In this document: positions 1 to 64,000 of the stretch, piece by piece | Position numbering within the stretch: the stretch's first letter is position 1 | Layout of the letters: each line of letters opens with the position of its first letter | NCBI RefSeq assembly: GCF_000027125.1 | Contig: NC_017626.1 | Strand: one strand, 5' to 3' | From: Escherichia coli 042 | GTDB taxonomy: Bacteria; Pseudomonadota; Gammaproteobacteria; Enterobacterales; Enterobacteriaceae | Length of the DNA: 64,000 nucleotides | Program-made: the position numbers and the translations under genes | Notes under the pieces: generated by a model | Told to the model about the DNA's origin: nothing | Seen by the model: only the letters and a program-made list of their open reading frames with translations | The model's database searches: none

Positions 1-1740
1 ACTATTGGTTATATCGTAGAAACGGAAGGACGTTCAGCAGTCTTATCTGAAAAAGAGAAAAAACTTTCTGCCGTGGTCAACCTGCTTAATCAGGCACTAG
101 GCGATCGCTATGATCTCTACATCGACTTACCACGTGAGGAGCGTATCCGCGCATTAAATGCAGAACTTGCCCCCATTACCGAAAATATCACTCACGCCTT
201 CCCTGGCATCGGCGCTGGTTATTACAACAAAACGCTGGATGCGATAATCACCTACGCGCCTTCAGCGCTATATCAGAATAATGTCGGCGTTACCATTGCC
301 GCAGATCACCCTGGTCGCGAAGTCATGCGTACAAATACCCCTTTGGTTTATTCAGGCAGGCAGGTGCGCGGCGATATTTTGAATTCAATGATCCCCATTG
401 AGCGTAATGGTGAAATCCTCGGCTATATCTGGGCCAATGAATTAACCGAAGATATTCGCCGCCAGGCCTGGAAAATGGATGTGAGGATTATCATTGTGCT
501 CACCGCCGGTTTGCTGATAAGCCTGCTGTTGATTGTCCTTTTCTCCCGTCGCCTGAGCGCCAATATTGATATCATCACCGATGGCCTCTCGACTCTGGCG
601 CAAAATATTCCCACTCGATTACCACAATTGCCCGGTGAAATGGGGCAAATCAGTCAGAGTGTTAACAACCTCGCCCAGGCACTGCGTGAAACGCGGACAC
701 TTAACGATCTGATTATTGAAAACGCTGCCGATGGCGTCATTGCCATTGACCGCCAGGGTGATGTAACCACCATGAACCCGGCAGCAGAAGTCATCACTGG
801 CTATCAACGTCATGAACTGGTAGGGCAGCCTTACTCCATGTTGTTCGACAATACTCAGTTCTACAGTCCAGTACTGGATACGCTGGAACATGGCACCGAA
901 CATGTGGCGCTGGAGATCAGTTTTCCAGGCCGTGACCGCACCATTGAACTCAGTGTCACTACCAGTCGTATTCATAACACGCATGGTGAAATGATAGGTG
1001 CTTTGGTGATTTTCTCTGATTTAACTGCCCGCAAAGAAACCCAGCGCCGCATGGCGCAAGCAGAACGCCTCGCCACACTGGGTGAGCTGATGGCTGGCGT
1101 CGCGCATGAAGTACGTAATCCGCTAACGGCTATTCGTGGTTATGTACAGATCTTGCGCCAACAAACCAGCGACCTAATACATCAGGAATATCTGTCCGTA
1201 GTACTCAAAGAAATCGATTCAATTAACAAAGTTATTCAGCAATTGCTCGAATTTTCACGTCCACGCCACAGTCAATGGCAACAAGTCAGTCTCAATGCAT
1301 TGGTTGAAGAAACTCTGGTACTGGTACAAACCGCCGGCGTACAAGCGCGGGTCGACTTCATAAGCGAACTGGATAATGAATTAAACCCGATTAACGCCGA
1401 TCGTGAACTGCTCAAACAGGTACTACTGAATATCCTGATCAATGCCGTCCAGGCTATCAGCGCACGAGGGAAAATTCGCATTCAAACCTGGCAATACAGC
1501 GACTCACAACAGGCCATTTCGATAGAGGACAACGGCTGTGGCATTGATCTCTCGCTGCAAAAAAAGATCTTCGATCCCTTTTTCACCACCAAAGCCTCTG
1601 GAACCGGGCTTGGTCTGGCGTTAAGTCAACGCATCATTAATGCCCATCAGGGTGATATTCGCGTCGCCAGTTTGCCGGGCTACGGCGCAACCTTCACGCT
1701 TATTTTACCGATCAATCCGCAGGGAAATCAGACTGTATGA
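1..1740 (+). CDS. atoS: Sensor histidine kinase AtoS, 5'-truncated at window edge (reading frame open from base 1)
   Basis: Frame open from position 1; H-box HEVRNPL, G-boxes DNGCGID and GTGLGL; stop overlaps atoC start (ATGA at 1737-1740). Confidence 0.9.
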   Translation, partial: TIGYIVETEGRSAVLSEKEKKLSAVVNLLNQALGDRYDLYIDLPREERIRALNAELAPITENITHAFPGIGAGYYNKTLDAIITYAPSALYQNNVGVTIAADHPGREVMRTNTPLVYSGRQVRGDILNSMIPIERNGEILGYIWANELTEDIRRQAWKMDVRIIIVLTAGLLISLLLIVLFSRRLSANIDIITDGLSTLAQNIPTRLPQLPGEMGQISQSVNNLAQALRETRTLNDLIIENAADGVIAIDRQGDVTTMNPAAEVITGYQRHELVGQPYSMLFDNTQFYSPVLDTLEHGTEHVALEISFPGRDRTIELSVTTSRIHNTHGEMIGALVIFSDLTARKETQRRMAQAERLATLGELMAGVAHEVRNPLTAIRGYVQILRQQTSDLIHQEYLSVVLKEIDSINKVIQQLLEFSRPRHSQWQQVSLNALVEETLVLVQTAGVQARVDFISELDNELNPINADRELLKQVLLNILINAVQAISARGKIRIQTWQYSDSQQAISIEDNGCGIDLSLQKKIFDPFFTTKASGTGLGLALSQRIINAHQGDIRVASLPGYGATFTLILPINPQGNQTV

Positions 1741-3122
1741 CTGCTATTAATCGCATCCTTATTGTGGATGATGAAGATAATGTTCGCCGTATGCTGAGCA
1801 CCGCTTTTGCACTACAAGGATTCGAAACACATTGTGCGAACAACGGACGCACAGCATTACACCTGTTTGCCGATATTCACCCTGACGTGGTGTTGATGGA
1901 TATCCGCATGCCAGAGATGGACGGCATCAAGGCACTCAAGGAGATGCGCAGCCATGAGACACGGACCCCCGTTATTCTGATGACGGCCTATGCTGAAGTG
2001 GAAACCGCCGTCGAAGCGCTACGCTGCGGGGCCTTCGACTATGTTATCAAACCGTTTGATCTCGATGAGTTGAATTTAATCGTTCAGCGCGCTTTACAAC
2101 TCCAGTCAATGAAAAAAGAGATCCGTCATCTGCACCAGGCACTGAGCACCAGCTGGCAATGGGGGCACATTCTCACCAACAGCCCTGCGATGATGGATAT
2201 CTGCAAAGACACCGCCAAAATTGCCCTTTCTCAGGCCAGCGTCTTGATTAGCGGTGAAAGCGGCACCGGGAAAGAGTTGATTGCCAGAGCGATTCACTAC
2301 AATTCGCGGCGGGCAAAGGGGCCGTTCATTAAAGTCAACTGCGCGGCGCTGCCGGAATCGTTGCTCGAAAGTGAACTGTTTGGTCATGAAAAAGGTGCAT
2401 TTACTGGTGCACAAACCTTGCGTCAGGGATTATTTGAACGTGCCAACGAAGGTACTCTGCTCCTCGACGAAATTGGCGAAATGCCGCTCGTACTGCAAGC
2501 CAAATTACTACGCATTCTGCAGGAACGGGAATTTGAACGGATTGGCGGCCATCAGACCATAAAAGTTGATATCCGCATCATTGCTGCCACCAACCGTGAC
2601 TTGCAGGCAATGGTAAAAGAAGGCACCTTCCGTGAAGATCTCTTTTATCGCCTTAACGTTATTCATTTAATACTGCCGCCTCTGCGCGATCGCCGGGAAG
2701 ATATTTCCCTGTTAGCTAATCACTTTTTGCAAAAATTCAGTAGTGAGAATCAGCGCGATATTATCGACATCGATCCGATGGCAATGTCACTGCTTACCGC
2801 CTGGTCATGGCCGGGAAATATTCGAGAGCTTTCCAACGTTATTGAACGCGCCGTCGTGATGAACTCAGGCCCGATCATTTTTTCTGAGGATCTTCCGCCG
2901 CAGATTCGTCAGCCAGTCTGTAATGCTGGCGAGGTAAAAACATCCCCTGTCGGTGAGCGTAATTTAAAAGAGGAAATTAAACGCGTCGAAAAACGCATCA
3001 TTATGGAAGTGCTGGAACAACAAGAAGGAAACCGAACCCGCACTGCTTTAATGCTGGGCATCAGTCGCCGTGCATTGATGTATAAACTCCAGGAATACGG
3101 TATCGATCCGGCGGATGTATAA
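1737..3122 (+). CDS. atoC: Sigma-54-dependent response regulator AtoC
   Basis: Receiver domain (ILIVDDE...D), AAA+ sigma-54 activator motifs GESGTGKE and GAFTGA, C-terminal HTH. Confidence 0.93.
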   Translation: MTAINRILIVDDEDNVRRMLSTAFALQGFETHCANNGRTALHLFADIHPDVVLMDIRMPEMDGIKALKEMRSHETRTPVILMTAYAEVETAVEALRCGAFDYVIKPFDLDELNLIVQRALQLQSMKKEIRHLHQALSTSWQWGHILTNSPAMMDICKDTAKIALSQASVLISGESGTGKELIARAIHYNSRRAKGPFIKVNCAALPESLLESELFGHEKGAFTGAQTLRQGLFERANEGTLLLDEIGEMPLVLQAKLLRILQEREFERIGGHQTIKVDIRIIAATNRDLQAMVKEGTFREDLFYRLNVIHLILPPLRDRREDISLLANHFLQKFSSENQRDIIDIDPMAMSLLTAWSWPGNIRELSNVIERAVVMNSGPIIFSEDLPPQIRQPVCNAGEVKTSPVGERNLKEEIKRVEKRIIMEVLEQQEGNRTRTALMLGISRRALMYKLQEYGIDPADV

Positions 3123-3133
3123 CGCCAAAACTT

Positions 3134-3173
3134 GCTATGCAGAAATTTGCACAGTGCGCAATTTTCTGCATAG
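3134..3173. promoter_or_regulatory. Inverted repeat of two 20-bp half-sites, candidate AtoC enhancer/operator upstream of atoD
   Basis: GCTATGCAGAAATTTGCACA / GTGCGCAATTTTCTGCATAGC near-perfect palindrome about 110 bp upstream of the sigma-54 promoter. Confidence 0.7.
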
Positions 3174-3255
3174 CCGCTCATTCTCCTTATGAATCCCCAT
3201 CTAATTTATCCCTTCATATTCAATTAGTTAAATAACAAAATCCAATAATCTCATT

Positions 3256-3272
3256 CTGGCACTCCCCTTGCT
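3256..3272 (+). promoter_or_regulatory. Sigma-54 (-24/-12) promoter of atoDAEB
   Basis: TGGCAC-N5-TTGCT match to the TGGCAC-N5-TTGCW consensus, about 45 bp upstream of the atoD ATG. Confidence 0.7.
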
Positions 3273-3317
3273 ATTCCATGACTGTACCCACAACGGTGTA
3301 TGCAAGAGGGATAAAAA

Positions 3318-3980
3318 ATGAAAACAAAATTGATGACATTACAAGACGCCACCGGCTTCTTTCGTGACGGCATGACCATCATGGTGGGCGGATTTATGGG
3401 GATTGGCACTCCATCCCGCCTGGTTGAAGCATTACTGGAATCTGGTGTTCGCGACCTGACATTGATAGCCAATGATACCGCGTTTGTTGATACTGGCATC
3501 GGTCCGCTCATCGTCAATGGTCGAGTCCGCAAAGTGATTGCTTCACATATCGGCACCAACCCGGAAACAGGTCGGCGCATGATATCTGGTGAGATGGACG
3601 TCGTTCTGGTGCCGCAAGGTACGCTAATCGAGCAAATTCGCTGTGGTGGAGCTGGACTTGGTGGTTTTCTCACCCCAACGGGTGTCGGCACCGTCGTAGA
3701 GGAAGGCAAACAGACACTGACACTCGACGGTAAAACCTGGCTGCTCGAACGCCCACTGCGCGCCGACCTGGCGCTAATTCGCGCTCATCGTTGCGACACA
3801 CTTGGCAACCTGACCTATCAACTTAGCGCCCGCAACTTTAACCCCCTGATAGCCCTTGCGGCTGATATCACGCTGGTAGAGCCAGATGAACTGGTCGAAA
3901 CCGGCGAGCTGCAACCTGACCATATTGTCACCCCTGGTGCCGTTATCGACCACATCATCGTTTCACAGGAGAGCAAATAA
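3318..3980 (+). CDS. atoD: Acetate/acetoacetyl-CoA transferase alpha subunit
   Basis: 220-aa ORF, CoA-transferase family A, operon position. Confidence 0.92.
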
Positions 3981-4630
3981 TGGATGCGAAACAACGTATT
4001 GCGCGCCGTGTGGCGCAAGAGCTTCGTGATGGTGACATCGTTAACTTAGGGATCGGTTTACCCACAATGGTCGCCAATTATTTACCGGAGGGTATTCATA
4101 TCACTCTGCAATCGGAAAACGGCTTCCTCGGTTTAGGCCCGGTCACGACAGCGCATCCAGATCTGGTGAACGCTGGCGGACAACCGTGCGGTGTTTTACC
4201 CGGTGCAGCCATGTTTGATAGCGCCATGTCATTTGCGCTAATCCGCGGCGGTCATATTGATGCCTGCGTGCTCGGCGGTTTGCAAGTAGACGAAGAAGCA
4301 AACCTCGCGAACTGGGTAGTGCCTGGGAAAATGGTGCCCGGTATGGGTGGCGCGATGGATCTGGTGACCGGGTCGCGCAAAGTGATCATCGCCATGGAAC
4401 ATTGTGCCAAAGATGGTTCAGCAAAAATTTTGCGCCGCTGCACCATGCCACTCACTGCGCAACATGCGGTGCATATGCTGGTTACTGAACTGGCTGTCTT
4501 TCGTTTTATTGACGGCAAAATGTGGCTCACCGAAATTGCCGACGGGTGTGATTTAGCCACCGTGCGTGCCAAAACCGAAGCTCGGTTTGAAGTCGCCGCC
4601 GATCTGAATACGCAACGGGGTGATTTATGA
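3980..4630 (+). CDS. atoA: Acetate/acetoacetyl-CoA transferase beta subunit
   Basis: 216-aa ORF, 1-nt overlap (TAATG) with atoD. Confidence 0.92.
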   Translation: MDAKQRIARRVAQELRDGDIVNLGIGLPTMVANYLPEGIHITLQSENGFLGLGPVTTAHPDLVNAGGQPCGVLPGAAMFDSAMSFALIRGGHIDACVLGGLQVDEEANLANWVVPGKMVPGMGGAMDLVTGSRKVIIAMEHCAKDGSAKILRRCTMPLTAQHAVHMLVTELAVFRFIDGKMWLTEIADGCDLATVRAKTEARFEVAADLNTQRGDL

Positions 4631-5949
4631 TTGGTCGCATATCGCGTTTTATGACGCGTTTTGTCAGCCGGTGGCTTCCCGATCCACTGATCTTTGCCAT
4701 GTTGCTGACATTGCTAACTTTCGTGATCGCGCTTTGGTTAACACCACAAACGCCGATCAGCATGGTGAAAATGTGGGGTGACGGTTTCTGGAACTTGCTG
4801 GCGTTTGGTATGCAGATGGCGCTTATCATCGTTACCGGTCATGCCCTTGCCAGCTCTGCTCCGGTAAAAAGTTTGCTGCGTACTGCCGCCTCCGCCGCAA
4901 AGACGCCCGTACAGGGCGTCATGCTGGTTACTTTCTTCGGTTCAGTCGCTTGTGTCATCAACTGGGGATTTGGTTTGGTTGTCGGCGCAATGTTTGCCCG
5001 TGAAGTCGCACGCCGAGTACCCGGTTCTGATTATCCGTTGCTCATTGCCTGCGCCTACATTGGTTTTCTCACCTGGGGTGGCGGTTTCTCTGGCTCAATG
5101 CCTCTGTTGGCTGCAACACCGGGCAACCCGGTTGAGCATATCGCCGGGCTGATCCCGGTGGGCGATACTCTGTTCAGTGGTTTTAACATTTTCATCACTG
5201 TGGCGTTGATTGTGGTGATGCCATTTATCACCCGCATGATGATGCCAAAACCGTCTGACGTGGTGAGTATCGATCCGAAACTACTCATGGAAGAGGCTGA
5301 TTTCCAAAAGCAGCTACCGAAAGATGCCCCACCATCCGAGCGACTGGAAGAAAGCCGCATTCTGACGTTGATCATCGGCGCACTCGGTATCGCTTACCTT
5401 GCGATGTACTTCAGCGAACATGCCTTCAACATCACCATCAATACCGTCAACCTGATGTTTATGATTGCGGGTCTGCTGCTACATAAAACGCCAATGGCTT
5501 ATATGCGTGCTATCAGCGCGGCAGCACGCAGTACTGCCGGTATTCTGGTGCAATTCCCCTTCTACGCTGGGATCCAACTGATGATGGAGCACTCCGGTCT
5601 GGGCGGACTCATTACCGAATTCTTCATCAATGTTGCGAACAAAGACACCTTCCCGGTAATGACCTTTTTTAGTTCTGCACTGATTAACTTCGCCGTTCCG
5701 TCTGGCGGCGGTCACTGGGTTATTCAGGGACCTTTCGTGATACCCGCAGCCCAGGCGCTGGGCGCTGATCTCGGTAAATCGGTAATGGCGATCGCCTACG
5801 GCGAGCAATGGATGAACATGGCACAACCATTCTGGGCGCTGCCAGCACTGGCAATCGCCGGACTCGGTGTCCGCGACATCATGGGCTATTGCATCACTGC
5901 CCTGCTCTTCTCCGGCGTCATTTTCGTCGTTGGTTTAACGCTGTTCTGA
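4627..5949 (+). CDS. atoE: Short-chain fatty acid transporter
   Basis: 440-aa polytopic membrane protein, ATGA overlap with atoA. Confidence 0.9.
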   Translation: MIGRISRFMTRFVSRWLPDPLIFAMLLTLLTFVIALWLTPQTPISMVKMWGDGFWNLLAFGMQMALIIVTGHALASSAPVKSLLRTAASAAKTPVQGVMLVTFFGSVACVINWGFGLVVGAMFAREVARRVPGSDYPLLIACAYIGFLTWGGGFSGSMPLLAATPGNPVEHIAGLIPVGDTLFSGFNIFITVALIVVMPFITRMMMPKPSDVVSIDPKLLMEEADFQKQLPKDAPPSERLEESRILTLIIGALGIAYLAMYFSEHAFNITINTVNLMFMIAGLLLHKTPMAYMRAISAAARSTAGILVQFPFYAGIQLMMEHSGLGGLITEFFINVANKDTFPVMTFFSSALINFAVPSGGGHWVIQGPFVIPAAQALGADLGKSVMAIAYGEQWMNMAQPFWALPALAIAGLGVRDIMGYCITALLFSGVIFVVGLTLF

Positions 5950-5979
5950 CGGCAACCCTACAGACAGAAGGAATAAAAA

Positions 5980-7164
5980 ATGAAAAATTGTGTCATCGTC
6001 AGTGCGGTACGTACTGCTATCGGTAGTTTTAACGGTTCACTCGCTTCCACCAGCGCCATCGACCTGGGGGCGACAGTAATTAAAGCCGCCATTGAACGTG
6101 CAAAAATCGATTCACTACACATTGATGAAGTGATTATGGGTAACGTGTTGCAAGCCGGGTTGGGGCAAAATCCGGCACGTCAGGCACTGTTAAAAAGCGG
6201 GCTGGCAGAAACGGTGTGCGGATTCACGGTCAATAAAGTGTGTGGTTCGGGTCTTAAAAGTGTGGCGCTTGCCGCCCAGGCAATTCAGGCAGGTCAGGCG
6301 CAAAGCATTGTGGCGGGGGGTATGGAAAATATGAGTTTAGCGCCCTACTTACTCGATGCAAAAGCACGCTCTGGTTATCGTCTTGGAGACGGACAGGTTT
6401 ATGACGTAATCCTGCGCGATGGTCTGATGTGCGCCACCCATGGTTATCATATGGGGATTACCGCCGAGAACGTGGCCAAAGAGTACGGAATTACCCGAGA
6501 AATGCAGGATGAACTGGCGCTACATTCACAGCGTAAAGCGGCAGCCGCAATTGAGTCCGGTGCTTTTACAGCCGAAATCGTCCCGGTAAATGTTGTCACT
6601 CGGAAGAAAACCTTCGTCTTCAGTCAAGACGAATTCCCGAAAACGGATTCTACGACTGAAGCGTTAGGCGCATTGCGCCCGGCCTTCGATAAAGCAGGAA
6701 CAGTCACCGCCGGGAACGCGTCTGGTATTAACGACGGTGCTGCCGCTCTGGTGGTTATGGAAGAATCTGCGGCGCTGGCAGCAGGCCTTACCCCCCTGGC
6801 TCGCATTAAAAGTTATGCCAGCGGTGGCGTGCCCCCCGCATTGATGGGTATGGGGCCAGTACCTGCCACGCAAAAAGCGTTACAACTGGCGGGGCTGCAA
6901 CTGGCGGATATTGATCTCATTGAGGCTAATGAAGCATTTGCCGCGCAGTTCCTTGCCGTTGGGAAAACCCTGGGCTTTGATTCTGAGAAAGTGAATGTCA
7001 ACGGCGGGGCCATCGCGCTCGGGCATCCTATCGGTGCCAGTGGTGCTCGTATTCTGGTCACACTATTACATGCCATGCAGGCACGCGATAAAACGCTGGG
7101 GCTGGCAACACTGTGCATTGGTGGCGGCCAGGGAATTGCGATGGTGATTGAACGGTTGAATTAA
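5980..7164 (+). CDS. atoB: Acetyl-CoA acetyltransferase (thiolase II)
   Basis: 394-aa thiolase; motifs NKVCGSGLK and C-terminal GGGQG. Confidence 0.93.
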
Positions 7165-7174
7165 TCAATAAAAA

Positions 7175-7207
7175 CACCCGATAGCGAAAGTTATCGGGCG
7201 TTTTCTT
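7175..7207. terminator. Rho-independent terminator between convergent atoB and yfaP
   Basis: Stem CCCGATA...TATCGGG followed by CGTTTTCTT. Confidence 0.6.
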
Positions 7208-7237
7208 GAACATCGACGGCGAAGGTAACCCCATTAA

Positions 7238-8014
7238 TCACCAGTCAAAACTTTTCACCAGCGTCAGCTCGCCAGCATTACGCATCGGTACAATAAATGT
7301 TTCCTGTTTCTCATTGACCGATCCTTCATCGGTGATCAGCGTCAGTTGGGCGGTCGTCAATTCCGTTTCGCTGCGTCCGCCATAGTAGTTGATATACACC
7401 TGATAACGTCCGTGAATCGGCGCTGGCATGGCGAAAATCTCGGGGCCGTACCCCGTCGTGACATCCATATCCAGTGCACCACTGTTTTTCAGCACGGTGT
7501 TACCGTACCAGGCGTGTTCGCCATCAGGTGTAACAACGTGAAGGTCGAGGTCGGTATTGTCCGTATCCCAGGAGAGAACCAGCCGTAAACGCGCGCGGAT
7601 CACTCCAGCGCCCGGCGTTGAGTAAAACTGCATTTTTTGTCGGCTTTGCCCATCTGGGCTGATGACCTGCACGCTGTTGCTGCCTTCAGTGAAAATATAA
7701 GGGCGTGCAAATGAACCATCGGATTCAATTCTCTGCGGCATACTGGCACCGTTGACCACCAGCCGGCCCTGCTGAACTTTACCCGCCGCAGCACAATTCT
7801 TTATTTTGCCGCGGATCTGCGCTGAGATATTTTGATCATCTGCCATGTTGACGGACGACGCCGGGTAATTGATCGATTGTGAAAAACTGGCATCTTCGCC
7901 CTCTGCCGGATGCCAGCCAGAGAGCGGTGCATCAATCTCGACTTCCTGCACACCTTCGCCATGGGCAACAGGCGAAAGCGCCACCAGTAACAACGGAAGA
8001 AAAATCTTTCGCAT
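7238..8014 (-). CDS. yfaP: YfaP (DUF2135 family), last gene of yfaA-yfaP operon
   Basis: 258-aa ORF with signal peptide, tight operon context. Confidence 0.85.
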   Translation of the reverse strand: MRKIFLPLLLVALSPVAHGEGVQEVEIDAPLSGWHPAEGEDASFSQSINYPASSVNMADDQNISAQIRGKIKNCAAAGKVQQGRLVVNGASMPQRIESDGSFARPYIFTEGSNSVQVISPDGQSRQKMQFYSTPGAGVIRARLRLVLSWDTDNTDLDLHVVTPDGEHAWYGNTVLKNSGALDMDVTTGYGPEIFAMPAPIHGRYQVYINYYGGRSETELTTAQLTLITDEGSVNEKQETFIVPMRNAGELTLVKSFDW

Positions 8015-8018
8015 AGCA

Positions 8019-9668
8019 TTAGTCCATTAATAATTGTCGAGTCAGCGTTTCGATATAGTTCTCATCAAGCCCGGTGGGATAACCATCAAAGGCCAGGTGC
8101 AGATACTCATGGGTTAAATCCAGCCGATCCTGAAGCGTAAAGAAGTTACGAATAAACAGCCGTTTCTGCTGCCGATCGGTATAGGGGAAACCTGAGACTA
8201 AACGACAGACCGCAAACACGTCTGGTTCGTTGTACCCCGTCTCGCCTTGTAACATACGCCGCCACTGCGACATTTTTTTCGCCAGCCAGGCTTTCGCTTT
8301 GGGTAATAACTGGCAGGTTGAGCGCGGCGCTCCCCAGCGGCTAAGGCTATTGTCGGGATAAGCAAACGCGAGTATCTGATCGTAACGCTCTCCCTGCCCC
8401 GCCTGGGCCGTGGCTTGCCGCCAGGAAAGCGTCCCTTCGGTAGCGCGACTGCCATGATAATGAACCGGATCGCCCGCATAGATAAGATCCTGCGTCCAGG
8501 CGGTCATCGTTCGCGCCCCCGTGGTAGCTGGCGAAGCAGAAACACGTTGCGTGGCGCTACTGTCGGGGATGGTCAGGCAATCGCCTTCCCGATTGGCGTT
8601 TTGCTGTAAAAAAGTGCGAATCGCCACGGTCATGGCTTTCGCTGCCTCAGGGGGCGTACTTTTCGCCTCGCGATCCAGAACTCTGGCAACGTACTCTTCA
8701 CGATCGAGATGCGACTGCAATTTCAGTTTGCCCTTTTCGCTCAGTAAGGTCGTCTCACCGTGGCTGACAAACGTAATGTGGTTACCATTGGCAAACGTCA
8801 CACGATAGCGCCCATTAAGTACGCCGGGTTTTACTGCCGTCGAACTCTTCTCCGCCGTGATTTTCTTCAGCGGATAGCGGGCAAACAGCTCCACCAGGAC
8901 ACATTGCCCACTGGCAACTTGCGTCGGCACTGGCAAAACCCGATTAAGCACCGTCGCATAACGGGTCAGTACCGTTTTGCTGGTGCCGCTGCCAGTCACC
9001 CACAGCGGTGTACCATCGGTTAACCAGCCAGCAAAACCACCCTGACGGATTTCCTGCTTATCATCGGCAAACCAGCTCCAGGTTTTCACCCGTACCCGGC
9101 TACCGAGCATGGATGCAACTCCGATTTTCGTCTCGTCCAGCACCACATCCAGTAAGACTTCCTGAGCTTTGTTTTGCGCGGGTAACGTCGCTAATGAATC
9201 AAGCAGTGATTTAACCGTTACCGAGGTTTCTGGCTTCAGCGTAGTAAGAGACGCTAACCACGCAGGTGCCTGACGCTGTTGCCAGTATTGCCCCCATACA
9301 TCTGCGCCAATATGCAACCGCTGCGGCGCAAAATAGAGCCCACAGGAACGTACCAGCGCGGTATCGCGCGTTATGCTCTCCCCAGCCTGACAACAATAAA
9401 CCTCTTCCGGGGAGTTTCCGCGACACTGGTAGGGCTGCTCCGGTTGATGGGTATCCTCCAGCCAGGCGTAAACATACAGTTTCCACAAACTCCCTAACGG
9501 CGTGGTGAGTGTGTCAGGTAATGCCGAGACTTTGGTCACGCCTGATGACGACAGCTGATACAGTTGATCGTGCTGCGCGCCCCGCAGCGCCAGTTGTAAC
9601 GGCGTCTCCTCCGCAAGCGTTGGCAGAGTAACCAACGCCAATAGCCAGACGATTCTGCGCCAGTTCAC
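8019..9668 (-). CDS. yfaQ: YfaQ (DUF2300 family)
   Basis: 549-aa ORF with signal peptide; start abuts yfaS stop. Confidence 0.85.
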   Translation of the reverse strand: MNWRRIVWLLALVTLPTLAEETPLQLALRGAQHDQLYQLSSSGVTKVSALPDTLTTPLGSLWKLYVYAWLEDTHQPEQPYQCRGNSPEEVYCCQAGESITRDTALVRSCGLYFAPQRLHIGADVWGQYWQQRQAPAWLASLTTLKPETSVTVKSLLDSLATLPAQNKAQEVLLDVVLDETKIGVASMLGSRVRVKTWSWFADDKQEIRQGGFAGWLTDGTPLWVTGSGTSKTVLTRYATVLNRVLPVPTQVASGQCVLVELFARYPLKKITAEKSSTAVKPGVLNGRYRVTFANGNHITFVSHGETTLLSEKGKLKLQSHLDREEYVARVLDREAKSTPPEAAKAMTVAIRTFLQQNANREGDCLTIPDSSATQRVSASPATTGARTMTAWTQDLIYAGDPVHYHGSRATEGTLSWRQATAQAGQGERYDQILAFAYPDNSLSRWGAPRSTCQLLPKAKAWLAKKMSQWRRMLQGETGYNEPDVFAVCRLVSGFPYTDRQQKRLFIRNFFTLQDRLDLTHEYLHLAFDGYPTGLDENYIETLTRQLLMD

Positions 9669-16515
<6,847 letters not shown>

Positions 16516-16625
16516 TGCCACATTCCTTGTGTAAAGCCAGCCATTTTTTACGAGCACAGCAAAACTTTACCGCGCCCTAATACGACAAAAGCCCAGACTT
16601 TGCAGCCTGGACTTTTCAATTCAAA

Positions 16626-16648
16626 CAAGGGAGATAGCTCCCTTTTGG
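16626..16648 (-). terminator. Hairpin downstream of gyrA, candidate terminator
   Basis: GGGAG-ATAG-CTCCC stem-loop flanked by T/A runs. Confidence 0.4.
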
Positions 16649-16663
16649 CATGAAGAAGTAAAA

Positions 16664-19291
16664 TTATTCTTCTTCTGGCTCGTCGTCAACGTCCACTTCC
16701 GGAGCGATTTCATCGTCCCCTTCCGCGGCACTGCCGTCGATGGTATCCAGATCTTCCTCGTCAACCGGTTCAGCAACACGTTGCAGACCCACTACGTTTT
16801 CATCTTCCGCAGTACGGATGAGGATCACGCCCTGGGTGTTACGGCCCACGATGCTGATTTCCGAAACGCGAGTACGTACCAGCGTACCGGCATCGGTGAT
16901 CATCATGATCTGGTCGCAGTCATCTACCTGCACCGCGCCAACCACTAAACCGTTACGTTCGGTAACCTTGATGGAGATAACCCCTTTCGTCGCACGCGAC
17001 TTAGTCGGGTATTCCGCCACTGCGGTACGTTTACCATAACCGTTCTGCGTTGCGGTGAGGATTGCGCCATCGCCACGAGGCACGATCAGAGAGACGACTT
17101 TATCGCCTTCGCCTAAACGAATACCGCGAACACCGGTGGTGTTGCAGCCCATCGCACGGACAGAAGACTCTTTAAAGCGCACCACTTTACCTTCGGCGGA
17201 GAACAGCATTACTTCGTCTTCGCCGCTGGTCAGGTCAACGCCGATCAGCTCATCGCCTTCAACCAGTTTGATCGCCACTTTACCGGCGGTACGCAGACGG
17301 TTGAACTCGGTGAGGACAGTTTTCTTCACGGTACCGTTAGCGGTCGCCATGAAGACTTTCACGCCCTCTTCAAACTCGGTCACCGGCAGGATGGCAGTGA
17401 TACGTTCGTCCTGCTCCAGCGGCAGCAGGTTGACGATCGGACGACCGCGCGCGCCACGAGTGGCTTCCGGCAACTGATAGACTTTCATCGAATAGACGCG
17501 ACCACGGCTGGAGAAGCACAGAATATGGTCGTGGGTGTTCGCCACCAGCAGTCGGTCGATAAAGTCTTCTTCTTTAATACGTGCGGCAGATTTACCTTTC
17601 CCGCCACGACGCTGCGCTTCGTATTCAGAAAGCGGCTGATACTTCACGTAGCCCTGGTGAGAGAGCGTCACGACCACATCTTCCTGAGTGATCAGATCTT
17701 CCAGGTTGATGTCGGCGCTGTTGGCGGTGATTTCAGTGCGACGTTTGTCACCGAACTGTTCACGAACCAGTTCCAGCTCTTCGCGGATCACTTCCATCAG
17801 ACGATCGGCACTGCCAAGAATACGCAGCAGTTCTGCGATCTGATCCAGCAGCTCTTTGTATTCGTCGAGCAGTTTTTCATGCTCAAGGCCGGTCAGTTTC
17901 TGCAAACGCAGATCCAGAATCGCCTGAGCTTGCTGTTCGGTCAGGTAGTACAGACCATCACGCACGCCGAACTCTGGCTCCAGCCATTCCGGACGCGCAG
18001 CATCGTCGCCCGCACGTTCCAGCATGGCGGCAACGTTGCCCAGCTGCCACGGATTAGCAACCAGCGCAGTTTTCGCTTCTGCAGGCGTCGGCGCATGACG
18101 GATCAGTTCGATGATCGGGTCGATGTTCGCCAGCGCCACGGCTAATGCTTCAAGGATATGAGCACGATCGCGAGCTTTACGCAGTTCGAAAATAGTACGA
18201 CGGGTCACCACTTCACGGCGGTGACGAACAAACGCCGCGATGATGTCTTTCAGGTTCATGATCTTCGGCTGACCATGGTGCAATGCCACCATGTTGATAC
18301 CGAAAGAAACCTGCAACTGGGTCTGGGAGTAGAGGTTGTTAAGCACAACTTCACCGACCGCGTCGCGTTTCACTTCAATCACGATGCGCATACCGTCTTT
18401 GTCAGACTCGTCACGCAGCGCGCTGATGCCTTCCACGCGTTTTTCTTTTACCAGTTCCGCAATCTTCTCGATCAGGCGCGCTTTGTTTACCTGATACGGA
18501 ATTTCGTGGACGATAATGGTTTCACGTCCGGTTTTTGCGTCAACTTCCACTTCGGCACGGGCGCGGATATATACCTTGCCACGACCGGTACGGTAAGCTT
18601 CTTCAATACCGCGACGACCGTTAATGATTGCCGCCGTCGGGAAGTCCGGCCCCGGGATGTGTTCCATCAGCCCTTCAATGCTGATGTCTTCATCATCGAT
18701 ATACGCCAGACAACCGTTGATGACTTCCGTCAGGTTGTGCGGCGGGATGTTGGTTGCCATACCTACGGCGATACCGGAAGAACCGTTCACCAGCAGGTTA
18801 GGAATTTTGGTTGGCATGACGTCGGGAATTTTTTCCGTGCCGTCATAGTTATCAACGAAATCGACCGTCTCTTTTTCGAGATCGGCCATCAGTTCATGGG
18901 CAATTTTCGCCAGACGGATTTCCGTATAACGCATTGCCGCCGCAGAGTCGCCGTCGATGGAACCGAAGTTACCCTGACCGTCTACCAGCATGTAACGCAG
19001 CGAGAATGGCTGCGCCATACGGACGATCGTGTCATAAACCGCCGAGTCACCATGGGGATGGTATTTACCGATTACGTCACCAACGACACGGGCAGATTTT
19101 TTATAGGCTTTGTTCCAGTCATTGCCTAGTACGTTCATGGCGTAAAGTACGCGACGGTGTACCGGCTTCAGGCCATCTCGGACATCCGGCAGCGCACGGC
19201 CAACAATGACCGACATCGCATAATCCAGATAGGAGCTCTTCAGCTCTTCCTCAATGTTGACCGGTGTAATTTCTCTCGCAAGGTCGCTCAT
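16664..19291 (-). CDS. gyrA: DNA gyrase subunit A
   Basis: 875 aa; active-site region AAMRYTE; QRDR reads GDSAVYD (Ser83 TCG, Asp87 GAC). Confidence 0.97.
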
Positions 19292-19437
19292 CTAACCGCT
19301 ATCCCTCTACTGTATCCCGGATTCAAAGGTCGCAAATTATAACACAGCCGCGCAGTTTGAGGTAAACCTATACGCTTTATTCACATCCAATGCCTGATAT
19401 ACTCGTTTGTCTTGCCAATTACGGAGTAGAAGTGCCA

Positions 19438-20160
19438 ATGAATGCCGAAAAATCGCCGGTAAACCATAACGTAGACCACGAAGAGATCGCTAAATTTGAA
19501 GCCGTCGCCTCCCGCTGGTGGGATCTTGAAGGTGAGTTCAAACCGCTGCACCGCATTAACCCGCTGCGTCTGGGCTATATTGCCGAGCGTGCTGGCGGTT
19601 TATTTGGCAAAAAGGTGCTCGATGTCGGTTGTGGCGGCGGCATTCTGGCCGAGAGTATGGCGCGCGAAGGTGCGACGGTGACCGGTCTGGATATGGGCTT
19701 TGAGCCATTGCAGGTGGCAAAGCTGCACGCGCTGGAAAGCGGCATTCAGGTGGATTACGTGCAGGAAACCGTGGAAGAGCACGCGGCAAAACATGCCGGG
19801 CAGTATGATGTGGTGACCTGCATGGAGATGCTGGAGCACGTGCCCGATCCGCAGTCAGTGGTCAGAGCCTGTGCGCAACTGGTGAAACCGGGCGGCGATG
19901 TCTTTTTCTCGACGCTTAACCGCAACGGCAAGTCATGGCTGATGGCGGTGGTTGGCGCGGAATATATTTTGCGCATGGTGCCCAAAGGCACGCACGACGT
20001 GAAGAAATTTATAAAACCGGCAGAACTGCTTGGCTGGGTAGATCAGACAAGCCTTAAAGAGCGACATATAACCGGGTTACATTACAACCCGATCACTAAT
20101 ACTTTTAAACTCGGCCCCGGCGTCGATGTGAACTATATGCTGCACACGCAGAATAAATAA
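19438..20160 (+). CDS. ubiG: Ubiquinone biosynthesis O-methyltransferase
   Basis: 240 aa from ATG at 19438; SAM motif [12 protein letters not shown]. Confidence 0.93.
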
Positions 20161-20164
20161 AATT

Positions 20165-20215
20165 GTTAGCCGGATAAGGTGCTCGCACCACATCCGGCTA
20201 CAATGCCGGGCGCAA
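20165..20215. repeat. REP (repetitive extragenic palindrome) element
   Basis: GCCGGATAAGG...CATCCGGC palindromic unit between ubiG and yfaL. Confidence 0.55.
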
Positions 20216-20220
20216 AGCAG

Positions 20221-23200
20221 CTACCATTTCACCGTCATCGACAAAAACCCTGCCGTCTGGGCAAAATCATCACTCCCTTTCTGCCACGCCACGCTGCCGC
20301 GCAGCGAAACTCGCTGACTGATATTGCCCGTGACTCCCACTTTTATTTCACCCCGTTGCTTCACCGCATCGTCACTGATAGTGCTGCCATCTTCTTCAAT
20401 TTCCGTCGCATGGGGATCGTGATAATAATTCAGATCTAATGTTGGTATGACATGAACAGCGGTACGCCATTCGCTGTGTAAACCCAGCCGCGTTTGAATA
20501 TCATCACCCTGCGATTGTGACACGCGCGCATGGTTAGCGGCGGTAAAATCATCCTGCTGCACGCCCTGATAAATCACCTGCGCCTGCGGTTCAACCACCA
20601 CACCACGCCCCGGTAACCACTGATACCCCGCTTCCAGCGAGGCGATAATCCCCGACGAATGGTAATGATCTGTGCCATCGTCTTGTTCGGAAACATCATT
20701 GTTAAACCACGCGTATTGCAGCCAGCTATCCAGCCAGGCCCCCTGCTTCTGATTACCGTGCTGAAACCAGCTTGAGGTCAGACCAACGGCATAACCGTGG
20801 TTCTGGTTATCGGCGCGAGTTCCGGTCATATTCGAGCGGCTGTCGCCCTGGTTATCACTGTAGCCACCAACCGCCCCAAGCATCCACTCGCCATCCGCGC
20901 CCCAGCGCCCGCTAAACAAGTCGCCGCTAAGCTGCACCGTAGAAGTGTCTTCATGCTGAGCCAGTTGCCCCGCTGCTGTGTAATGATAATTTCCGCCGAT
21001 AACACGTAAATTCAGCGTCTGACCATCGCCACCAGCGTGATCGTGTCGCTCCATCACAAACGCCTGATTTGCCGCCCGCAGGTTATTAAAATATCCACCA
21101 ACTTTGGCATTCAACACCGGCTGGTAGGCAGGCGTAGGGTCCGGGGCCGGGTCGGGTGTTGGATCAGGATCGGGAGTCGGGTCTGGATCAGGTGGCGATG
21201 GTGGCGTTACTTCTTGCGATCGCAGATACCAGTCGTTGTTATCTTCCACCAGCGTGTAGTCATACGCTCCCATATTGACGTAGCCGCTGCCTGCCAGACT
21301 GAACTGCGCATTGTTTTGAAACTGCGTGGGATCAGCTGCGAAATCAACCACTTTAATGCCTGTCGATGTCGGCTCACCAATCCCTGTAATGGAGTTAACC
21401 ATCACAGTTGTGTTGCCAGCAGTATTACCGTTCATCACCAATTGATCGCTTACCGAGTCATCGCCGTTTAATTCGCTATCGAGCAGTAGCGTACCACCGC
21501 CGGTATAATCACCGTTTACCGTCAGCGTATCGCCAGCGACGCCATTTTGCAGGCTAACCGCACCAGACGTATTGGTCAGATTGCCATTAACCGTCACGTT
21601 GGAAAGATAAGTCAGGCTGTCAGTTTCAAGGTTGGTATTAAGCTCGCCTGTCAACGTCACGCCATCGGTGGCATTCACCAGCGTCCCATCGCCGTTAAAC
21701 AGTGAGGCATTAAGGGCGACGGAAGTATCCTGCCCGGTCAGGCGCAAAACCGTACCATCGCTGATGTCGATAGTGCCGCTGGAAGTAGCATCAATTGACT
21801 GAATATCCTGATCCGCGCCAGTCTTGAATGTTGCCCCGTCACCGACCCACAGCGACGAAGCATAAGGGAAGATATCCGCAACATCACCTTTCAGGGTGCC
21901 TTCTTCGACACGTACCGCCGACTGCGTTGTACCGCTGGCGGTCAGTTCCAGCGTACCCGCCCCCGTTTTCGTCAATGTGCTACCCTCATCCTGATGCTGC
22001 CCGCTGCTGTCAGCCATCAGTGCGCCCCACTGCGTGTCTACCCCCGCATCAACTGCCACTTCACCGTCGGCGCGCATTTCAATATCACGCCCGTGACCTG
22101 CTGCCTCTGAACGAGTATCAACGTCAGCGGTAATTTCCATCTCACTTTGTTGTTGGCTATCAGTAAAGATGAGCTGACGGTTTTCGTCGGTATTGCCAAG
22201 CTGCGAGTTGTCGCTCACCACCAGCGTACCGGAAGCGATTTGCGTGGTGCCCAGGTAACTATTATTGTTTGCCAGGCTAACCAGCCCGTCGCCCGCATCG
22301 ATCACCACGTAGACGCCATCTTTCTCGTCGCCGCCGATATGCAAATTGTCGCCACCTGCGAGATCCACCACATCCTGACTGCCGATAACCGTACCGCCGC
22401 TGCCGCTGACTGCAAGGCCATCGTTGTATGATGTGCCGCTCTGCCAGGTGGCGAAATCAGAGAGATCAAGCACGCCGCCGTTTAACACGATCGACTGCGG
22501 ATCGTCCTGGAGAGCGGCAAGATCTGCCGCGTCGCCTTCCAGCGTAAGCACCGCGCCATCATCAACGACTATATCGCCAGTTAGCGCCATCGACTGAGCC
22601 CCTGCCAGCACGTAGCTGCCGTTTTGCGCAATGGTGAGCTGACCAGCACCTTCGATGGTGCCAGCAAAACTGCCCTGATTAACAGTAACGTTGCCACCAG
22701 CATCGATATTTAAAGTGCCATTCTGAAAGCCCATCAATGCGTGCACAAAAGTTTGTTGGGTCGAGCCAACGTTTAGCTCAGCCTGATTCTGATACTGATC
22801 AATACTCCCTATCGTCAGACCGTAGCAGTCTTGCGTATCGTCCTGGCAATGCGTATCGCCGACATTCATCAGGGAGTTGCTGCGGCCCAGGGTAACTTCA
22901 CCGTTTTCAATCTGCATCTCGCCAGTAAAGTCATTGTTATCTGCATTAAGTACCAGATCGCCGGAACCTGTTTTGGTGATTAACCCGGTACCAGCAATAG
23001 AGTCAACAGCTCCGTCATTCTCTGTATTGCCGATAACCAGCGTTTTTCCGTCGGCAATATCAAAGGTAACGTCACTTAAGCCGAGATACATAAAGCCACC
23101 CGCCGCAGTGGAAGGACCATCTCCATAGCCTGCTGCGCTATTGTTCTCATCCACTAAAACACCGTTGTTCTGGCTGTAGCTGTCATCAACTGAAATATCA

Positions 23201-23961
23201 ATAAGATAGGGAGCCGTCACGCTATTGGTATAAATCGCCCCGCCATATCCCTCAGCAGAGTTATTTGTAAATGCGGTGTTATTTATTATTGTGAAACCTG
23301 ACGGATGCGTGATATCGCTATTATTATCGGTGACATCGATTGCCCCTCCATCGCCATCACTGTAACTTGTTGATGTATATGCCTGGTTATTGTCAAAAAT
23401 AACTTCATTTAAATAGACGTCATTGTTGATGGTATAAATTGCACCACCTTTGCCGTCATTAGCGATGTTATTGCGAAACACGGCGTTAGTGACACGTAAA
23501 TCGACGACACCGGTATCGTTAGTACCAGAAGAATAGATTGCGCCACCATAGCCACCTGCAACGTTACCGGAAAAAATAACATTAGTAAGATTCAGCGTTG
23601 AGTTTTCTTTAGCAAATATTGCCCCGCCGTTATTATATTCTCCTGAGACAGTATTATTGGCAAACAGAGTCATTCCAGTTTCATTTTCTGGCGATAGAGA
23701 AAACTCCGCTCCTTGTTGCAAAAATACGGCCCCACCGCTGGCGTTATTAGTCATATCCGAAAAAACCAGCCATTGCCCATCGGCGATGCTCCAGTCCTGC
23801 GTAAAGCTTGAAAGGCTTTGCCTGCTGGCGTGACAACTCGCTTTGATATCATATCCCTGGCATAAATCAATGGCCGCCGCGACACCGTTAGCAGAGAAAA
23901 GATACGCAATCATTGACGGGAGTAAAGATAAATACTCCTTGCGTAGAAAAATAATCCGCAT
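20221..23961 (-). CDS. yfaL: AIDA-I-type autotransporter adhesin YfaL
   Basis: 1246 aa; signal peptide, glycine/asparagine-rich passenger, PD/PT repeat linker, C-terminal beta-barrel ending in W. Confidence 0.9.
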   Translation of the reverse strand: MRIIFLRKEYLSLLPSMIAYLFSANGVAAAIDLCQGYDIKASCHASRQSLSSFTQDWSIADGQWLVFSDMTNNASGGAVFLQQGAEFSLSPENETGMTLFANNTVSGEYNNGGAIFAKENSTLNLTNVIFSGNVAGGYGGAIYSSGTNDTGVVDLRVTNAVFRNNIANDGKGGAIYTINNDVYLNEVIFDNNQAYTSTSYSDGDGGAIDVTDNNSDITHPSGFTIINNTAFTNNSAEGYGGAIYTNSVTAPYLIDISVDDSYSQNNGVLVDENNSAAGYGDGPSTAAGGFMYLGLSDVTFDIADGKTLVIGNTENDGAVDSIAGTGLITKTGSGDLVLNADNNDFTGEMQIENGEVTLGRSNSLMNVGDTHCQDDTQDCYGLTIGSIDQYQNQAELNVGSTQQTFVHALMGFQNGTLNIDAGGNVTVNQGSFAGTIEGAGQLTIAQNGSYVLAGAQSMALTGDIVVDDGAVLTLEGDAADLAALQDDPQSIVLNGGVLDLSDFATWQSGTSYNDGLAVSGSGGTVIGSQDVVDLAGGDNLHIGGDEKDGVYVVIDAGDGLVSLANNNSYLGTTQIASGTLVVSDNSQLGNTDENRQLIFTDSQQQSEMEITADVDTRSEAAGHGRDIEMRADGEVAVDAGVDTQWGALMADSSGQHQDEGSTLTKTGAGTLELTASGTTQSAVRVEEGTLKGDVADIFPYASSLWVGDGATFKTGADQDIQSIDATSSGTIDISDGTVLRLTGQDTSVALNASLFNGDGTLVNATDGVTLTGELNTNLETDSLTYLSNVTVNGNLTNTSGAVSLQNGVAGDTLTVNGDYTGGGTLLLDSELNGDDSVSDQLVMNGNTAGNTTVMVNSITGIGEPTSTGIKVVDFAADPTQFQNNAQFSLAGSGYVNMGAYDYTLVEDNNDWYLRSQEVTPPSPPDPDPTPDPDPTPDPAPDPTPAYQPVLNAKVGGYFNNLRAANQAFVMERHDHAGGDGQTLNLRVIGGNYHYTAAGQLAQHEDTSTVQLSGDLFSGRWGADGEWMLGAVGGYSDNQGDSRSNMTGTRADNQNHGYAVGLTSSWFQHGNQKQGAWLDSWLQYAWFNNDVSEQDDGTDHYHSSGIIASLEAGYQWLPGRGVVVEPQAQVIYQGVQQDDFTAANHARVSQSQGDDIQTRLGLHSEWRTAVHVIPTLDLNYYHDPHATEIEEDGSTISDDAVKQRGEIKVGVTGNISQRVSLRGSVAWQKGSDDFAQTAGFLSMTVKW

Positions 23962-24192
23962 ATTAATCTGACCATCATTTTCTATAAGACGGCATATTTA
24001 ATCGCATTATACGATATGGGTTATTTTTCTTTTGTAAATTGTTCAACCCCGTGCAATGGCTATTTTGTTATTATTTCATGAATAATATCAGTGCGTCATA
24101 ATTCAAGTTAATCACCTTAAGGGATATTAGTTATATTTAAACTGAATTAAAGTAATGAATAATTTTCTTATAATATAAGGTAAATTAACAAA

Positions 24193-24282
24193 ATGGCTTC
24201 GCATTTAACAATAACCGAAGAGAAAACAACCATTTCGATATCAACAATCGCTTACATTCGCTTATATATTGACCAGAACTGA
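24193..24282 (+). CDS. Candidate 29-aa small ORF in the nrdA upstream region (speculative)
   Basis: ATG with AAGG about 13 nt upstream; MASHLTITEEKTTISISTIAYIRLYIDQN; below the length cutoff of the ORF track. Confidence 0.2.
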   Translation: MASHLTITEEKTTISISTIAYIRLYIDQN

Positions 24283-24494
24283 TACATCAGATTATGCGAT
24301 GATTCGTGCTTAGATCAATTTTTGCAATCATTAGCCAAAAGATTAATAAACCATCTATATCAATTTATCTAACCTATTCTTCCGTTCAAGAAATCGCCGA
24401 ACAGTTATTTTTAACAAATTTTTCTCTTCCCATTGACTTTCCCGGACACCTTGTCTGACCTAAGGTGCGCGAAAGCCACTTTTTCCTTCCTGAG

Positions 24495-24503
24495 TTATCC
24501 ACA
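24495..24503. promoter_or_regulatory. DnaA box (TTATCCACA) in nrdAB promoter region
   Basis: Perfect 9-mer match to the DnaA box consensus. Confidence 0.6.
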
Positions 24504-24534
24504 AAGTTATGCACTTGCAAGAGGGCCATTTTCA

Positions 24535-24581
24535 CACTATCTTGCAGTGAATCCCAAACATACCCCCTATATATAGTGTTC
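24535..24581 (+). promoter_or_regulatory. Two NrdR-box-like palindromes overlapping the nrdA core promoter
   Basis: ACACTATCTTGCAGTG and CCCTATATATAGTGTT resemble the acaCwAtATaTwGtgt NrdR consensus. Confidence 0.5.
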
Positions 24582-24656
24582 TAAGCAGCTTCCCTCACTA
24601 CAGGTAGTCTGCATGAAACTATTGCGGAAAGAATTCCAAAAACAGGTACGACATAC

Positions 24657-26942
24657 ATGAATCAGAATCTGCTGGTGACAAAGCGCGACGGTAGCACAGA
24701 GCGCATCAATCTCGACAAAATCCATCGCGTTCTGGATTGGGCGGCAGAAGGACTGCATAACGTTTCGATTTCCCAGGTCGAACTGCGCTCCCACATTCAG
24801 TTTTATGACGGTATCAAGACCTCTGACATCCACGAAACCATTATTAAGGCTGCCGCAGACCTGATCTCCCGTGATGCGCCGGATTATCAGTATCTCGCCG
24901 CGCGCCTGGCGATCTTCCACCTGCGTAAAAAAGCCTACGGCCAGTTTGAGCCGCCTGCGCTGTACGACCACGTGGTGAAAATGGTCGAGATGGGCAAATA
25001 CGATAATCATCTGCTGGAAGACTACACGGAAGAAGAGTTCAAGCAGATGGACACGTTTATCGATCACGACCGTGATATGACCTTCTCTTATGCTGCCGTT
25101 AAGCAGCTGGAAGGCAAATATCTGGTACAGAACCGCGTGACCGGCGAAATCTACGAAAGCGCCCAGTTCCTTTATATTCTGGTTGCCGCGTGCCTGTTCT
25201 CGAACTACCCGCGTGAAACGCGCCTGCAATACGTGAAGCGTTTTTACGACGCGGTTTCCACATTTAAAATTTCGCTACCGACGCCAATCATGTCCGGCGT
25301 GCGTACCCCGACTCGTCAGTTCAGCTCCTGCGTACTGATCGAGTGCGGTGACAGCCTGGATTCCATTAACGCCACCTCCAGCGCGATTGTTAAATACGTT
25401 TCCCAGCGTGCCGGGATCGGCATCAATGCCGGGCGTATTCGTGCGCTGGGTAGCCCGATTCGCGGTGGCGAAGCGTTCCATACCGGTTGTATTCCGTTCT
25501 ATAAGCATTTCCAGACAGCGGTGAAATCCTGCTCTCAGGGCGGTGTGCGTGGCGGTGCGGCTACGCTGTTCTACCCGATGTGGCATCTGGAAGTTGAAAG
25601 CCTGCTGGTGTTGAAAAACAACCGTGGGGTGGAAGGCAACCGCGTGCGTCATATGGACTACGGGGTACAAATCAACAAACTGATGTATACCCGTCTGCTG
25701 AAAGGTGAAGATATCACCCTGTTCAGCCCGTCCGACGTACCGGGGCTGTACGACGCGTTCTTCGCCGATCAGGAAGAGTTTGAACGCCTGTACACCAAAT
25801 ATGAGAAAGACGACAGCATCCGCAAGCAGCGTGTGAAAGCCGTTGAGCTGTTCTCGCTGATGATGCAGGAACGTGCGTCTACCGGTCGTATCTATATTCA
25901 GAACGTTGACCACTGCAATACCCATAGCCCGTTTGATCCGGCCATCGCGCCAGTGCGCCAGTCTAACCTGTGCCTGGAAATCGCCCTGCCGACCAAACCG
26001 CTGAACGACGTCAACGACGAGAACGGTGAAATCGCGCTGTGTACGCTGTCTGCTTTCAACCTGGGCGCAATTAATAGCCTGGATGAACTGGAAGAGCTGG
26101 CAATTCTGGCAGTACGCGCACTCGACGCGCTGCTGGACTATCAGGATTACCCGATCCCGGCCGCCAAACGTGGAGCGATGGGTCGTCGTACGCTGGGTAT
26201 TGGTGTGATCAACTTCGCTTACTACCTGGCGAAGCACGGTAAACGCTACTCCGACGGCAGCGCCAACAACCTGACGCATAAAACCTTCGAAGCCATTCAG
26301 TATTACCTGCTGAAAGCCTCTAATGAGCTGGCGAAAGAGCAAGGCGCGTGCCCGTGGTTTAACGAAACCACTTACGCGAAAGGGATCCTGCCGATCGATA
26401 CCTATAAGAAAGATCTGGATGCCATCGCTAATGAGCCGCTGCATTACGACTGGGAAGCACTGCGTGAGTCAATCAAAACGCACGGCCTGCGTAACTCCAC
26501 GCTTTCTGCTCTGATGCCGTCCGAGACCTCTTCGCAGATCTCTAACGCCACTAACGGTATTGAACCGCCGCGTGGTTACGTCAGCATCAAAGCGTCGAAA
26601 GACGGTATTCTGCGCCAGGTGGTGCCGGACTACGAGCATCTGCACGACGCCTATGAGCTGCTGTGGGAAATGCCGGGTAACGATGGCTACCTGCAACTGG
26701 TGGGTATCATGCAGAAATTTATCGATCAGTCGATCTCTGCTAACACCAACTACGATCCGTCACGCTTCCCGTCAGGAAAAGTGCCGATGCAGCAGTTGCT
26801 GAAAGACCTGCTCACCGCCTACAAATTCGGGGTCAAAACGCTGTATTATCAGAACACCCGTGACGGCGCTGAAGACGCACAAGACGATCTGGTGCCGTCA
26901 ATCCAGGACGATGGCTGCGAAAGCGGCGCATGTAAGATCTGA
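24657..26942 (+). CDS. nrdA: Ribonucleoside-diphosphate reductase 1 alpha subunit
   Basis: 761 aa; N-terminal ATP-cone, C-terminal redox cysteine pair (CESGAC). Confidence 0.97.
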
Positions 26943-26949
26943 TATTGAG

Positions 26950-27155
<206 letters not shown>

Positions 27156-27175
27156 ACTCCCAACAGGACACATTC

Positions 27176-28306
27176 ATGGCATATACCACCTTTTCACAGA
27201 CGAAAAATGATCAGCTGAAAGAACCGATGTTCTTTGGTCAGCCGGTTAACGTGGCTCGCTACGATCAGCAAAAATATGACATCTTCGAAAAGCTGATCGA
27301 AAAGCAGCTCTCTTTCTTCTGGCGTCCGGAAGAAGTTGACGTTTCTCGTGACCGTATCGATTACCAGGCACTGCCTGAACACGAAAAACACATCTTTATC
27401 AGCAACCTGAAATATCAGACGCTGCTGGACTCCATTCAGGGTCGCAGCCCGAACGTGGCACTGCTGCCGCTGATCTCGATCCCTGAACTGGAAACCTGGG
27501 TCGAAACCTGGGCGTTCTCAGAAACCATTCACTCTCGTTCTTATACCCATATCATTCGTAATATCGTTAACGATCCGTCCGTTGTGTTTGATGATATCGT
27601 CACCAACGAGCAGATCCAGAAACGTGCGGAAGGGATCTCCAGCTATTACGATGAGCTGATCGAAATGACCAGCTACTGGCATCTGCTGGGCGAAGGTACC
27701 CACACCGTTAACGGTAAAACCGTAACCGTTAGCCTGCGCGAGCTGAAGAAAAAACTGTATCTCTGCCTGATGAGCGTTAACGCGCTGGAAGCGATCCGCT
27801 TCTACGTCAGCTTTGCTTGTTCCTTTGCCTTTGCAGAACGCGAACTGATGGAAGGTAACGCCAAAATTATTCGTCTGATTGCCCGCGACGAAGCCCTGCA
27901 CCTGACCGGTACTCAGCATATGCTGAATCTGCTGCGCAGCGGTGCGGATGATCCGGAGATGGCGGAAATTGCCGAAGAATGTAAGCAGGAATGCTATGAC
28001 CTGTTTGTCCAGGCGGCACAGCAAGAGAAAGACTGGGCGGATTATCTGTTCCGTGACGGTTCGATGATTGGTCTGAATAAAGACATTCTCTGCCAGTACG
28101 TTGAATACATCACCAATATCCGCATGCAGGCAGTCGGTTTGGATCTGCCGTTCCAGACACGCTCCAACCCGATCCCGTGGATCAATACCTGGCTGGTGTC
28201 TGATAACGTGCAGGTTGCTCCGCAGGAAGTGGAAGTCAGTTCTTATCTGGTCGGGCAGATTGACTCGGAAGTGGACACCGACGATTTGAGTAACTTCCAG
28301 CTCTGA
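27176..28306 (+). CDS. nrdB: Ribonucleoside-diphosphate reductase 1 beta subunit
   Basis: 376 aa from [17 protein letters not shown]; upstream part of the track ORF runs through the REP array and is not coding. Confidence 0.95.
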
Positions 28307-28560
28307 TGGCTCGCGTTACCCTGCGCATCACTGGCACACAACTGCTGTGCCAGGATGAACACCCTTCCCTTCTGGCGGCGCTGGAATCCCACAATGTGGC
28401 AGTTGAGTACCAGTGCCGCGAAGGTTACTGCGGTTCCTGTCGCACGCGCCTTGTTGCAGGCCAGGTGGACTGGATTGCCGAACCGTTAGCCTTTATTCAG
28501 CCGGGGGAAATTTTGCCCTGTTGTTGCCGGGCAAAAGGCGATATTGAAATCGAGTTGTGA
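28306..28560 (+). CDS. yfaE: 2Fe-2S ferredoxin YfaE (RNR diferric cofactor maintenance)
   Basis: 84 aa; cysteine cluster CREGYCGSC...C. Confidence 0.9.
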   Translation: MARVTLRITGTQLLCQDEHPSLLAALESHNVAVEYQCREGYCGSCRTRLVAGQVDWIAEPLAFIQPGEILPCCCRAKGDIEIEL

Positions 28561-28613
28561 TCGGGTACTAGCGCCAGATACGACGCTTACGCGTATTATC
28601 TGGCCTACAACGA

Positions 28614-43078: not shown

Positions 43079-44800
43079 GCCCTGAAGAACGTGGATCCCT
43101 GCTACGTTCAGGCTGTCGCCTGAATCATTTCGGTGGGTTCCTGCTTCAACGAGCGGCCTGACTGCACCATCTCTCCACAGGCAAGAACGGCGTGCCCCGC
43201 CGCTAAAATGTTACGAGCGCCATTTACATCGGCGTTCGCTGTATATCCACATACCTGGCATCTGAATTGACTTTGTGACAGGCGATTTTCTTTCGCAGTA
43301 TGACCACAGCACGCGCAACGCTGGCTTGTGTACGCTGGCGGAACAGCAAGCAACTGACCGCCACTCCAGAGCTGCTTGTACTCAAGCTGGCGGCGCATTT
43401 CATACCAGCCCTGATCCAGTATCGAACGGTTTAAACCTGATTTTGCCCGGACATTGCGCCCCGGCTGGCTGAGCGTACCCGCTGCTGACTTTGACATGTT
43501 GCTGACCTTCAAATCCTCAATGACTATCATTGCGTGGTTTTTGCTGACGGTCGTTGTGACTTTGTGAAGGTAGTCCCTGCGGATATTTGCGATACGGGAA
43601 TGCAGTCGCTGTATTTTGCGTTTCTGCTTCTGCCAGTTGTTGCTGAATTTGACCCTGCGGCTTAACTGTCGCTGAAGTCTCGCCAGCTTCTTCTGGTTTT
43701 TCTGAAAACTGTTTACAGGCTCAAAGACTGTGCCATCTGACAGCGTGGCGAGTTTAGCCACGCCAGCATCCAGCCCGACCATTGATGCTGAAGGGTGAAC
43801 CGGAGTTGATACTTCACTTTCTGTCTGAATACTGATGTACCACTTACCGCAGGACTGGCTGACAGTGACATTTTTTACAACACCCGTGACCTGACGGCTG
43901 TTCCGGTAGCGCATCCAGCCCAGTTTCGGCAGAAAAATACGGCTGTTTTCCTGATCGAGCTTAACGCCCTGCGGATAGCGGAATGCATCATTCTGTCCCC
44001 GCTTTTTGAATCGGGGAAAAGCAGCCCGATTCTGGAAGAAGTTTTTGTAAGCCCGCTCAAGGTCTTTCAGTGACTGTTGCAATGGCTGTGAGGGCGAATC
44101 TTTAAGCCATTGCGTTTCAGTGGCGTTTTTCCACTCAACCAGCCAGGAAGCCATTTTCCCGTAAGGGATGTATTTATTACCGGCCTCATGATTCTCATTC
44201 TGAAGCGCCAGAGCGCGATTGAAAACGAAACGACATGCGCCTGCGAAGCGCCTCATTTCACACTCCTGTTGACCACCTGGTCTTAACTGGAATTTAAATG
44301 CCTGTAATCGTTTCACAGGTCAAATGATACTTTGGTCTATGAAAAAAGAAACCGATATCCGGCGTGGAAGGCATTGTGTTTTCCTGATGCATGTTCACCT
44401 GGTCTTTGTCACCAAATACCGACGCCAGATTTTTGACCATGACGCGACAGAAAAACTACGCACTTACTTTTCAAATGTATGTGCTGATTTTGAAGCTGAA
44501 CTGGTTGAAATGGATGGCGAACCAGATCACGTCCATTTGTTAATTAACTATCCTCCCAAACTGGCGATATCCAGTCTGGTAAACAGCCTCAAAGGCGTAT
44601 CGGGTAGGTTACTGCGACGAGATCGACCAGATATTGCAGTCAGGTATTACTACAAAGGCGTTTTGTGGAGTCCTGGCTATTTTGCCAGTAGCTGCGGAGG
44701 TGCGCCAATATCCGTCATCCGCCAATACATTGAACAACAGCAAACACCTGGTCAGGTGGAAAACCGCGCCTTATATCCCCGCCCTGAAGGACGGGGTTTT
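43070..44800. mobile_element. IS200/IS605-family insertion sequence (divergent tnpA and tnpB); boundaries approximate
   Basis: Y1 (HUH) transposase plus TnpB ORFs; 14-bp near-identical motif CGCCCTGAAG[A/G]ACG in direct orientation at both ends (43078-43091 and 44780-44793), each within a hairpin. Confidence 0.7.
43108..44316 (-). CDS. tnpB: TnpB (OrfB) RuvC-like transposon-associated nuclease
   Basis: 402 aa; C-terminal zinc finger CACCGH...CQVCG and RuvC-like motifs typical of IS605 OrfB. Confidence 0.88.
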
Positions 44801-44929
44801 ACAGCGCACTGGATAAAGTCATGGACTCAACAACCTCAATCCAGCCATGCTCACTGGCGATGTCCTGGCCGTTTAACCAACGGCGCAGCATATTCAGTGC
44901 CATCATTGCGCACACTTCCTGACGGATAG
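44324..44929 (+). CDS. tnpA: IS200-type Y1 (HUH) transposase TnpA; ORF runs about 50 codons past the expected C-terminus
   Basis: HVHLL HUH motif and catalytic Tyr region (RQYIEQQ); no stop until 44929, overlapping the yfaY 3' end. Confidence 0.75.
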   Translation: MILWSMKKETDIRRGRHCVFLMHVHLVFVTKYRRQIFDHDATEKLRTYFSNVCADFEAELVEMDGEPDHVHLLINYPPKLAISSLVNSLKGVSGRLLRRDRPDIAVRYYYKGVLWSPGYFASSCGGAPISVIRQYIEQQQTPGQVENRALYPRPEGRGFTAHWIKSWTQQPQSSHAHWRCPGRLTNGAAYSVPSLRTLPDG

Positions 44930-46007
44930 CCAGGCTGTAGCGCGTAGTGCTGAAACGCACACGCAGAGCGAAAGTGCCGTCTGGCGTGGCTAGCGCAAAG
45001 TTGAGATGTTCGTTCTCGAAACCAGAAACAGCCAGTGCCAGCCCGGCAAAATGGTTGGCCCGCCGTTCTGTAATCCAGTGCGCAGTTTGCGCCAGGGTTT
45101 CCTCCTGTGAAGGAACCACTTCACACGCCAGCAATGGAGCACCTGCGCGAGAAAGTTGCAAAGCCAATAAACCACCGGTGAATTGCTCGCTCAACGTCAG
45201 GCTGAACTGGCGGTTTTGCAATTCGCGGCTGATCTGCGAGGGCAGTCCTTCGGTACCTTCGAAAATCACGCTCTGTCCGGCAACACGTTTAACGTCCAGC
45301 CACAGTTTTTCCATCGCCTGTTTCTCGCTTGCCGGTCCGGTGAGTTTCAGTTCGATAATCGGCATAGAAGAGCGATAGCCCATTGTTACCCCCGGCGGCA
45401 GTTGCAGGGTGTCCAGGCTTTGTGCCAGATCGCTTTCCGAACGACCAAATGTAGTCAAACGCAGACAAACCGGCGGCTGCGGTAAAGAAAAACGCTCGCG
45501 CAGGCGCGGCAGGATTTCGTGCTCGACCATCACCTTAAATTCTGACGGTACGCCGGGGGTAAAGAACATCAGGCAACGATTAAGCTGCACGGCAAAACCA
45601 CAGGCGGTGCCTACCGGGTTATTGATAAATTCAGCACTGGCAGGTAGCTCCGCTTGTTTACGGTTGCTCGGTGTCATTACTCGTCCACGTTCGTGGAAAT
45701 AGCGTTCCATCTCTTTGAGCCAGGCCTCATGCAGCACCAGGCCTTCACCTTTTGCTGTTGCAGCGGCGAGTGCGCTTAAATCATCACTGGTCGGCCCCAG
45801 CCCGCCGTTAACGATCAGCACATCGGCGTGCTGACTCCGTTCGCGAAGAATGGTCACTAAGTCATCAAGGTTATCTCCCACCGTATTGCGGCGAGATAAT
45901 GGCAACCCCTGATGAAAGAAAAAATCGGCCAGCCAGGCAGCGTTAGTGTCAACGATTTGCCCGTGTAACACTTCATCCCCGGTGGATAGCATTTCCACTT
46001 TTAACAT
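44799..46007 (-). CDS. yfaY: CinA-like protein YfaY
   Basis: 402 aa; CinA N-terminal domain (MLSTGDEVLHGQIVDTNAAWLA, VNGGLGPTSDD). Confidence 0.88.
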   Translation of the reverse strand: MLKVEMLSTGDEVLHGQIVDTNAAWLADFFFHQGLPLSRRNTVGDNLDDLVTILRERSQHADVLIVNGGLGPTSDDLSALAAATAKGEGLVLHEAWLKEMERYFHERGRVMTPSNRKQAELPASAEFINNPVGTACGFAVQLNRCLMFFTPGVPSEFKVMVEHEILPRLRERFSLPQPPVCLRLTTFGRSESDLAQSLDTLQLPPGVTMGYRSSMPIIELKLTGPASEKQAMEKLWLDVKRVAGQSVIFEGTEGLPSQISRELQNRQFSLTLSEQFTGGLLALQLSRAGAPLLACEVVPSQEETLAQTAHWITERRANHFAGLALAVSGFENEHLNFALATPDGTFALRVRFSTTRYSLAIRQEVCAMMALNMLRRWLNGQDIASEHGWIEVVESMTLSSAL

Positions 46008-46106
46008 GGTTATCTCCTGCTTTTGTTATCGAATCACTATAACGCAAAGGAAGATAAGGCGTAGTAAGAAACTGAATGGCGCGACAGAATGCCGCGCCGG
46101 AAGGGA

Positions 46107-46649
46107 TCAGAAACTGGCGTTAACCCCAACATACGGGCCGTCAGCCACGGCGTTGTCGCGGTTACCGTCTTTACCAGAAAGGTTCAGGTAGCGATAGCCC
46201 GCCTCAATACTCACTGGACGCATAATGGTGTAACGCGCGCCCGCATTCGCTTCCTCATAACTTTTAATACCGCTGGAGAGCGAATCCGGAGAGTAGTAAT
46301 ACTCGCCAAACAAACGGAAGCTGTTGCCAATTTTCCACTGCAAACCACCTCCTACCGCTGCGGCATAACCTTCATCGCCGTAATTCGGGTTGGTGTAAAC
46401 GCCTTTTCCGCCAACGGTCGCCATTAACGGCCCGAGAGGCAGATTCAACCCCAGCCCCACGCCCGCGACGTCACCGTCGTCGTCGTTATGTGTCCAGTTA
46501 CCGCTTAACGCCAGGCCCGTCGATTCAGTCCCAAAACCGACACCAATATTGGTGTATTCTTTACCCGCCTGACCGCTGATGCTCATTGCATTGACCGATG
46601 CAGAAACCAACAGCATTCCGGCCAGACCTGCTAGCGCAATTTTTTTCAT
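46107..46649 (-). CDS. yfaZ: Outer-membrane beta-barrel protein YfaZ
   Basis: 180 aa from MKKIALAGLAGMLLVSASVNA signal peptide; C-terminal F. Confidence 0.85.
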   Translation of the reverse strand: MKKIALAGLAGMLLVSASVNAMSISGQAGKEYTNIGVGFGTESTGLALSGNWTHNDDDGDVAGVGLGLNLPLGPLMATVGGKGVYTNPNYGDEGYAAAVGGGLQWKIGNSFRLFGEYYYSPDSLSSGIKSYEEANAGARYTIMRPVSIEAGYRYLNLSGKDGNRDNAVADGPYVGVNASF

Positions 46650-46927
46650 TTTCCCCTCTCCCACAAGCAATAAATCAAAATTCCCAAAGCTGCGGGATTG
46701 TACTGCCTGGCACAGAGGATTCAATGAGCGAAAAAAGGGATCTAGTCACTTATTGTAACTAAATACTTCTTAAATAATTAAACGCCGAAAAAATAAACAC
46801 ACTTTACCGATACACACAAAAATAATAATAAGTGCAGTTATCATCGCAAAAGAGATTACTGTCACTTTCACATATTTCTGAGTTACCGTATTCTCATGGT
46901 TTCTTTTTATTTATAAGGAATATCCCC

Positions 46928-47353
46928 GTGCGACAACGGACTATTGTATGCCCTTTGATTCAAAATGATGGTGCTTATTTGCTGTGTAAAATGGCCGACG
47001 ATCGCGGCGTTTTCCCCGGTCAATGGGCGCTTTCGGGTGGTGGCGTGGAGCCTGGCGAACGAATTGAAGAGGCACTACGCCGCGAAATTCGCGAAGAACT
47101 GGGAGAACAGCTGCTTTTGACAGAAATCACGCCGTGGACCTTCAGCGATGATATTCGCACCAAGACGTATGCAGATGGTCGCAAGGAAGAGATTTATATG
47201 ATTTACCTGACTTTTGACTGCGTTTCTGCCAACCGAGAAGTGAAAATAAACGAAGAGTTTCAGGACTACGCGTGGGTAAAACCTGAAGATCTGGTGCATT
47301 ATGATTTGAATGTCGCCACCCGAAAAACGTTACGTTTGAAAGGTCTTCTGTAA
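46928..47353 (+). CDS. nudI: Nudix nucleoside triphosphatase NudI
   Basis: 141 aa from GTG start; Nudix box [24 protein letters not shown]. Confidence 0.88.
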
Positions 47354-47391
47354 TAATGATGACAGCCATTACTGGCTGTCAGATTGAAAAT

Positions 47392-47994
47392 TTAGTGGTT
47401 AACGAATTCCCCATCCAGATAAACTTTGCCTTTTTCCACATGCATGACTAAACCATCCAGATAATCAGGTTTAAATGTCGCATCACGCTTATCTTTAGCA
47501 ATATATGTCAGGCAATGATTATGGGTGAAAATAACGATATTTTTATCAGGCGCTTTGCTTTGTAAGTCCTTAATTGCACTATAAATCTCATTACCGCACT
47601 GAAGAAGTCGTTTATCTACCGTCAGCTTTTTACCCGCTGAAAACCAGGTCGCCGACTGAATGGTCCGGACGGTATTACTGGAATAAAGATCGAAATCAGG
47701 GATATCAGCACTAAAAGCGTTGCCCAGTTCACGGGCATCCTGGGTACCTTTGACCGTAATACCTGTTTTATCTGACAAGCATTGATTGGTTGAACGATCG
47801 CAACGTTCAGCATGGCGAAACAAAACGACAACCGGATGCTGCTGTGCCAGTCTGGCCAGCGTTTTATTGTCGATACGTGGCAAACCATTGCTACTCCAGG
47901 CGGCATGAGTACCCAGTCCGGCAATTGCAGCGAGCGCCAGTAAAATGATGAAATATTTTTTTGACTTCAACGAAGAGCGGCAAAAAGCTAACAC
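47392..47994 (-). CDS. ais: Lipopolysaccharide core heptose(II)-phosphate phosphatase Ais (PmrG)
   Basis: Histidine-phosphatase RHAER motif; signal peptide; start chosen to give 200 aa. Confidence 0.82.
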
Positions 47995-48186
47995 GTAAAC
48001 TCCACCTATAGACAAGCGCAACCAGACAATTACCGTGAAATTGAGCGACATTTCTGGCGATAATTAGCAGTTGGTGTAATATTAAAAATCCTGCGATGCC
48101 GGCAAAATGCCTCAAAATTTTGCCAAATGCAAAGCCTAAATAAGAAAAAATATAAAAATTTCAATATTTACGTCTAATATTAGTTT

Positions 48187-48203
48187 CTTAAGGTTAAGTT
48201 AAT
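48187..48203 (+). promoter_or_regulatory. PmrA box upstream of arnB
   Basis: CTTAAG-GTTAA-GTTAAT matches YTTAAK-N5-YTTAAK. Confidence 0.55.
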
Positions 48204-48283
48204 ATTCTATCCTTAAAATTTTGCTCCAAATGGCAAAATATACACAACACTCTTTATAGCAAATATAAGTGGACAGGTATTCA

Positions 48284-49441
48284 ATGGCGGAAGGAAAAGC
48301 AATGTCAGAATTTTTGCCTTTTTCGCGACCAGCAATGGGCGTGGAGGAACTCGCTGCAGTTAAAGAGGTTCTCGAATCCGGTTGGATCACAACCGGTCCG
48401 AAGAATCAGGCGCTTGAACAAGCCTTTTGCCAGTTGACGGGAAATCAGCATGCCATCGCGGTCAGTTCAGCCACCGCCGGAATGCATATCACGCTAATGG
48501 CGTTGGAAATTGGCAAGGGCGATGAAGTGATTACGCCTTCCCTGACCTGGGTTTCAACCCTCAATATGATTTCCTTGTTGGGTGCAACGCCGGTAATGGT
48601 GGATGTCGACCACGATACGCTGATGGTCACGCCTGAAGCGATCGAGTCAGCCATTACGCCACGCACTAAAGCCATCATTCCGGTGCATTATGCCGGTGCG
48701 CCAGCAGATATTGACGCCATTCGCGCCATTGGCGAACGTTACGGCATCGCAGTTATCGAAGATGCTGCCCATGCCGTCGGTACGTATTACAAAGGGCGAC
48801 ATATTGGCACAAAAGGTACCGCTATTTTTTCGTTTCACGCCATCAAAAATATTACCTGTGCGGAAGGTGGCCTGATTGTTACAGATAATGAAAACCTTGC
48901 CCGCCAGCTACGGATGCTGAAATTTCACGGTCTGGGTGTCGATGCCTATGACAGACAAACCTGGGGCCGTGCACCGCAAGCTGAAGTCTTAACACCGGGC
49001 TATAAGTACAATCTGACCGATATTAACGCCGCGATTGCCCTGACACAGTTAGCAAAATTAGAGCACCTCAACACCCGTCGGCGCGAAATTGCCCAGCAAT
49101 ATCAGCAAGCACTGGCAGCTCTCCCCTTTCAGCCATTAAGCCTTCCCGCCTGGCCGCACGTTCACGCCTGGCATCTGTTTATTATTCGTGTCGATGAACA
49201 ACGTTGTGGTATCAGTCGCGATGCGTTGATGGAAGCGTTAAAAGAAAGAGGTATTGGTACCGGGTTACATTTCCGCGCCGCTCACACACAAAAATATTAT
49301 CGCGAGCGTTTTCCCACGCTGTCGTTACCGAATACCGAATGGAATAGCGAACGCATCTGTTCGTTGCCGCTGTTCCCGGATATGACCACCGCCGATGCCG
49401 ACCGCGTCATCACAGCCCTTCAGCAACTCGCAGGACAATAA
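48284..49441 (+). CDS. arnB: UDP-4-amino-4-deoxy-L-arabinose aminotransferase (alternative start 48302)
   Basis: DegT/ArnB PLP aminotransferase. Confidence 0.93.
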
Positions 49442-50412
<971 letters not shown>

Positions 50413-50413
<1 letters not shown>

Positions 50414-52395
50414 TGAAAACCGTCGTTTTTGCCTACCACGATATGGGATGCCTCGGTATTGAAGCCCTGCTGGCTGCCGGTTACGAAATTAGCGCCATTT
50501 TTACCCATACCGATAATCCCGGTGAAAAAGCCTTTTATGGTTCGGTGGCTCGTCTGGCGGCGGAAAGAGGCATTCCGGTTTATGCGCCGGATAACGTTAA
50601 TCATCCGCTGTGGGTGGAACGTATTGCCCAACTCTCACCAGAGGTGATTTTCTCTTTTTATTATCGCCATCTTATTTGCGACGAGATTTTGCAGCTCGCT
50701 CCCGCAGGTGCATTTAATCTGCATGGTTCGCTGTTACCAAAATATCGTGGTCGCGCGCCGCTGAACTGGGTGCTGGTGAACGGTGAAACGGAAACTGGCG
50801 TTACATTGCACCGAATGGTGAAACGTGCCGATGCCGGGGCCATTGTGGCGCAACTGCGCATTGCCATTGCGCCAGACGATATCGCCATTACGCTGCATCA
50901 TAAGTTATGTCATGCCGCGCGCCAGCTACTGGAGCAGACATTACCCACCATTAAACACGGTAATATTCTGGAAATCGCCCAGCGCGAAAACGAAGCCACC
51001 TGTTTTGGTCGCAGAACACCGGAAGACAGTTTCCTCGAATGGCATAAACCGGCATCCGTGCTGCACAACATGGTGCGTGCCGTTGCCGATCCGTGGCCGG
51101 GTGCCTTCAGCTATGTTGGTAATCAGAAATTTACCGTCTGGTCGTCACGCGTGCATTCTCATGCGCCTGCAGCACAGCCGGGGAGCGTGATTTCTGTAGC
51201 GCCACTGCTGATTGCCTGTGGCGATGGCGCGCTGGAAATCGTCACCGGACAGGCGGGCGACGGCATTACTATGCAGGGCTCGCAATTAGCGCAGACGCTG
51301 GGCCTGGTGCAAGGTTCACGCTTGAATAGCCAGCCTGCCTGCACCGCCCGACGCCGTACCCGGGTACTCATCCTCGGGGTGAATGGCTTTATTGGCAACC
51401 ATCTGACAGAACGCCTGCTGCGCGAAGATCATTATGAAGTTTACGGTCTGGATATTGGCAGCGATGCGATAAGCCGTTTTCTGAATCATCCGCATTTTCA
51501 CTTTGTCGAAGGCGATATCAGTATTCATTCCGAATGGATTGAGTATCACGTCAAAAAATGTGATGTCGTCTTGCCGCTGGTGGCGATAGCCACGCCGATT
51601 GAATATACCCGCAACCCACTGCGCGTATTTGAACTCGATTTTGAAGAGAATCTACGCATTATCCGCTACTGCGTGAAGTACCGTAAGCGAATCATCTTCC
51701 CGTCGACTTCAGAAGTTTATGGGATGTGTAGCGATAAATACTTCGATGAGGACCATTCTAATTTAATCGTCGGCCCGGTGAATAAACCACGCTGGATTTA
51801 TTCGGTGTCTAAACAATTACTTGATCGAGTGATCTGGGCCTATGGCGAAAAAGAGGGTTTACAGTTCACCCTCTTCCGCCCGTTTAACTGGATGGGGCCA
51901 CGACTGGATAACCTTAATGCAGCGCGAATTGGCAGCTCCCGCGCTATTACGCAACTCATTCTCAATCTGGTAGAAGGTTCACCGATTAAGCTGATTGATG
52001 GCGGAAAACAAAAACGCTGCTTTACTGATATTCGCGATGGTATCGAGGCGTTATACCGCATCATCGAAAATGCGGGAAATCGCTGCGACGGCGAAATTAT
52101 CAACATTGGCAATCCTGATAACGAAGCGAGCATTGAGGAACTGGGCGAGATGCTGCTGGCGAGCTTCGAAAAACATCCGCTGCGCCATCACTTCCCACCG
52201 TTTGCGGGCTTTCGCGTTGTCGAAAGTAGCAGCTACTACGGCAAAGGATATCAGGACGTAGAGCATCGTAAACCAAGCATCCGCAATGCCCGCCGCTGCC
52301 TGGACTGGGAGCCGAAAATTGATATGCAGGAAACCATCGACGAAACGCTGGATTTCTTCCTGCGCACCGTTGATCTTACGGATAAACCATCATGA
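50413..52395 (+). CDS. arnA: Bifunctional UDP-glucuronate decarboxylase / UDP-Ara4N formyltransferase
   Basis: 660 aa; N-terminal formyltransferase, C-terminal SDR ([10 protein letters not shown]). Confidence 0.95.
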
Positions 52396-53282
52396 CCAAA
52401 GTAGGCTTACGCATTGATGTCGATACCTTTCGTGGCACCCGTGAAGGCGTGCCGCGTCTGCTGGAAATCTTGAGTAAGCATAATATTCAGGCCAGCATTT
52501 TTTTCAGCGTCGGCCCGGACAATATGGGCCGCCATCTCTGGCGACTGGTGAAGCCACAGTTTTTGTGGAAGATGCTGCGCTCAAACGCGGCATCGCTTTA
52601 TGGCTGGGATATTTTACTGGCAGGTACGGCCTGGCCAGGTAAAGAGATTGGTCATGCCAATGCCGATATCATTCGTGAAGCGGCTAAACACCACGAAGTC
52701 GGCCTGCACGCCTGGGATCACCATGCCTGGCAAGCCCATAGCGGTAACTGGGATCGGCAAACAATGGTCGACGATATCGCACGCGGCCTTCGCACCCTGG
52801 AAGAAATTATCGGCCAACCGGTAACTTGCTCCGCAGCCGCTGGCTGGCGTGCCGACCAGCAGGTGATCGAAGCAAAAGAAGCGTTCCATTTGCGCTACAA
52901 CAGCGATTGTCGTGGAGCGATGCCGTTTCGTCCATTGCTCGAATCAGGAAAACCCGGTACTGCGCAAATTCCGGTGACCTTACCCACCTGGGATGAAGTG
53001 ATTGGTCGGGATGTGAAATCAGAAGATTTTAACGGTTGGTTACTCAACCGCATCCTGCGAGATAAAGGCACGCCGGTTTATACCATTCATGCAGAAGTTG
53101 AAGGCTGCGCTTATCAGCATAATTTTGTGGATCTCCTGAAACGGGCAGCCCAGGAAGGCGTGACATTTTGCCCTTTAAGCGAACTGTTATCAGGGACGTT
53201 ACCACTCGGACAAGTTGTTCGCGGAAATATTGCCGGACGTGAAGGCTGGCTGGGTTGCCAACAAATTGCGGGTAGTCGCTGA
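52392..53282 (+). CDS. arnD: Ara4FN-undecaprenyl-phosphate deformylase
   Basis: 296 aa, polysaccharide deacetylase fold; ATGA overlap with arnA. Confidence 0.92.
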
Positions 53283-54934
53283 TGAAATCGGTACGTTACC
53301 TTATCGGCCTCTTCGCGTTTATTGCCTGCTATTACCTGTTACCGATCAGCACGCGTCTGCTATGGCAACCCGATGAAACGCGTTATGCGGAAATCAGTCG
53401 AGAAATGCTGGCATCCGGCGACTGGATTGTGCCCCATTTGTTAGGGTTACGTTATTTCGAAAAACCCATTGCCGGATACTGGATTAACAGCATTGGGCAA
53501 TGGCTATTTGGCGCGAATAACTTTGGTGTGCGGGCAGGCGTTATCTTTGCGACCCTGTTAACTGCCGCGCTGGTGACCTGGTTTACTCTGCGCTTATGGC
53601 GCGATAAACGTCTGGCATTACTCGCCGCAGTGATTTACCTCTCATTGTTCATTGTCTATGCCATCGGCACTTATGCCGTGCTCGATCCGTTTATTGCCTT
53701 CTGGCTGGTGGCGGGAATGTGCAGCTTCTGGCTGGCAATGCAGGCACAGACGTGGAAAGGCAAAAGCGCAGGATTTTTACTGCTGGGAATCACCTGCGGC
53801 ATGGGGGTGATGACCAAAGGTTTTCTCGCCCTTGCCGTGCCGGTATTAAGCGTGCTGCCATGGGTGGCGATGCAAAAACGCTGGAAAGATCTCTTTATTT
53901 ACGGCTGGCTGGCGGTCATCAGTTGCGTACTGACGGTTCTCCCCTGGGGACTGGCGATAGCGCAGCGGGAGCCTGACTTCTGGCACTATTTTTTCTGGGT
54001 TGAGCATATTCAACGCTTTGCACTGGATGATGCCCAACATAGAGCTCCGTTCTGGTACTACTTGCCGGTCATCATTGCCGGTAGCCTGCCGTGGCTGGGA
54101 TTACTCCCCGGAGCACTGTACGCAGGCTGGAAAAACCGCAAGCATTCCGCAACCGTCTATTTGTTGAGCTGGACGATAATGCCGCTGCTGTTTTTCTCCG
54201 TCGCTAAAGGCAAATTGCCCACCTATATTCTTTCCTGCTTTGCACCTCTGGCAATGCTGATGGCGCATTACGCTTTGCTGGCAGCAAAAAATAATCCTCT
54301 GGCGTTGCGGATTAATGGCTGGATTAACATCGCTTTTGGCGTCACTGGCATTATTGCTACGTTTGTGGTCTCCCCCTGGGGACCTATGAGCACGCCGGTG
54401 TGGCAAACCTTCGAGAGCTATAAAGTCTTCTGTGCATGGTCGATTTTTTCGCTATGGGCATTTTTCGGCTGGTACACCTTAACAAACGTCGAAAAGACCT
54501 GGTATTTTGCCGCACTTTGCCCGCTGGGGCTGGCGTTGCTGGTAGGATTTTCAATTCCTGACAGAGTCATGGAAGGAAAACATCCGCAATTTTTTGTCGA
54601 GATGACACAAGAATCACTGCAGCCAAGCCGCTATATTCTTACTGACAGCGTGGGCGTTGCCGCAGGTCTGGCATGGAGCCTGCAACGCGATGACATCATC
54701 ATGTATCGTCAGACAGGTGAGTTGAAATACGGCCTTAATTATCCGGATGCGAAAGGGAAATTTGTCAGCGGTGATGAGTTTGCAAACTGGCTTAATCAAC
54801 ATCGTCAGGAGGGGATTATTACACTCGTGCTTTCGGTTGACCGCGATGAAGATATCAACAGTCTCGCCATTCCGCCCGCAGATGCCATCGATCGTCAGGA
54901 GCGTCTGGTGCTGATTCAGTATCGGCCCAAATGA
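53282..54934 (+). CDS. arnT: Undecaprenyl-phosphate-Ara4N:lipid A arabinosyltransferase
   Basis: 550-aa polytopic GT83 enzyme. Confidence 0.95.
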
Positions 54935-55266
54935 TCTGGCTAACATTAGTCTTTGCCAGCTTGCTTAGCGTTGCCGGGCAGTTGTGTCAGAAACAAGCAA
55001 CCTGCTTTGTGGCGATAAACATACGGCGCAAACATATCGTGCAGTGGCTGGGACTGGCGCTGGCTTGTCTTGGCCTTGCCATGGTGCTCTGGCTGCTGGT
55101 CTTGCAGAACGTACCGGTAGGCATTGCCTACCCGATGTTAAGTCTGAATTTTGTCTGGGTGACGCTGGCTGCAGTAAAACTGTGGCACGAGCCGGTATCA
55201 CTGCGTCACTGGTGTGGGGTGGCGTTCATTATTGGCGGCATTGTGATCCTCGGGAGTACGGTGTAA
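54931..55266 (+). CDS. arnE: Ara4N-undecaprenyl-phosphate flippase subunit ArnE
   Basis: 111-aa SMR-like 4-TM protein. Confidence 0.9.
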
Positions 55267-55652
55267 TGGGCCTGATGTGGGGATTATTCAGCGTCATTAT
55301 TGCCTCAGCTGCGCAATTAAGCCTGGGTTATGCGGCGAGTCATCTACCGCCGATGACGCACTTATGGGATTTTATCGCGGCGCTGTTAGCTTTTGGCCTG
55401 GATGCCCGGATACTGTTACTCGGGCTGCTGGGTTATCTGCTTTCCGTTTTTTGTTGGTATAAAACGCTACATAAACTTGCGTTAAGCAAAGCCTATGCCT
55501 TGCTCAGTATGAGCTATGTGCTGGTATGGATTGCATCAATGATACTTCCCGGCTGGGAAGGAACTTTTTCGCTGAAGGCACTACTGGGAGTTGCTTGTAT
55601 TATGAGCGGGTTGATGTTGATTTTCCTGCCCACGACAAAACAACGTTACTGA
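55266..55652 (+). CDS. arnF: Ara4N-undecaprenyl-phosphate flippase subunit ArnF
   Basis: 128 aa from [10 protein letters not shown]; start overlaps arnE stop. Confidence 0.9.
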
Positions 55653-55912
55653 GTTTTCCCTGCCGCTGTACACTGCCGTTCCCACTCATCGGGGCTATAA
55701 CTGCTTGCCGAGAGGACTTTCACCGTATGCAGCTTTTCACGATTAATACAATAAAGCGCATTCTGCAAAGGTGAGAGTAAATCCCCCACTTTCACGGCGA
55801 AGTCACTCTTCACTTCGGCGATCATTTTTATCGCGCCGCCAGCATCGCAGAGCATAAGTACATGTCTGTTATCTTGTTTATTGCAGCACGATTTTTTGAC
55901 CAGCCATTCCAT
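55646..55912 (-). CDS. pmrD: Signal transduction connector PmrD
   Basis: 88 aa from [19 protein letters not shown]. Confidence 0.9.
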
Positions 55913-56021
55913 TGCATTATCCTGTTTGCTAAGAGTTTTCACATCAATTTACAGATTAACAGATAAACTCTTTATCAACGGCAATGGAATGGCAGAAATG
56001 AGAAGTGAAACGGAGGATTAA

Positions 56022-57377
56022 TTATTGCTGGCGTTGCACCCACTCTTTTAGCGCCTGACGTGAAATTTTAATACCGCCGTTTTTCAGCTCCGGCGGCAGA
56101 GTTAGCCAGCGCACCGGTTGTTGAAAACGAGCCAGCTTATCTTTCACCCATTCGTCAAGATCAACGGTTTGCTGGTCATACTCCACCACCGCTACCGGCC
56201 GATGACCAAACTCCTTGTCGGCAACGGGAACGATAAACACCTGCAAAACTGCAGGATGTGCAGCAATAACACGCTCGACTTCTTCCGGCTGAATACCCTC
56301 ACCGCCACTGAAGAACAGATTATCTAAACGTCCGACAATGGTCAGCTTGCCATTATGCATCTCACCGCGATCGCGCGTGGCGTACCAGCCTTCGTCATTA
56401 ATCAGTGGAACCAGTTGCCCGTTACGCCAGTAACCTTCTGCCATACTGGCAGCCCGCAGCCACACTTCATCATTAACGATTTTCACTTCCCGCCCCGGCA
56501 GCGGCGAACCGACGTCCGCCAGGCCGTCGGCTTCTTTCGCACACACCGTGGAGGCAAACTCGGTCAGACCATAGCCGCAAAAGCAACGAATCCCCTGCTC
56601 GCGCGCCTGTTCCGTCAACTCGACCGGGATAGCCGCACCGCCAAGTAACACCGCTTTCAGGGAAACGGAACTGCGGTTAACCAGCAAACGCCAGAGTTGT
56701 GTTGGCACCAGTGAAGCGTGAGTACAGCCTGCCAGCATTTGCTCCAATGGCTGTTTATCACGTACCGTCATCCGCGCGCCAGCGTATAACCAGCGCCACA
56801 TAATTCCCTGGCCGGAGACGTGAAACAGCGGTAAAGAGAGCAACCAGTCATCGTGCTCGCCAAACGGTATCAGCGATAACACACCTTGCGCACTGGCAAG
56901 ATGGGCCTGATAAGTATGAACAGCGGCTTTCGGCAAACCGGTAGAGCCGGAGGTCAACGTCATTGAGCACAGACGCGTCGGCTGCCACGCAGCGGCATGT
57001 GCGCCTTCAACCAGCTGAATGTGCAGCGACGTTAACGCCGGAAACGTGTTTTCCCCATCCGGCACCAGCGCAAATTGCAGCGTCAGATTGGGGAGCAATT
57101 CCTCAAGTAACGGTTGCGGCAGCTGTGGATTCACGGGCAGCACCCGCGCCCCGCATTGCAGTAACGCCAGCCAGGCCAGCAGCGTTTGCGGCGAATTCCA
57201 CGCCCGCAACATCACGCCGCTGCCCTCAACAACGCCCTGCGCCGCAAAGCCGGAGGCTAATTCATCGACGCGAGCACAAAGCTCGCGCCAGTTAAGTTGC
57301 TCGTCATTAAGACGTAAGGCGATGGCTTCTCCCCGCACTTGCCGCCAGTGACGCCACGGCCAGTCAGAGAAGATCAT
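56022..57377 (-). CDS. menE: o-Succinylbenzoate-CoA ligase
   Basis: 451 aa; AMP-binding motif [10 protein letters not shown]. Confidence 0.95.
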
Positions 57378-58337
57378 AACAGCCGCTCCAGTGCATCAAC
57401 TTCCACTAACGGTAGCGGGCTACCCGGCCAGCGACGAACCTGCTGCGCCTGCATCAGATCCAGCGTGTCCAGCCCCGGAATGGTGTCTGGCGTTAACCAG
57501 GCGGCAATCCGCGCCAGTTGCGTTAAGCCTAAGCTCGACTCAATAGAAGAACTGATCACCGCCGTCAGCCCCAACGCGTGCGCTGCCTGTACCTGCTCGC
57601 GTACTTTTTCCAGACTGCCCGTGAGCGTGGGTTTGATAACTACCGCGCGCACGCCCTCTTCAGCCACAAAGGCAAAATCCGGCTCGCGCAGGCTTTCATC
57701 CCAGGCAATGGCAATGCCGGTTTCACGGGCAAACGCACGCGAATCATCGCGGGTTTTGCACGGTTCTTCGAGAAACGCGATGCGGTGGCGATAATCCGGG
57801 TTAACGTATTTGGCAAACTGCTGGCCTTTCAGCGGTGTCCAGGCGCGATTCGCGTCAAGACGCAAATGCAGATCCGGAATTGCCTCCAGCAACAGATTAA
57901 CCACCATGCCGTCGCGCACCGCTTCGTACAATCCCACTTTGACCTTCGCCACTTTCTCGCCTGGCATATCGGCAAGTTTCAGGATCAGATCGTCAGGATC
58001 GCCATTACACAGTGGTGCCGCACGGTAATTGGCCGCCCGCGGGAGCGTGTCTGCCAGCTCCGCCAATGCACAGCTTATGCCAAAGGCGACGGAAGGCATT
58101 TGCGGTAATTCGCAATCGCCTGCCAGCCAGTTATTTACCCAGGCAAGCAGCACACTTTGCGCCTCTTCCCAGGTTTCCTGACTAAAGCCCGGCAGTGGGG
58201 AGATCTCCCCCCCACCCTTCACGCTCGCCCTCACGCAGGCAAACGTACAGCCCGTCGCGGGTTTTTAACCGCCTGTCGCGCAGAACCACCCCCGCGTCCA
58301 TGGGGATCTGCCAGCGGTATACCTGCGCGCTACGCAT
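57374..58337 (-). pseudogene. menC: o-Succinylbenzoate synthase menC with apparent +1 frameshift in a C7 (coding-strand G7) run at 58207-58213
   Basis: N-terminal 51 codons ([14 protein letters not shown]...EGWG) and C-terminal 286-codon ORF (GEISPLPGF...) lie in different frames; span is 964 nt, not a multiple of 3. Confidence 0.8.
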
Positions 58338-59194
58338 TACGGATTCCGTTTAAATTTGCTGAAATCAGGCTGACGTTTCTGGTTGAAGGCGTTGCGACCT
58401 TCCTGACCTTCTTCCGTCATGTAGAACAGCATGGTGGCGTTGCCCGCCAGCTCCTGCAGCCCCGCCTGACCGTCACAGTCGGCGTTCAGCGCTGCTTTCA
58501 GGCAACGCAGCGCCATCGGGCTGTTTTGCAGCATTTCGCGGCACCAACGGACGGTTTCTTTTTCCAGATCCGCCAGCGGTACCACGGTGTTGACAAGGCC
58601 CATATCCAGCGCCTGTTTCGCGTCGTACTGACGGCACAGGAACCAGATTTCACGCGCTTTTTTCTGTCCGACGATGCGAGCCATGTAGGAAGCGCCCCAG
58701 CCGCCGTCGAAGGAACCGACTTTCGGGCCAGTCTGACCGAAGATGGCATTATCTGCCGCGATAGTCAGGTCGCACATCATATGCAAAACGTGACCGCCGC
58801 CGATGGAGTAGCCAGCCACCATCGCGACAACCGGTTTCGGACAGGTACGGATCTGACGCTGGAAGTCCAGCACGTTCAGGTGATGTACGCCGGAATCATC
58901 TTTATAGCCGCCGTAATCACCACGCACTTTCTGGTCACCACCGGAGCAGAACGCTTTATCGCCTGCGCCAGTCAGAATGATCACGCCGATGTTGTCGTCA
59001 TAACGCGCATCTGCCAGTGCCTGGATCATCTCTTTTACCGTCAGAGGACGGAAGGCATTGCGCACCTGCGGACGATTAATGGTGATTTTTGCGATACCGT
59101 CGGTGGATTTTTCATAACGAATGTCCTCGAAACCTTCGGAGCAGTCGTGCCATTCAACCGGTGCGTAAAGCATTGCTTCATCAGGATAAATCAT
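58337..59194 (-). CDS. menB: 1,4-dihydroxy-2-naphthoyl-CoA synthase
   Basis: 285-aa crotonase-fold enzyme. Confidence 0.96.
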
Positions 59195-59208
59195 ATTGTG
59201 TCCTTTAG

Positions 59209-59967
59209 TCAGAAACGCAAGATCTGCGCCAGACTTGCGATAACGCCAGCGGGATTTTCCCGATGCGCGTTATGTCCGGCGCGAGGAATGACATGGCAGT
59301 CGGCAGCCAGTTCCGCCGCCAGAGCGCGGAATTTGCTGTCACGTTCACCACATAAATAATAAAACGCAAATGTGCGGGCGCTAAGGTTAGCACGTAAATC
59401 AGGCTGGACGGCGAGAGAAGTGGCCTCCAGCATCGCGGCAAGGGTTGCGCCGTTATTGTTGCTGCGCAGCGCCACCAGCTCCCGGCGTTGATCGTCATTG
59501 AGCGAGGCAAAAACAGGCTGTTGGTACCAGTCGGCAAATACCGCGGTTAATGGTTCGGAACGAAAACGCTGCGCCCATTGGCGATCGGAACGCTGACGTT
59601 CCGCGCGTTGTTCAGCATTTTGCAACCCTGGATGCCCGCCTTCGACAACAACCCCACAAAGCCCCGCCATCCCCTGACAAGCCGCCATCATCGCCACCCG
59701 TCCGCCAAGCGAGTACCCCACCAGCCAGAAGTTAAGGATGTTGTAACTAACCAGAGTTTTACGCAGTAAGCCGGTGACATCATCAAATCCATCGACGCTA
59801 ATTGCTGCCGAACCACCGTGACCTGGGAGATCAACATACAACCGCGAGTAGTCGGCAAACGCCTCGCCCACTTCTTGCCATTCATGGCAATCGCCGGAAA
59901 AACCGTGCAAAAACACCAGCCAGGGTAAACCTGGTTTGCCGTGTTTTGCCTGCGCGTGCAGGATCAT
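59209..59967 (-). CDS. menH: SHCHC synthase (alpha/beta hydrolase)
   Basis: 252 aa; nucleophile motif GYSLGG. Confidence 0.93.
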
Positions 59968-61634
59968 AAATGGCTTACCTGCGCCAGCAGTTGCTGGAGG
60001 GTTTGCGCACCATCGGTGTCGTTAACCACCATTTCAATTACCGTGGTGGTCGGCGTGCGCCAGGCGTCGGCAAGTGCAGTTTCAAGTTCCTGCCAGTTTT
60101 GCGGACGATGATATTTCAGCTCGAACATCGCGGCGGCGTGCTCAAAATGGACGTTTTGCGGCATCAGATAGAAACGCTCGCGCTCGTTTTTCGGCGTTGG
60201 CAACAGCGAGAAAATTTGCCCGCCGTTGTTGTTCACCACAATTAATACCAGCGGCGCGGAAACCTGACGTAATAACGCCAGCGCGTTGAGATCGTAAAGA
60301 GCTGAGAGATCGCCCACAATCGCCAGCGTCGGTTTGCCGCTTGCCCGCTGAACGCCTGCGGCGGTCGAGAGCAGCCCGTCGATACCGCTGGCACCACGGT
60401 TGCTGTACACCGGGTAACCTGCCGGAAGTTGCGAAAGCGCATCAATCAGACGTACCACCAGGCTGTTACCGACAAACAATTGCCCCTGTTCAGGTAGATA
60501 GTCGCTGATGCGATGCGCCAGTAGGGCTTCGCCAAACGCATCGCGACGGGCAATAACCGCCTGCATTGCCTGTTCCGCCAGGCGCGGGATTTCAACGCAC
60601 CAGGGCTGGCGTTTTTCTGCCGGATGTTGCTCCAGCCAGTCGGCAATATTGGCAATTAAGCGACGTCCGCGATGGTGTGCCGGATCAAGTCGCCCTTCAA
60701 TGTCATCAACAATCCAGTACTCTTCGGGTTCACAGCTTGCCTGCCATTGCAGGAGCCGTTTGCCCGTCAGGCTGCTTCCCAGTTGCACCACAATTTGCGC
60801 CTGTTGCAGTTCGCTGATCGCTTTGGCATTGCTTAACCAGAGATCGGCACACGGCAGCGGCTGCCCGGTTTGCGACAGCACATCACCGATCAGCGGCCAG
60901 CCAAGAGTTTGCGCCCACAGTGCAACTTTTTTGCCCTCTTCCGCACTCATGCGCCCGGCAACCACCACGCCGCGCTTTTGCCGCCAGAAGAACCAGTCGC
61001 GCTGTTTTTCACTTTCCAGACGAGGCGCTTCACGCAGCCACGGTTTGTCGTCCTGCCACCAGTCGCCCAGCCGCTGTTGCCAGCTAAGCCCGGTGTCGTC
61101 CATTTCGCCATACAGCGGTTCAGCAAACGGGCAGTTGATATGGACTCCACCAGCATGAAGCGTACCGAGAGCGTGGTCGATGGTAGAAACCAGCCAACGT
61201 GCGGGGATATCCTGGGTCGGGCGCGGCAGTGAAATACTGTGCGTAGGGTGAGAGGCGAACATTCCCGGCTGACGAATCGCCTGATTCGCGCCGCAGTCAA
61301 TTAGCTCCGGCGGGCGATCGGCGGTTAACAGGATCAGTTTTTCTCCGGTTAACCCGGCTTCTATCAGTGCCGGATAGAGATTTGCTACCGCCGTGCCGGA
61401 GGTCACAATCACCGCCACCGGCTGCTTGCTGACTTTCGCCAGCCCCAGCGCCAGATGCCCTAGTCCGCGCTCATCGAAATGGGTGTGGTGAATGAATGCG
61501 GAATTCTCCGCCGCCGCTAACGTTAACGGTGTAGAACGCGAGCCAGGGGCGATACAGATGTGTCTGACGCCGTGACGCGTTAATGCTTCCAGAATGACCG
61601 CCGCCCAGCGTCGGTTAAATGCGCTTACTGACAT
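59964..61634 (-). CDS. menD: SEPHCHC synthase (ThDP-dependent)
   Basis: 556 aa from [22 protein letters not shown] overlap with menH. Confidence 0.94.
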
Positions 61635-61722
61635 GAGTTTGTCCGGTATCAATATTGCGGCTAAGTATAAGGAGCTACAAAAATAGATTATTGATATGAA
61701 TCGGTAATGATGCGACTCATTA

Positions 61723-63018
61723 CTATTCCATTTGTAATAAAGTACGCAGCCCTGCCGCTTTGTTGTCGATTTCCTGCCACTCTTGCTCGGGGTCGGAACC
61801 ACGGACAATGCCCGCGCCAGCATATAGTCGCACGACATTGCCACTGATTTTTGCTGAGCGCAGGGAAACGCAGAATTCGCTTTGTTGTAAAGAGAGATAG
61901 CCCGCAGAACCGGCGTACCATTCTCGGGTGAACGGTTCGTGACGGGCGATAAACTGTCGCGCCAGATCGCGCGGTAAGCCAGCAACTGCTGCCGTTGGCT
62001 GCAACTGATGTAAACAGATCACATCATCCGCTTTGTTGAGTGAAGTCCAGATACAGCGGCGAAGATGCTGCACTTTACGCAAACGCAGTACCTGCGGCGG
62101 TAAAACATCCAGCGTCTGGGTATCGGCCTGTAATCGTTGGCAGATATCTTCCACCACCAACATGTTCTCGCGTTGGTTTTTATCATCCGCCATCAGCCAC
62201 TCACCCAACCGCTGCGCCTGCTTATCATCAGGATGATTTGCTACCGTTCCCGCCAGCGCTTCAGTACGCAGCGCTTTGTCACGCCGCCGCCATAACCGTT
62301 CCGGTGAAGAGCCAAGAAAAGCAGTTTCGCCATCAAAGGCCATGTAAAAATGGTAGCAATTCAGATTCAGTCGACGACTGGCAGCCATCATCGCTGCCGC
62401 ATTGACCGGACTTGCGAAATGCAGGTCAGTTGCCCGAGCAAGCACCACTTTGTCGAGCTCACCTTCGGCGATGGTTTTCGTTGCCAGTTCGATTAATTGC
62501 GTCCAGCCCGTTTTGTCCGGCCAGTGTTGTTCTCGGGTGGTGGTTAAATGTAACCCAGGCAAGGGTTTAATACTCACCAGTGTGGCGATAAATTCTTTTG
62601 CCTTAATCGCATCATGCTGAAGGGAGCTTTCGCTGAATAGCGTCAGCCGCAGCGTGGCTTTACCGCCACAGCGTCGCCATTCGAGGCGTGGTAAAAGTAA
62701 ATTACCCTGCGACGGGTCAAACGCATTCAGCCCCCAGATGCGTAAGTCGGCGTGTTCCGGGTGCTGACGAAGAAACGTTTGTGCCTGGTCCAACGACGTA
62801 AAACGGGTAATCGCGCCCAGGACGGCAGCTTCTTCATCACCATTACGTTGTTGCCAGTAGAATTGCGGGTACGTTTGCTGACTGGCCAGCCAGCTCAAGG
62901 CATCAAAAGCGTCTTTGAGAGGGAAAGGAATATCAATAACCCGAATGCCGGGTGTCGCCGGAATCTCTTGCGACAAATGGCGCAGTAGATTTTCCAGCGC
63001 CGTAGTAAGTGATTGCAC
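61723..63018 (-). CDS. menF: Isochorismate synthase (menaquinone-specific)
   Basis: 431 aa, chorismate-binding family. Confidence 0.93.
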
Positions 63019-63096
63019 GCGGACCTCTCCCTGTTAAAAGCCTCACATTATACGGGGTACTACAAAAAAAATGCAGTACCCCGGTGTAGGGAGGTT

Positions 63097-63402
63097 TTAA
63101 CGGCGTGCCAGCAACAGTCCTAGTACCAGCCCAACGGCCGCACCCACACCAATTCCTTGCCAGGGTTTTTCGTGGACGTAGTCATCAGCACGATAAACAG
63201 CCTGCTTCGCCCGATAGTAATAACTGTCTGAAGCCTGGCTAACCCGTTTTTTCACATCATCCAGCGCTTTTTCTGCACGCGCTTTCAGTTCAACATATTT
63301 CTGATCGGCGGGATCGCCAGAGGAGCGGAGCACCTCTTCCAGTGTTTCACTAAGCAGCGTCAGGTCATCATCGATACGTGTATCACCAAACTGATTAGAC
63401 AT
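63097..63402 (-). CDS. elaB: Membrane-anchored ribosome-binding protein ElaB (DUF883)
   Basis: 101 aa with C-terminal TM anchor (GIGVGAAVGLVLGLLLARR). Confidence 0.9.
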   Translation of the reverse strand: MSNQFGDTRIDDDLTLLSETLEEVLRSSGDPADQKYVELKARAEKALDDVKKRVSQASDSYYYRAKQAVYRADDYVHEKPWQGIGVGAAVGLVLGLLLARR

Positions 63403-63456
63403 TCTCGTTCTCCATTTGCGTAAAACCTGTCACTAACTATAGACAAGGGTTATTGA

Positions 63457-63918
63457 TTACGCCTGAATTACCTCGCGAGCCATCCCAATGTGTGGGATAC
63501 CATCTTCTTCATAGACCTCCGTCACAGGGATAAAGCCAAAACTCTGGTAGAAGTTTTGCAGATGCGCCTGCGCCCCGAGGTAAACAGGTTTATCAGGCCA
63601 GTGACGCGTACATGTTTCGAGTGTTTTACTCATCAGCTGCTGCCCCACTTTTTCGCCACGCAACGCTTCACTAACAATCACCCGACCAATAACGACCGGC
63701 TCAAGATCATCATCACTTTTCAGAATCCTCGCATACGCCACCAGTTCATCATTTTTCCAACCGAGAATATGGCGATTATCCCCCGTCAAATCATCACCAT
63801 CGATATCCTGATAAGGGCAATTCTGCTCAACAACAAACACCGCGCAACGCAGTTGTAATAAGGCATAAAGCTGGGAAACCGATAATTCAGAGTGATGCAG
63901 ATCTTGCCATTCAATCAT
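63457..63918 (-). CDS. elaA: GNAT-family N-acetyltransferase ElaA
   Basis: 153-aa ORF; acetyl-CoA-binding-like region RGEKVGQQLM. Confidence 0.88.
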   Translation of the reverse strand: MIEWQDLHHSELSVSQLYALLQLRCAVFVVEQNCPYQDIDGDDLTGDNRHILGWKNDELVAYARILKSDDDLEPVVIGRVIVSEALRGEKVGQQLMSKTLETCTRHWPDKPVYLGAQAHLQNFYQSFGFIPVTEVYEEDGIPHIGMAREVIQA

Positions 63919-64000
63919 AATGCTCTCCTTTTAGATGTATGCCTTATACTAGCCGGAATATTTTTTGAAACGTGATGAACTCATGGAATTAATTTTTTTA

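Follow-up and report, generated by a model that had tools for sequence, protein, structure and literature searches.

The region between atoC and atoD in the 64-kb window, which is the whole stretch of DNA that was analysed (64,000 nucleotides), is almost certainly the cis-regulatory region of the Escherichia coli atoDAEB operon for short-chain fatty acids (probability of about 0.95); it comprises an enhancer for AtoC, a sigma-54 promoter, and, between the two, a site at which IHF probably bends the DNA. The finding is already known because this region is the atoDp control region itself: the AtoC site and the sigma-54 dependence were published in 2007, a genome-wide map of sigma-54 occupancy followed in 2015, and atoDp is an ordinary enhancer-dependent sigma-54 promoter. 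An earlier note, made from the letters alone, had read an AtoC enhancer and a sigma-54 promoter upstream of atoDAEB, and this first reading was accurate; it is supported by the identities of the genes, by half-sites published as ChIP-positive, by the identity of a 17-mer to the mapped sigma-54 site OS21, and by a phylogenetic footprint. Our analysis adds that the footprint pins the likely IHF site to 3218 to 3230 and shows that the spacing between enhancer and promoter is under constraint. A use for these results lies in the engineering of Pato-based acetoacetate biosensors.

At this locus, atoS and atoC are followed by the control region and then by atoD, atoA, atoE, and atoB. The features are as follows.

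73 to 1740: atoS, an open reading frame cut by the window start (NCBIfam).
1737 to 3122, + strand: atoC, an NtrC-family sigma-54 enhancer-binding response regulator (NCBIfam equivalog NF008469, 1003.7 bits at a cutoff of 714).
3134 to 3174: AtoC operator/upstream activating sequence, inverted half-sites of 20+1+20 with the centre at 3154, approximately −126 to −129 from the predicted start.
3218 to 3230, + strand: putative IHF-like site, ATTCAATTAGTTA, which is WATCAANNNNTTR with 1 mismatch; centre at approximately −57 to −59.
3256 to 3272, + strand: sigma-54 promoter atoDp, CTGGCACTCCCCTTGCT, with the −24 GG at 3258 to 3259 and the −12 GC at 3270 to 3271.
3280 to 3283, + strand: predicted transcription start of atoDAEB, by the rule of Bonocora et al. 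or, presumably, by the footprint attributed to Matta et al.
3282 to 3317, + strand: atoD leader, with the Shine-Dalgarno sequence AGAGGGA at 3305 to 3311 and a probable Spot 42 pairing region.
3318 to 3980, + strand: atoD, acetate CoA-transferase alpha (NCBIfam NF007394, 444.7 bits).
3980 to 4630, + strand: atoA, 3-oxoacid CoA-transferase subunit B (NCBIfam).
4627 to 5949, + strand: atoE, short-chain fatty acid transporter family (TIGR00366).
5980 to 7164, + strand: atoB, acetyl-CoA C-acetyltransferase (thiolase; NCBIfam).
3318 to 7164, + strand: atoD-atoA-atoE-atoB operon (NCBIfam and the RefSeq annotation of K-12).

The AtoS open reading frame listed from 73 covers profile positions 55 to 615 of the 616 in the AtoS model; because the first profile positions are missing and the window opens inside atoS, the true atoS start lies upstream of the window. 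AtoC has the signature of a bEBP, i.e., GAFTGA at residues 220 to 225, ESELFGH at 211, a receiver Asp in LMDIRMPE, and a C-terminal HTH. The locus accordingly encodes its own activator of the NtrC family, in which an AAA+ domain, the GAFTGA motif, and a DNA-binding HTH are all present.

The 401 bp from 3000 to 3400 were matched in 3,924 of 5,426 complete E. coli genomes at 90 to 100% identity with flanks in every case annotated as atoC and atoD, and are 100% identical to the sequence of E. coli strain C4. The atoC-atoD spacer is missing from about 28% of the complete genomes. In strain H10, atoC is annotated merely as an HTH-domain protein, and in strain H15, the match covers the first 65 nt only; together with the count of matched genomes, these cases support that the locus is variably present or decayed in E. 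coli. K-12 MG1655, which belongs to a different E. coli lineage, differs from the window by 6 substitutions in 231 aligned bp, none of which lies within the palindrome, the IHF-like element, or the −24/−12 element, and it has the same intergenic length (195 bp) and the same offsets of the elements from the atoD ATG.

The operator palindrome starts 12 nt past the atoC stop codon. Its arms, GCTATGCAGAAATTTGCACA at 3134 to 3153 and TGCGCAATTTTCTGCATAGC at 3155 to 3174, are complementary at 18 of 20 positions and are separated by 1 nt (G3154). The earlier note had described a 40-bp inverted repeat of two 20-bp half-sites; the repeat is real and its arms are 20 nt long, but it spans 41 bp and there are 2 mismatches between the halves. 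It is the only palindrome in the window with at least 18 of 20 matches and a loop of 0 to 3 nt, and the same class appeared in 0 of 100 first-order Markov simulations (analytic expectation, ~4e-4 per window). When the AtoC half-site was searched at up to 3 mismatches, no further copies were found elsewhere in the window. Pilalis et al. (2011) list as ChIP-positive AtoC sites GCTATGCAGAAATTTGCACA (+ strand, −184 to −165 from the atoD start) and GCTATGCAGAAAATTGCGCA (− strand, −163 to −144) (PMC3118216, Table 5). The half-sites in the window are letter-identical to these, and the offsets agree (3318 − 184 = 3134 and 3318 − 144 = 3174). According to Pilalis et al., who cite Matta et al. (2007) for its experimental verification, including AtoC binding and in vivo ChIP, the 40-bp palindrome controls acetoacetate inducibility and AtoC binding (PMC3118216). 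A Pato-GFP reporter did not respond in atoS−, atoC−, and atoSC− strains (PMC7618054).

The sequence TGGCACTCCCCTTGCT at 3257 to 3272 (+ strand) is a perfect match to TGGCAC-N5-TTGCT, has GG and GC 10 bp apart, and lies 46 bp ahead of the atoD ATG. The distance of about 110 bp from the operator given in the earlier note proved correct when measured from centre to centre (3154 to 3264), the gap from edge to edge being 82 bp; 110 bp is inside the range of 80 to 150 bp for a bEBP enhancer. Exact matches to TGGCAC-N5-TTGCW number 2 in the window compared with 0.13 expected. In the sigma-54 ChIP-seq analysis of Bonocora et al. (2015), site OS21 has the motif CTGGCACTCCCCTTGCT, is assigned to atoD at a distance of 35, and is flagged "C," i.e., experimentally confirmed in EcoCyc (PMC4591121). 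The 17-mer at 3256 to 3272 in the window is identical to this motif. In K-12, the ChIP signal for sigma-54 at atoD was only of modest height (FAT 5) (PMC4591121), and gSELEX with RpoN holoenzyme gave a peak in the spacer between atoC and atoD (PMC8743547). Citing Matta et al. (2007), Pilalis et al. state that the palindrome activates sigma-54-dependent expression and that the operon is sigma-54 dependent (PMC3118216).

The second perfect TGGCAC-N5-TTGCT in the window, at 60389 to 60404 (+ strand), is antisense inside menD. K-12 carries TGGCCC at this position, and a single substitution in the present lineage creates an intragenic sigma-54 consensus. A menD peak is absent from the K-12 sigma-54 ChIP-seq tables (PMC4591121).

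For the phylogenetic footprint, we used a protein-anchored scan with AtoC and one genome per species, which gave six close orthologous loci. These comprise one locus in a divergent Escherichia (L002, 90% amino acid identity) and five in Citrobacter (L003 to L007, 83 to 86%), and the comparison is therefore shallow and covers these two genera only. All six loci have the same layout, with a 20+1+20 palindrome in which 16 to 19 of 20 positions are complementary, followed by the IHF-like element and then the promoter. The orthologous promoters have the form TGGCA(C/T)-N5-(C/T)TGC(A/T), with TGGCA and TTGC reported as invariant in an alignment, and the gap between palindrome and promoter is 82 to 85 bp in all seven distinct loci. 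Mean pairwise identity is 90% in the palindrome (31 of 41 columns invariant, including the central unpaired bases), falls to 47.5% in the first part of the spacer, rises to 72 to 75% in the IHF-like block, falls to 46% in the second part of the spacer, and reaches 79% in the −24/−12 element. This is a classic phylogenetic footprint, in which three islands of conservation keep almost the same distances while the DNA around them is scrambled. The comparison of sequences shows purifying selection on the operator, the IHF-like element, and the −24/−12 element as well as on their spacing.

The stretch between the operator and the promoter had been called AT rich and a possible IHF bending site. The first part holds, with an A+T content of 69.5% over 3175 to 3256 and 77% over 3200 to 3256 compared with 48.5% in the whole window. 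As to the second, WATCAANNNNTTR at up to 1 mismatch gave 57 matches in the window and 53 in shuffles, and a match of this kind also turns up in 18% of shuffled spacers; for this reason the 1-mismatch match at 3218 to 3230 is by itself not significant. The position of the element is what speaks for it: an IHF-like element of the form ATTCAA-N4-TTA lies 44 to 46 bp past the palindrome in all six orthologous loci, and TCAA-N4-TTA is retained in most of them (in Citrobacter werkmanii, CTA replaces TTA). Support for the IHF site is thus only indirect and comes from its conserved position across Escherichia and Citrobacter, not from the E. coli sequence alone. The alternative is that the spacer is bent by the intrinsic curvature of AT tracts or by HU or Fis and that the IHF-like match is coincidental. 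The frequency of such matches in shuffled spacers and the A+T content of 70 to 77% agree with this alternative, and our literature search for atoDAEB together with IHF or footprinting found no relevant report of IHF binding at this site. Matta et al. (2007), however, reportedly described IHF in their abstract as a critical component of induction, and curvature or a coincidental match has to be set against the fact that most orthologues keep TCAA-N4-TTA at a constant distance, although the spacer on either side of it is scrambled (46 to 48% identity). We consider bending without IHF at this site unlikely, though it is the strongest of the alternatives, and retain 3218 to 3230 as the probable IHF site.

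We also considered that the inverted repeat might act mainly or additionally as RNA, i.e., as a stem-loop closing the atoSC mRNA, which would act as a terminator or shield the 3′ end. As RNA, the palindrome, located 12 nt past the atoC stop, is predicted to form a hairpin of −24.3 kcal/mol (z = −4.65), and 0 of 200 shuffles were equally stable. In L002 (2491 to 2531), the left arm carries a G-to-A change and the right arm the mirror C-to-T change, by which complementarity is raised to 19 of 20. This paired change is compensatory and keeps the dyad symmetry of the operator; it also preserves pairing in the RNA. In contrast to what a terminator would need, there is no U-tract after the palindrome (the next bases are CCGCTCATTCTCC), and a terminator scan gave no match at the palindrome; on both grounds, we rejected termination as its main function. 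Moreover, it is the operator sequence itself that is conserved, down to its central unpaired bases, and not complementarity alone, a pattern that fits recognition by a protein, and AtoC has been found by ChIP on these very 20-mers (PMC3118216). A function mainly in RNA therefore seems improbable to us, and the palindrome is better read as the AtoC operator, with an accessory role of the hairpin at the 3′ end of the atoSC mRNA, perhaps in stabilising the transcript, as a possible but secondary addition.

That the palindrome and the −24/−12 match have arisen by chance in AT-rich intergenic DNA, with atoDAEB read from a sigma-70 promoter, can be dismissed as extremely improbable in view of the expectations of ~4e-4 palindromes (0 of 100 simulations) and 0.13 sigma-54 consensus matches per window, the retention of both elements in Citrobacter, and the published binding data (PMC3118216, PMC8743547, PMC4591121). 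A sigma-70 promoter for atoDAEB was rejected as a candidate, since none was predicted over 3000 to 3400.

AtoC is said to protect −146 to −107 in the DNase footprint of Matta et al. (2007), which we take to place +1 at 3280 to 3281. By the rule of Bonocora et al., in which 19 is added to the motif centre (3264), transcription would start at 3283; this leaves 35 bp to the ATG at 3318, in agreement with the distance in their table.

In the comparison of Escherichia with Citrobacter, the atoD leader (3283 to 3317; mean pairwise identity, 87%) is more conserved than the −24/−12 element (79%). The sequence CUGUACCC / CTGTACCC at 3282 to 3289 is the exact complement of nt 4 to 11 of Spot 42 (spf from K-12). 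In restricted duplex calculations, the leader at 3282 to 3289 paired with region I of Spot 42 at −15.7 kcal/mol, and the Shine-Dalgarno region at 3305 to 3314 paired with region II at −8.3 kcal/mol; the duplex energy of the whole Spot 42 molecule with the leader was no better than that of shuffles and carries no information, in contrast to the restricted seed regions. Beisel et al. (2012), as cited in PMC7618054, identified atoD as a target of Spot 42. Because atoD is a published target, Spot 42 probably pairs at 3282 to 3289, starting with what would be the first bases of the mRNA.

Together, these elements suggest the following mechanism. The AtoS kinase, activated by acetoacetate, would phosphorylate AtoC, and AtoC~P would bind the dyad-symmetric site at 3134 to 3174 and assemble into an active AAA+ oligomer. 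Sigma-54 RNA polymerase would wait in a closed complex on CTGGCAC-N5-TTGCT (3256 to 3272), and bending of the AT-rich spacer, most likely by IHF at ATTCAATTAGTTA (3218 to 3230), would loop enhancer-bound AtoC onto the polymerase. ATP hydrolysis and contact by the GAFTGA loop would then open the promoter, with transcription starting at approximately 3280 to 3283. No observation speaks against this reading. For sequences identical to both elements, published experiments show that AtoC binds the palindrome and that sigma-54 occupies the promoter. Our analysis shows the gene content, the anatomy, its non-randomness, and the selective constraint, and from these we infer the exact start site, the assignment of the IHF site, and the geometry of looping.

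Two distant loci, in metagenome-assembled genomes (MAGs) of Nitrospiraceae (L008) and Deltaproteobacteria (L009), encode AtoS together with an AtoC that is 56% identical (721.9 and 713.1 bits, respectively, at a cutoff of 714). TGCGCA-type hexamers lie directly past the atoC stop in both (L008, 3889 to 3930; L009, 3871 to 3912), forming a 14/16 inverted repeat in L009 and having weak dyad symmetry (11/16) in L008. TGGCAT-N5-TTGCT is present at 3992 to 4007 in L008, upstream of atoDA, and at 4019 to 4034 in L009, upstream of an atoE-like transporter gene. Given this similar layout, the regulatory arrangement appears to extend well beyond the Enterobacteria. We tentatively raise the idea, while thinking it more doubtful than not, that the cassette of atoSC, operator, and sigma-54 promoter is an ancient mobile module whose grammar of TGCRCA-type hexamers has been kept from the Enterobacteria to the Nitrospiraceae and Deltaproteobacteria MAGs and to which the E. 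coli region adds a second, post-transcriptional layer through pairing of CUGUACCC with the Spot 42 seed. If this were true, 160 bp would hold an enhancer, a bend, a promoter, and a target for an sRNA, all conserved together.

Among known systems, the closest is atoDp of K-12 (Matta et al. 2007, J Bacteriol 189:6324; Pilalis et al. 2011), which is the same locus and in which the palindrome, the IHF-like element, and the −24/−12 element are base-for-base identical to those in the window. Activators of the NtrC/NifA type have an AAA+ domain with GAFTGA, as does AtoC, and it is well established for this family that, as at atoDp, dyad-symmetric activator sites lie >100 bp upstream of a GG-N10-GC promoter in NtrC/glnAp2 and NifA/nifH. 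At nifH and glnHp2, an IHF-type bend site lies in the AT-rich intervening region, as it putatively does at atoDp. AtoC differs from NtrC and NifA as an activator and in its DNA specificity, with half-sites of 20 bp containing TGCA/TGCRCA hexamers, and atoDp has a single composite palindrome, whereas at glnAp2 there are several sites for NtrC that stand apart from one another. The prpBCDE operon of Salmonella and E. coli is, like ato, an operon for short-chain acyl-CoA catabolism with a dedicated bEBP, and its −24/−12 element, GTGGCACACCCCTTGCT, is similar to that of atoDp, CTGGCACTCCCCTTGCT. IHF and RpoN are required for prpBCDE according to Palacios and Escalante-Semerena (2000), as cited in PMC2965739. 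[quoted passage not shown]

Follow-up and report, generated by a model that had tools for sequence, protein, structure and literature searches.

Wild-type codons 83-87 of gyrA in a 64-kb window of the Escherichia coli chromosome

The stretch at 19031-19045 of the 64-kb window (the whole stretch of DNA that was analysed) is almost certainly codons 83-87 of a wild-type E. coli gyrA, in which both quinolone anchor residues are intact, the enzyme is expected to be drug-sensitive and D678E is the sole protein change relative to K-12. A preliminary description of this DNA had read codon 83 as TCG (Ser) and codon 87 as GAC (Asp) within GDSAVYD and had concluded that the two canonical GyrA positions carry no substitution. 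A minus-strand read and the codon table agree with this reading, and Ser83 and Asp87 are wild type, as is the whole QRDR. No sequence in the window contradicts a wild-type gyrA. The finding holds, is fully accounted for and is ordinary, D678E and the gene, like its residues and their mechanism, having all been documented before; the state is that of a conserved essential gene, for which chance is not the relevant question.

The gyrA gene and its resistance codons

The sole long ORF in the ORF list that covers codons 83-87 is the minus-strand frame of gyrA (Table 1). The whole window protein scores 1309.7 bits against the NCBIfam equivalog TIGR01063 (gyrA), above its cut-off of 877, and 1258.7 against NF004043, with a cut-off of 902. 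In Pfam it matches PF00521, the breakage-reunion domain, over residues 32-507 (E = 6.7e-163), together with six PF03989 repeats that form the C-terminal blades. Its N-terminal breakage-reunion domain includes the catalytic tyrosine, its C-terminal beta-pinwheel has six blades and carries the GyrA box, and an acidic C-terminal tail is present. Tyr122 is the active-site residue of E. coli GyrA that becomes covalently linked to cleaved DNA, and the GyrA box is the C-terminal-domain motif that separates GyrA from ParC and has a role in DNA wrapping and supercoiling. Identity at 874 of 875 residues to the enzyme in PDB 6rks suggests that the window's GyrA would carry out negative supercoiling with GyrB. 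At the DNA level, gyrA is matched in 5,425 of the 5,426 complete E. coli genomes and is 100% identical to the annotated gyrA of E. coli CB6837 and ECA64, two independent complete genomes with which the stretch agrees base for base; in CB6837 the neighbours of the gene, yfaA and ubiG, are also the same as in the window.

Table 1. Coordinates of gyrA features and of other elements in the window
Feature	Position	Strand	Content and basis
gyrA CDS, DNA gyrase subunit A	16664..19291	minus	875 codons + stop; ORF list and translation
Codons 83-87	19031..19045	minus	TCG GCG GTT TAT GAC = Ser-Ala-Val-Tyr-Asp; minus-strand read of 19100..18980 and codon table
QRDR, codons 67-106	18974..19093	minus	amino acids identical to reference GyrA
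Catalytic tyrosine, codon 122	18926..18928	minus	TAT; codon indexing from ATG
GyrA box, residues 560-566	17594..17614	minus	QRRGGKG; motif search in protein
Codon 678	17258..17260	minus	GAA (Glu); only amino-acid difference from K-12 reference (Asp); C-terminal domain
Perfect extended -10 element	19336..19344	minus	TGTTATAAT; 45-53 bases upstream of gyrA ATG
Terminator-like hairpin	16627..16644	minus	weak T tract; 20 bases 3' of gyrA stop codon; pattern scan
naRNA4 (RF02564)	26999-27069	minus	82.3 bits; nrdA-nrdB spacer
MFS transporter gene adjoining inaA	29345-30535	minus	CAG to TAG at codon 292 of 396 (29660-29662)
LysR-family regulator gene	30687-31424	plus	483-bp deletion, junction 31421|31422
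tnpB, IS200/IS605 family	43108-44316	minus	402 aa, intact
tnpA, truncated	44324-44749	plus	beside tnpB
arnA	50413-52395		three compensating indels relative to CB6837
arnF, pmrD	55266-55912
menC (o-succinylbenzoate synthase)	57374-58337	minus	7 G against 6 in CB6837 and Ecol_316, G-run 58205-58217

Translation places GDSAVYD at GyrA residues 81-87, with codon 83 at 19043-19045 and codon 87 at 19031-19033. Since GyrA equals the reference except for D678E, the full QRDR, defined as residues 67-106 (PMC9953508), is wild type. Relative to the K-12-type allele it holds three silent nucleotide differences, at codons 85 (GTT/GTC), 91 (CGT/CGC) and 100 (TAC/TAT). The positions sometimes linked to resistance, 51, 67, 81, 82, 84, 106, 119 and 196, all have reference residues. 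With Ser83 and Asp87 in place and no substitution in 67-106 or at 51, 119 or 196, the genotype is that of a wild-type QRDR in a consensus sequence, where a minority resistant subpopulation could go unseen at codons 83-87.

According to published work, quinolones would enter the DNA gate cleaved by gyrase and block its religation. Ser83 and Asp87 would lie on helix alpha-4, beside the cleaved gate, and two of the waters of the Mg2+ chelated by the quinolone's C3/C4 keto-acid would hydrogen-bond to these residues. Both residues have been described as anchors of this water-metal ion bridge in E. coli gyrase, the bridge serving mainly to position the drug (PMC9917921). With Ser83 and Asp87 intact, the cleavage complex would hold the drug in its correct position, and full drug sensitivity of the enzyme would be expected. 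A single transition separates each of the window's two codons from its canonical resistance form, TCG to TTG giving S83L and GAC to AAC giving D87N.

Upstream of the gene, a perfect extended -10 element (Table 1) was read by eye in the 60 bases 5' of the start codon and is likely the -10 of the gyrA promoter, an assignment that we take from prior knowledge. A two-hexamer promoter scan made no gyrA promoter call, because there is no good -35 at this place. The hairpin 3' of gyrA is a consensus match only, and the pattern scan found no more hairpins in the region than expected from shuffled sequence.

Alternative readings of the gene and of D678E

An offset in the numbering, or a gene that is in fact the paralogue parC, would mean that the residues called 83 and 87 lie elsewhere than at the canonical GyrA positions, and we give this reading practically no chance of being right. 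Partial matches of the protein to ParC families are strong, as paralogy predicts, but the score against the Gram-negative type of topoisomerase IV subunit A (ParC; parC_Gneg, TIGR01062) is 581.5 bits, below the cut-off of 628.9, whereas the gyrA cut-off is exceeded, as the preliminary assignment to gyrA would have it. Moreover, the GyrA box, which is absent from ParC, is present, and the neighbours ubiG and yfaA are those of gyrA. The preliminary description had itself raised the possibility that its codon numbers were offset, and the numbering stands, anchored in three ways. The gyrA ATG at 19289-19291 is directly preceded by an in-frame TAG, and therefore the protein has no longer N-terminus and its numbering is not offset; it aligns with the solved E. 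coli GyrA of PDB 6rks from 1-875 to 1-875 with zero gaps and the single mismatch D678E; and the tyrosine falls in register at 122. Both parC identity and shifted numbering were rejected on the upstream stop, the gapless alignment, the family cut-offs and the GyrA box.

With the gene taken as gyrA in its canonical numbering, resistance could still come from a rarer gyrA substitution (A51V, A67S, G81C/D, D82G, A84P, Q106H, A119E or A196E) or from D678E itself, which we consider highly improbable. The named positions are all reference, and the whole protein differs at 678 only, a residue that established structural knowledge places in the DNA-wrapping C-terminal domain, distant from the drug pocket. 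Isolate tables sometimes list D678E beside resistance mutations, but in a Thai isolate series the change follows sequence type (ST405, ST38, ST448, ST1193), with or without QRDR mutations, in the manner of a lineage marker (PMC10638923). In a pan-genome genotype-phenotype study with MG1655 as reference, the D678E-only gyrA allele is among the susceptibility-associated features, with 1 resistant and 152 susceptible genomes (PMC7067475, Table 3). Because of these counts and of its tracking with sequence type, D678E is treated here as neutral for quinolones, a lineage polymorphism in the C-terminal beta-pinwheel. It is also unlikely, although the chance is a real one, that quinolone susceptibility is reduced in spite of the wild-type QRDR by determinants outside the window, namely qnr, aac(6')-Ib-cr, qepA or oqxAB, efflux up-regulation through marR, acrR or soxR, or changes in gyrB, parC or parE. 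None of these loci lies in the window, and one of the 153 genomes of this allele class is phenotypically resistant. However, the other 152 are susceptible (PMC7067475), and gyrase is the primary quinolone target in E. coli, so that high-level resistance without a gyrA change is uncommon. The gene lists of the 64-kb window contain no parC, in line with the preliminary caveat that it lies elsewhere, and no parE, gyrB, efflux regulator or plasmid quinolone-resistance gene; the window therefore informs on gyrA only and not on the susceptibility of the strain.

Frequency of the genotype in complete genomes

The wild-type reading of codons 83-87 was placed in its population context with exact 30-mers, placed so that all of their 28-base seed words span these codons, which were queried against 5,426 complete E. 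coli genomes. A match means exact identity over codons 83-87. Three genotypes (wild type, S83L and S83L+D87N) were each written both with GTT and with GTC as codon 85, which gives six query versions (Table 2).

Table 2. States of codons 83-87 among 5,426 complete E. coli genomes
State	GTT at codon 85	GTC at codon 85	Total	Share
Wild type	2,013	639	2,652	48.9%
S83L + D87N	1,371	331	1,702	31.4%
S83L alone	413	72	485	8.9%
Unclassified by the 30-mers			587	10.8%

The six 30-mers classify 4,839 of the 5,426 genomes, and the wild type is the commonest single state over codons 83-87 in this clinically biased collection. The unclassified genomes could hold other substitutions (D87G/Y, S83A) or further silent variants, or include the lone genome with no gyrA match. 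One plasmid-labelled record in the collection carries a gyrA copy, and the S83L+D87N 30-mer hit a single plasmid place, which may or may not be in that record; in a few genomes gyrA occurs at two places. Such cases could stem from mislabelled replicons, from assembly artefacts or from real duplication.

Mutations in gyrA are the first step of target-mediated fluoroquinolone resistance and are nearly always found in clinically resistant E. coli isolates. For annotators and resistance pipelines, the result means that this is a genome without such first-step mutations in gyrA, a point of small practical value. It brings no new biology, the state being common to about half of complete E. coli genomes.

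Chromosomal surroundings and comparison with known alleles

From atoS to elaA, the window is ordinary E. coli chromosome with colinear gene order. The gene order runs atoS (partial), atoC, atoDAEB, yfaP, yfaQ, an alpha-2-macroglobulin gene, yfaT, yfaA, gyrA, ubiG, yfaL and ypaB; then nrdAB, yfaE, inaA, an MFS/LysR gene pair, glpQ, glpT, glpABC, rpnE, yfaU and yfaV; and finally an IS200/IS605 remnant, yfaY, yfaZ, nudI, ais, arnBCADTEF, pmrD, menECBHDF, elaB and elaA. Against its two best relatives the window shows a mosaic of identity, which breaks near 6 kb, 15-16 kb, 22 kb, 45 kb and 59 kb. CB6837 is matched without a difference over 1-6 kb and 16-44 kb, and Ecol_316 exactly or almost exactly over 22-59 kb, while the blocks at 6-15 kb (atoB, yfaP, yfaQ and the alpha-2-macroglobulin gene) and 59-63 kb (menH, menD, menF) are 1-5% off both. 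Homologous recombination in E. coli typically leaves such a pattern.

Several genes away from gyrA are disrupted in the window relative to CB6837 and Ecol_316. In menC, one extra G in a homopolymer run, the only difference from Ecol_316 within its kilobase, causes a +1 frameshift beyond about codon 42, with a stop at residue 51; either menaquinone synthesis was lost recently or the extra base is a sequencing error in the homopolymer. The nonsense codon in the MFS transporter gene is private to the window, and the deletion in the LysR-family regulator gene removes its final 48 codons and part of the downstream spacer, so that neither gene of this divergent pair is intact. The three private disruptive changes are either real or assembly errors. 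Between yfaV and yfaY, where rhmD (yfaW) and rhmR (yfaX) presumably sit on the K-12 map, the window holds an intact tnpB (InsQ/TnpB RNA-guided endonuclease) beside a truncated tnpA, an arrangement common to CB6837 and Ecol_316. The arn/pmrD polymyxin-modification region is 2-5% off CB6837 and identical to Ecol_316, and no disruption of it was seen. An RNA scan found no tRNAs in the window, and at the Rfam gathering threshold there was nothing beyond naRNA4, a repeat-derived nucleoid-associated RNA element.

Compared with named alleles, the window's GyrA has the same length (875 aa) as that of K-12 (PDB 6rks/6rku/6rkv/6rkw; WP_001281242.1 in ER1709) and 874/875 residues in common with it, among them the entire QRDR, Tyr122, the GyrA box and the acidic tail of the C-terminus; K-12 has Asp678 where the window has Glu678. 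The K-12-type gyrA of ER1709 differs from the window's at 46 nucleotides (1.75%), of which 45 are silent. The protein is identical to WP_001281251.1, found in CB6837, ECA64, M7424, 2017C-4173W12, WP8-S17-ESBL-12 and TUM20902, and in the strains beyond CB6837 and ECA64 the gyrA DNA is 99.9% identical by BLAST. That these 99.9% relatives might be resistant point mutants was rejected for the four examined, which share WP_001281251.1 and whose differences are therefore silent. In CB6837 the DNA flanking gyrA diverges from the window by 1-5% in several blocks, and therefore the window is not strain CB6837.

Ecol_316, whose GyrA (WP_001281225.1) has a fluoroquinolone-resistance genotype, carries gyrA in the chromosomal context seen in the window. 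Its gyrA (16784-19411 in its compared locus) differs from the window's at 27 positions, which are S83L (TCG to TTG, nt 248), D87N (GAC to AAC, nt 259), Asp678 and 24 silent changes. Given the silent differences and Asp678, the Ecol_316 gene represents another allele backbone and not a point-mutated copy of the window's. Neither gene is K-12-like (46 differences for the window and 52 for Ecol_316), and an import of the resistant allele from a K-12-like source was rejected on the latter count. The identity between the window and Ecol_316 breaks inside yfaL, about 3 kb from gyrA, and the combination of some 37 kb of neighbouring identity with 27 differences in gyrA suggests that one of the two lineages had its gyrA allele replaced. 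We raise tentatively, as a possibility somewhat short of an even chance, that fluoroquinolone resistance or susceptibility changed in this lineage through homologous replacement of the gyrA segment and not through point mutation, in either direction. A more distant comparison is offered by E. coli ParC, which has a homologous breakage-reunion domain with the equivalent bridge anchors Ser80 and Glu84 (PMC9917921 and established knowledge); the window protein is set apart from it by its score against parC_Gneg, its GyrA box, its six C-terminal blades and its position at the gyrA locus.

Follow-up and report, generated by a model that had tools for sequence, protein, structure and literature searches.

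A length-variable proline-rich linker, probably a spacer, in the YfaL autotransporter of Escherichia coli 042

Results

Between its passenger and its translocator, the autotransporter YfaL of Escherichia coli 042 carries a proline-rich stretch which is in all likelihood an unstructured spacer of (PD)2PT-like units, varying in length in frame by slippage and holding the whole of the size difference from the K-12 protein. The DNA analysed, here called the window, is a stretch of 64,000 nt from contig NC_017626.1, in which the open reading frame (ORF) list and the translation place the yfaL/ehaC coding sequence at 20221..23961 on the minus strand (1246 aa plus stop), encoding a classical autotransporter adhesin of the AIDA-I type. 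The protein matched the NCBIfam equivalog NF007285 'YfaL/EhaC' with 2740 bits (cut-off 1459), residues 1-1246 being aligned to model positions 1-1250, and the window ORF showed 100% identity to the yfaL gene annotated in E. coli CB6837. The gene order in CB6837 is nrdAB-ypaB-yfaL-ubiG-gyrA, and the ORFs on either side of yfaL in the window fit this position between nrdA/ypaB and ubiG/gyrA. Judged from its sequence, the window ORF is YfaL/EhaC. The Pfam domains Chlam_PMP, PATR, AC_1 and Autotransporter, the AlphaFold2 (AF2) model and the Foldseek matches gave the architecture of a type Va autotransporter; in addition, a precomputed match to Pfam 'Pertactin' (PF03212) lies in the C-terminal passenger region, and the N-terminus MRIIFLRKEYLSLLPSMIAYLFSANGVAA resembles the 28-aa signal peptide given for K-12 (PMC13101318). 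The gene yfaL as a whole is a mosaic built by recombination, and its passenger is highly divergent; the window allele, with 95% nucleotide identity to K-12, is a mosaic of other alleles. YfaL has been placed in Group 8 in a review of autotransporters, where the proteins of this group are described as anchored in the outer membrane (PMC9289746). Its over-expression promotes adherence to abiotic surfaces (PMC4321836), and the fragment 786-1250, which includes the linker, is enough for surface display of foreign proteins, the fusion being found at its full size of 80 kDa in the outer-membrane fraction (PMC7138890).

The linker, defined by the translation, low pLDDT values and its length polymorphism, comprises aa 918-944 (VTPPSPPDPDPTPDPDPTPDPAPDPTP) and is encoded at 21130..21210 on the minus strand. 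Its core is the 25-residue motif PPSPPDPDPTPDPDPTPDPAPDPTP (aa 920-944; 21130..21204, minus strand), which had been picked out in the initial annotation as a dipeptide repeat between passenger and translocator. The string is indeed encoded there, on the minus strand, although the coordinates then assigned to it, 21135..21205, deviated by 5 nt at one end and by 1 nt at the other; its placement was borne out by the Pfam matches on either side, AC_1 at aa 794-904 and the Autotransporter beta-domain at aa 985-1224. Prolines, mostly in alternation, make up 14 of the 25 residues of the motif, compared to 14 in the other 1221 residues of YfaL (1.1%; 28 in the whole protein) and a maximum of two in any other 25-aa stretch (binomial tail approximately 3e-17). 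At the DNA level, Tandem Repeats Finder detected a weak tandem repeat at 21152..21189 (18-nt period, 2.1 copies, 80% matches, score 48), and perfect direct repeats in the window allele reached 9 nt at most. As the DNA repeat is this weak, the periodicity of the linker is mainly one of the protein, with synonymous codons scrambled between the units. An antisense ORF of 144 aa (21037..21471, plus strand), Gly-rich over the repeat, gave no Pfam match at E<=1 and was set aside as the mere complement of the Pro codons.

The structural setting of the linker was derived from an AF2 model covering aa 781-1246 (mean pLDDT 84.5). On its N-terminal side lies the autochaperone or junction domain, which forms the C-terminal end of the beta-helical passenger (aa 794-904; 21250..21582, minus strand; Pfam PF18883 AC_1, E=1.7e-18) and is matched by the IcsA autochaperone structures 3ML3 and 5KE1; predicted strands run on past AC_1 up to WYLRS (aa 910-914), with model residue 134 corresponding to aa 914. 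On its C-terminal side follow a predicted alpha-helix, the putative pore-plugging segment of the translocator (aa 952-966, model residues 172-186; 21064..21108, minus strand), and the outer-membrane beta-barrel (aa ~982-1246; 20224..21018, minus strand), the latter assigned from Pfam PF03797 (aa 985-1224, E=1.4e-33), TIGR01414 and the strands at model residues 202-465. The linker is thus placed after the final autochaperone strand (aa 914) and before the helix (aa ~952). Residues 920-944 (model residues 140-164) had pLDDT values below 50 and were assigned as coil by DSSP, with no secondary structure in the model. The linker is therefore predicted to be unstructured, a low pLDDT meaning only that AF2 assigns it no fixed structure. 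Superposition of the model on the AIDA-I transport unit (4MEE) led to a target-normalised TM-score of 0.91 and an rmsd of 2.1 Å, the sequence match to the same structure had E=3.5e-35, and Foldseek matched the barrel to those of AIDA-I, EspP, BrkA, Hbp and NalP.

The initial annotation had proposed that linker length differs from strain to strain, and a comparison of the repeat across strains agreed with this: instead of one length everywhere, six length classes were found in 59 genomes. Measured from one conserved anchor (WYLRSQE) to the other (AYQPVL), the linker was 19, 23, 25, 27, 31 or 33 aa long in E. coli alleles and 35 aa long in Escherichia sp. KS167_9B. Relative to the window allele, 40 of the 59 genomes were longer by 12 nt and four by 18 nt, 12 were shorter by 6 nt, and one genome each had the same length or was shorter by 12 or 24 nt. 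The 31-aa linker, which is the K-12 length, made up about 68% of the sample, the 25-aa linker 20% and the 33-aa linker 7%, these frequencies being those of an evenly spaced sample (59 of 5419 genomes) from a collection biased towards clinical isolates. The 27-aa allele of the window is rare (25 of the 5419 genomes). A 475-nt region with this linker was found without gaps and with at least 99.8% identity in 25 complete genomes, which stem from various hosts and laboratories. When 11 full-length alleles (1242-1252 aa) were aligned, all length differences fell into the linker, save that B2/F-type alleles have a single indel of 2 aa in the passenger; over the 3765 alignment columns, with alleles up to about 30% apart in nucleotides, the linker and this one 6-nt site were the only places with indels. 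Every indel in the intact alleles examined was a multiple of 6 nt and hence in frame. Linkers of 23, 27 and 33 aa occurred on nearly identical flanks (at most 1% divergence), and the 31-aa length was common to very divergent alleles (K-12, O157 and B2/F). Within the repeat, replacements among D, E, G and A were observed, as well as P to Q in the O157 allele and S to L.

It had also been suggested that the linker may explain why the protein falls short of the approximately 1250 aa of K-12 YfaL, and the difference of 1246 versus 1250 aa was wholly accounted for by linker indels. The K-12 protein (NF007285) shares the gene, the locus, the domain order and the linker motif family with that of the window. 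Its linker has three PDPDPT units and ends in PDPEPTP, whereas that of the window has two and ends in PDPAPDPTP. Compared to the window, K-12-type YfaL (1250 aa, strain NBRC 3301) has one additional PDPDPT (+18 nt) and lacks a PA (-6 nt), a net difference of 12 nt or 4 aa, and the full-length alignment revealed no further indel between the window and K-12-type alleles. The 4-aa shortfall of the window protein lies entirely in the linker.

DNA alignments allowed a closer view of how such differences may arise. Against the alleles of strains 1190, TCM3e1 and CH10982, the window allele showed a clean gap of 18 nt (GATCCTGATCCCACGCCG), the remaining linker being identical. The longer alleles hold two copies of GATCCTGATCC 18 nt apart, of which one is left in the window at the junction zone of the deletion (27-aa versus 33-aa alleles; 21161..21174, minus strand), and an 11-nt direct repeat bounds the 18 nt in the 33-aa alleles. 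The window allele can thus be derived from a 33-aa allele by removal of exactly 18 nt flanked by 11-nt direct repeats, which is a signature of slippage. Similarly, the 19-aa allele of SMN197SH3 corresponds to the 25-aa allele of MB06173 minus 18 nt between perfect direct repeats of 20 nt, with one further synonymous base difference in the linker. Length changes probably arise by slipped-strand mispairing or by short-homology recombination between imperfect direct repeats of 6 to 18 nt, and the window allele would have been generated when a 33-aa allele lost one 18-nt unit between its two GATCCTGATCC copies.

A protein search with the C-terminal 466 aa retrieved mostly YfaL fragments of E. coli and Shigella and few full-length orthologues, as well as about ten distant homologues, on which the comparison across genera and the AF2 alignment were based. 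Homologues with 26-34% identity, including those from Budvicia and Citrobacter, all had at this place a low-complexity stretch of another sequence, proline-rich or acidic, which directly follows an invariant W-Y-L motif and precedes the helix start, conserved as RPE.G.Y. The AIDA-I transport unit (4MEE) is homologous in its autochaperone end, its pore helix and its 12-stranded barrel but has no proline repeat here, the YfaL linker being aligned to gaps and to a short non-repetitive stretch. In TibA, an AIDA-I-type autotransporter of E. coli, a proline-rich domain (residues 627-677) lies between the junction region and the membrane domain, a position equivalent to that of the YfaL linker (PMC3835316). 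The TibA segment is about twice as long as the YfaL linker and is likened to it by position. A functional role of the TibA domain was reportedly described by Cote & Mourez in 2011. Pertactin of Bordetella varies mainly in its repeats R1, (GGXXP)n, and R2, (PQP)n, which, like the YfaL linker, are short proline-containing repeats with a copy number that differs between isolates (PMC3279416). The repeat motifs themselves differ from that of YfaL. Pertactin serves as a vaccine antigen, and shifts of its alleles in the population are documented; we know of no comparable shifts for YfaL. With its placement, its proline-rich short-period repeat and its in-frame variation in copy number between isolates, the YfaL linker shows the traits of the TibA and pertactin type. 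A literature search on YfaL combined with autotransporter and proline-rich found no paper on the YfaL linker.

Discussion

For the linker we infer a spacer function, a location at the cell surface and a polyproline-II geometry. The acidic X-P dipeptides, arranged in (PD)2PT-like units, would tether the beta-helical passenger and its autochaperone to the helix inside the 12-stranded barrel. From the topology of autotransporters and the display of foreign proteins by YfaL 786-1250 (PMC7138890), the linker would be expected at the cell surface, immediately beyond the barrel. Since a linker of alternating prolines cannot form a helix or a sheet, the properties of such peptides suggest an extended, protease-resistant stalk, which at full extension, with about 3.1 Å per residue, would reach some 6-10 nm. 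Such a stalk may keep the passenger off the barrel and the LPS core, and constraint on its exact length would be loose. Most of the length variation is probably neutral or nearly so, and the YfaL linker is an ordinary feature of an autotransporter.

An adaptive origin of the variation, with diversifying selection acting on the linker so that the stalk matches the depth of O antigen or capsule, or so that an exposed immunodominant repeat escapes antibodies, as has been suggested for the repeats of pertactin, would fit the six length classes, the recurrent independent indels on nearly identical flanks and the residue replacements inside the repeat. A mosaic gene with a highly divergent passenger is also what would be expected for a surface antigen, and pertactin varies chiefly in its repeats (PMC3279416). 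Nevertheless, we consider such selection unlikely, as the 31-aa linker is dominant and recurs in very divergent alleles (K-12, O157 and B2/F) from strains whose O antigens differ or are missing, lineages keep their alleles, as seen from the 475-nt region common to 25 genomes, and work on YfaL has mainly relied on over-expression. That the series from 19 to 35 aa represents a selected polymorphism of stalk length or epitope, its variants being fed by recurrent 18-nt slippage on identical backgrounds, is in our view rather improbable. The linker might instead be the site at which passenger and translocator are separated, by autoproteolysis or by an outer-membrane protease, with release of the passenger; it lies about where some autotransporters are known to be cut, between passenger and pore helix, and the YfaL passenger has been called 'cleaved' in a generic way and without data (PMC4321836). 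Such processing is very improbable, however, given that the YfaL(786-1250) fusion was recovered at full size in the outer-membrane fraction (PMC7138890) and that the Group 8 proteins, to which YfaL belongs, are anchored in the outer membrane (PMC9289746). Furthermore, the linker lacks all residues that are conserved at known intra-barrel cleavage sites, is positioned upstream of the helix and not within the barrel, and varies among alleles in both sequence and length. Alternating X-Pro sequences are, besides, poor substrates for proteases.

A repeat tract within the gene of a surface adhesin also calls to mind a contingency locus, in which frequent changes in the repeat would switch YfaL on and off (phase variation), and several database proteins are in fact frameshifted in or just before the linker (P0031, P0036, P0037, P0063, P0071, P0085, P0103 and P0111). 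These products, mostly from draft or metagenome assemblies, may reflect sequencing errors in C-rich runs, while the one frameshift traced in a complete genome (FDN-9) lies in a T-run at about nt 197, outside the linker, and 25 unrelated isolates have exactly one and the same tract. Since indels in the intact alleles come in multiples of 6 nt, which keeps the frame, and the DNA repeat is imperfect (80%, 2.1 copies, longest perfect repeat 9 nt), we regard a phase-variation switch in the linker as exceedingly improbable. Finally, the short repeat of the window could be thought of as a K-12-length repeat that collapsed during assembly or sequencing. Repeats are prone to such collapse, and short-read assemblies of Shigella sonnei do break inside the linker, but the 27-aa allele recurs in the 25 complete genomes of varied laboratory and host origin, and neither the extra PA nor the linked flank SNPs relative to K-12 could be created by collapse, which leaves this explanation a negligible chance.

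The 4-aa difference from K-12 is therefore real, wholly contained in the linker and not an error, although it carries little weight for the wider biology. The length of YfaL (1242-1252 aa) is a property of the allele, and differences within this range should not be taken for truncation or misannotation, while the linker repeat poses a minor hazard in short-read assembly. For users of the YfaL 786-1250 display anchor, natural and tolerated linker lengths from 19 to 35 aa are available. If linker length were indeed under selection, YfaL would offer a simple natural system for the distance to which an adhesin projects from the outer membrane.

The proline-rich linker of YfaL and its predicted structure

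The yfaL ORF (1246 aa; window 20221..23961, minus strand, from the ORF list) was matched over its whole length by the NCBIfam equivalog 'AIDA-I family autotransporter adhesin YfaL/EhaC' with 2740 bits (cut-off 1459), and the annotated yfaL of E. coli CB6837, flanked there by nrdAB/ypaB and ubiG/gyrA, is 100% identical to it. Translation led to the proline-rich motif PPSPPDPDPTPDPDPTPDPAPDPTP at residues 920-944 (window 21130..21204, minus strand; G-rich triplets on the plus strand). The PD/PT repeat of the initial annotation is therefore present as encoded, with its coordinates (21135-21205) 5 nt and 1 nt off. Pfam matches in YfaL comprise Chlam_PMP and PATR repeats, AC_1 as autochaperone domain (aa 794-904) and, as beta-domain, Autotransporter (aa 985-1224), and as the linker follows AC_1 and precedes the beta-domain, its proposed placement between passenger and translocator was correct. 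The 25-residue motif contains 14 of the 28 prolines of YfaL, the remainder of the protein being 1.1% proline and any other 25-aa stretch having at most two, an enrichment that is not due to chance (binomial tail ~3e-17). The underlying DNA is weakly repetitive (TRF: 18-nt period, 2.1 copies, 80% matches, score 48), and all four Pro codons are used in the linker (CCA 5, CCT 4, CCG 3, CCC 2), unlike in gyrA and nrdA of the window with mostly CCG. Mixed codons and a weak DNA repeat thus indicate that it is the protein sequence that retained the periodicity, with drift at synonymous positions.

AF2 prediction of aa 781-1246, with distant homologues included in the input alignment (mean pLDDT 84.5), led to beta-strands as far as WYLRS (aa 914), residues 920-944 with pLDDT <50 and without secondary structure, a helix at aa 952-966 after the linker and barrel strands from aa 982. 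Superposition of the model on the crystallised AIDA-I transport unit (4MEE) gave a target-normalised TM-score of 0.91 and an rmsd of 2.1 A, and the YfaL linker falls opposite gaps in AIDA-I when both sequences are aligned (E=3.5e-35). Other autotransporter barrels could also be superposed. Because the N-terminus of the pore helix exits at the extracellular side in solved autotransporter structures, the linker would be located at the cell surface, between barrel mouth and beta-helix base.

Length variation and its origin

yfaL was found in 5425 of 5426 complete E. coli genomes at 80-100% nucleotide identity, i.e. very polymorphic, with only 15 genomes reaching a whole-gene identity of at least 99% to the window allele. 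Alleles for comparison were taken from 19 strains, and when the proteins of 11 full-length alleles (1242-1252 aa) were aligned, all indels were in the linker, except for one 2-aa passenger indel of B2/F-type alleles. With the conserved WYLRSQE and AYQPVL as anchors, linker length is 27 aa in the window allele (aa 918-944; window 21130..21210), 19 aa in SMN197SH3, 23 aa in W46, Ec-U18 and NRZ14408, 25 aa in MB06173, D8 and APEC E19025, 31 aa in K-12, O157:H7, ATCC 25922, ST648 and PS131, and 33 aa in CH10982, d1-58, 40EC, FDAARGOS_448, strain 1190 and TCM3e1; a relative, Escherichia sp. KS167_9B, has 35 aa. When a 475-nt linker-centred query was used and rows were sampled at even steps through the ranking of 5419 genomes, 59 full-length rows showed net lengths relative to the window of +12 nt (n=40), -6 (n=12), +18 (n=4) and 0, -12 and -24 (n=1 each); the K-12 length thus predominates (~68%). 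Linker length thus varies between strains as anticipated, over 19-33 aa in E. coli and in six net-length classes among the 59 sampled genomes. The window length is rare, the 475-nt region being present at at least 99.8% identity in 25 genomes, and is unlikely to be an artefact.

K-12-type YfaL has 1250 aa (NBRC 3301), as has the NCBIfam model in positions, and residues 786-1250 are cited in PMC7138890. Compared to the window allele, K-12 carries an additional PDPDPT (18 nt), PA (6 nt) is missing from it and no further indels occur, so that the linker accounts exactly for the suspected 4-aa difference.

The window linker corresponds base for base to the 33-aa linkers of strains 1190, TCM3e1 and CH10982 minus one clean 18-nt gap (GATCCTGATCCCACGCCG), and the 18-nt unit is flanked in the 33-aa alleles by two copies of GATCCTGATCC, 18 nt apart. 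In an independent case, removal of 18 nt from the 25-aa allele gives the 19-aa allele, except for one synonymous linker base, and the removed unit is flanked by a 20-nt perfect direct repeat. Both losses leave the typical footprint of slipped-strand mispairing or of deletion between short homologies. As linkers of 23, 27 and 33 aa occur on flanks at most 1% divergent from the window, linker indels are recurrent relative to point substitutions. A phase-variation switch is unlikely and was rejected, because every length change in the intact alleles examined is a multiple of 6 nt and the same tract is common to 25 unrelated isolates.

yfaL as a polymorphic gene and irregular assemblies

yfaL, which ranks among the more polymorphic core genes, is a recombination mosaic. 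The window allele resembles W46 over nt 1-2400, switches near nt 2400 to a K-12-like segment (nt 2400-2700) and, with a second switch at the linker, is W46/CH10982-like past it. B2/F-type alleles differ from the window allele by ~30% of nucleotides over passenger nt 150-2250 vs <10% in the barrel. yfaL is occasionally inactivated, by IS5 in strain 0H25 (genome hit H27) and by loss of 1 nt from a T-run at ~nt 197 in FDN-9 (L012), where it is annotated as frameshifted. The yfaL-ubiG spacer (window 20161..20220) has 60 bp with one REP-like palindrome (GCCGGATGTGGTGCGAGCACCTTATCCGGC), as in W46 and CH10982, vs 127-140 bp with two inverted REP-like units in K-12, O157-like and ATCC 25922 strains (L002 4054-4180, L006 4060-4198, L009 4054-4193), which is a polymorphism in REP copy number.

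An 11-nt inverted repeat (CCATCGCCACC / GGTGGCGATGG; window 21023..21033 and 21191..21201, starts 168 nt apart) pairs the PPSPP codons of the linker with GGDGQ codons downstream. Contig JBBUSC010000016.1 opens with a foldback (inverted duplication; L026 1-420) that has this repeat pair as its junction; it is probably an assembly artefact and yields a called protein that starts with MGSGSGVGSGSGGDG (P0017). In hundreds of Shigella sonnei short-read assemblies, with linkers starting PPNPNPTPDPDPT, yfaL contigs end raggedly within or just before the linker and resume at ...CGGCCCCTACGCCTGC (L019-L025; P0012, P0013, P0023-P0113), and upstream contigs begin at a fixed point (aa ~303), some with foreign N-terminal sequence, which suggests that the gene is IS-disrupted. 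Protein P0043 from a 5-kb metagenome contig joins a B2-type passenger and linker start (…PDPDPTPDPEPTPDPGDGD) to an unrelated Asn-/Lys-rich C-terminus replacing the barrel, which could reflect either a contig chimera or a genuine fusion. Products P0031, P0036, P0037, P0063, P0071, P0085, P0103 and P0111 are frameshifted in or just before the linker and terminate soon after (…LTSRC); they are either candidate pseudogenes or the result of false indels in the C-rich tract.

A proposed spacer at a conserved position

Homologues at 26-34% identity, two of them named Budvicia and Citrobacter by source, retain the invariant W-Y-L motif and the RPE.G.Y helix start. The stretches in between are low-complexity, quite unlike each other and of very unequal lengths: PDPEPTPDPDPT... 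repeats of ~50 aa, PEPPQPQEPDQPQEP..., long DPDD.SDVTPV repeats and, once, a proline-free stretch rich in Gly/Asp. What is conserved is therefore a 'slot' for an unstructured spacer and not its sequence.

Beyond its demonstrated location, amino acid composition, predicted lack of structure, length polymorphism and traces of slippage, the linker may act as a stalk, because alternating prolines would block helix and sheet and favour an extended, protease-resistant conformation. At ~3.1 A per residue it would reach roughly 6-10 nm over the observed length range, keeping the folded passenger apart from barrel and LPS core, and its length would be only loosely constrained. A role as processing site is unlikely, and adaptive length tuning or antigenic variation, although possible, is unsupported and seems quite improbable to us.

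YfaL has been classified as a Group 8 adhesin anchored in the outer membrane (PMC9289746). Its over-expression promotes adhesion to abiotic surfaces (PMC4321836), and fragment 786-1250 serves as surface-display anchor (PMC7138890, PMC13101318). In pertactin, the proline-containing repeats (GGXXP)n and (PQP)n vary in copy number (PMC3279416). No paper on the YfaL linker itself was found in the literature searched. The initial observation is thus confirmed and its interpretation supported: the linker, although apparently undescribed there, is of a known kind, an ordinary length-polymorphic proline-rich linker of a classical autotransporter.

Follow-up and report, generated by a model that had tools for sequence, protein, structure and literature searches.

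The yfaL-nrdA spacer of Escherichia coli 042 is the known nrdAB control region and carries a probably accidental small reading frame

The window analyzed here is a stretch of 64,000 nucleotides from the chromosome of Escherichia coli 042. According to the list of open reading frames and the RefSeq annotation, the spacer between yfaL and nrdA occupies positions 23962-24656 of the window and is 695 bp long. To its left lies yfaL (ehaC), the gene of an AIDA-I-type autotransporter adhesin (20221-23961, minus strand; a 1246-amino acid ORF, RefSeq annotation of strain CFSAN018748), with its start at 23961. To its right, the nrdA ATG at 24657 opens the gene for the α subunit of class Ia ribonucleotide reductase (24657-26942, plus strand; a 761-amino acid ORF, RefSeq annotation). 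An earlier note on this DNA, made from the sequence, had described an AT-rich intergenic region of 695 bp that controls nrdA. Its coordinates agree with the borders at 23961 and 24657, and the composition profile gives a GC content of 20-35% across ~23950-24400. The designation as the nrdA control region also held, and both its DnaA site and its NrdR operator are genuine. In addition to the two flanking genes, RefSeq annotates a third one within the spacer, the 47-amino acid ypaB on the minus strand (24386-24529), which the earlier note overlooked.

The spacer is 100% identical over its 695 bp in strain CFSAN018748, and it aligns end to end and without gaps with the K-12 spacer at ~96% identity. 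Among 5,426 complete E. coli genomes, 5,422 cover at least 80% of the region. Most are 95-99% identical, and a class of ~1,000 genomes that includes the B2 strain APEC O1 shows ~89% identity to the spacer. Both the flanking genes, yfaL and nrdA, and the full-length alignment identify the spacer as the orthologue of the K-12 nrdAB regulatory region, which is a target of DnaA, Fis, IciA/ArgP, H-NS, NrdR and HusR. The double DnaA box, the -35 and -10 hexamers, NrdR boxes 0 and 1 and the HusR boxes are identical in K-12 and in the window. The two differ at three places discussed below: NrdR box 2 begins with TC in the window and with GT in K-12, the ypaB product begins with MALL in the window and with MTLL in K-12, and a small reading frame interrupted by two TAG codons in K-12 has sense codons in the window. 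No RNA family was matched in an Rfam scan of 23000-25500 (E <= 1) and no terminator-like sites were found in 23800-24800; for these reasons a reading of the region as a small RNA or a riboswitch was dropped. Beyond the DnaA double box, repeats in the spacer are just short AT-rich matches typical of low-complexity DNA.

A sigma-70 core promoter for nrdAB can be read from the sequence at 24515-24543 on the plus strand, with the -35 hexamer TTGCAA at 24515-24520, a 17-bp spacer and the -10 hexamer TATCTT at 24538-24543. The hexamer geometry and the published leader length together suggest a transcription start at ~24547-24551. Transcription from TTGCAA-17-TATCTT would then begin at ~24550 and give nrdA a 5' untranslated leader of ~107 nt (24550-24656, plus strand), a length inferred from the promoter position; the published leader is ~110 nt long. 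This predicted leader would hold NrdR boxes 1 and 2. The leader is 13 bp shorter in B2 strains, and the gap in APEC O1 aligns at ~24626-24638. Upstream of the promoter, an AT-rich tract, GTTATTTTTAACAAATTTTTCTCTTCC (24404-24430, plus strand; ~-146 to -120 from the transcription start), does not vary between E. coli, E. albertii and Pseudocitrobacter and is also kept in P7-like plasmids. Between this tract and the promoter lie two boxes for HusR (YnfL), CCGGACACCTTGTCTG at 24442-24457 and CACTTTTTCCTTCCTG at 24477-24492, both on the plus strand. HusR is a LysR-type regulator for which 16-bp boxes in the ypaB/nrdA spacer were published in 2026, the first of ours being the same as the spacer box given there (PMC12844172). 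Both boxes are unchanged in the window relative to the published sequences. Together with the AT-rich tract they form the more distal upstream portion of the nrdAB regulatory part (~24380-24656).

A double DnaA box, TTATCCACAaagTTATGCACT (also written TTATCCACAnnnTTATNCAC), is located at 24495-24515 on the plus strand. It consists of TTATCCACA at 24495-24503, a 3-bp gap (aag) and TTATGCACT at 24507-24515, and it abuts and overlaps the -35 hexamer. The number of single TTATNCACA matches in the window (three, compared with 2.0 expected) is not significant. The double box TTATCCACAnnnTTATNCAC, on the other hand, is found once in the window and in none of 100 shuffles, which is significant. The preferred target of DnaA has been defined as double boxes with a 2-3-bp spacing (PMC11317965), and two direct 9-mers near TTATNCACA at such a distance are indeed what is found at 24495-24515. 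In the K-12 DnaA ChIP-seq data of the same study, the site gTTATCCACAaagTTATGCACTt was occupied, 14-fold over control (PMC11317965), and the double box in the window matches this site letter for letter. In an alignment of one promoter type (21 sequences: the window and 20 loci from about ten genera), TTATCCACA shows at least 90% conservation. With the K-12 occupancy carried over by sequence identity, we regard the DnaA site as genuine. The perfect DnaA box at 24495-24503 described in the earlier note is therefore present and belongs to a real site, but as a single box it is incomplete, being one half of a cooperative double box. [quoted passage not shown] Fis and IciA likewise act at the nrdAB promoter (PMC8203912).

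Three boxes have to be considered for NrdR, all of them on the plus strand. The window was scanned with the 16-bp consensus acaCwAtATaTwGtgt, allowing at most 3 mismatches. The sole match in 64 kb is box 1, CCCCTATATATAGTGT (24564-24579), which agrees with the consensus at 14 of 16 positions. At least one such match also occurs in 37 of 100 shuffles, so that the count for box 1 is not decisive on its own. Box 2, TCACTACAGGTAGTCT (24595-24610), matches at 11 of 16 positions and begins 31 bp after the start of box 1. Box 0, TCACACTATCTTGCAG, extends from 24532 to ~24547-24549 and overlaps the -10 hexamer; this older upstream box starts 32 bp before box 1, is a poor palindrome and matches the consensus at ~10 of 16 positions by manual count. 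A near-consensus 16-bp box with a second box 31-32 bp away is thus present, and two boxes three helical turns apart, at 31-32 bp, are the typical spacing of an NrdR operator (PMC12176259). The nrdHIEF and nrdDG operators are likewise built from two 16-bp boxes three helical turns apart. A strict pattern finds box 1 in most of 79 Enterobacterales loci.

The boxes upstream of nrdA have recently been reassigned. Rozman Grinberg et al. (FEBS J 2025, PMC12176259) gave the classical pair the names box 0 and box 1 and reported a third box, located 15 bp downstream of the latter. In microscale thermophoresis with K-12 sequences, the Kd was > 6000 nM for boxes 0 and 1 and ~100 nM for boxes 1 and 2 (PMC12176259). 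The affinity for boxes 0 and 1 was 40-50 times weaker than that for other NrdR operators, while the affinity for boxes 1 and 2 was like that for the nrdHIEF and nrdDG operators (PMC12176259). In earlier gel shifts, mutation of box 0 had no effect and mutation of box 1 abolished NrdR binding (PMC12176259). Boxes 0 and 1 are identical between the window and K-12. The box 2 oligonucleotide that was tested is the K-12 version (GTACTAC...); box 2 of the window differs from it in its first two bases, TC for GT, and is one position nearer to the consensus. Among the sequences sampled, K-12 alone has the GTAC form; TCAC is found in the B2-type E. coli, in E. albertii and in Pseudocitrobacter.

These measurements bear on where NrdR acts. 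One explanation is that NrdR represses through boxes 0 and 1 (24532-24579), over the -10 hexamer, by occluding RNA polymerase. Boxes 0 and 1 are the classical bioinformatic assignment and are still used in one genome-wide box search. The segment CACTATCTTG is conserved across genera beyond what the -10 hexamer alone would need, and in the genera with the other promoter type (Citrobacter, Klebsiella, Enterobacter) there is a reasonable upstream box at the same location, matching at ~12 of 16 positions by manual count. However, the measured affinities favor boxes 1 and 2 and the match of box 0 to the consensus is poor, so we consider repression through boxes 0 and 1 unlikely. Because the Kd is ~100 nM for boxes 1 and 2 and > 6000 nM for boxes 0 and 1, the functional pair in our analysis appears to be box 1 (24564-24579) and box 2 (24595-24610), just downstream of the transcription start, with their 31 bp corresponding to three helical turns. 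Box 0 contributes little to NrdR binding. The NrdR-like palindromes placed at 24535-24581 by the earlier note accordingly contain one strong match that belongs to a genuine operator, box 1, but as a pair they reproduce the older assignment that binds poorly in K-12; the pair overlapping the core promoter that is described there gives way to one just downstream of the start. Such a location also distinguishes nrdAB from nrdHIEF and nrdDG, whose box pairs lie over the -10 and -35 hexamers.

The promoter was also compared with other genera and with phage-plasmids. The first 200 residues of NrdA served as the query of a scan that yielded 80 loci from Enterobacterales species. Two promoter architectures were found among them. 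In type A (Escherichia, Pseudocitrobacter, Yersinia, Serratia, Hafnia, Edwardsiella and others), TTATCCACA is located upstream of CTTGCA. In type B (Citrobacter, Klebsiella, Enterobacter, Kluyvera, Pantoea and others), the -35 and -10 hexamers are different and an inverted pair of DnaA boxes directly follows box 1. In the alignment of the 21 type-A sequences, conservation reaches at least 90% in the columns of the DnaA box, CTTGCA, CACTATCTTG and box 1. At the position of box 2, the same alignment has a CACTA(C/T) half-site with a conservation of at least 75%.

Plasmid matches at 24400-24540 were considered as a sign of a mobile element in the spacer. This was rejected, as the matches are the long-known nrdA-like promoter of the P1 family of phage-plasmids. 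The 'nrdA-like promoter' of these phage-plasmids (GenBank M95666; NC_005856 misc_feature) is homologous to window positions 24404-24533 in P7 and SJ46 (95%) and to 24419-24533 in P1 (83%). The homology takes in the AT-rich tract and the region of the HusR boxes, together with the -35 hexamer and the double DnaA box, which is exact. The homology ends before the -10 hexamer; the phage copies have a -10 of their own and no NrdR boxes. Since they have the DnaA boxes without the NrdR boxes, these copies would respond to DnaA and not to NrdR.

The left part of the spacer has a different character. Alignment with relatives begins at window position 24314 in E. albertii, 24375 in Pseudocitrobacter and 24383 in a divergent genome named E. 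coli. Only ~24380-24656 is conserved beyond the E. coli that carry yfaL. As homology in these three relatives starts at 24314-24383, the AT-rich left ~420 bp belongs with yfaL. This lineage-variable, yfaL-associated part (23962-24380) has a GC content of 20-35% and contains seven promoter-like matches in a consensus scan, compared with 3.2 ± 1.8 expected. The two-part ancestry of the spacer had gone unnoticed in the earlier note. In K-12, the promoter island 2342143_534 (yfaL/ypaB) has been listed (Panyukov and Ozoline, 2013, PMC3661553), and it maps to ~23913-24446 of the window. Promoter islands are AT-rich, H-NS-bound and horizontally acquired. The AT-rich part of the window is the same element as the K-12 island in another strain; low GC content and a surplus of promoter-like hexamer pairs are common to both and no difference was found. 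Genomic SELEX marked H-NS in the yfaL/nrdA spacer, and the same study lists TTGATC-16-CATAAT as a yfaL promoter (PMC3946193). Our consensus scan predicts a sigma-70 promoter for yfaL with the same hexamers at 24291-24318 on the minus strand. Transcription from this predicted promoter would start at ~24284 and give yfaL a leader of ~320 nt, antisense to the small reading frame discussed next. Taken together, 23962 to ~24380 is AT-rich DNA that accompanies yfaL, rich in promoter-like sequences, reported to be H-NS-associated and probably holding a silenced yfaL promoter.

Within this AT-rich part, the earlier note had pointed to a 29-codon ORF with a plausible ribosome binding site as a possible small protein. 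The ORF exists, at 24193-24282 on the plus strand with an ATG start, and its product would be MASHLTITEEKTTISISTIAYIRLYIDQN. Its length is within what chance predicts: 90-94% of composition-matched 695-bp shuffles contain an ATG ORF of at least 29 codons, with a mean of 2.0-2.6 per shuffle. The ribosome binding site was less convincing. Only AAGG (24177-24180) precedes the ATG, at a spacing of 12 nt where 5-9 nt is usual; this Shine-Dalgarno match is weak but compatible with translation. In K-12 the frame begins with ATG-GCT-TAG, and codon 10 is another TAG; the window has sense codons at both of these sites, so that the frame is open. A haplotype census with an exact 61-mer covering codons 1-13 showed how the frame is distributed over the 5,426 complete genomes. 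The window type (214 genomes) and an I7T type (613 genomes) are intact, whereas a type with TAG at codon 10 (1267 genomes) and the K-12 type with TAG at codons 3 and 10 (1796 genomes) are interrupted. Other 61-mer haplotypes account for ~450 genomes. A further ~1,090 genomes have no match to the 61-mer. In the three B2-type strains that were sampled, TTG takes the place of the ATG and codon 3 is TAG. The frame is thus open in at least 827 genomes (at least 15%) and closed in at least 3,063 (at least 56%), and it is probably closed in ~75%. Interruptions were seen in K-12, O111-type and B2 strains. The 20 single-base variants among eight haplotypes comprise two nonsense, 14 non-synonymous and four synonymous changes, a distribution that gives no sign of purifying selection, and one of the eight haplotypes has a frameshifting indel. 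An exact look-up among 15 billion proteins found neither of the open-frame products, and the 29-amino acid product matched no Pfam or NCBIfam family. A literature search for a small protein or another feature in the yfaL-nrdA spacer returned just unrelated CRISPR-screen and typing papers. The pattern is that of non-coding DNA, and ORF 24193-24282 is best regarded as a chance reading frame in AT-rich DNA that is polymorphic for stop codons.

The second small frame, ypaB, is located on the other side of the boundary, on the minus strand. It covers regulatory DNA upstream of nrdA, namely the AT-rich tract, both HusR boxes, the double DnaA box and the -35 hexamer. The exact YpaB sequence is a member of a 156-member cluster named 'protein YpaB', and the gene is annotated in CFSAN018748. 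A CAT-to-CAG change removes the start codon in three sampled strains of B2 type, in which RefSeq annotates no ypaB. The E. albertii copy has a stop at codon 18. A CRISPRi screen ascribed the apparent essentiality or fitness effect of ypaB to the nrdA promoter inside it (bioRxiv 10.1101/308916). Some minus-strand transcription across this stretch may exist because a HusR-dependent ypaB mRNA has been reported, by RT-qPCR (PMC12844172).

Each of the two frames could in principle be a gene, and the evidence was weighed for both. For ypaB, the alternative is a real 47-amino acid protein gene, divergent from nrdA and co-regulated through HusR, with its DNA conserved partly for coding. Its annotation in K-12 (b4605), propagated across E. 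coli, the HusR-dependent mRNA and the homologous ORFs in P1 and P7 (upfO and relatives) are consistent with such a gene. However, the start codon is absent from all three B2-type strains sampled, and a stop interrupts the E. albertii copy. The P1 and P7 copies have diverged freely over the C-terminal half, while their DNA is exact at the DnaA boxes and the -35 hexamer; YpaB belongs to no Pfam, NCBIfam or PHROG family, and its fitness effect is explained by the nrdA promoter that it contains. A protein-coding ypaB is therefore quite improbable in our judgment. Most probably ypaB is an accidental ORF, preserved through the conserved operator DNA that it overlies. The case for a protein is weaker still for the 29-codon frame. 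Here the alternative is a genuine lineage-restricted small protein, a young proto-gene whose two stop codons became sense codons (TAG to TCG and TAG to GAG) in a minority of E. coli, and which is translated from a transcript starting in the promoter island. The frame is intact in this strain, as it is in CFSAN018748 and 118UI, and, in two haplotypes, in the 827 or more genomes mentioned above; promoter-like sites on the plus strand lie upstream at 24136-24163, and the AAGG motif precedes the ATG. Against these stand the stop codons or missing ATG in most E. coli, the mostly non-synonymous variants, a length that chance predicts and the long distance between AAGG and ATG. The region is also reported to be H-NS-associated, the product is absent from the 15 billion proteins and belongs to no Pfam or NCBIfam family, and no homologous stretch is found outside the E. 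coli that carry yfaL. We consider this small protein very improbable, and the suggestion of the earlier note is not upheld. The more specific proposal that the ~15% of E. coli with sense codons at both TAG sites translate a very young, lineage-restricted micro-protein, born in the promoter island of yfaL and running antisense to its putative leader, is highly speculative and very improbable. If true, a de novo gene would be naturally present in some E. coli and absent from others, a modest case of proto-gene polymorphism within a species.

We hold with high confidence to the following explanation of the whole spacer: an nrdAB regulatory part is joined to a yfaL-linked AT-rich part, the small ORF arose by chance and ypaB is most probably accidental. 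The identity with the K-12 sites, the conservation across genera and the ORF statistics come from this analysis, and the binding data and the direction of regulation come from the literature. Binding of DnaA and NrdR in strain 042 is presumed from the K-12 data. The spacer is the known nrdAB control region of E. coli and nothing here extends published biology: the sites for DnaA and NrdR, although real, had been published before, and a small protein is not supported.

The nrdAB genes make dNTPs for replication, and their promoter couples the dNTP supply to initiation, through DnaA, and to the dNTP pool, through NrdR. Work on this important regulation goes back to the 1980s, with refinements in 2024-2026. 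For this locus, our analysis identifies the small ORF as an accidental frame, and the annotated ypaB is probably another. For NrdR, the assignment is corrected one box downstream, to box 1 and box 2. The analysis also shows that box 2 of K-12 is further from the consensus than box 2 of the other strains and close relatives that were sampled.

A copy of the region upstream of nrdA is present in P1-family phage-plasmids, where it comprises the AT-rich tract, the HusR-box region, the exact double DnaA box and the -35 element. The counterpart of window positions 24404-24533 (24419-24533 for P1) lies at 1501-1615 in our phage P1 locus (L011) and at 4004-4132 in that of the P7-like plasmid pPBS4-p1 (L002). 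The identity of the copy to the nrdA upstream region is 95% in P7/SJ46-type elements and 83% in P1, and the homology ends before the -10 element and the NrdR boxes. Of the plasmids in PLSDB, 318 carry the copy, as do 15 phage records. It is already known: the records M95666 and NC_005856 label it 'nrdA-like promoter' and 'dnaA box', but no annotation of a function for it was found in them.

Approximately 270 nt downstream of the nrdA-like promoter in P1 lies an unannotated ORF with a hydrophobic predicted product of 45 residues, MTAFFQFLSAFLDAPVISQILAIILIIVLILLLRSVKNGIMHWLT (L011 1885-2022, plus strand in the orientation of the locus; L002 4403-4540). The ORF is on the same strand as the nrdA-like promoter, opposite to the annotated upfO, upfN and upfM, and is provided with an AAGGAAC ribosome-binding motif. 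Two residues differ between P1 and the P7-like plasmid. The predicted product has no PHROG match, and its Pfam matches are all sub-threshold (E 0.3-0.4). A GC hairpin, GGGTCTGnATTACAGACCC, is located between the promoter and the ORF.

The layout of the nrdA promoter in E. coli is common to Yersinia, Serratia and Edwardsiella, and differs from that in Citrobacter, Klebsiella, Enterobacter, Kluyvera, Pantoea and their relatives (L015-L047 and other loci). In the latter genera, the stretch ~60-110 bp ahead of nrdA (about 2400-2440 in the loci) has its two DnaA boxes arranged as an inverted pair, TTATCCACAG...CTGTGGATAA. The inverted pair is directly downstream of NrdR box 1, at the position occupied by NrdR box 2 in E. 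coli.

In a divergent genome labelled 'E. coli', SCPM-O-B-8794 (L013, NZ_JAATUR010000019.1), a different AT-rich sequence (1-2220) is found upstream of the equivalent of window position 24383. No long ORF lies wholly inside these 2.2 kb, suggesting that this genome lacks yfaL or has a replacement or a degraded copy in its place.

Thirteen base pairs of the nrdA 5' leader (about CGGAAAGAATTCC; window 24626-24638, roughly 20-30 nt upstream of the nrdA ATG) are missing in the B2-type E. coli strains APEC O1, uk_P46212 and MS 57-2. NrdR box 2 starts with GT in K-12 (window 24595-24596), whereas the start is TC in the window strain, the sampled B2-type strains, E. albertii and Pseudocitrobacter. 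Therefore, the published affinity for boxes 1 and 2 of K-12 may slightly underestimate binding in strains with the TC form.

Follow-up and report, generated by a model that had tools for sequence, protein, structure and literature searches.

Loss of the tnpA stop codon as the probable origin of an over-long transposase reading frame in an IS609 copy of Escherichia coli 042

Introduction

The 64,000 nt stretch of the Escherichia coli 042 genome (NC_017626.1) analysed here, referred to as the window, contains an insertion sequence with a transposase reading frame, tnpA, that does not stop at the end of its recognizable domain, but runs on through a hairpin and into the 3' end of the convergent gene yfaY. 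The question raised by this locus is whether the extra codons are part of a genuine, longer type of transposase or whether the frame has lost its end, and if so, how. An initial annotation of the locus had put forward two readings, a junction artefact, in which the native stop is gone and the flank is read, and a C-terminally extended, possibly inactive transposase. Among the papers searched, none deals with the structure of the IS609 tnpA.

The tnpA reading frame and its neighbour tnpB

The frame at 44324–44929 (+) encodes 201 aa from its first ATG, or 196 aa from the ATG at 44339, which is where the relatives start. The presence of a 201 aa ORF with a Y1 domain ending at aa 139 is confirmed: Pfam Y1_Tnp covers aa 18–139 (E 4.9e-42), NCBIfam transpos_IS200 covers aa 13–138 (146.8 bits, with a cut-off of 55), and the solved Y1 transposases of IS608, ISDra2, and Sulfolobus align only to aa 6–140 of the 196 aa form. 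Both the HUH motif (DHVHLL) and the catalytic-Tyr motif (RQYIEQQ) are intact, and only V6M, R31K, and A47T distinguish this core from the intact 143 aa E. coli TnpA, WP_000604942.1. Based on the Pfam and NCBIfam matches and on relatives of 138 aa, the ancestral coding part of tnpA is the 138 codons at 44339–44752 (+), with the ATG at 44324 as an alternative upstream start.

An extension beyond this part, which the initial annotation had placed at 44774 and sized at about 50 codons, is indeed present, yet it is larger, at 58 codons past the ancestral stop; counted from 44753, it starts 21 nt further upstream. The other two observations made there also stand, as the hairpin at 44777–44796 is present and is crossed by the frame, and the overlap with the convergent yfaY, given as about 130 nt, is 131 nt (44799–44929). 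There is no evidence that this antisense overlap of tnpA and yfaY has a function.

Divergent from tnpA is an intact tnpB of 402 aa (43108–44316, minus strand), encoding the InsQ/TnpB RNA-guided endonuclease, with the Pfam domains HTH_OrfB_IS605, OrfB_IS605, and Cas12f1-like_TNB, and annotated by PGAP as an intact CDS. The tnpB start (GTG 44316, minus strand) and the first tnpA ATG (44324, plus strand) are 7 nt apart, so that each promoter must lie inside the coding sequence of the other gene. The 3' end of tnpB and the adjoining right end are where TnpB guide RNAs are expected. A candidate omega/right-end RNA region there (43052–43181, minus strand) has only sub-threshold Rfam matches, to RAGATH-18 (29.5 bits, gathering 44.9) and HgcC (20.1 bits, gathering 50).

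The ends of the IS609 copy and its target

Flank alignments and the empty sites of K-12 define a complete IS609 element of the IS200/IS605 family, 1748 bp long, at 43065–44812 (minus strand), the 'top' strand of the transposon being the minus strand of the window. Its identity was judged against copies that include one labelled 'IS609 family' by PGAP and the insQ locus of K-12, and over 1745 nt it is 97.5–98.4% identical to the copies at six other loci, these being ydcO/ydcL (in K-12), yeaQ/DUF1869, yfeD/gltX, ytfB/TetR, yidH, and a DUF3251 site. Compared with the IS-free K-12 locus, homology ends at 43064 (K-12 locus position 5091) and restarts at 44812, with G44812 common to the IS609 end and the K-12 empty site. 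In the alignment of flanks, the sequence shared by the copies starts with TTGACATCC and finishes with GGCGCACCGG, directly after which there is ATAA at 7/7 sites. At yfeD/gltX, the empty site of K-12 has CAGC directly followed by ATAA, and the occupied and empty sites differ by the IS only, which means that the target is TTAT on the minus strand and that it is not duplicated. In the window this target (44813–44816, minus strand; ATAA on the plus strand) flanks the left end (LE), inside the last codons of the ancestral yfaY, and the element sits 3' of it.

The two ends carry subterminal hairpins, and both hairpins are intact. In the right end (RE; 43065–43110, minus strand), as defined by sequence and folds, the minus strand has the hairpin CCACGTTC-TTCA-GGGCGTGG (43094–43075), followed by the 10 nt AGGATGTCAA, which end in TCAA at 43065. 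The LE hairpin, CCCCGTCC-TTCA-GGGCGGGG (44777–44796, minus strand), was recognized from folds and is present in all IS609 copies; its arms read CCCCG (44777–44781) and CGGGG (44792–44796) on the plus strand, and its foot is 16 nt from the TTAT cleavage and target site. On the minus strand the order is TTAT, 16 nt, and LE hairpin, with RE hairpin and AGGATGTCAA at the far end. A loop/stem motif, CCCTGAAGRACGKGG, is common to the two hairpins and is on the same strand in both, with no more than these two matches in the window. There are therefore subterminal imperfect palindromes in the same orientation at both ends, without terminal inverted repeats, and every sequence-level defining feature of IS200/IS605 and of IS609 that was tested is present.

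The LE hairpin has modest fold z-scores (-1.8 to -2.3 on the plus strand and -3.8 as RNA on the minus strand), but its conservation, in all IS609 copies and also in relatives that belong to other genera, shows it to be real. Folding energies favour the minus strand with RNA parameters (-26.2 vs -19.6 kcal/mol for the plus strand), while DNA parameters do not tell the strands apart (-8.4 vs -8.3 kcal/mol). Since the folds do not settle the strand, its assignment as the top strand is based on the TTAT/TCAA geometry and the orientation of tnpB. The hairpin is absent from the yfaX-yfaY region of K-12, a comparison that had been suggested by the initial annotation, and it thus belongs to the left end of the IS.

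Two observations on the LE sequence itself may be added. The 8-mer TACAGCGC, found in the yfaV flank by RE (43053–43060), occurs again in the LE tip (44800–44807) in this copy only; other IS609 copies have TACGGCGC at 44800–44807, with A44803 and T44810 private to the window copy. This repetition may be due to chance. Unannotated 48 nt segments resembling LE (window 44770–44817) are present in ST131 and other strains, and these may be solo left-end remnants.

On the side of tnpA the element is complete to its last base, as it is in the seven further copies compared, which come from six other sites, so that nothing has been lost at the junction. This bears on the proposal that the IS was truncated on its yfaY side, or that a deletion took the native stop, and fused the frame to the flank. 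The location of the element inside two gene ends, its association with a 2.35 kb rhmD-yfaX deletion, and the PGAP label of 'missing C-terminus' would all fit such an event. However, the hairpin and target are kept at the tnpA-side end, the deletion is on the other side, at RE, about 60 nt within the element the position of the ancestral stop persists with one base different, and the same readthrough is seen at sites without any deletion. An artefact of the junction is therefore very unlikely, and the end alignments refute it. Of that part of the initial annotation, the loss of the native stop and the reading of the flank are borne out, while the artefact is not, given the complete IS end, the internal position of the substitution, and the presence of the same allele in most E. 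coli IS609.

The lost stop codon and its ancestral state

The codon concerned is at 44753–44755 (+), where alignment to relatives gives TAG as the ancestral codon and the window has CAG. This T-to-C substitution is at codon 144 of the 201 aa ORF, about 60 nt inside the element, and the stop directly after ...YIEQQQTPG, which would give the native 138 or 143 aa, is not found in the window copy. A single transition of TAG to CAG has removed the tnpA stop and, with no back-up stop in the following 60 nt of LE DNA, the frame is open through the LE hairpin; it leaves the element at 44812 and, antisense to yfaY, crosses the 3' end of this gene until it meets a chance TAG at 44927. Stop-loss readthrough in a structurally complete IS609 is very probably the explanation for the over-long tnpA.

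The mutated base is within a short palindrome, CACCTG-GT-CAGGTG, that can be read from the sequence at 44745–44758 (+). Quasi-palindrome 'correction' was considered as a cause of recurrent T-to-C change and is unsupported, as both alleles have the same 5 bp stem with the base in the loop, and CAG and TAG give equivalent DNA folds (-3.6 vs -4.1 kcal/mol).

That TAG is the older state is seen from the relatives. In a homologue search covering 5.8 billion proteins, close relatives with 83–88% identity were found in Salmonella, Klebsiella, Proteus, Photorhabdus, Yersinia, Morganella, Xenorhabdus, and others. Their TnpA is 138 aa, or 143 or 146 aa where an upstream start is used, and ends ...YIEQQQTP(G/S/D), while most E. 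coli homologues of at least 95% identity are 152–254 aa. The comparison of reference lengths called for by the initial annotation thus comes out at 138–146 aa for close relatives, not about 200 aa. In a codon-level DNA alignment, Salmonella, Klebsiella, and Proteus have TAG at the exact position of the CAG in the window, and the DNA downstream of the stop position (GAAAACCGCGCCTTATATCCCCGCCCTGAAGGACGGGG) is conserved as DNA. An IS609 variant of 97.6% identity in the Logan assemblies carries TAG, as do some complete E. coli genomes, among which the yeaQ-site copy of strain 503025 encodes the intact 143 aa WP_000604942.1.

When one genome per species was scanned, a 30-mer around the codon gave no matches, and a conserved 20-mer of LE gave 25 loci. 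Among the latter there is TAG in every relative with tnpA beside LE, in Serratia, Xenorhabdus, Pantoea, Proteus, Erwinia, Photorhabdus, an Enterobacteriaceae MAG, and a Proteus-like contig labelled Streptomyces, and CAG only in another Escherichia species. Altogether, relatives in at least 10 genera stop at TAG. With TAG in the outgroups and CAG confined to Escherichia, the ancestral codon is TAG, and the stop loss to CAG is derived and specific to Escherichia.

Besides many Enterobacterales, the 20-mer of the LE core, AAAACCGCGCCTTATATCCC, is present in contigs with the labels Streptomyces, Clostridiales, Bacillota, and Janthinobacterium. There are seven copies of the LE core in Janthinobacterium, with a large insertion in the hairpin. 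The element on the Streptomyces contig is nearly identical to that of Proteus, and this may be contamination.

A one-base error of sequencing or assembly would produce the same difference, and beyond its single-base nature nothing speaks for one. The exact CAG 51-mer occurs in 3964 independent complete-genome records, and the sequence across the yfaY junction is the same in about 180 records. The probability of such an error is negligible.

Composition of the C-terminal tail

The 58 extra codons are made up of 20 codons of non-coding LE DNA and 38 codons of chance sequence antisense to yfaY. The IS-encoded part, QVENRALYPRPEGRGFTAHW (codons 144–163; 44753–44812, plus strand), is translated non-coding DNA of LE that is conserved as DNA across genera, and its 19–20 residues are identical in all CAG copies. 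The flank-encoded part (codons 164–201; 44813–44929, plus strand) is a translation antisense to yfaY that ends with the TAG at 44927–44929. The chance of 38 flank codons without a stop, (61/64)^38, is about 0.16, which is unremarkable.

At other sites the same frame is 168 aa (ydcL), 180 aa (gltX), 204 aa (TetR), and more than 230 aa (yeaQ) in length, and the site determines how far into the flank it stops, from 6 to more than 68 codons; clusters in the protein databases show yet other tails. The tails of the IS609 copies differ because the flanks at their insertion sites differ. The conserved ATAA of the target does supply a TAA, at the end of the IS, but only in the +1 frame (ORF 44634–44816, plus strand). 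There is a frameshifted database variant of 166 aa that ends at this target-supplied TAA, and in an ENA assembly the copy at the yfaY site is frameshifted in LE, so that its tail crosses yfaY in another frame to give 199 aa.

A subfamily of genuinely extended Y1 transposases of about 200 aa might seem to be indicated by the many database proteins, 160–254 aa in length, that share their first 162 residues. These long proteins share the IS-encoded residues only, however, and then diverge wholly according to the flank; an extension conserved among homologues regardless of location is not seen, the tails past the IS end being unrelated. The TAG stop in at least 10 genera also argues against such a subfamily, as does the tail itself, which has no match among Pfam families, NCBIfam families, or solved structures. 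It is the part of lowest confidence in an AlphaFold model that is poor overall (pLDDT 43.5), and it has no secondary structure there. The 58-codon extension is not a domain, and a genuine subfamily of this kind is extremely improbable; this second proposal of the initial annotation, taken as a genuine type of transposase, does not hold, with site-specific tails and with relatives that stop at TAG. The extended product, if it is made at all, would consist of the Y1 core and an unstructured junk tail with no selected function.

In the RefSeq annotation, both the element and the pseudogene status of tnpA are already recorded, PGAP giving the window tnpA as a pseudogene 'missing C-terminus', and likewise the tnpA of four other CAG copies examined. 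The over-long tnpA is probably a case of ordinary gene decay.

Deletion between yfaV and yfaY

Compared with K-12, IS609 replaces 2.35 kb at this locus, made up of rhmD, yfaX, and parts of the genes on either side, 21 codons from the start of yfaV and two from the end of yfaY. What remains of yfaV (rhmT; 41837–43064, minus strand) lacks its first 21 codons and is directly adjoined by RE of the IS at the end of K-12 homology, 43064; PGAP restarts the gene inside IS609. On the other side, yfaY (44799–46007, minus strand) translates to 402 aa, with its last three codons and stop (TAA 44801–44799) coming from the left end of the IS, so that the protein ends ...VESMTLSSAL*, where that of K-12 ends ...VESMTLSV*.

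Both end points of the deletion in K-12 are ATAA/TTAT (K-12 locus positions 5092–5095 and 7440–7443), one of the two TTATs being retained beside LE. With TTAT at both ends, the deletion looks to be the result of target-specific events and not a random one. It may have come about by recombination between two IS609 insertions, or by TnpA joining a cleaved end to a second TTAT. The intermediates expected of such routes are not seen: in 5426 genomes there is no IS at yfaY with yfaX intact, nor is there an IS609 inside yfaV. We know of no description of a deletion from TTAT to TTAT next to the right end for the IS200/IS605 family. The TTAT-bounded loss of rhmD-yfaX, which are rhamnonate genes, is found in about 3% of complete E. 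coli genomes and is a small, IS-caused metabolic difference between strains.

Allele frequency, selection, and activity

Among complete genomes of IS609-bearing E. coli, the exact CAG 51-mer is in 3964 of 4364 matching records and the exact TAG 51-mer in 828 of 4331. The yfaY junction is in about 180 records, from the 5426 genomes, all of which have the exact CAG version, and none of the records searched has this junction with TAG. Orthologous insertions are polymorphic for the two alleles, the yeaQ and gltX junctions being identical in TAG and CAG strains. CAG is present at at least five of the insertion sites examined as DNA, and at more if judged by the distinct protein tails. Its presence at many sites, including the lineage-restricted yfaY site where there is no TAG version, would suggest that CAG elements may have transposed and that the tail may be tolerated.

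In nine copies there are four-gamete violations around the allele with sites 65–330 nt away, as seen from column patterns, and both recurrent mutation and gene conversion may account for the distribution in this sample. The same nine copies have 24 nonsynonymous and 8 synonymous differences in tnpA (pN/pS about 0.9), as well as three nonsense mutations and two frameshifts, while tnpB has 31 and 34 (pN/pS about 0.26) with all ORFs intact; this is a crude count on copies that recombine. To judge from these sequences, tnpA looks to be evolving almost neutrally and tnpB looks to be constrained. The stop loss would appear to be one of several degenerative changes in a tnpA that is drifting while tnpB is kept, and it is plausible that the tnpA copy in the window is inactive, although its core is only three residues away from the intact protein and CAG copies occupy many sites.

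That CAG predominates, occupies many sites, and is shared with a second Escherichia species could, together with the intact catalytic core, also be taken to mean that the stop-less allele is functional or regulatory, the tail being tolerated or the missing stop lowering the level of TnpA, for example through a non-stop mRNA ending at the LE hairpin that is cleared by tmRNA, which would favour the persistence of tnpB-bearing copies. It is in keeping with a tolerated tail that TnpA-His6 of IS608 is active in vitro (PMC3201880), the tag being assumed from its name to be C-terminal. Against this, the LE hairpin was not called terminator-like in a consensus scan, having too long a loop and only four T's, nonsense and frameshift mutations have accumulated in tnpA at a neutral-looking rate, and drift, hitch-hiking, or gene conversion among copies can explain the allele frequency. 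A functional or regulatory role of this kind is quite unlikely. There is a slim chance, on a related view, that the stop-less allele is not dead, with CAG IS609 having kept on transposing with a TnpA whose last 6–70 residues are dictated by the site or whose level is set by the missing stop, the same TnpA perhaps having made the rhmD-yfaX deletion between TTATs by RE.

No new insertions of IS609 were seen in K-12 mutation-accumulation lines (PMC5009759). As the ydcO/ydcL copy in K-12 has an internal tnpA stop at codon 96, this result says nothing about the CAG allele of the window.

The proteins of about 200 aa that gene callers report as IS609 'transposases', in many clusters with thousands of members, are the product of readthrough after a change of one base had removed the stop, with flank sequence as their C-termini. 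This is useful for annotation and carries little weight for biology at large, though it does document an E. coli IS with a drifting tnpA and a conserved RNA-guided nuclease gene, tnpB. The general picture is that TnpB outlives TnpA, and IS609 fits this.

Comparison with known systems

The nearest comparison is with IS609 of K-12 (ydcO/ydcL, insQ), which has the 97.5–98.4% DNA identity given above for the set of copies, the same divergent layout, the hairpins, the TTAT, and the CAG. It differs from the window copy in its insertion site, and hence in its tail, and in its internal stop at codon 96. IS609 copies and relatives with an intact tnpA (WP_000604942.1, and the 138 aa proteins of Salmonella, Klebsiella, Proteus, and Photorhabdus) have the same core, with 83–98% identity, and share the LE DNA downstream, but they keep TAG after ...QQQTPG where the window reads 58 codons on.

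IS608 of Helicobacter pylori is the mechanistic model of the IS200/IS605 family. Like IS608, IS609 has a Y1 HUH TnpA, its subterminal hairpins are on one strand, and it inserts 3' of a tetranucleotide that is not duplicated. The plan of IS608, with the target beside LE and TCAA 10 nt 3' of the RE hairpin (PMC3201880), is also the layout of IS609. The two elements differ in target (TTAT in IS609, TTAC in IS608), in the distance of the LE cleavage site from the foot of the hairpin (16 vs 19 nt), and in the arrangement of the genes, tnpA being divergent from tnpB in IS609; the proteins are distantly related (E 5e-20).

A transposase frame that reaches or passes the end of its element also brings to mind IS870 of Agrobacterium, in which the stop codon of ORF1 is said to be supplied by the CTAG target, as Fournier and colleagues reportedly described in 1993. 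The likeness is superficial only. In IS870 the target makes the stop at a fixed place, whereas in the window tnpA misses the TAA of ATAA, which is in another frame, and comes to a chance stop 115 nt into the flank; a target-completed in-frame stop at every insertion is not a property of IS609. The readthrough in IS609 is a derived mutation and not, as in IS870, part of the design of the family.

Follow-up and report, generated by a model that had tools for sequence, protein, structure and literature searches.

A conserved direct repeat upstream of Escherichia coli arnB is very probably the PmrA (BasR) box of the arnBCADTEF promoter

We analysed a 64,000-nucleotide stretch of DNA from Escherichia coli 042 (the window) and found that the 17-bp direct repeat at 48187–48203 is very probably the PmrA (BasR) box of the arnBCADTEF promoter. 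The sequence, uniqueness, geometry and conservation of the repeat are observed here, and the binding mode, the dependence on PmrA and the inducing signals are taken from the literature. From these we infer that E. coli PmrA binds this exact copy and makes a class II contact with RNA polymerase. The element itself is already known. The exact 17-mer is in print as the PmrA motif at E. coli arn, where it was identified in the promoter of an EPEC strain (PMC10729948), and the motif CTTAA-N5-CTTAA was recovered from instances at udg, yfbE (arnB), yibD and yjdB (PMC1525208).

Sequence of the box and layout of the promoter

The sequence-only reading placed CTTAAG-GTTAA-GTTAAT at 48187–48203 of the plus strand, and the repeat is read at exactly that position. 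The promoter elements are as follows.

48187–48203, plus strand: PmrA/BasR box, CTTAAGGTTAAGTTAAT; exact to CTTAAG-N5-NTTAAT, conserved, and published as a PmrA motif
48187–48192, plus strand: half-site 1 of the box, CTTAAG
48193–48197, plus strand: spacer of the box, GTTAA, 5 bp
48198–48203, plus strand: half-site 2 of the box, GTTAAT
48204–48213, plus strand: spacer between the box and the −10 hexamer, 10 bp; of the same length in each of the 70 loci with the box and TAnnnT
48214–48219, plus strand: predicted −10 hexamer, TAAAAT; T48214, A48215 and T48219 do not vary among five genera

The two half-sites form a direct repeat with an 11-bp periodicity. Experimentally verified Salmonella boxes have the form CTTAAG-N5-XTTAAT, with CTTAAG or CTTAAT as half-site 1 and XTTAAT as half-site 2 (PMC3973317). 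An exact match to CTTAAG-N5-XTTAAT is expected 0.03 times in the 64 kb and occurs once, at the arnB box. The fit to the PmrA consensus that was claimed earlier is thus exact for this form, but it is imperfect for the looser consensus YTTAAK-N5-YTTAAK quoted in PMC10729948, from which the box deviates by one mismatch (G for Y at base 1 of half-site 2). At this tolerance of one mismatch the looser consensus finds four matches in the window, compared with 3.18 expected. Since this count is near chance, it is uninformative alone, and we replaced it by the verified-box form together with conservation.

A consensus scan of the plus strand identified no sigma-70 −35/−10 pair in the region of the box and the −10 hexamer. 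The sequence 17 bp upstream of TAAAAT is AGGTTA, which matches the −35 consensus at two of six positions and leaves the promoter with no usable −35. The box stands in place of the −35 at a fixed distance of 10 bp from the −10, which is the layout of an activator-dependent promoter. If TAAAAT serves as the −10, the predicted transcription start of arnB is close to 48226, and the box extends from about −39 to −23 relative to it.

Gene boundaries and base composition

The earlier assignment of the flanking genes to a divergent ais–arnB pair is borne out by PGAP annotation of a record with 100% identity to 47900–48400, where ais (minus strand) and arnB (plus strand) lie either side of the box; the open reading frames agree. 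Of 5426 complete E. coli genomes, 5418 have a match to this 501-nt segment, several of them at 100% identity. Downstream of arnB, the PGAP gene order is arnC, arnA, arnD, arnT, arnE and arnF, followed by pmrD on the opposite strand.

47392–47994, minus strand: ais (pmrG homologue), from PGAP and open reading frames; GTG start at 47994, 200 codons
48291–48296, plus strand: Shine–Dalgarno sequence of arnB, AAGGAA; invariant in nine sequences from five genera and followed by the invariant ATG 48302
48302–49441, plus strand: arnB (pbgP/pmrH/yfbE), from PGAP and open reading frames; first gene of the regulated arnBCADTEF operon
49445–50413, plus strand: arnC, from open reading frames and PGAP annotation of the identical record
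50413–52395, plus strand: arnA, from open reading frames and PGAP annotation of the identical record
arnD to arnF: ending at about 55652, mapped from L001

Two in-frame ATG codons, 48284 and 48302, are available to arnB. ATG 48284 is not conserved across the five genera, and the conserved start of arnB is 48302. A distance of about 80–100 bp between box and arnB, as given by the sequence-only reading, therefore applies to ATG 48284 (81–97 nt) but becomes 99–115 nt when counted from ATG 48302. In the same way, the region 48052–48283 that it delimited is a product of taking the longest open reading frame on both sides, and the annotated ais–arnB spacer is 47995–48301. The flanks of the box were also described as very AT-rich, which is correct: 48052–48283 has a GC content of 29.3% (51.5% for the whole window) and is in the lowest 0.6% among 232-nt windows.

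Three further observations concern the locus. Three of the seven E. coli genomes sampled, namely AR_0086, ST131 and clone D i2, have ATGGAA instead of AAGGAA at the Shine–Dalgarno position. The longest ais open reading frame extends to ATG 48051, beyond the annotated GTG 47994. Finally, E. coli 2017-19-1CC (NZ_AP027854.1; L088) carries an IS1 element 126 bp into the ais–arnB spacer, with a breakpoint equivalent to about 48120; the PmrA box, the entire arnBCADTEF operon and pmrD are absent, and menE follows directly. This strain looks like a natural arn-null strain.

Conservation of the box and the −10 hexamer

We fetched 80 arnB loci from other species and searched the 320 nt upstream of each gene; 79 loci, from Enterobacterales, had enough sequence. 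The pattern CTTAAK-N5-NNTAAN is found on the plus strand in 72 of these loci and on the minus strand in two, and composition-matched shuffles average 0.75. When the 10-bp gap and TAnnnT are added to the box, the pattern is retained on the plus strand in 70 of the 79 loci and on the minus strand in none (shuffle average, 0.07).

An alignment of nine sequences from five genera, with Escherichia, Citrobacter, Salmonella and Phytobacter among them, has 22 invariant columns upstream of 48284. Sixteen of these lie inside the 33-nt segment 48187–48219 (Fisher p = 2.5e-10), where CTTAA, TTAA, three spacer bases and the T, A and T of the −10 hexamer are invariant.

Within the species, 5230 of the 5426 complete genomes carry the 38-mer 48183–48220 without change. 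Seven spread E. coli genomes show 16 variable sites in the spacer and none in the 33-nt element; the difference is not significant in this sample (p = 0.16), and polymorphism within E. coli was therefore rejected as evidence of constraint. Position 48222, 3 nt past the −10 hexamer, is polymorphic, with T in the window, ST131, clone D i2 and AR_0086, and C in strain 6A, O157:H7 and NDM2. The 45-mer 48181–48225 is found exactly in 1789 E. coli genomes, and the T/C polymorphism probably accounts for this number being lower than that for the 38-mer.

In some genera, a second full box-like repeat (e.g., CTTAAGTGAACGTTAAT and CTTAATTTAACCTTAAT) lies upstream of the conserved box. The loci concerned are those of Phytobacter (L018 and L023, at −154 and −147) and Buttiauxella (L058, L060 and L062, at −288, −316 and −202).

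PmrA control of the arn promoter

Binding of BasR in E. coli was reportedly described by Ogasawara et al. in 2012. We found no half-site mutagenesis of the E. coli arnB box in the literature. A study of ExPEC transcriptomes lists the arn operon as BasR-controlled and has it downregulated in serum together with ais, basS-basR, yjdB and ugd (PMC4145685). In MG1655, a P_arnB-gfp reporter is induced by iron with low magnesium and also by pH 5.8, and induction at pH 5.8 requires pmrA, pmrD and phoP (bioRxiv 10.1101/2020.05.05.080051).

Control by both PmrA and PmrD had been proposed from the sequence. The part concerning PmrA is supported by the layout of the promoter, its conservation and the pmrA-dependent reporter, whereas coupling through PmrD is only conditional in E. 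coli. It is seen only with added iron, acid pH or very strong stimulation of PhoQ, and earlier work had not seen it (bioRxiv 10.1101/2020.05.05.080051).

Comparison with known boxes

The box of Salmonella enterica pbgP (pmrH/arnB), CTTAATGTTAATTTAAT, is located at the orthologous site in the pmrG(ais)–pbgP spacer, 115 nt before the conserved ATG, as in E. coli. The two boxes have in common the direct repeat, the 5-bp spacer and the 10-bp gap to TAnnnT, and they are one element by descent. Their half-sites differ (CTTAAT-GTTAA-TTTAAT in Salmonella and CTTAAG-GTTAA-GTTAAT in E. coli). Salmonella and Citrobacter possess an extra CTTAAx 8 bp before half-site 1, whereas the corresponding sequence in E. 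coli is degenerate (ATTAGT). PmrD coupling also differs, being robust in Salmonella.

Box1 of Klebsiella pneumoniae pbgP, CTTAATATTATCCTAAG, which our search recovered as one of the 70 loci with the box and TAnnnT, has been footprinted with PmrA and examined by NMR, in which two effector domains bind head-to-tail (PMC2565834; PMC3973317). It resembles the E. coli box in the core of half-site 1, the 5-bp spacer, the head-to-tail model and the 10-bp gap to the −10, but half-site 2 is CCTAAG in place of GTTAAT and, in the locus that we fetched (L036), the box lies about 171 nt before the start codon. In Klebsiella, the promoter additionally contains a PhoP box, and there is a second start site that depends on PhoP. 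We found no match to the PhoP box KGTTTA-N5-KGTTTA at up to two mismatches in 47995–48301 and thus rejected a PhoP box of the kind that gives direct control in Klebsiella and Yersinia. This agrees with a survey of PmrA and PhoP boxes across enteric species, in which the pbgP promoters of E. coli, Shigella and Salmonella are without a PhoP box (PMC2565834).

A similar arrangement is known within the OmpR/PhoB family. The pho box of PhoB is likewise a direct repeat spaced by one helical turn that replaces the −35 and lies 10 bp before the −10, a comparison made in PMC3973317. The recognition sequence and the regulator are different, and the contact between PmrA and RNA polymerase at arnB would be the counterpart that we propose here. 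The pho box is bound head-to-tail by a phosphorylated PhoB dimer, which activates transcription by the class II mode.

Alternative readings of the site

An imperfect 27-nt direct repeat with the motif CCTYAAAATTTTG(..)CCAAAT(.)GCAAA flanks the box. Its copies, at 48110–48134 and 48211–48238, are about 101 bp apart (CCTCAAAATTTTG--CCAAAT-GCAAA and CCTTAAAATTTTGCTCCAAATGGCAAA), and the local alignment score of 31 is significant, as none of 1000 shuffles scored above 25. The downstream copy extends across the −10 and the predicted start of arnB, and conservation of the upstream copy is limited to genera with an adjacent ais. Each copy contributes to an inverted repeat of 7–8 bp (48101–48108/48117–48124 and 48218–48224/48233–48239). 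An RNA explanation was rejected: the spacer has no Rfam covariance-model match at E ≤ 1, and the predicted fold of the arnB 5′UTR shows no significant structure (z = −0.48). Reading the inverted repeat 48218–48239 as RNA was also rejected, since it begins upstream of the predicted start site. In Citrobacter R56 the pairing of 48101–48124 is lost while the sequence block is kept, which makes an RNA hairpin unlikely.

The box could be a docking site common to PmrA and the PmrA paralogue QseB that serves both ais and arnB, with a second, so far unrecognized control element at the 27-nt repeat. We regard this combination as conceivable, if rather doubtful.

A stronger role has been considered for QseB, in which the site acts mainly through QseB phosphorylated by PmrB, QseB activates arn and PmrA is a blocker. 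The authors of PMC10729948 propose that PmrA blocks rather than activates. In their experiments, QseB~P shifts a 60-mer identical to 48167–48226 of the window, which is the only in vitro binding that we found in the literature for this exact DNA, and in a double mutant lacking pmrA and qseC, arnB is overexpressed and the colistin MIC is raised 16-fold. In UPEC, QseB ChIP-on-chip recovers the arn promoter, and the arnB transcript is approximately 2-fold lower in a qseB mutant (PMC9882033). The box is unlike the QseB consensus cited in PMC10729948, GYRACAATWA-N4-TT: windows overlapping the box have four mismatches at best, and the best match in the 60-mer has 3–4. As the 60-mer contains no good QseB consensus, QseB~P may bind to the PmrA box itself.

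These data are countered by the requirement of the MG1655 reporter for pmrA at pH 5.8 and by the PmrA-dependent distal promoter of Klebsiella pbgP, which has the same box and geometry. A box that replaces the −35 at a fixed 10 bp from the −10 is the layout expected of an activator, and PMC9882033 describes QseB as partly redundant with PmrA, not as its replacement. We therefore consider it improbable that the site acts mainly through QseB; the QseB-centred model with PmrA as a blocker is possible in part. The best match to the QseB consensus in the spacer is GCGATAATTAGCAGTT at 48057–48072, with one mismatch; the 60-mer of the EMSA is located 95 bp downstream of it.

The box might instead be part of the ais promoter on the divergent side and not of the arnB promoter, or be used by ais exclusively. 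It is the sole box-like sequence (up to two mismatches, either strand) in the 320 nt upstream of arnB, CTTAAG is palindromic, and the reverse reading of the box, ATTAAC-TTAAC-CTTAAG, has two mismatches; apart from this reverse reading, no separate PmrA box for ais is found on the minus strand at up to two mismatches. Moreover, a sigma-70-like −35/−10 pair running from 48176 to 48149 on the minus strand begins 11 bp from the box, and ais falls with the arn operon and basS-basR in the serum transcriptomes (PMC4145685). Nevertheless, the plus-strand orientation and the 10-bp gap to the −10 are kept in 70 species, ais lies within 1.5 kb upstream in only three of the 80 arnB loci, and the minus-strand pattern is confined to the two loci mentioned above. 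An assignment of the box to ais at the expense of arnB is thus very improbable, and its use by ais exclusively is unlikely, although the two genes may share it.

On the ais side, E. coli, E. albertii, Citrobacter sp. R56 and Salmonella share the conserved block 48104–48135 (AAAATGCCTyAAA...GCAAAG). In no other genus that we fetched is ais adjacent and divergent, and the block is absent in Citrobacter species without ais at this place. It may be part of the ais promoter or leader. Two ais promoters sketched by eye, a −35 TTGCAT with a −10 CATTTT in the conserved block and a −10 TAATAT at 48084–48079, were unconvincing and were discarded.

A chance likeness with no regulatory role, for which the 29% GC of the region and the near-random count of the loose motif would speak, has a negligible probability, since the verified-box form is expected only 0.03 times per window, the element is published, and the 70-locus layout and the 16 of 22 invariant columns in 48187–48219 concentrate conservation across genera on the box and the −10.

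Proposed mechanism and significance

Our preferred reading remains that the repeat is the PmrA box of the arn promoter. PmrB would be stimulated by Fe3+, Al3+ or mild acid, and under some conditions PhoQ/PhoP and PmrD may reinforce the signal, with PmrD slowing the dephosphorylation of PmrA. Phosphorylated PmrA would dimerize through its receiver domains, placing its two winged-helix domains on CTTAAG and GTTAAT in a head-to-tail arrangement one helical turn apart. Because the box occupies the place of the −35, 10 bp before TAAAAT, we propose that bound PmrA recruits RNA polymerase (class II activation) to start transcription at about 48226. The products of the operon would then transfer 4-amino-4-deoxy-L-arabinose (Ara4N) onto lipid A, leading to reduced binding of polymyxin.

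Since the element has been described before, the value of the present analysis lies in its confirmation. Modification of lipid A with Ara4N sets how well the cell tolerates polymyxin/colistin and cationic peptides of the host, both intrinsically and adaptively. The box, its 10-bp gap and its orientation precede arnB almost universally in Enterobacterales and are virtually fixed within E. coli, and with a layout this widespread, annotation pipelines can mark the box confidently.

Follow-up and report, generated by a model that had tools for sequence, protein, structure and literature searches.

The menC gene of Escherichia coli 042, which codes for the o-succinylbenzoate synthase of menaquinone synthesis, is split in the genome sequence by one extra G in a run of seven, and the locus as written is a pseudogene, not a gene. 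The run lies in a stretch of 64,000 nt from contig NC_017626.1, here called the window. From comparison with other genomes, the 7-G allele is derived and private to this single assembly, even among its clone-mates. The feature is an ordinary homopolymer frameshift under mutation and error alike, and between these two origins we favour a real mutation, at about an even chance, over a Sanger base-calling or finishing error, to which we give a substantial chance that falls short of even. Recoding, phase variation and a split but working enzyme are all unlikely.

The features of the locus are as follows.

58337-59194, minus strand: menB, intact and directly upstream of menC; its stop codon shares base 58337 with the menC ATG (TAATG).

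58182-58337, minus strand: 5' menC fragment, a 51-aa ORF with 43 native codons (M1-G43), eight out-of-frame codons (GDLPTAGL) and the TAG at 58182-58184.

58207-58213, minus strand: G7 homopolymer (C7 on the plus strand), menC nt 125-131; the conserved tract is G6, so one G is extra, and this is the lesion.

58192-58216, minus strand: GC-rich quasi-palindrome GGTGGGGGGG-AGAT-CTCCCCACT around a GATC site, a predicted 9-bp hairpin that includes the G run.

58185-58190, minus strand: CTT TAG, where the shifted frame ends with its final sense codon and its stop, with the TAG codon itself given as 58182-58184.

57374-58205, minus strand: 3' remainder of menC in the +1 frame, native E44-L320 and the stop codon, carrying K133, D161, E190, D213 and K235.

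56022-57377, minus strand: menE, intact and directly downstream of menC; its ATG overlaps the menC TGA (ATGA).

The minus strand of 58130-58345 reads ATG CGT AGC ... GAA GGG TGG GGG GGA GAT CTC CCC ACT GCC GGG CTT TAG. The expanded tract falls in codons W42-G43-E44, which are TGG GGG GAG with six G; the frame is lost after codon 43, and the stop is codon 52. The initial annotation had described menC as broken by one base inserted into a homopolymer, and this description was borne out, as its coordinates, the G7 run, the TAG at 58182-58184 and the 964-nt span (57374-58337) all match. For the cause, it had named a sequencing error, a genuine inactivating mutation or a slippage-prone tract. Its prediction that a normal enzyme of about 320 aa would result from six G also holds, as menC minus one G encodes a 320-aa protein that is an exact copy of a very common E. 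coli o-succinylbenzoate synthase and passes the NCBIfam equivalog cutoff. Its placement of the remainder in the +1 frame was correct, but the 286 codons that it assigned to MenC there include only 277 native ones (E44-L320), the first nine being out-of-frame readthrough of upstream menC. The corresponding 286-aa ORF in the program-made list (57374-58234, minus strand, +1 frame) begins with the GTG at 58234; the 3' part has further in-frame starts (GTG/ATG) at 58222, 58153 and 58099.

The identity of the repaired protein is supported by several comparisons. In the public protein collection, the exact protein is named o-succinylbenzoate synthase and is found on at least 1000 contigs. It scores 518.1 bits against NF003473 (cutoff 236) and 444.8 against TIGR01927 (cutoff 130.55), and it thus belongs to the equivalog family by score. 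The 51-aa fragment reaches 53.6 bits against NF003473, under the cutoff of 236, and matches profile positions 3-46 only; the 286-aa ORF passes the equivalog cutoff by score (452.6), yet covers only profile positions 42-328. No single uninterrupted frame covers the N-terminal capping domain and the barrel domain at menC as written. The repaired protein aligns end to end with PDB 1FHU (706 bits, a handful of substitutions), and K133, K235, D161, E190 and D213 are all at the expected positions, all within the 3' fragment. We take K133 and K235 to be the catalytic Lys pair and D161, E190 and D213 to be the carboxylate metal ligands, in the E. coli numbering of the 1FHV literature; the reaction of the enzyme is the dehydration of SHCHC to OSB.

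The gene order is menF-menD-menH-menB-menC-menE, with menF, menD, menH, menB and menE all intact, and the locus has the position between menB and menE that identifies a menC of the men operon. The repaired protein, its active-site residues, its operon and the overlapping stops and starts on both sides are all as in the MenC of E. coli K-12 (PDB 1FHU, 1FHV, 1R6W and 2OFJ; NF003473 and TIGR01927); the difference is that the frame in the window breaks after residue 43, leaving no single ORF for the enzyme.

No other G/C run in the 64 kb of the window reaches a length of 7, which makes this one the longest. Shuffled windows have a mean of 5 such runs, and a single G7 run is therefore not above chance. 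Rather, what is non-random, judging from the genomes examined, is that a conserved gene is interrupted at a tract that has six G everywhere else.

Whole menC was matched in 5,419 of 5,426 complete E. coli genomes, and the best 20 of these 5,419 matches show 99.9% identity over 963 nt instead of 964, equivalent to one gap. An 81-nt probe centred on the tract, searched with 11-nt seeds, had no match at 99% or above, such that the exact 7-G 81-mer occurs in none of the 5,419 genomes. When 60 matches were sampled across the whole ranking, all 59 that were full-length spanned 80 nt, not 81. A 49-nt megablast probe also gave no match, in a search where every 28-mer seed spans the 7-G run and the low-complexity filter may have blocked seeding. 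In public metagenome contigs, the 7-G pattern is absent, and the 6-G control pattern is present on 42. The tract reads T-GGGGGG-A in all six other lineages aligned (Ecol_316, O157:H7, Nissle 1917, a K-12-like strain, FDAARGOS_1287 and CAVP761), and six G were also read in THO-008. The initial annotation would have been undermined by intact homologs carrying seven G in a different local frame; none turned up, and every intact homolog read has six.

The translated products were equally scarce. Among approximately 15 billion proteins, including those from public read-set assemblies, neither the 51-aa N-terminal fragment nor any of five C-terminal fragments occurs in a 7-G context. The 51-aa fragment and the C-terminal fragments of 286, 282, 241 and 230 aa have no exact entry in the protein collection; the 259-aa C-terminal fragment is present, on contigs that have six G and where the gene carries another lesion or is cut by a scaffold gap or by the end of the contig.

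The uniformity of the tract bears on the idea that the site is functional, either as a phase-variable contingency G tract or as a point of useful expression by programmed +1 frameshifting or transcriptional slippage, which we consider very improbable. Elsewhere among bacteria, G/C homopolymers serve as classic contingency tracts. Phase variation would show as differences in tract length among close relatives, and the lack of length polymorphism elsewhere, with six G in the other complete genomes examined, in the metagenome contigs and in the clone-mates, therefore argues against phase variation. As for recoding, two contexts before the stop could slip +1 at a low level, namely G-GGG-G, which would give the native protein, and CUU-UAG, which would give a protein with six substitutions and shares its shift-prone Leu codon with the prfB site. 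In the latter case the resemblance to prfB (RF2), with its CUU UGA C, is that the shifted frame of the window ends in CUU UAG U and that the native frame would be regained if the Leu tRNA slipped +1 from CUU to UUU. The window site differs in that it lacks a Shine-Dalgarno-like stimulator 3 nt upstream, at the prfB spacing, and in that its stop is UAG, not UGA. In addition, its context is the product of the frameshift plus a lineage-specific synonymous TTT, with no conservation and no autoregulatory logic, and the likeness is one of resemblance only: the TAG of the shifted frame is present only in lineages with TTT at Phe51, others having TTC, and the CTT TAG context thus exists only through this synonymous polymorphism. 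The shifty contexts occur in one allele only and all homologs are in frame, unlike a programmed +1 frameshift of the prfB type. An Rfam scan of 4 kb on both strands, with E up to 1, returned nothing, which likewise counts against recoding. The predicted hairpin also argues against recoding, as it includes the slip site instead of lying downstream of it and is found in all in-frame alleles. Seven G are also shorter than the runs known for efficient RNA polymerase slippage in E. coli.

The same surveys bear on the suggestion that the gene is split but functional, with the 51-aa N-terminal peptide and a re-initiated C-terminal chain associating as an active OSBS, to which we give a chance slimmer still. 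The in-frame GTG/ATG starts at 58234, 58222, 58153 and 58099 would allow re-initiation, the GTG at 58153 is preceded by GGAAGAGG, and gene callers pick the 58153 start where the 5' end is disrupted in other assemblies; the C-terminal fragment also keeps all five of the active-site residues listed above. Against this, there is no indication that such a split is ever kept: it is confined to a single assembly, while one chain is encoded in each of the 5,419 other genomes, and the last eight residues of the N-terminal fragment are out of frame. Moreover, a fragment from 58153 lacks residues 44-61 as well as 1-43, and neither piece has the conserved G-E-I-S-P-L-P-G segment intact. A search of the open-access literature turned up nothing on the N-terminal loop of OSBS.

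Mapping every CDS of the nearest complete genome, Ecol_316, onto the window revealed two further lesions. The first, at 29662, turns a CAG codon of an MFS transporter gene into the nonsense codon TAG, and the base affected is the inner C of a Dcm CCAGG site. The second is a 483-bp deletion at 31421 in a LysR regulator gene, which removes the last 48 codons. The MFS gene is present in 779 complete genomes, all of them without the nonsense allele. Its truncated 291-aa product nevertheless occurs on 52 contigs, and the truncated 245-aa LysR product, which is exactly CBG35312.1, on 46. Because independent sequencing has reproduced both lesions, they are real lineage markers, and because they are common to clone-mates, they link the window with the lineage of E. 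coli 042. In GCA_036599305.1, both are located on one 402-kb contig.

The clone-mates, retrieved through the distinctive MenH allele of the window, all carry six G. Over 8,760 bp (55208-63967), the sole difference between GCA_036599305.1 and the window is C6 versus C7 at 58213. The NCTC genomes LR134238.1 and LR134246.1 also have six G and zero substitutions relative to the window; both are PacBio assemblies with several 1-nt deletions of their own that look like assembly errors. The exact MenH allele of the window was read on 25 contigs, which collapse to three places, each with a 320-aa MenC. Over 29.5 kb, the window and GCA_036599305.1 differ at three sites, namely a SNP at 22413, A8/A7 at 32139 and the menC tract. 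At the first two of these, the window agrees with the outgroup Ecol_316, and both changes therefore fall on the clone-mate's side, leaving the window with no private SNP and one private indel, the extra G of menC, in the 29.5 kb. The A8 to A7 change in the clone-mate is a mirror case in another ORF. Since the extra G is private to a single assembly, it arose on the terminal branch of that assembly.

Two origins fit this pattern. The reading that we favour, with about as much confidence as doubt, is that the extra G is a real and very recent mutation on the terminal branch to the sequenced 042 stock, where replication slippage on the G6 tract would have inserted one G and turned menC into a pseudogene. 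The other is that the living strain has six G and an intact menC and that the extra G was miscounted during sequencing or finishing, in a G/C run within a GC-rich hairpin; we regard such an artefact as a serious contender at somewhat below even probability. Both predict a private +1 change at the longest G/C run with no secondary decay, and only the cleanliness of the assembly discriminates between them. The same set of properties (a one-base expansion, the longest G/C run of the region, restriction to a terminal branch and no secondary decay) characterizes homopolymer-slippage pseudogenes and assembly miscounts in general, from which menC does not differ; it is a textbook case.

Several of the observations above are consistent with an artefact. 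The 7-G allele is known from one assembly only, being absent from the 5,419 genomes, the metagenomes and even clone-mates with zero substitutions over 8.76 kb, and no independent assembly yields a gene product derived from seven G. Apart from the extra G, menC shows no other change, neither secondary decay nor substitutions, and the other five men genes are intact. The absence of any private SNP in 29.5 kb also indicates a very short terminal branch, on which few real private indels would be expected genome-wide. Differences in homopolymer length also recur among assemblies of this clone, as in the A8/A7 at 32139 and the 1-nt deletions of the NCTC PacBio genomes.

The hairpin adds to this side of the argument, as the longest G/C run of the window lies inside it. 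It can also be written GGTGGGGGG(G)-AGAT-CTCCCCACT, is part of the MFE structure, the 121-nt context having z = -3.05; the quasi-palindrome, with six G, is present in all lineages aligned. A GC-rich hairpin is a classic setting for Sanger compression artefacts. Compressions usually drop bases and seldom add them, however, which counts against an artefact here. Annotators of finished genomes also usually check frameshifts in well-known conserved genes against the traces, and this weighs in the same direction. As another possible source of the extra G, template-switch repair in the quasi-palindrome was considered and rejected, because the opposite arm has four C, and a G run corrected on this template would become shorter instead of longer.

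The quality of the window sequence is the evidence that speaks for a real mutation. Over 36 kb (22.5-58.3 kb), the window differs from Ecol_316 by nine substitutions and one frame-breaking indel, that of menC; beyond these, yfaL has two 6-nt insertions that keep the frame, and a diverged menH segment contains a pair of indels that compensate each other. The 16 other long homopolymers (three G/C runs of 6 and 13 A/T runs of at least 7) show no window-private length change relative to the aligned relatives, and the sole other homopolymer length difference is the one at 32139, on the clone-mate's side. Thus the assembly is otherwise clean, with no second error signature across the 64 kb and no further frame-breaking indel or private long-homopolymer change. 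The source is also a finished genome of 8x dye-terminator sequence from the ABI3700 (042 genome paper), a capillary technology that normally resolves 7-base runs. The same paper counts 110 chromosomal pseudogenes and does not mention menC, and we found no literature on the menC status or menaquinone phenotype of strain 042. On the side of a real mutation, it may also be noted that homopolymer slippage is the commonest indel mechanism, that Sanger sequencing resolves 7-base runs well, and that the other inactivating lesions of the lineage, in the MFS and LysR genes, are genuine and have been re-sequenced on 52 and 46 contigs.

Two other explanations of the sequence differences were rejected. 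A mismatch-repair mutator would leave private substitutions that are nearly all transitions, which would have favoured a real slippage mutation; the nine substitutions in 36 kb consist of four transitions and five transversions. A systematic error of the Nanopore type, raised by the position of the MFS nonsense change at a Dcm CCAGG site, does not agree with the single differing site among 188 Dcm sites, with the 52 contigs that repeat the change or with the Sanger source.

Natural losses of menC are known from other E. coli, which also speaks for a real mutation. An IS421 insertion at about nt 138 occurs in the blood isolate CAVP761 and in SRR33956737, and SRR10568411 has a different 1-nt menC deletion, at the equivalent of window position 58170. 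These knock-outs resemble that of the window in the gene lost and in the location of the lesions, within 45 nt of the G7 run; they differ in mechanism and lineage, and two of them come from unverified read-set assemblies.

With the extra G in place, translation from the menC start codon yields 43 native residues followed by GDLPTAGL and ends at the TAG at 58182-58184. The 51-aa product would lack the whole barrel domain and the catalytic residues and would therefore be inactive, judging from OSBS structures and what is known of the enolase superfamily. Products re-initiated at 58234, 58222, 58153 or 58099 would lack at least 43 residues of the N-terminal capping domain and would probably be inactive as well. 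As the menE start overlaps the menC stop, coupling would be lost if menC translation ends at 58182, and the approximately 800 nt of untranslated menC mRNA before menE should lower menE expression through this loss of coupling and possibly through Rho polarity. A small leak is plausible by either of the two slips: if the Gly tRNA slipped +1 on G-GGG-G, the product would be the exact native protein, and if the Leu tRNA did so at CUU-UAG, from CUU to UUU, it would be a 320-aa protein with its six substitutions at residues 44-51. Such a strain would be expected to have very little or no menaquinone and demethylmenaquinone and to lose MK/DMK-dependent anaerobic respiration, but to grow normally in air on ubiquinone. 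E. coli survives deletion of menC, a gene that menaquinone synthesis requires (PMC8601525; PMC4079197).

It is tentatively suggested, as a possibility well short of even, that the seven G are real in the 042 stock and that 042 is naturally menaquinone-deficient or leaky, with residual MenC arising by spontaneous +1 slippage at G-GGG-G or CUU-UAG. The finding has little general interest, since one-base homopolymer frameshifts in housekeeping genes are textbook pseudogenes or assembly artefacts, and its significance lies mainly in the strain concerned, as 042 is the prototype enteroaggregative E. coli and was used in an adult volunteer challenge. If the extra G is an error, the reference annotation wrongly drops a core metabolic gene, and genome-scale models inherit the gap. 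If it is real, a reference strain for pathogenesis, metabolic models and volunteer work is without a functional menaquinone pathway; fumarate, DMSO and TMAO respiration and anaerobic pyrimidine synthesis would be affected, which would bear on anaerobic and gut-colonisation data. Were 042 indeed deficient or leaky in this way, either menaquinone-dependent anaerobic respiration would be dispensable for human diarrhoea, or the anaerobic physiology of 042 would be atypical of its pathotype.

Relative to the ST69-like relatives, the men operon is not uniform, and one segment diverges by 1.6-3.6%:

59200-63020: diverged segment menH-menD-menF, ~3.8 kb

Near-identity to the same relatives is found in menC, menE and on down to ~22.5 kb, and on the other side in elaA and elaB. 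This pattern is a recombination mosaic, with a boundary ~1 kb from the menC frameshift. Window positions 1-22 kb likewise show 1-4% divergence. The autotransporter gene differs from that of Ecol_316, the nearest complete genome, by clustered substitutions and, within a Gly/Pro-rich repeat, by two in-frame insertions of 6 nt each; its ORF is unbroken (1246 aa). Two mobile-element genes of the window also occur in the ST69-like relatives, where tnpB comes with a partial tnpA; no Shigella-type IS expansion was seen within the window, and GyrA has the wild-type residues S83 and D87.

20221-23961, minus strand: yfaL/ehaC autotransporter gene, indels near 21139-21172
39807-40766, plus strand: rpnE/ISNCY-type transposase-like gene
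43108-44316, minus strand: IS200/IS605-type tnpB gene

Two further genes in the window carry truncating lesions:

29345-30535, minus strand: MFS transporter gene with a nonsense mutation, stop at 29660-29662
30687-31424, plus strand: truncated LysR-family regulator gene, deletion junction at 31421

In the MFS transporter gene, the inner C of a Dcm site (CCAGG) has mutated to T, turning codon 292 of 397 from CAG to TAG; this position is the classic hotspot of 5-methylcytosine deamination. The nonsense allele occurs in none of 779 complete RefSeq genomes, but the 291-aa truncated product is present on 52 contigs, so the mutation is a real marker of the window's lineage. The LysR-family gene has lost its last 48 codons, along with downstream intergenic DNA, through a 483-bp deletion whose junction shows 2-3 nt of microhomology, and its 245-aa product, identical to CBG35312.1 of E. 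coli 042, was found on 46 contigs.

Homopolymer lengths also vary among genomes of the clone:

32139-32146: A8 run inside the plus-strand ORF 31511-32617
Equivalent of 55254-58357: extra single-base deletions in short homopolymers of LR134238.1 and LR134246.1

The AT-rich ORF encodes 368 aa in the window; the clone-mate GCA_036599305.1 has A7 in place of A8 and a gene call truncated to 247 aa, and the counterpart in Ecol_316 is annotated as frameshifted. It is thus the second case in which a homopolymer differs in length within the clone, here with the change on the GCA_036599305.1 side. The PacBio assemblies of two NCTC clone-mates, LR134238.1 and LR134246.1, have 2 and 5 extra 1-base deletions, respectively, over 8.76 kb, which split menE and change the end of menB. 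These deletions look like assembly errors, and exemplify unreliable homopolymer lengths in some public genomes of the clone.

The G tract of menC forms the 5' arm of a quasi-palindrome, for which a 9-bp hairpin is predicted and which is kept in every E. coli lineage aligned. Other menC lesions lie close by. The positions of the quasi-palindrome and of these lesions are:

58192-58216, minus strand: quasi-palindrome GTGGGG(GG)AGATCTCCCCAC with a GATC (Dam) site at its centre
CAVP761 locus 2414-4725 and SRR33956737 locus 1-100: IS421 (IS4-like) in menC, inserted at ~nt 138
SRR10568411 locus ~2990, equivalent to window 58170: 1-nt menC deletion, GGG to GG in CCTGGGAAG

The deletion in SRR10568411 comes from a Logan assembly that belongs to another lineage. 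It sits downstream of the G tract, at a distance of 37 nt, and is a candidate frameshift that may be an assembly error. The IS421 insertion site is ~7 nt beyond the G tract, and its carriers are a human blood isolate (CAVP761) and an independent read-set assembly (SRR33956737). Therefore menC-null E. coli do arise in nature, and the short stretch of menC around the G tract has been struck more than once.
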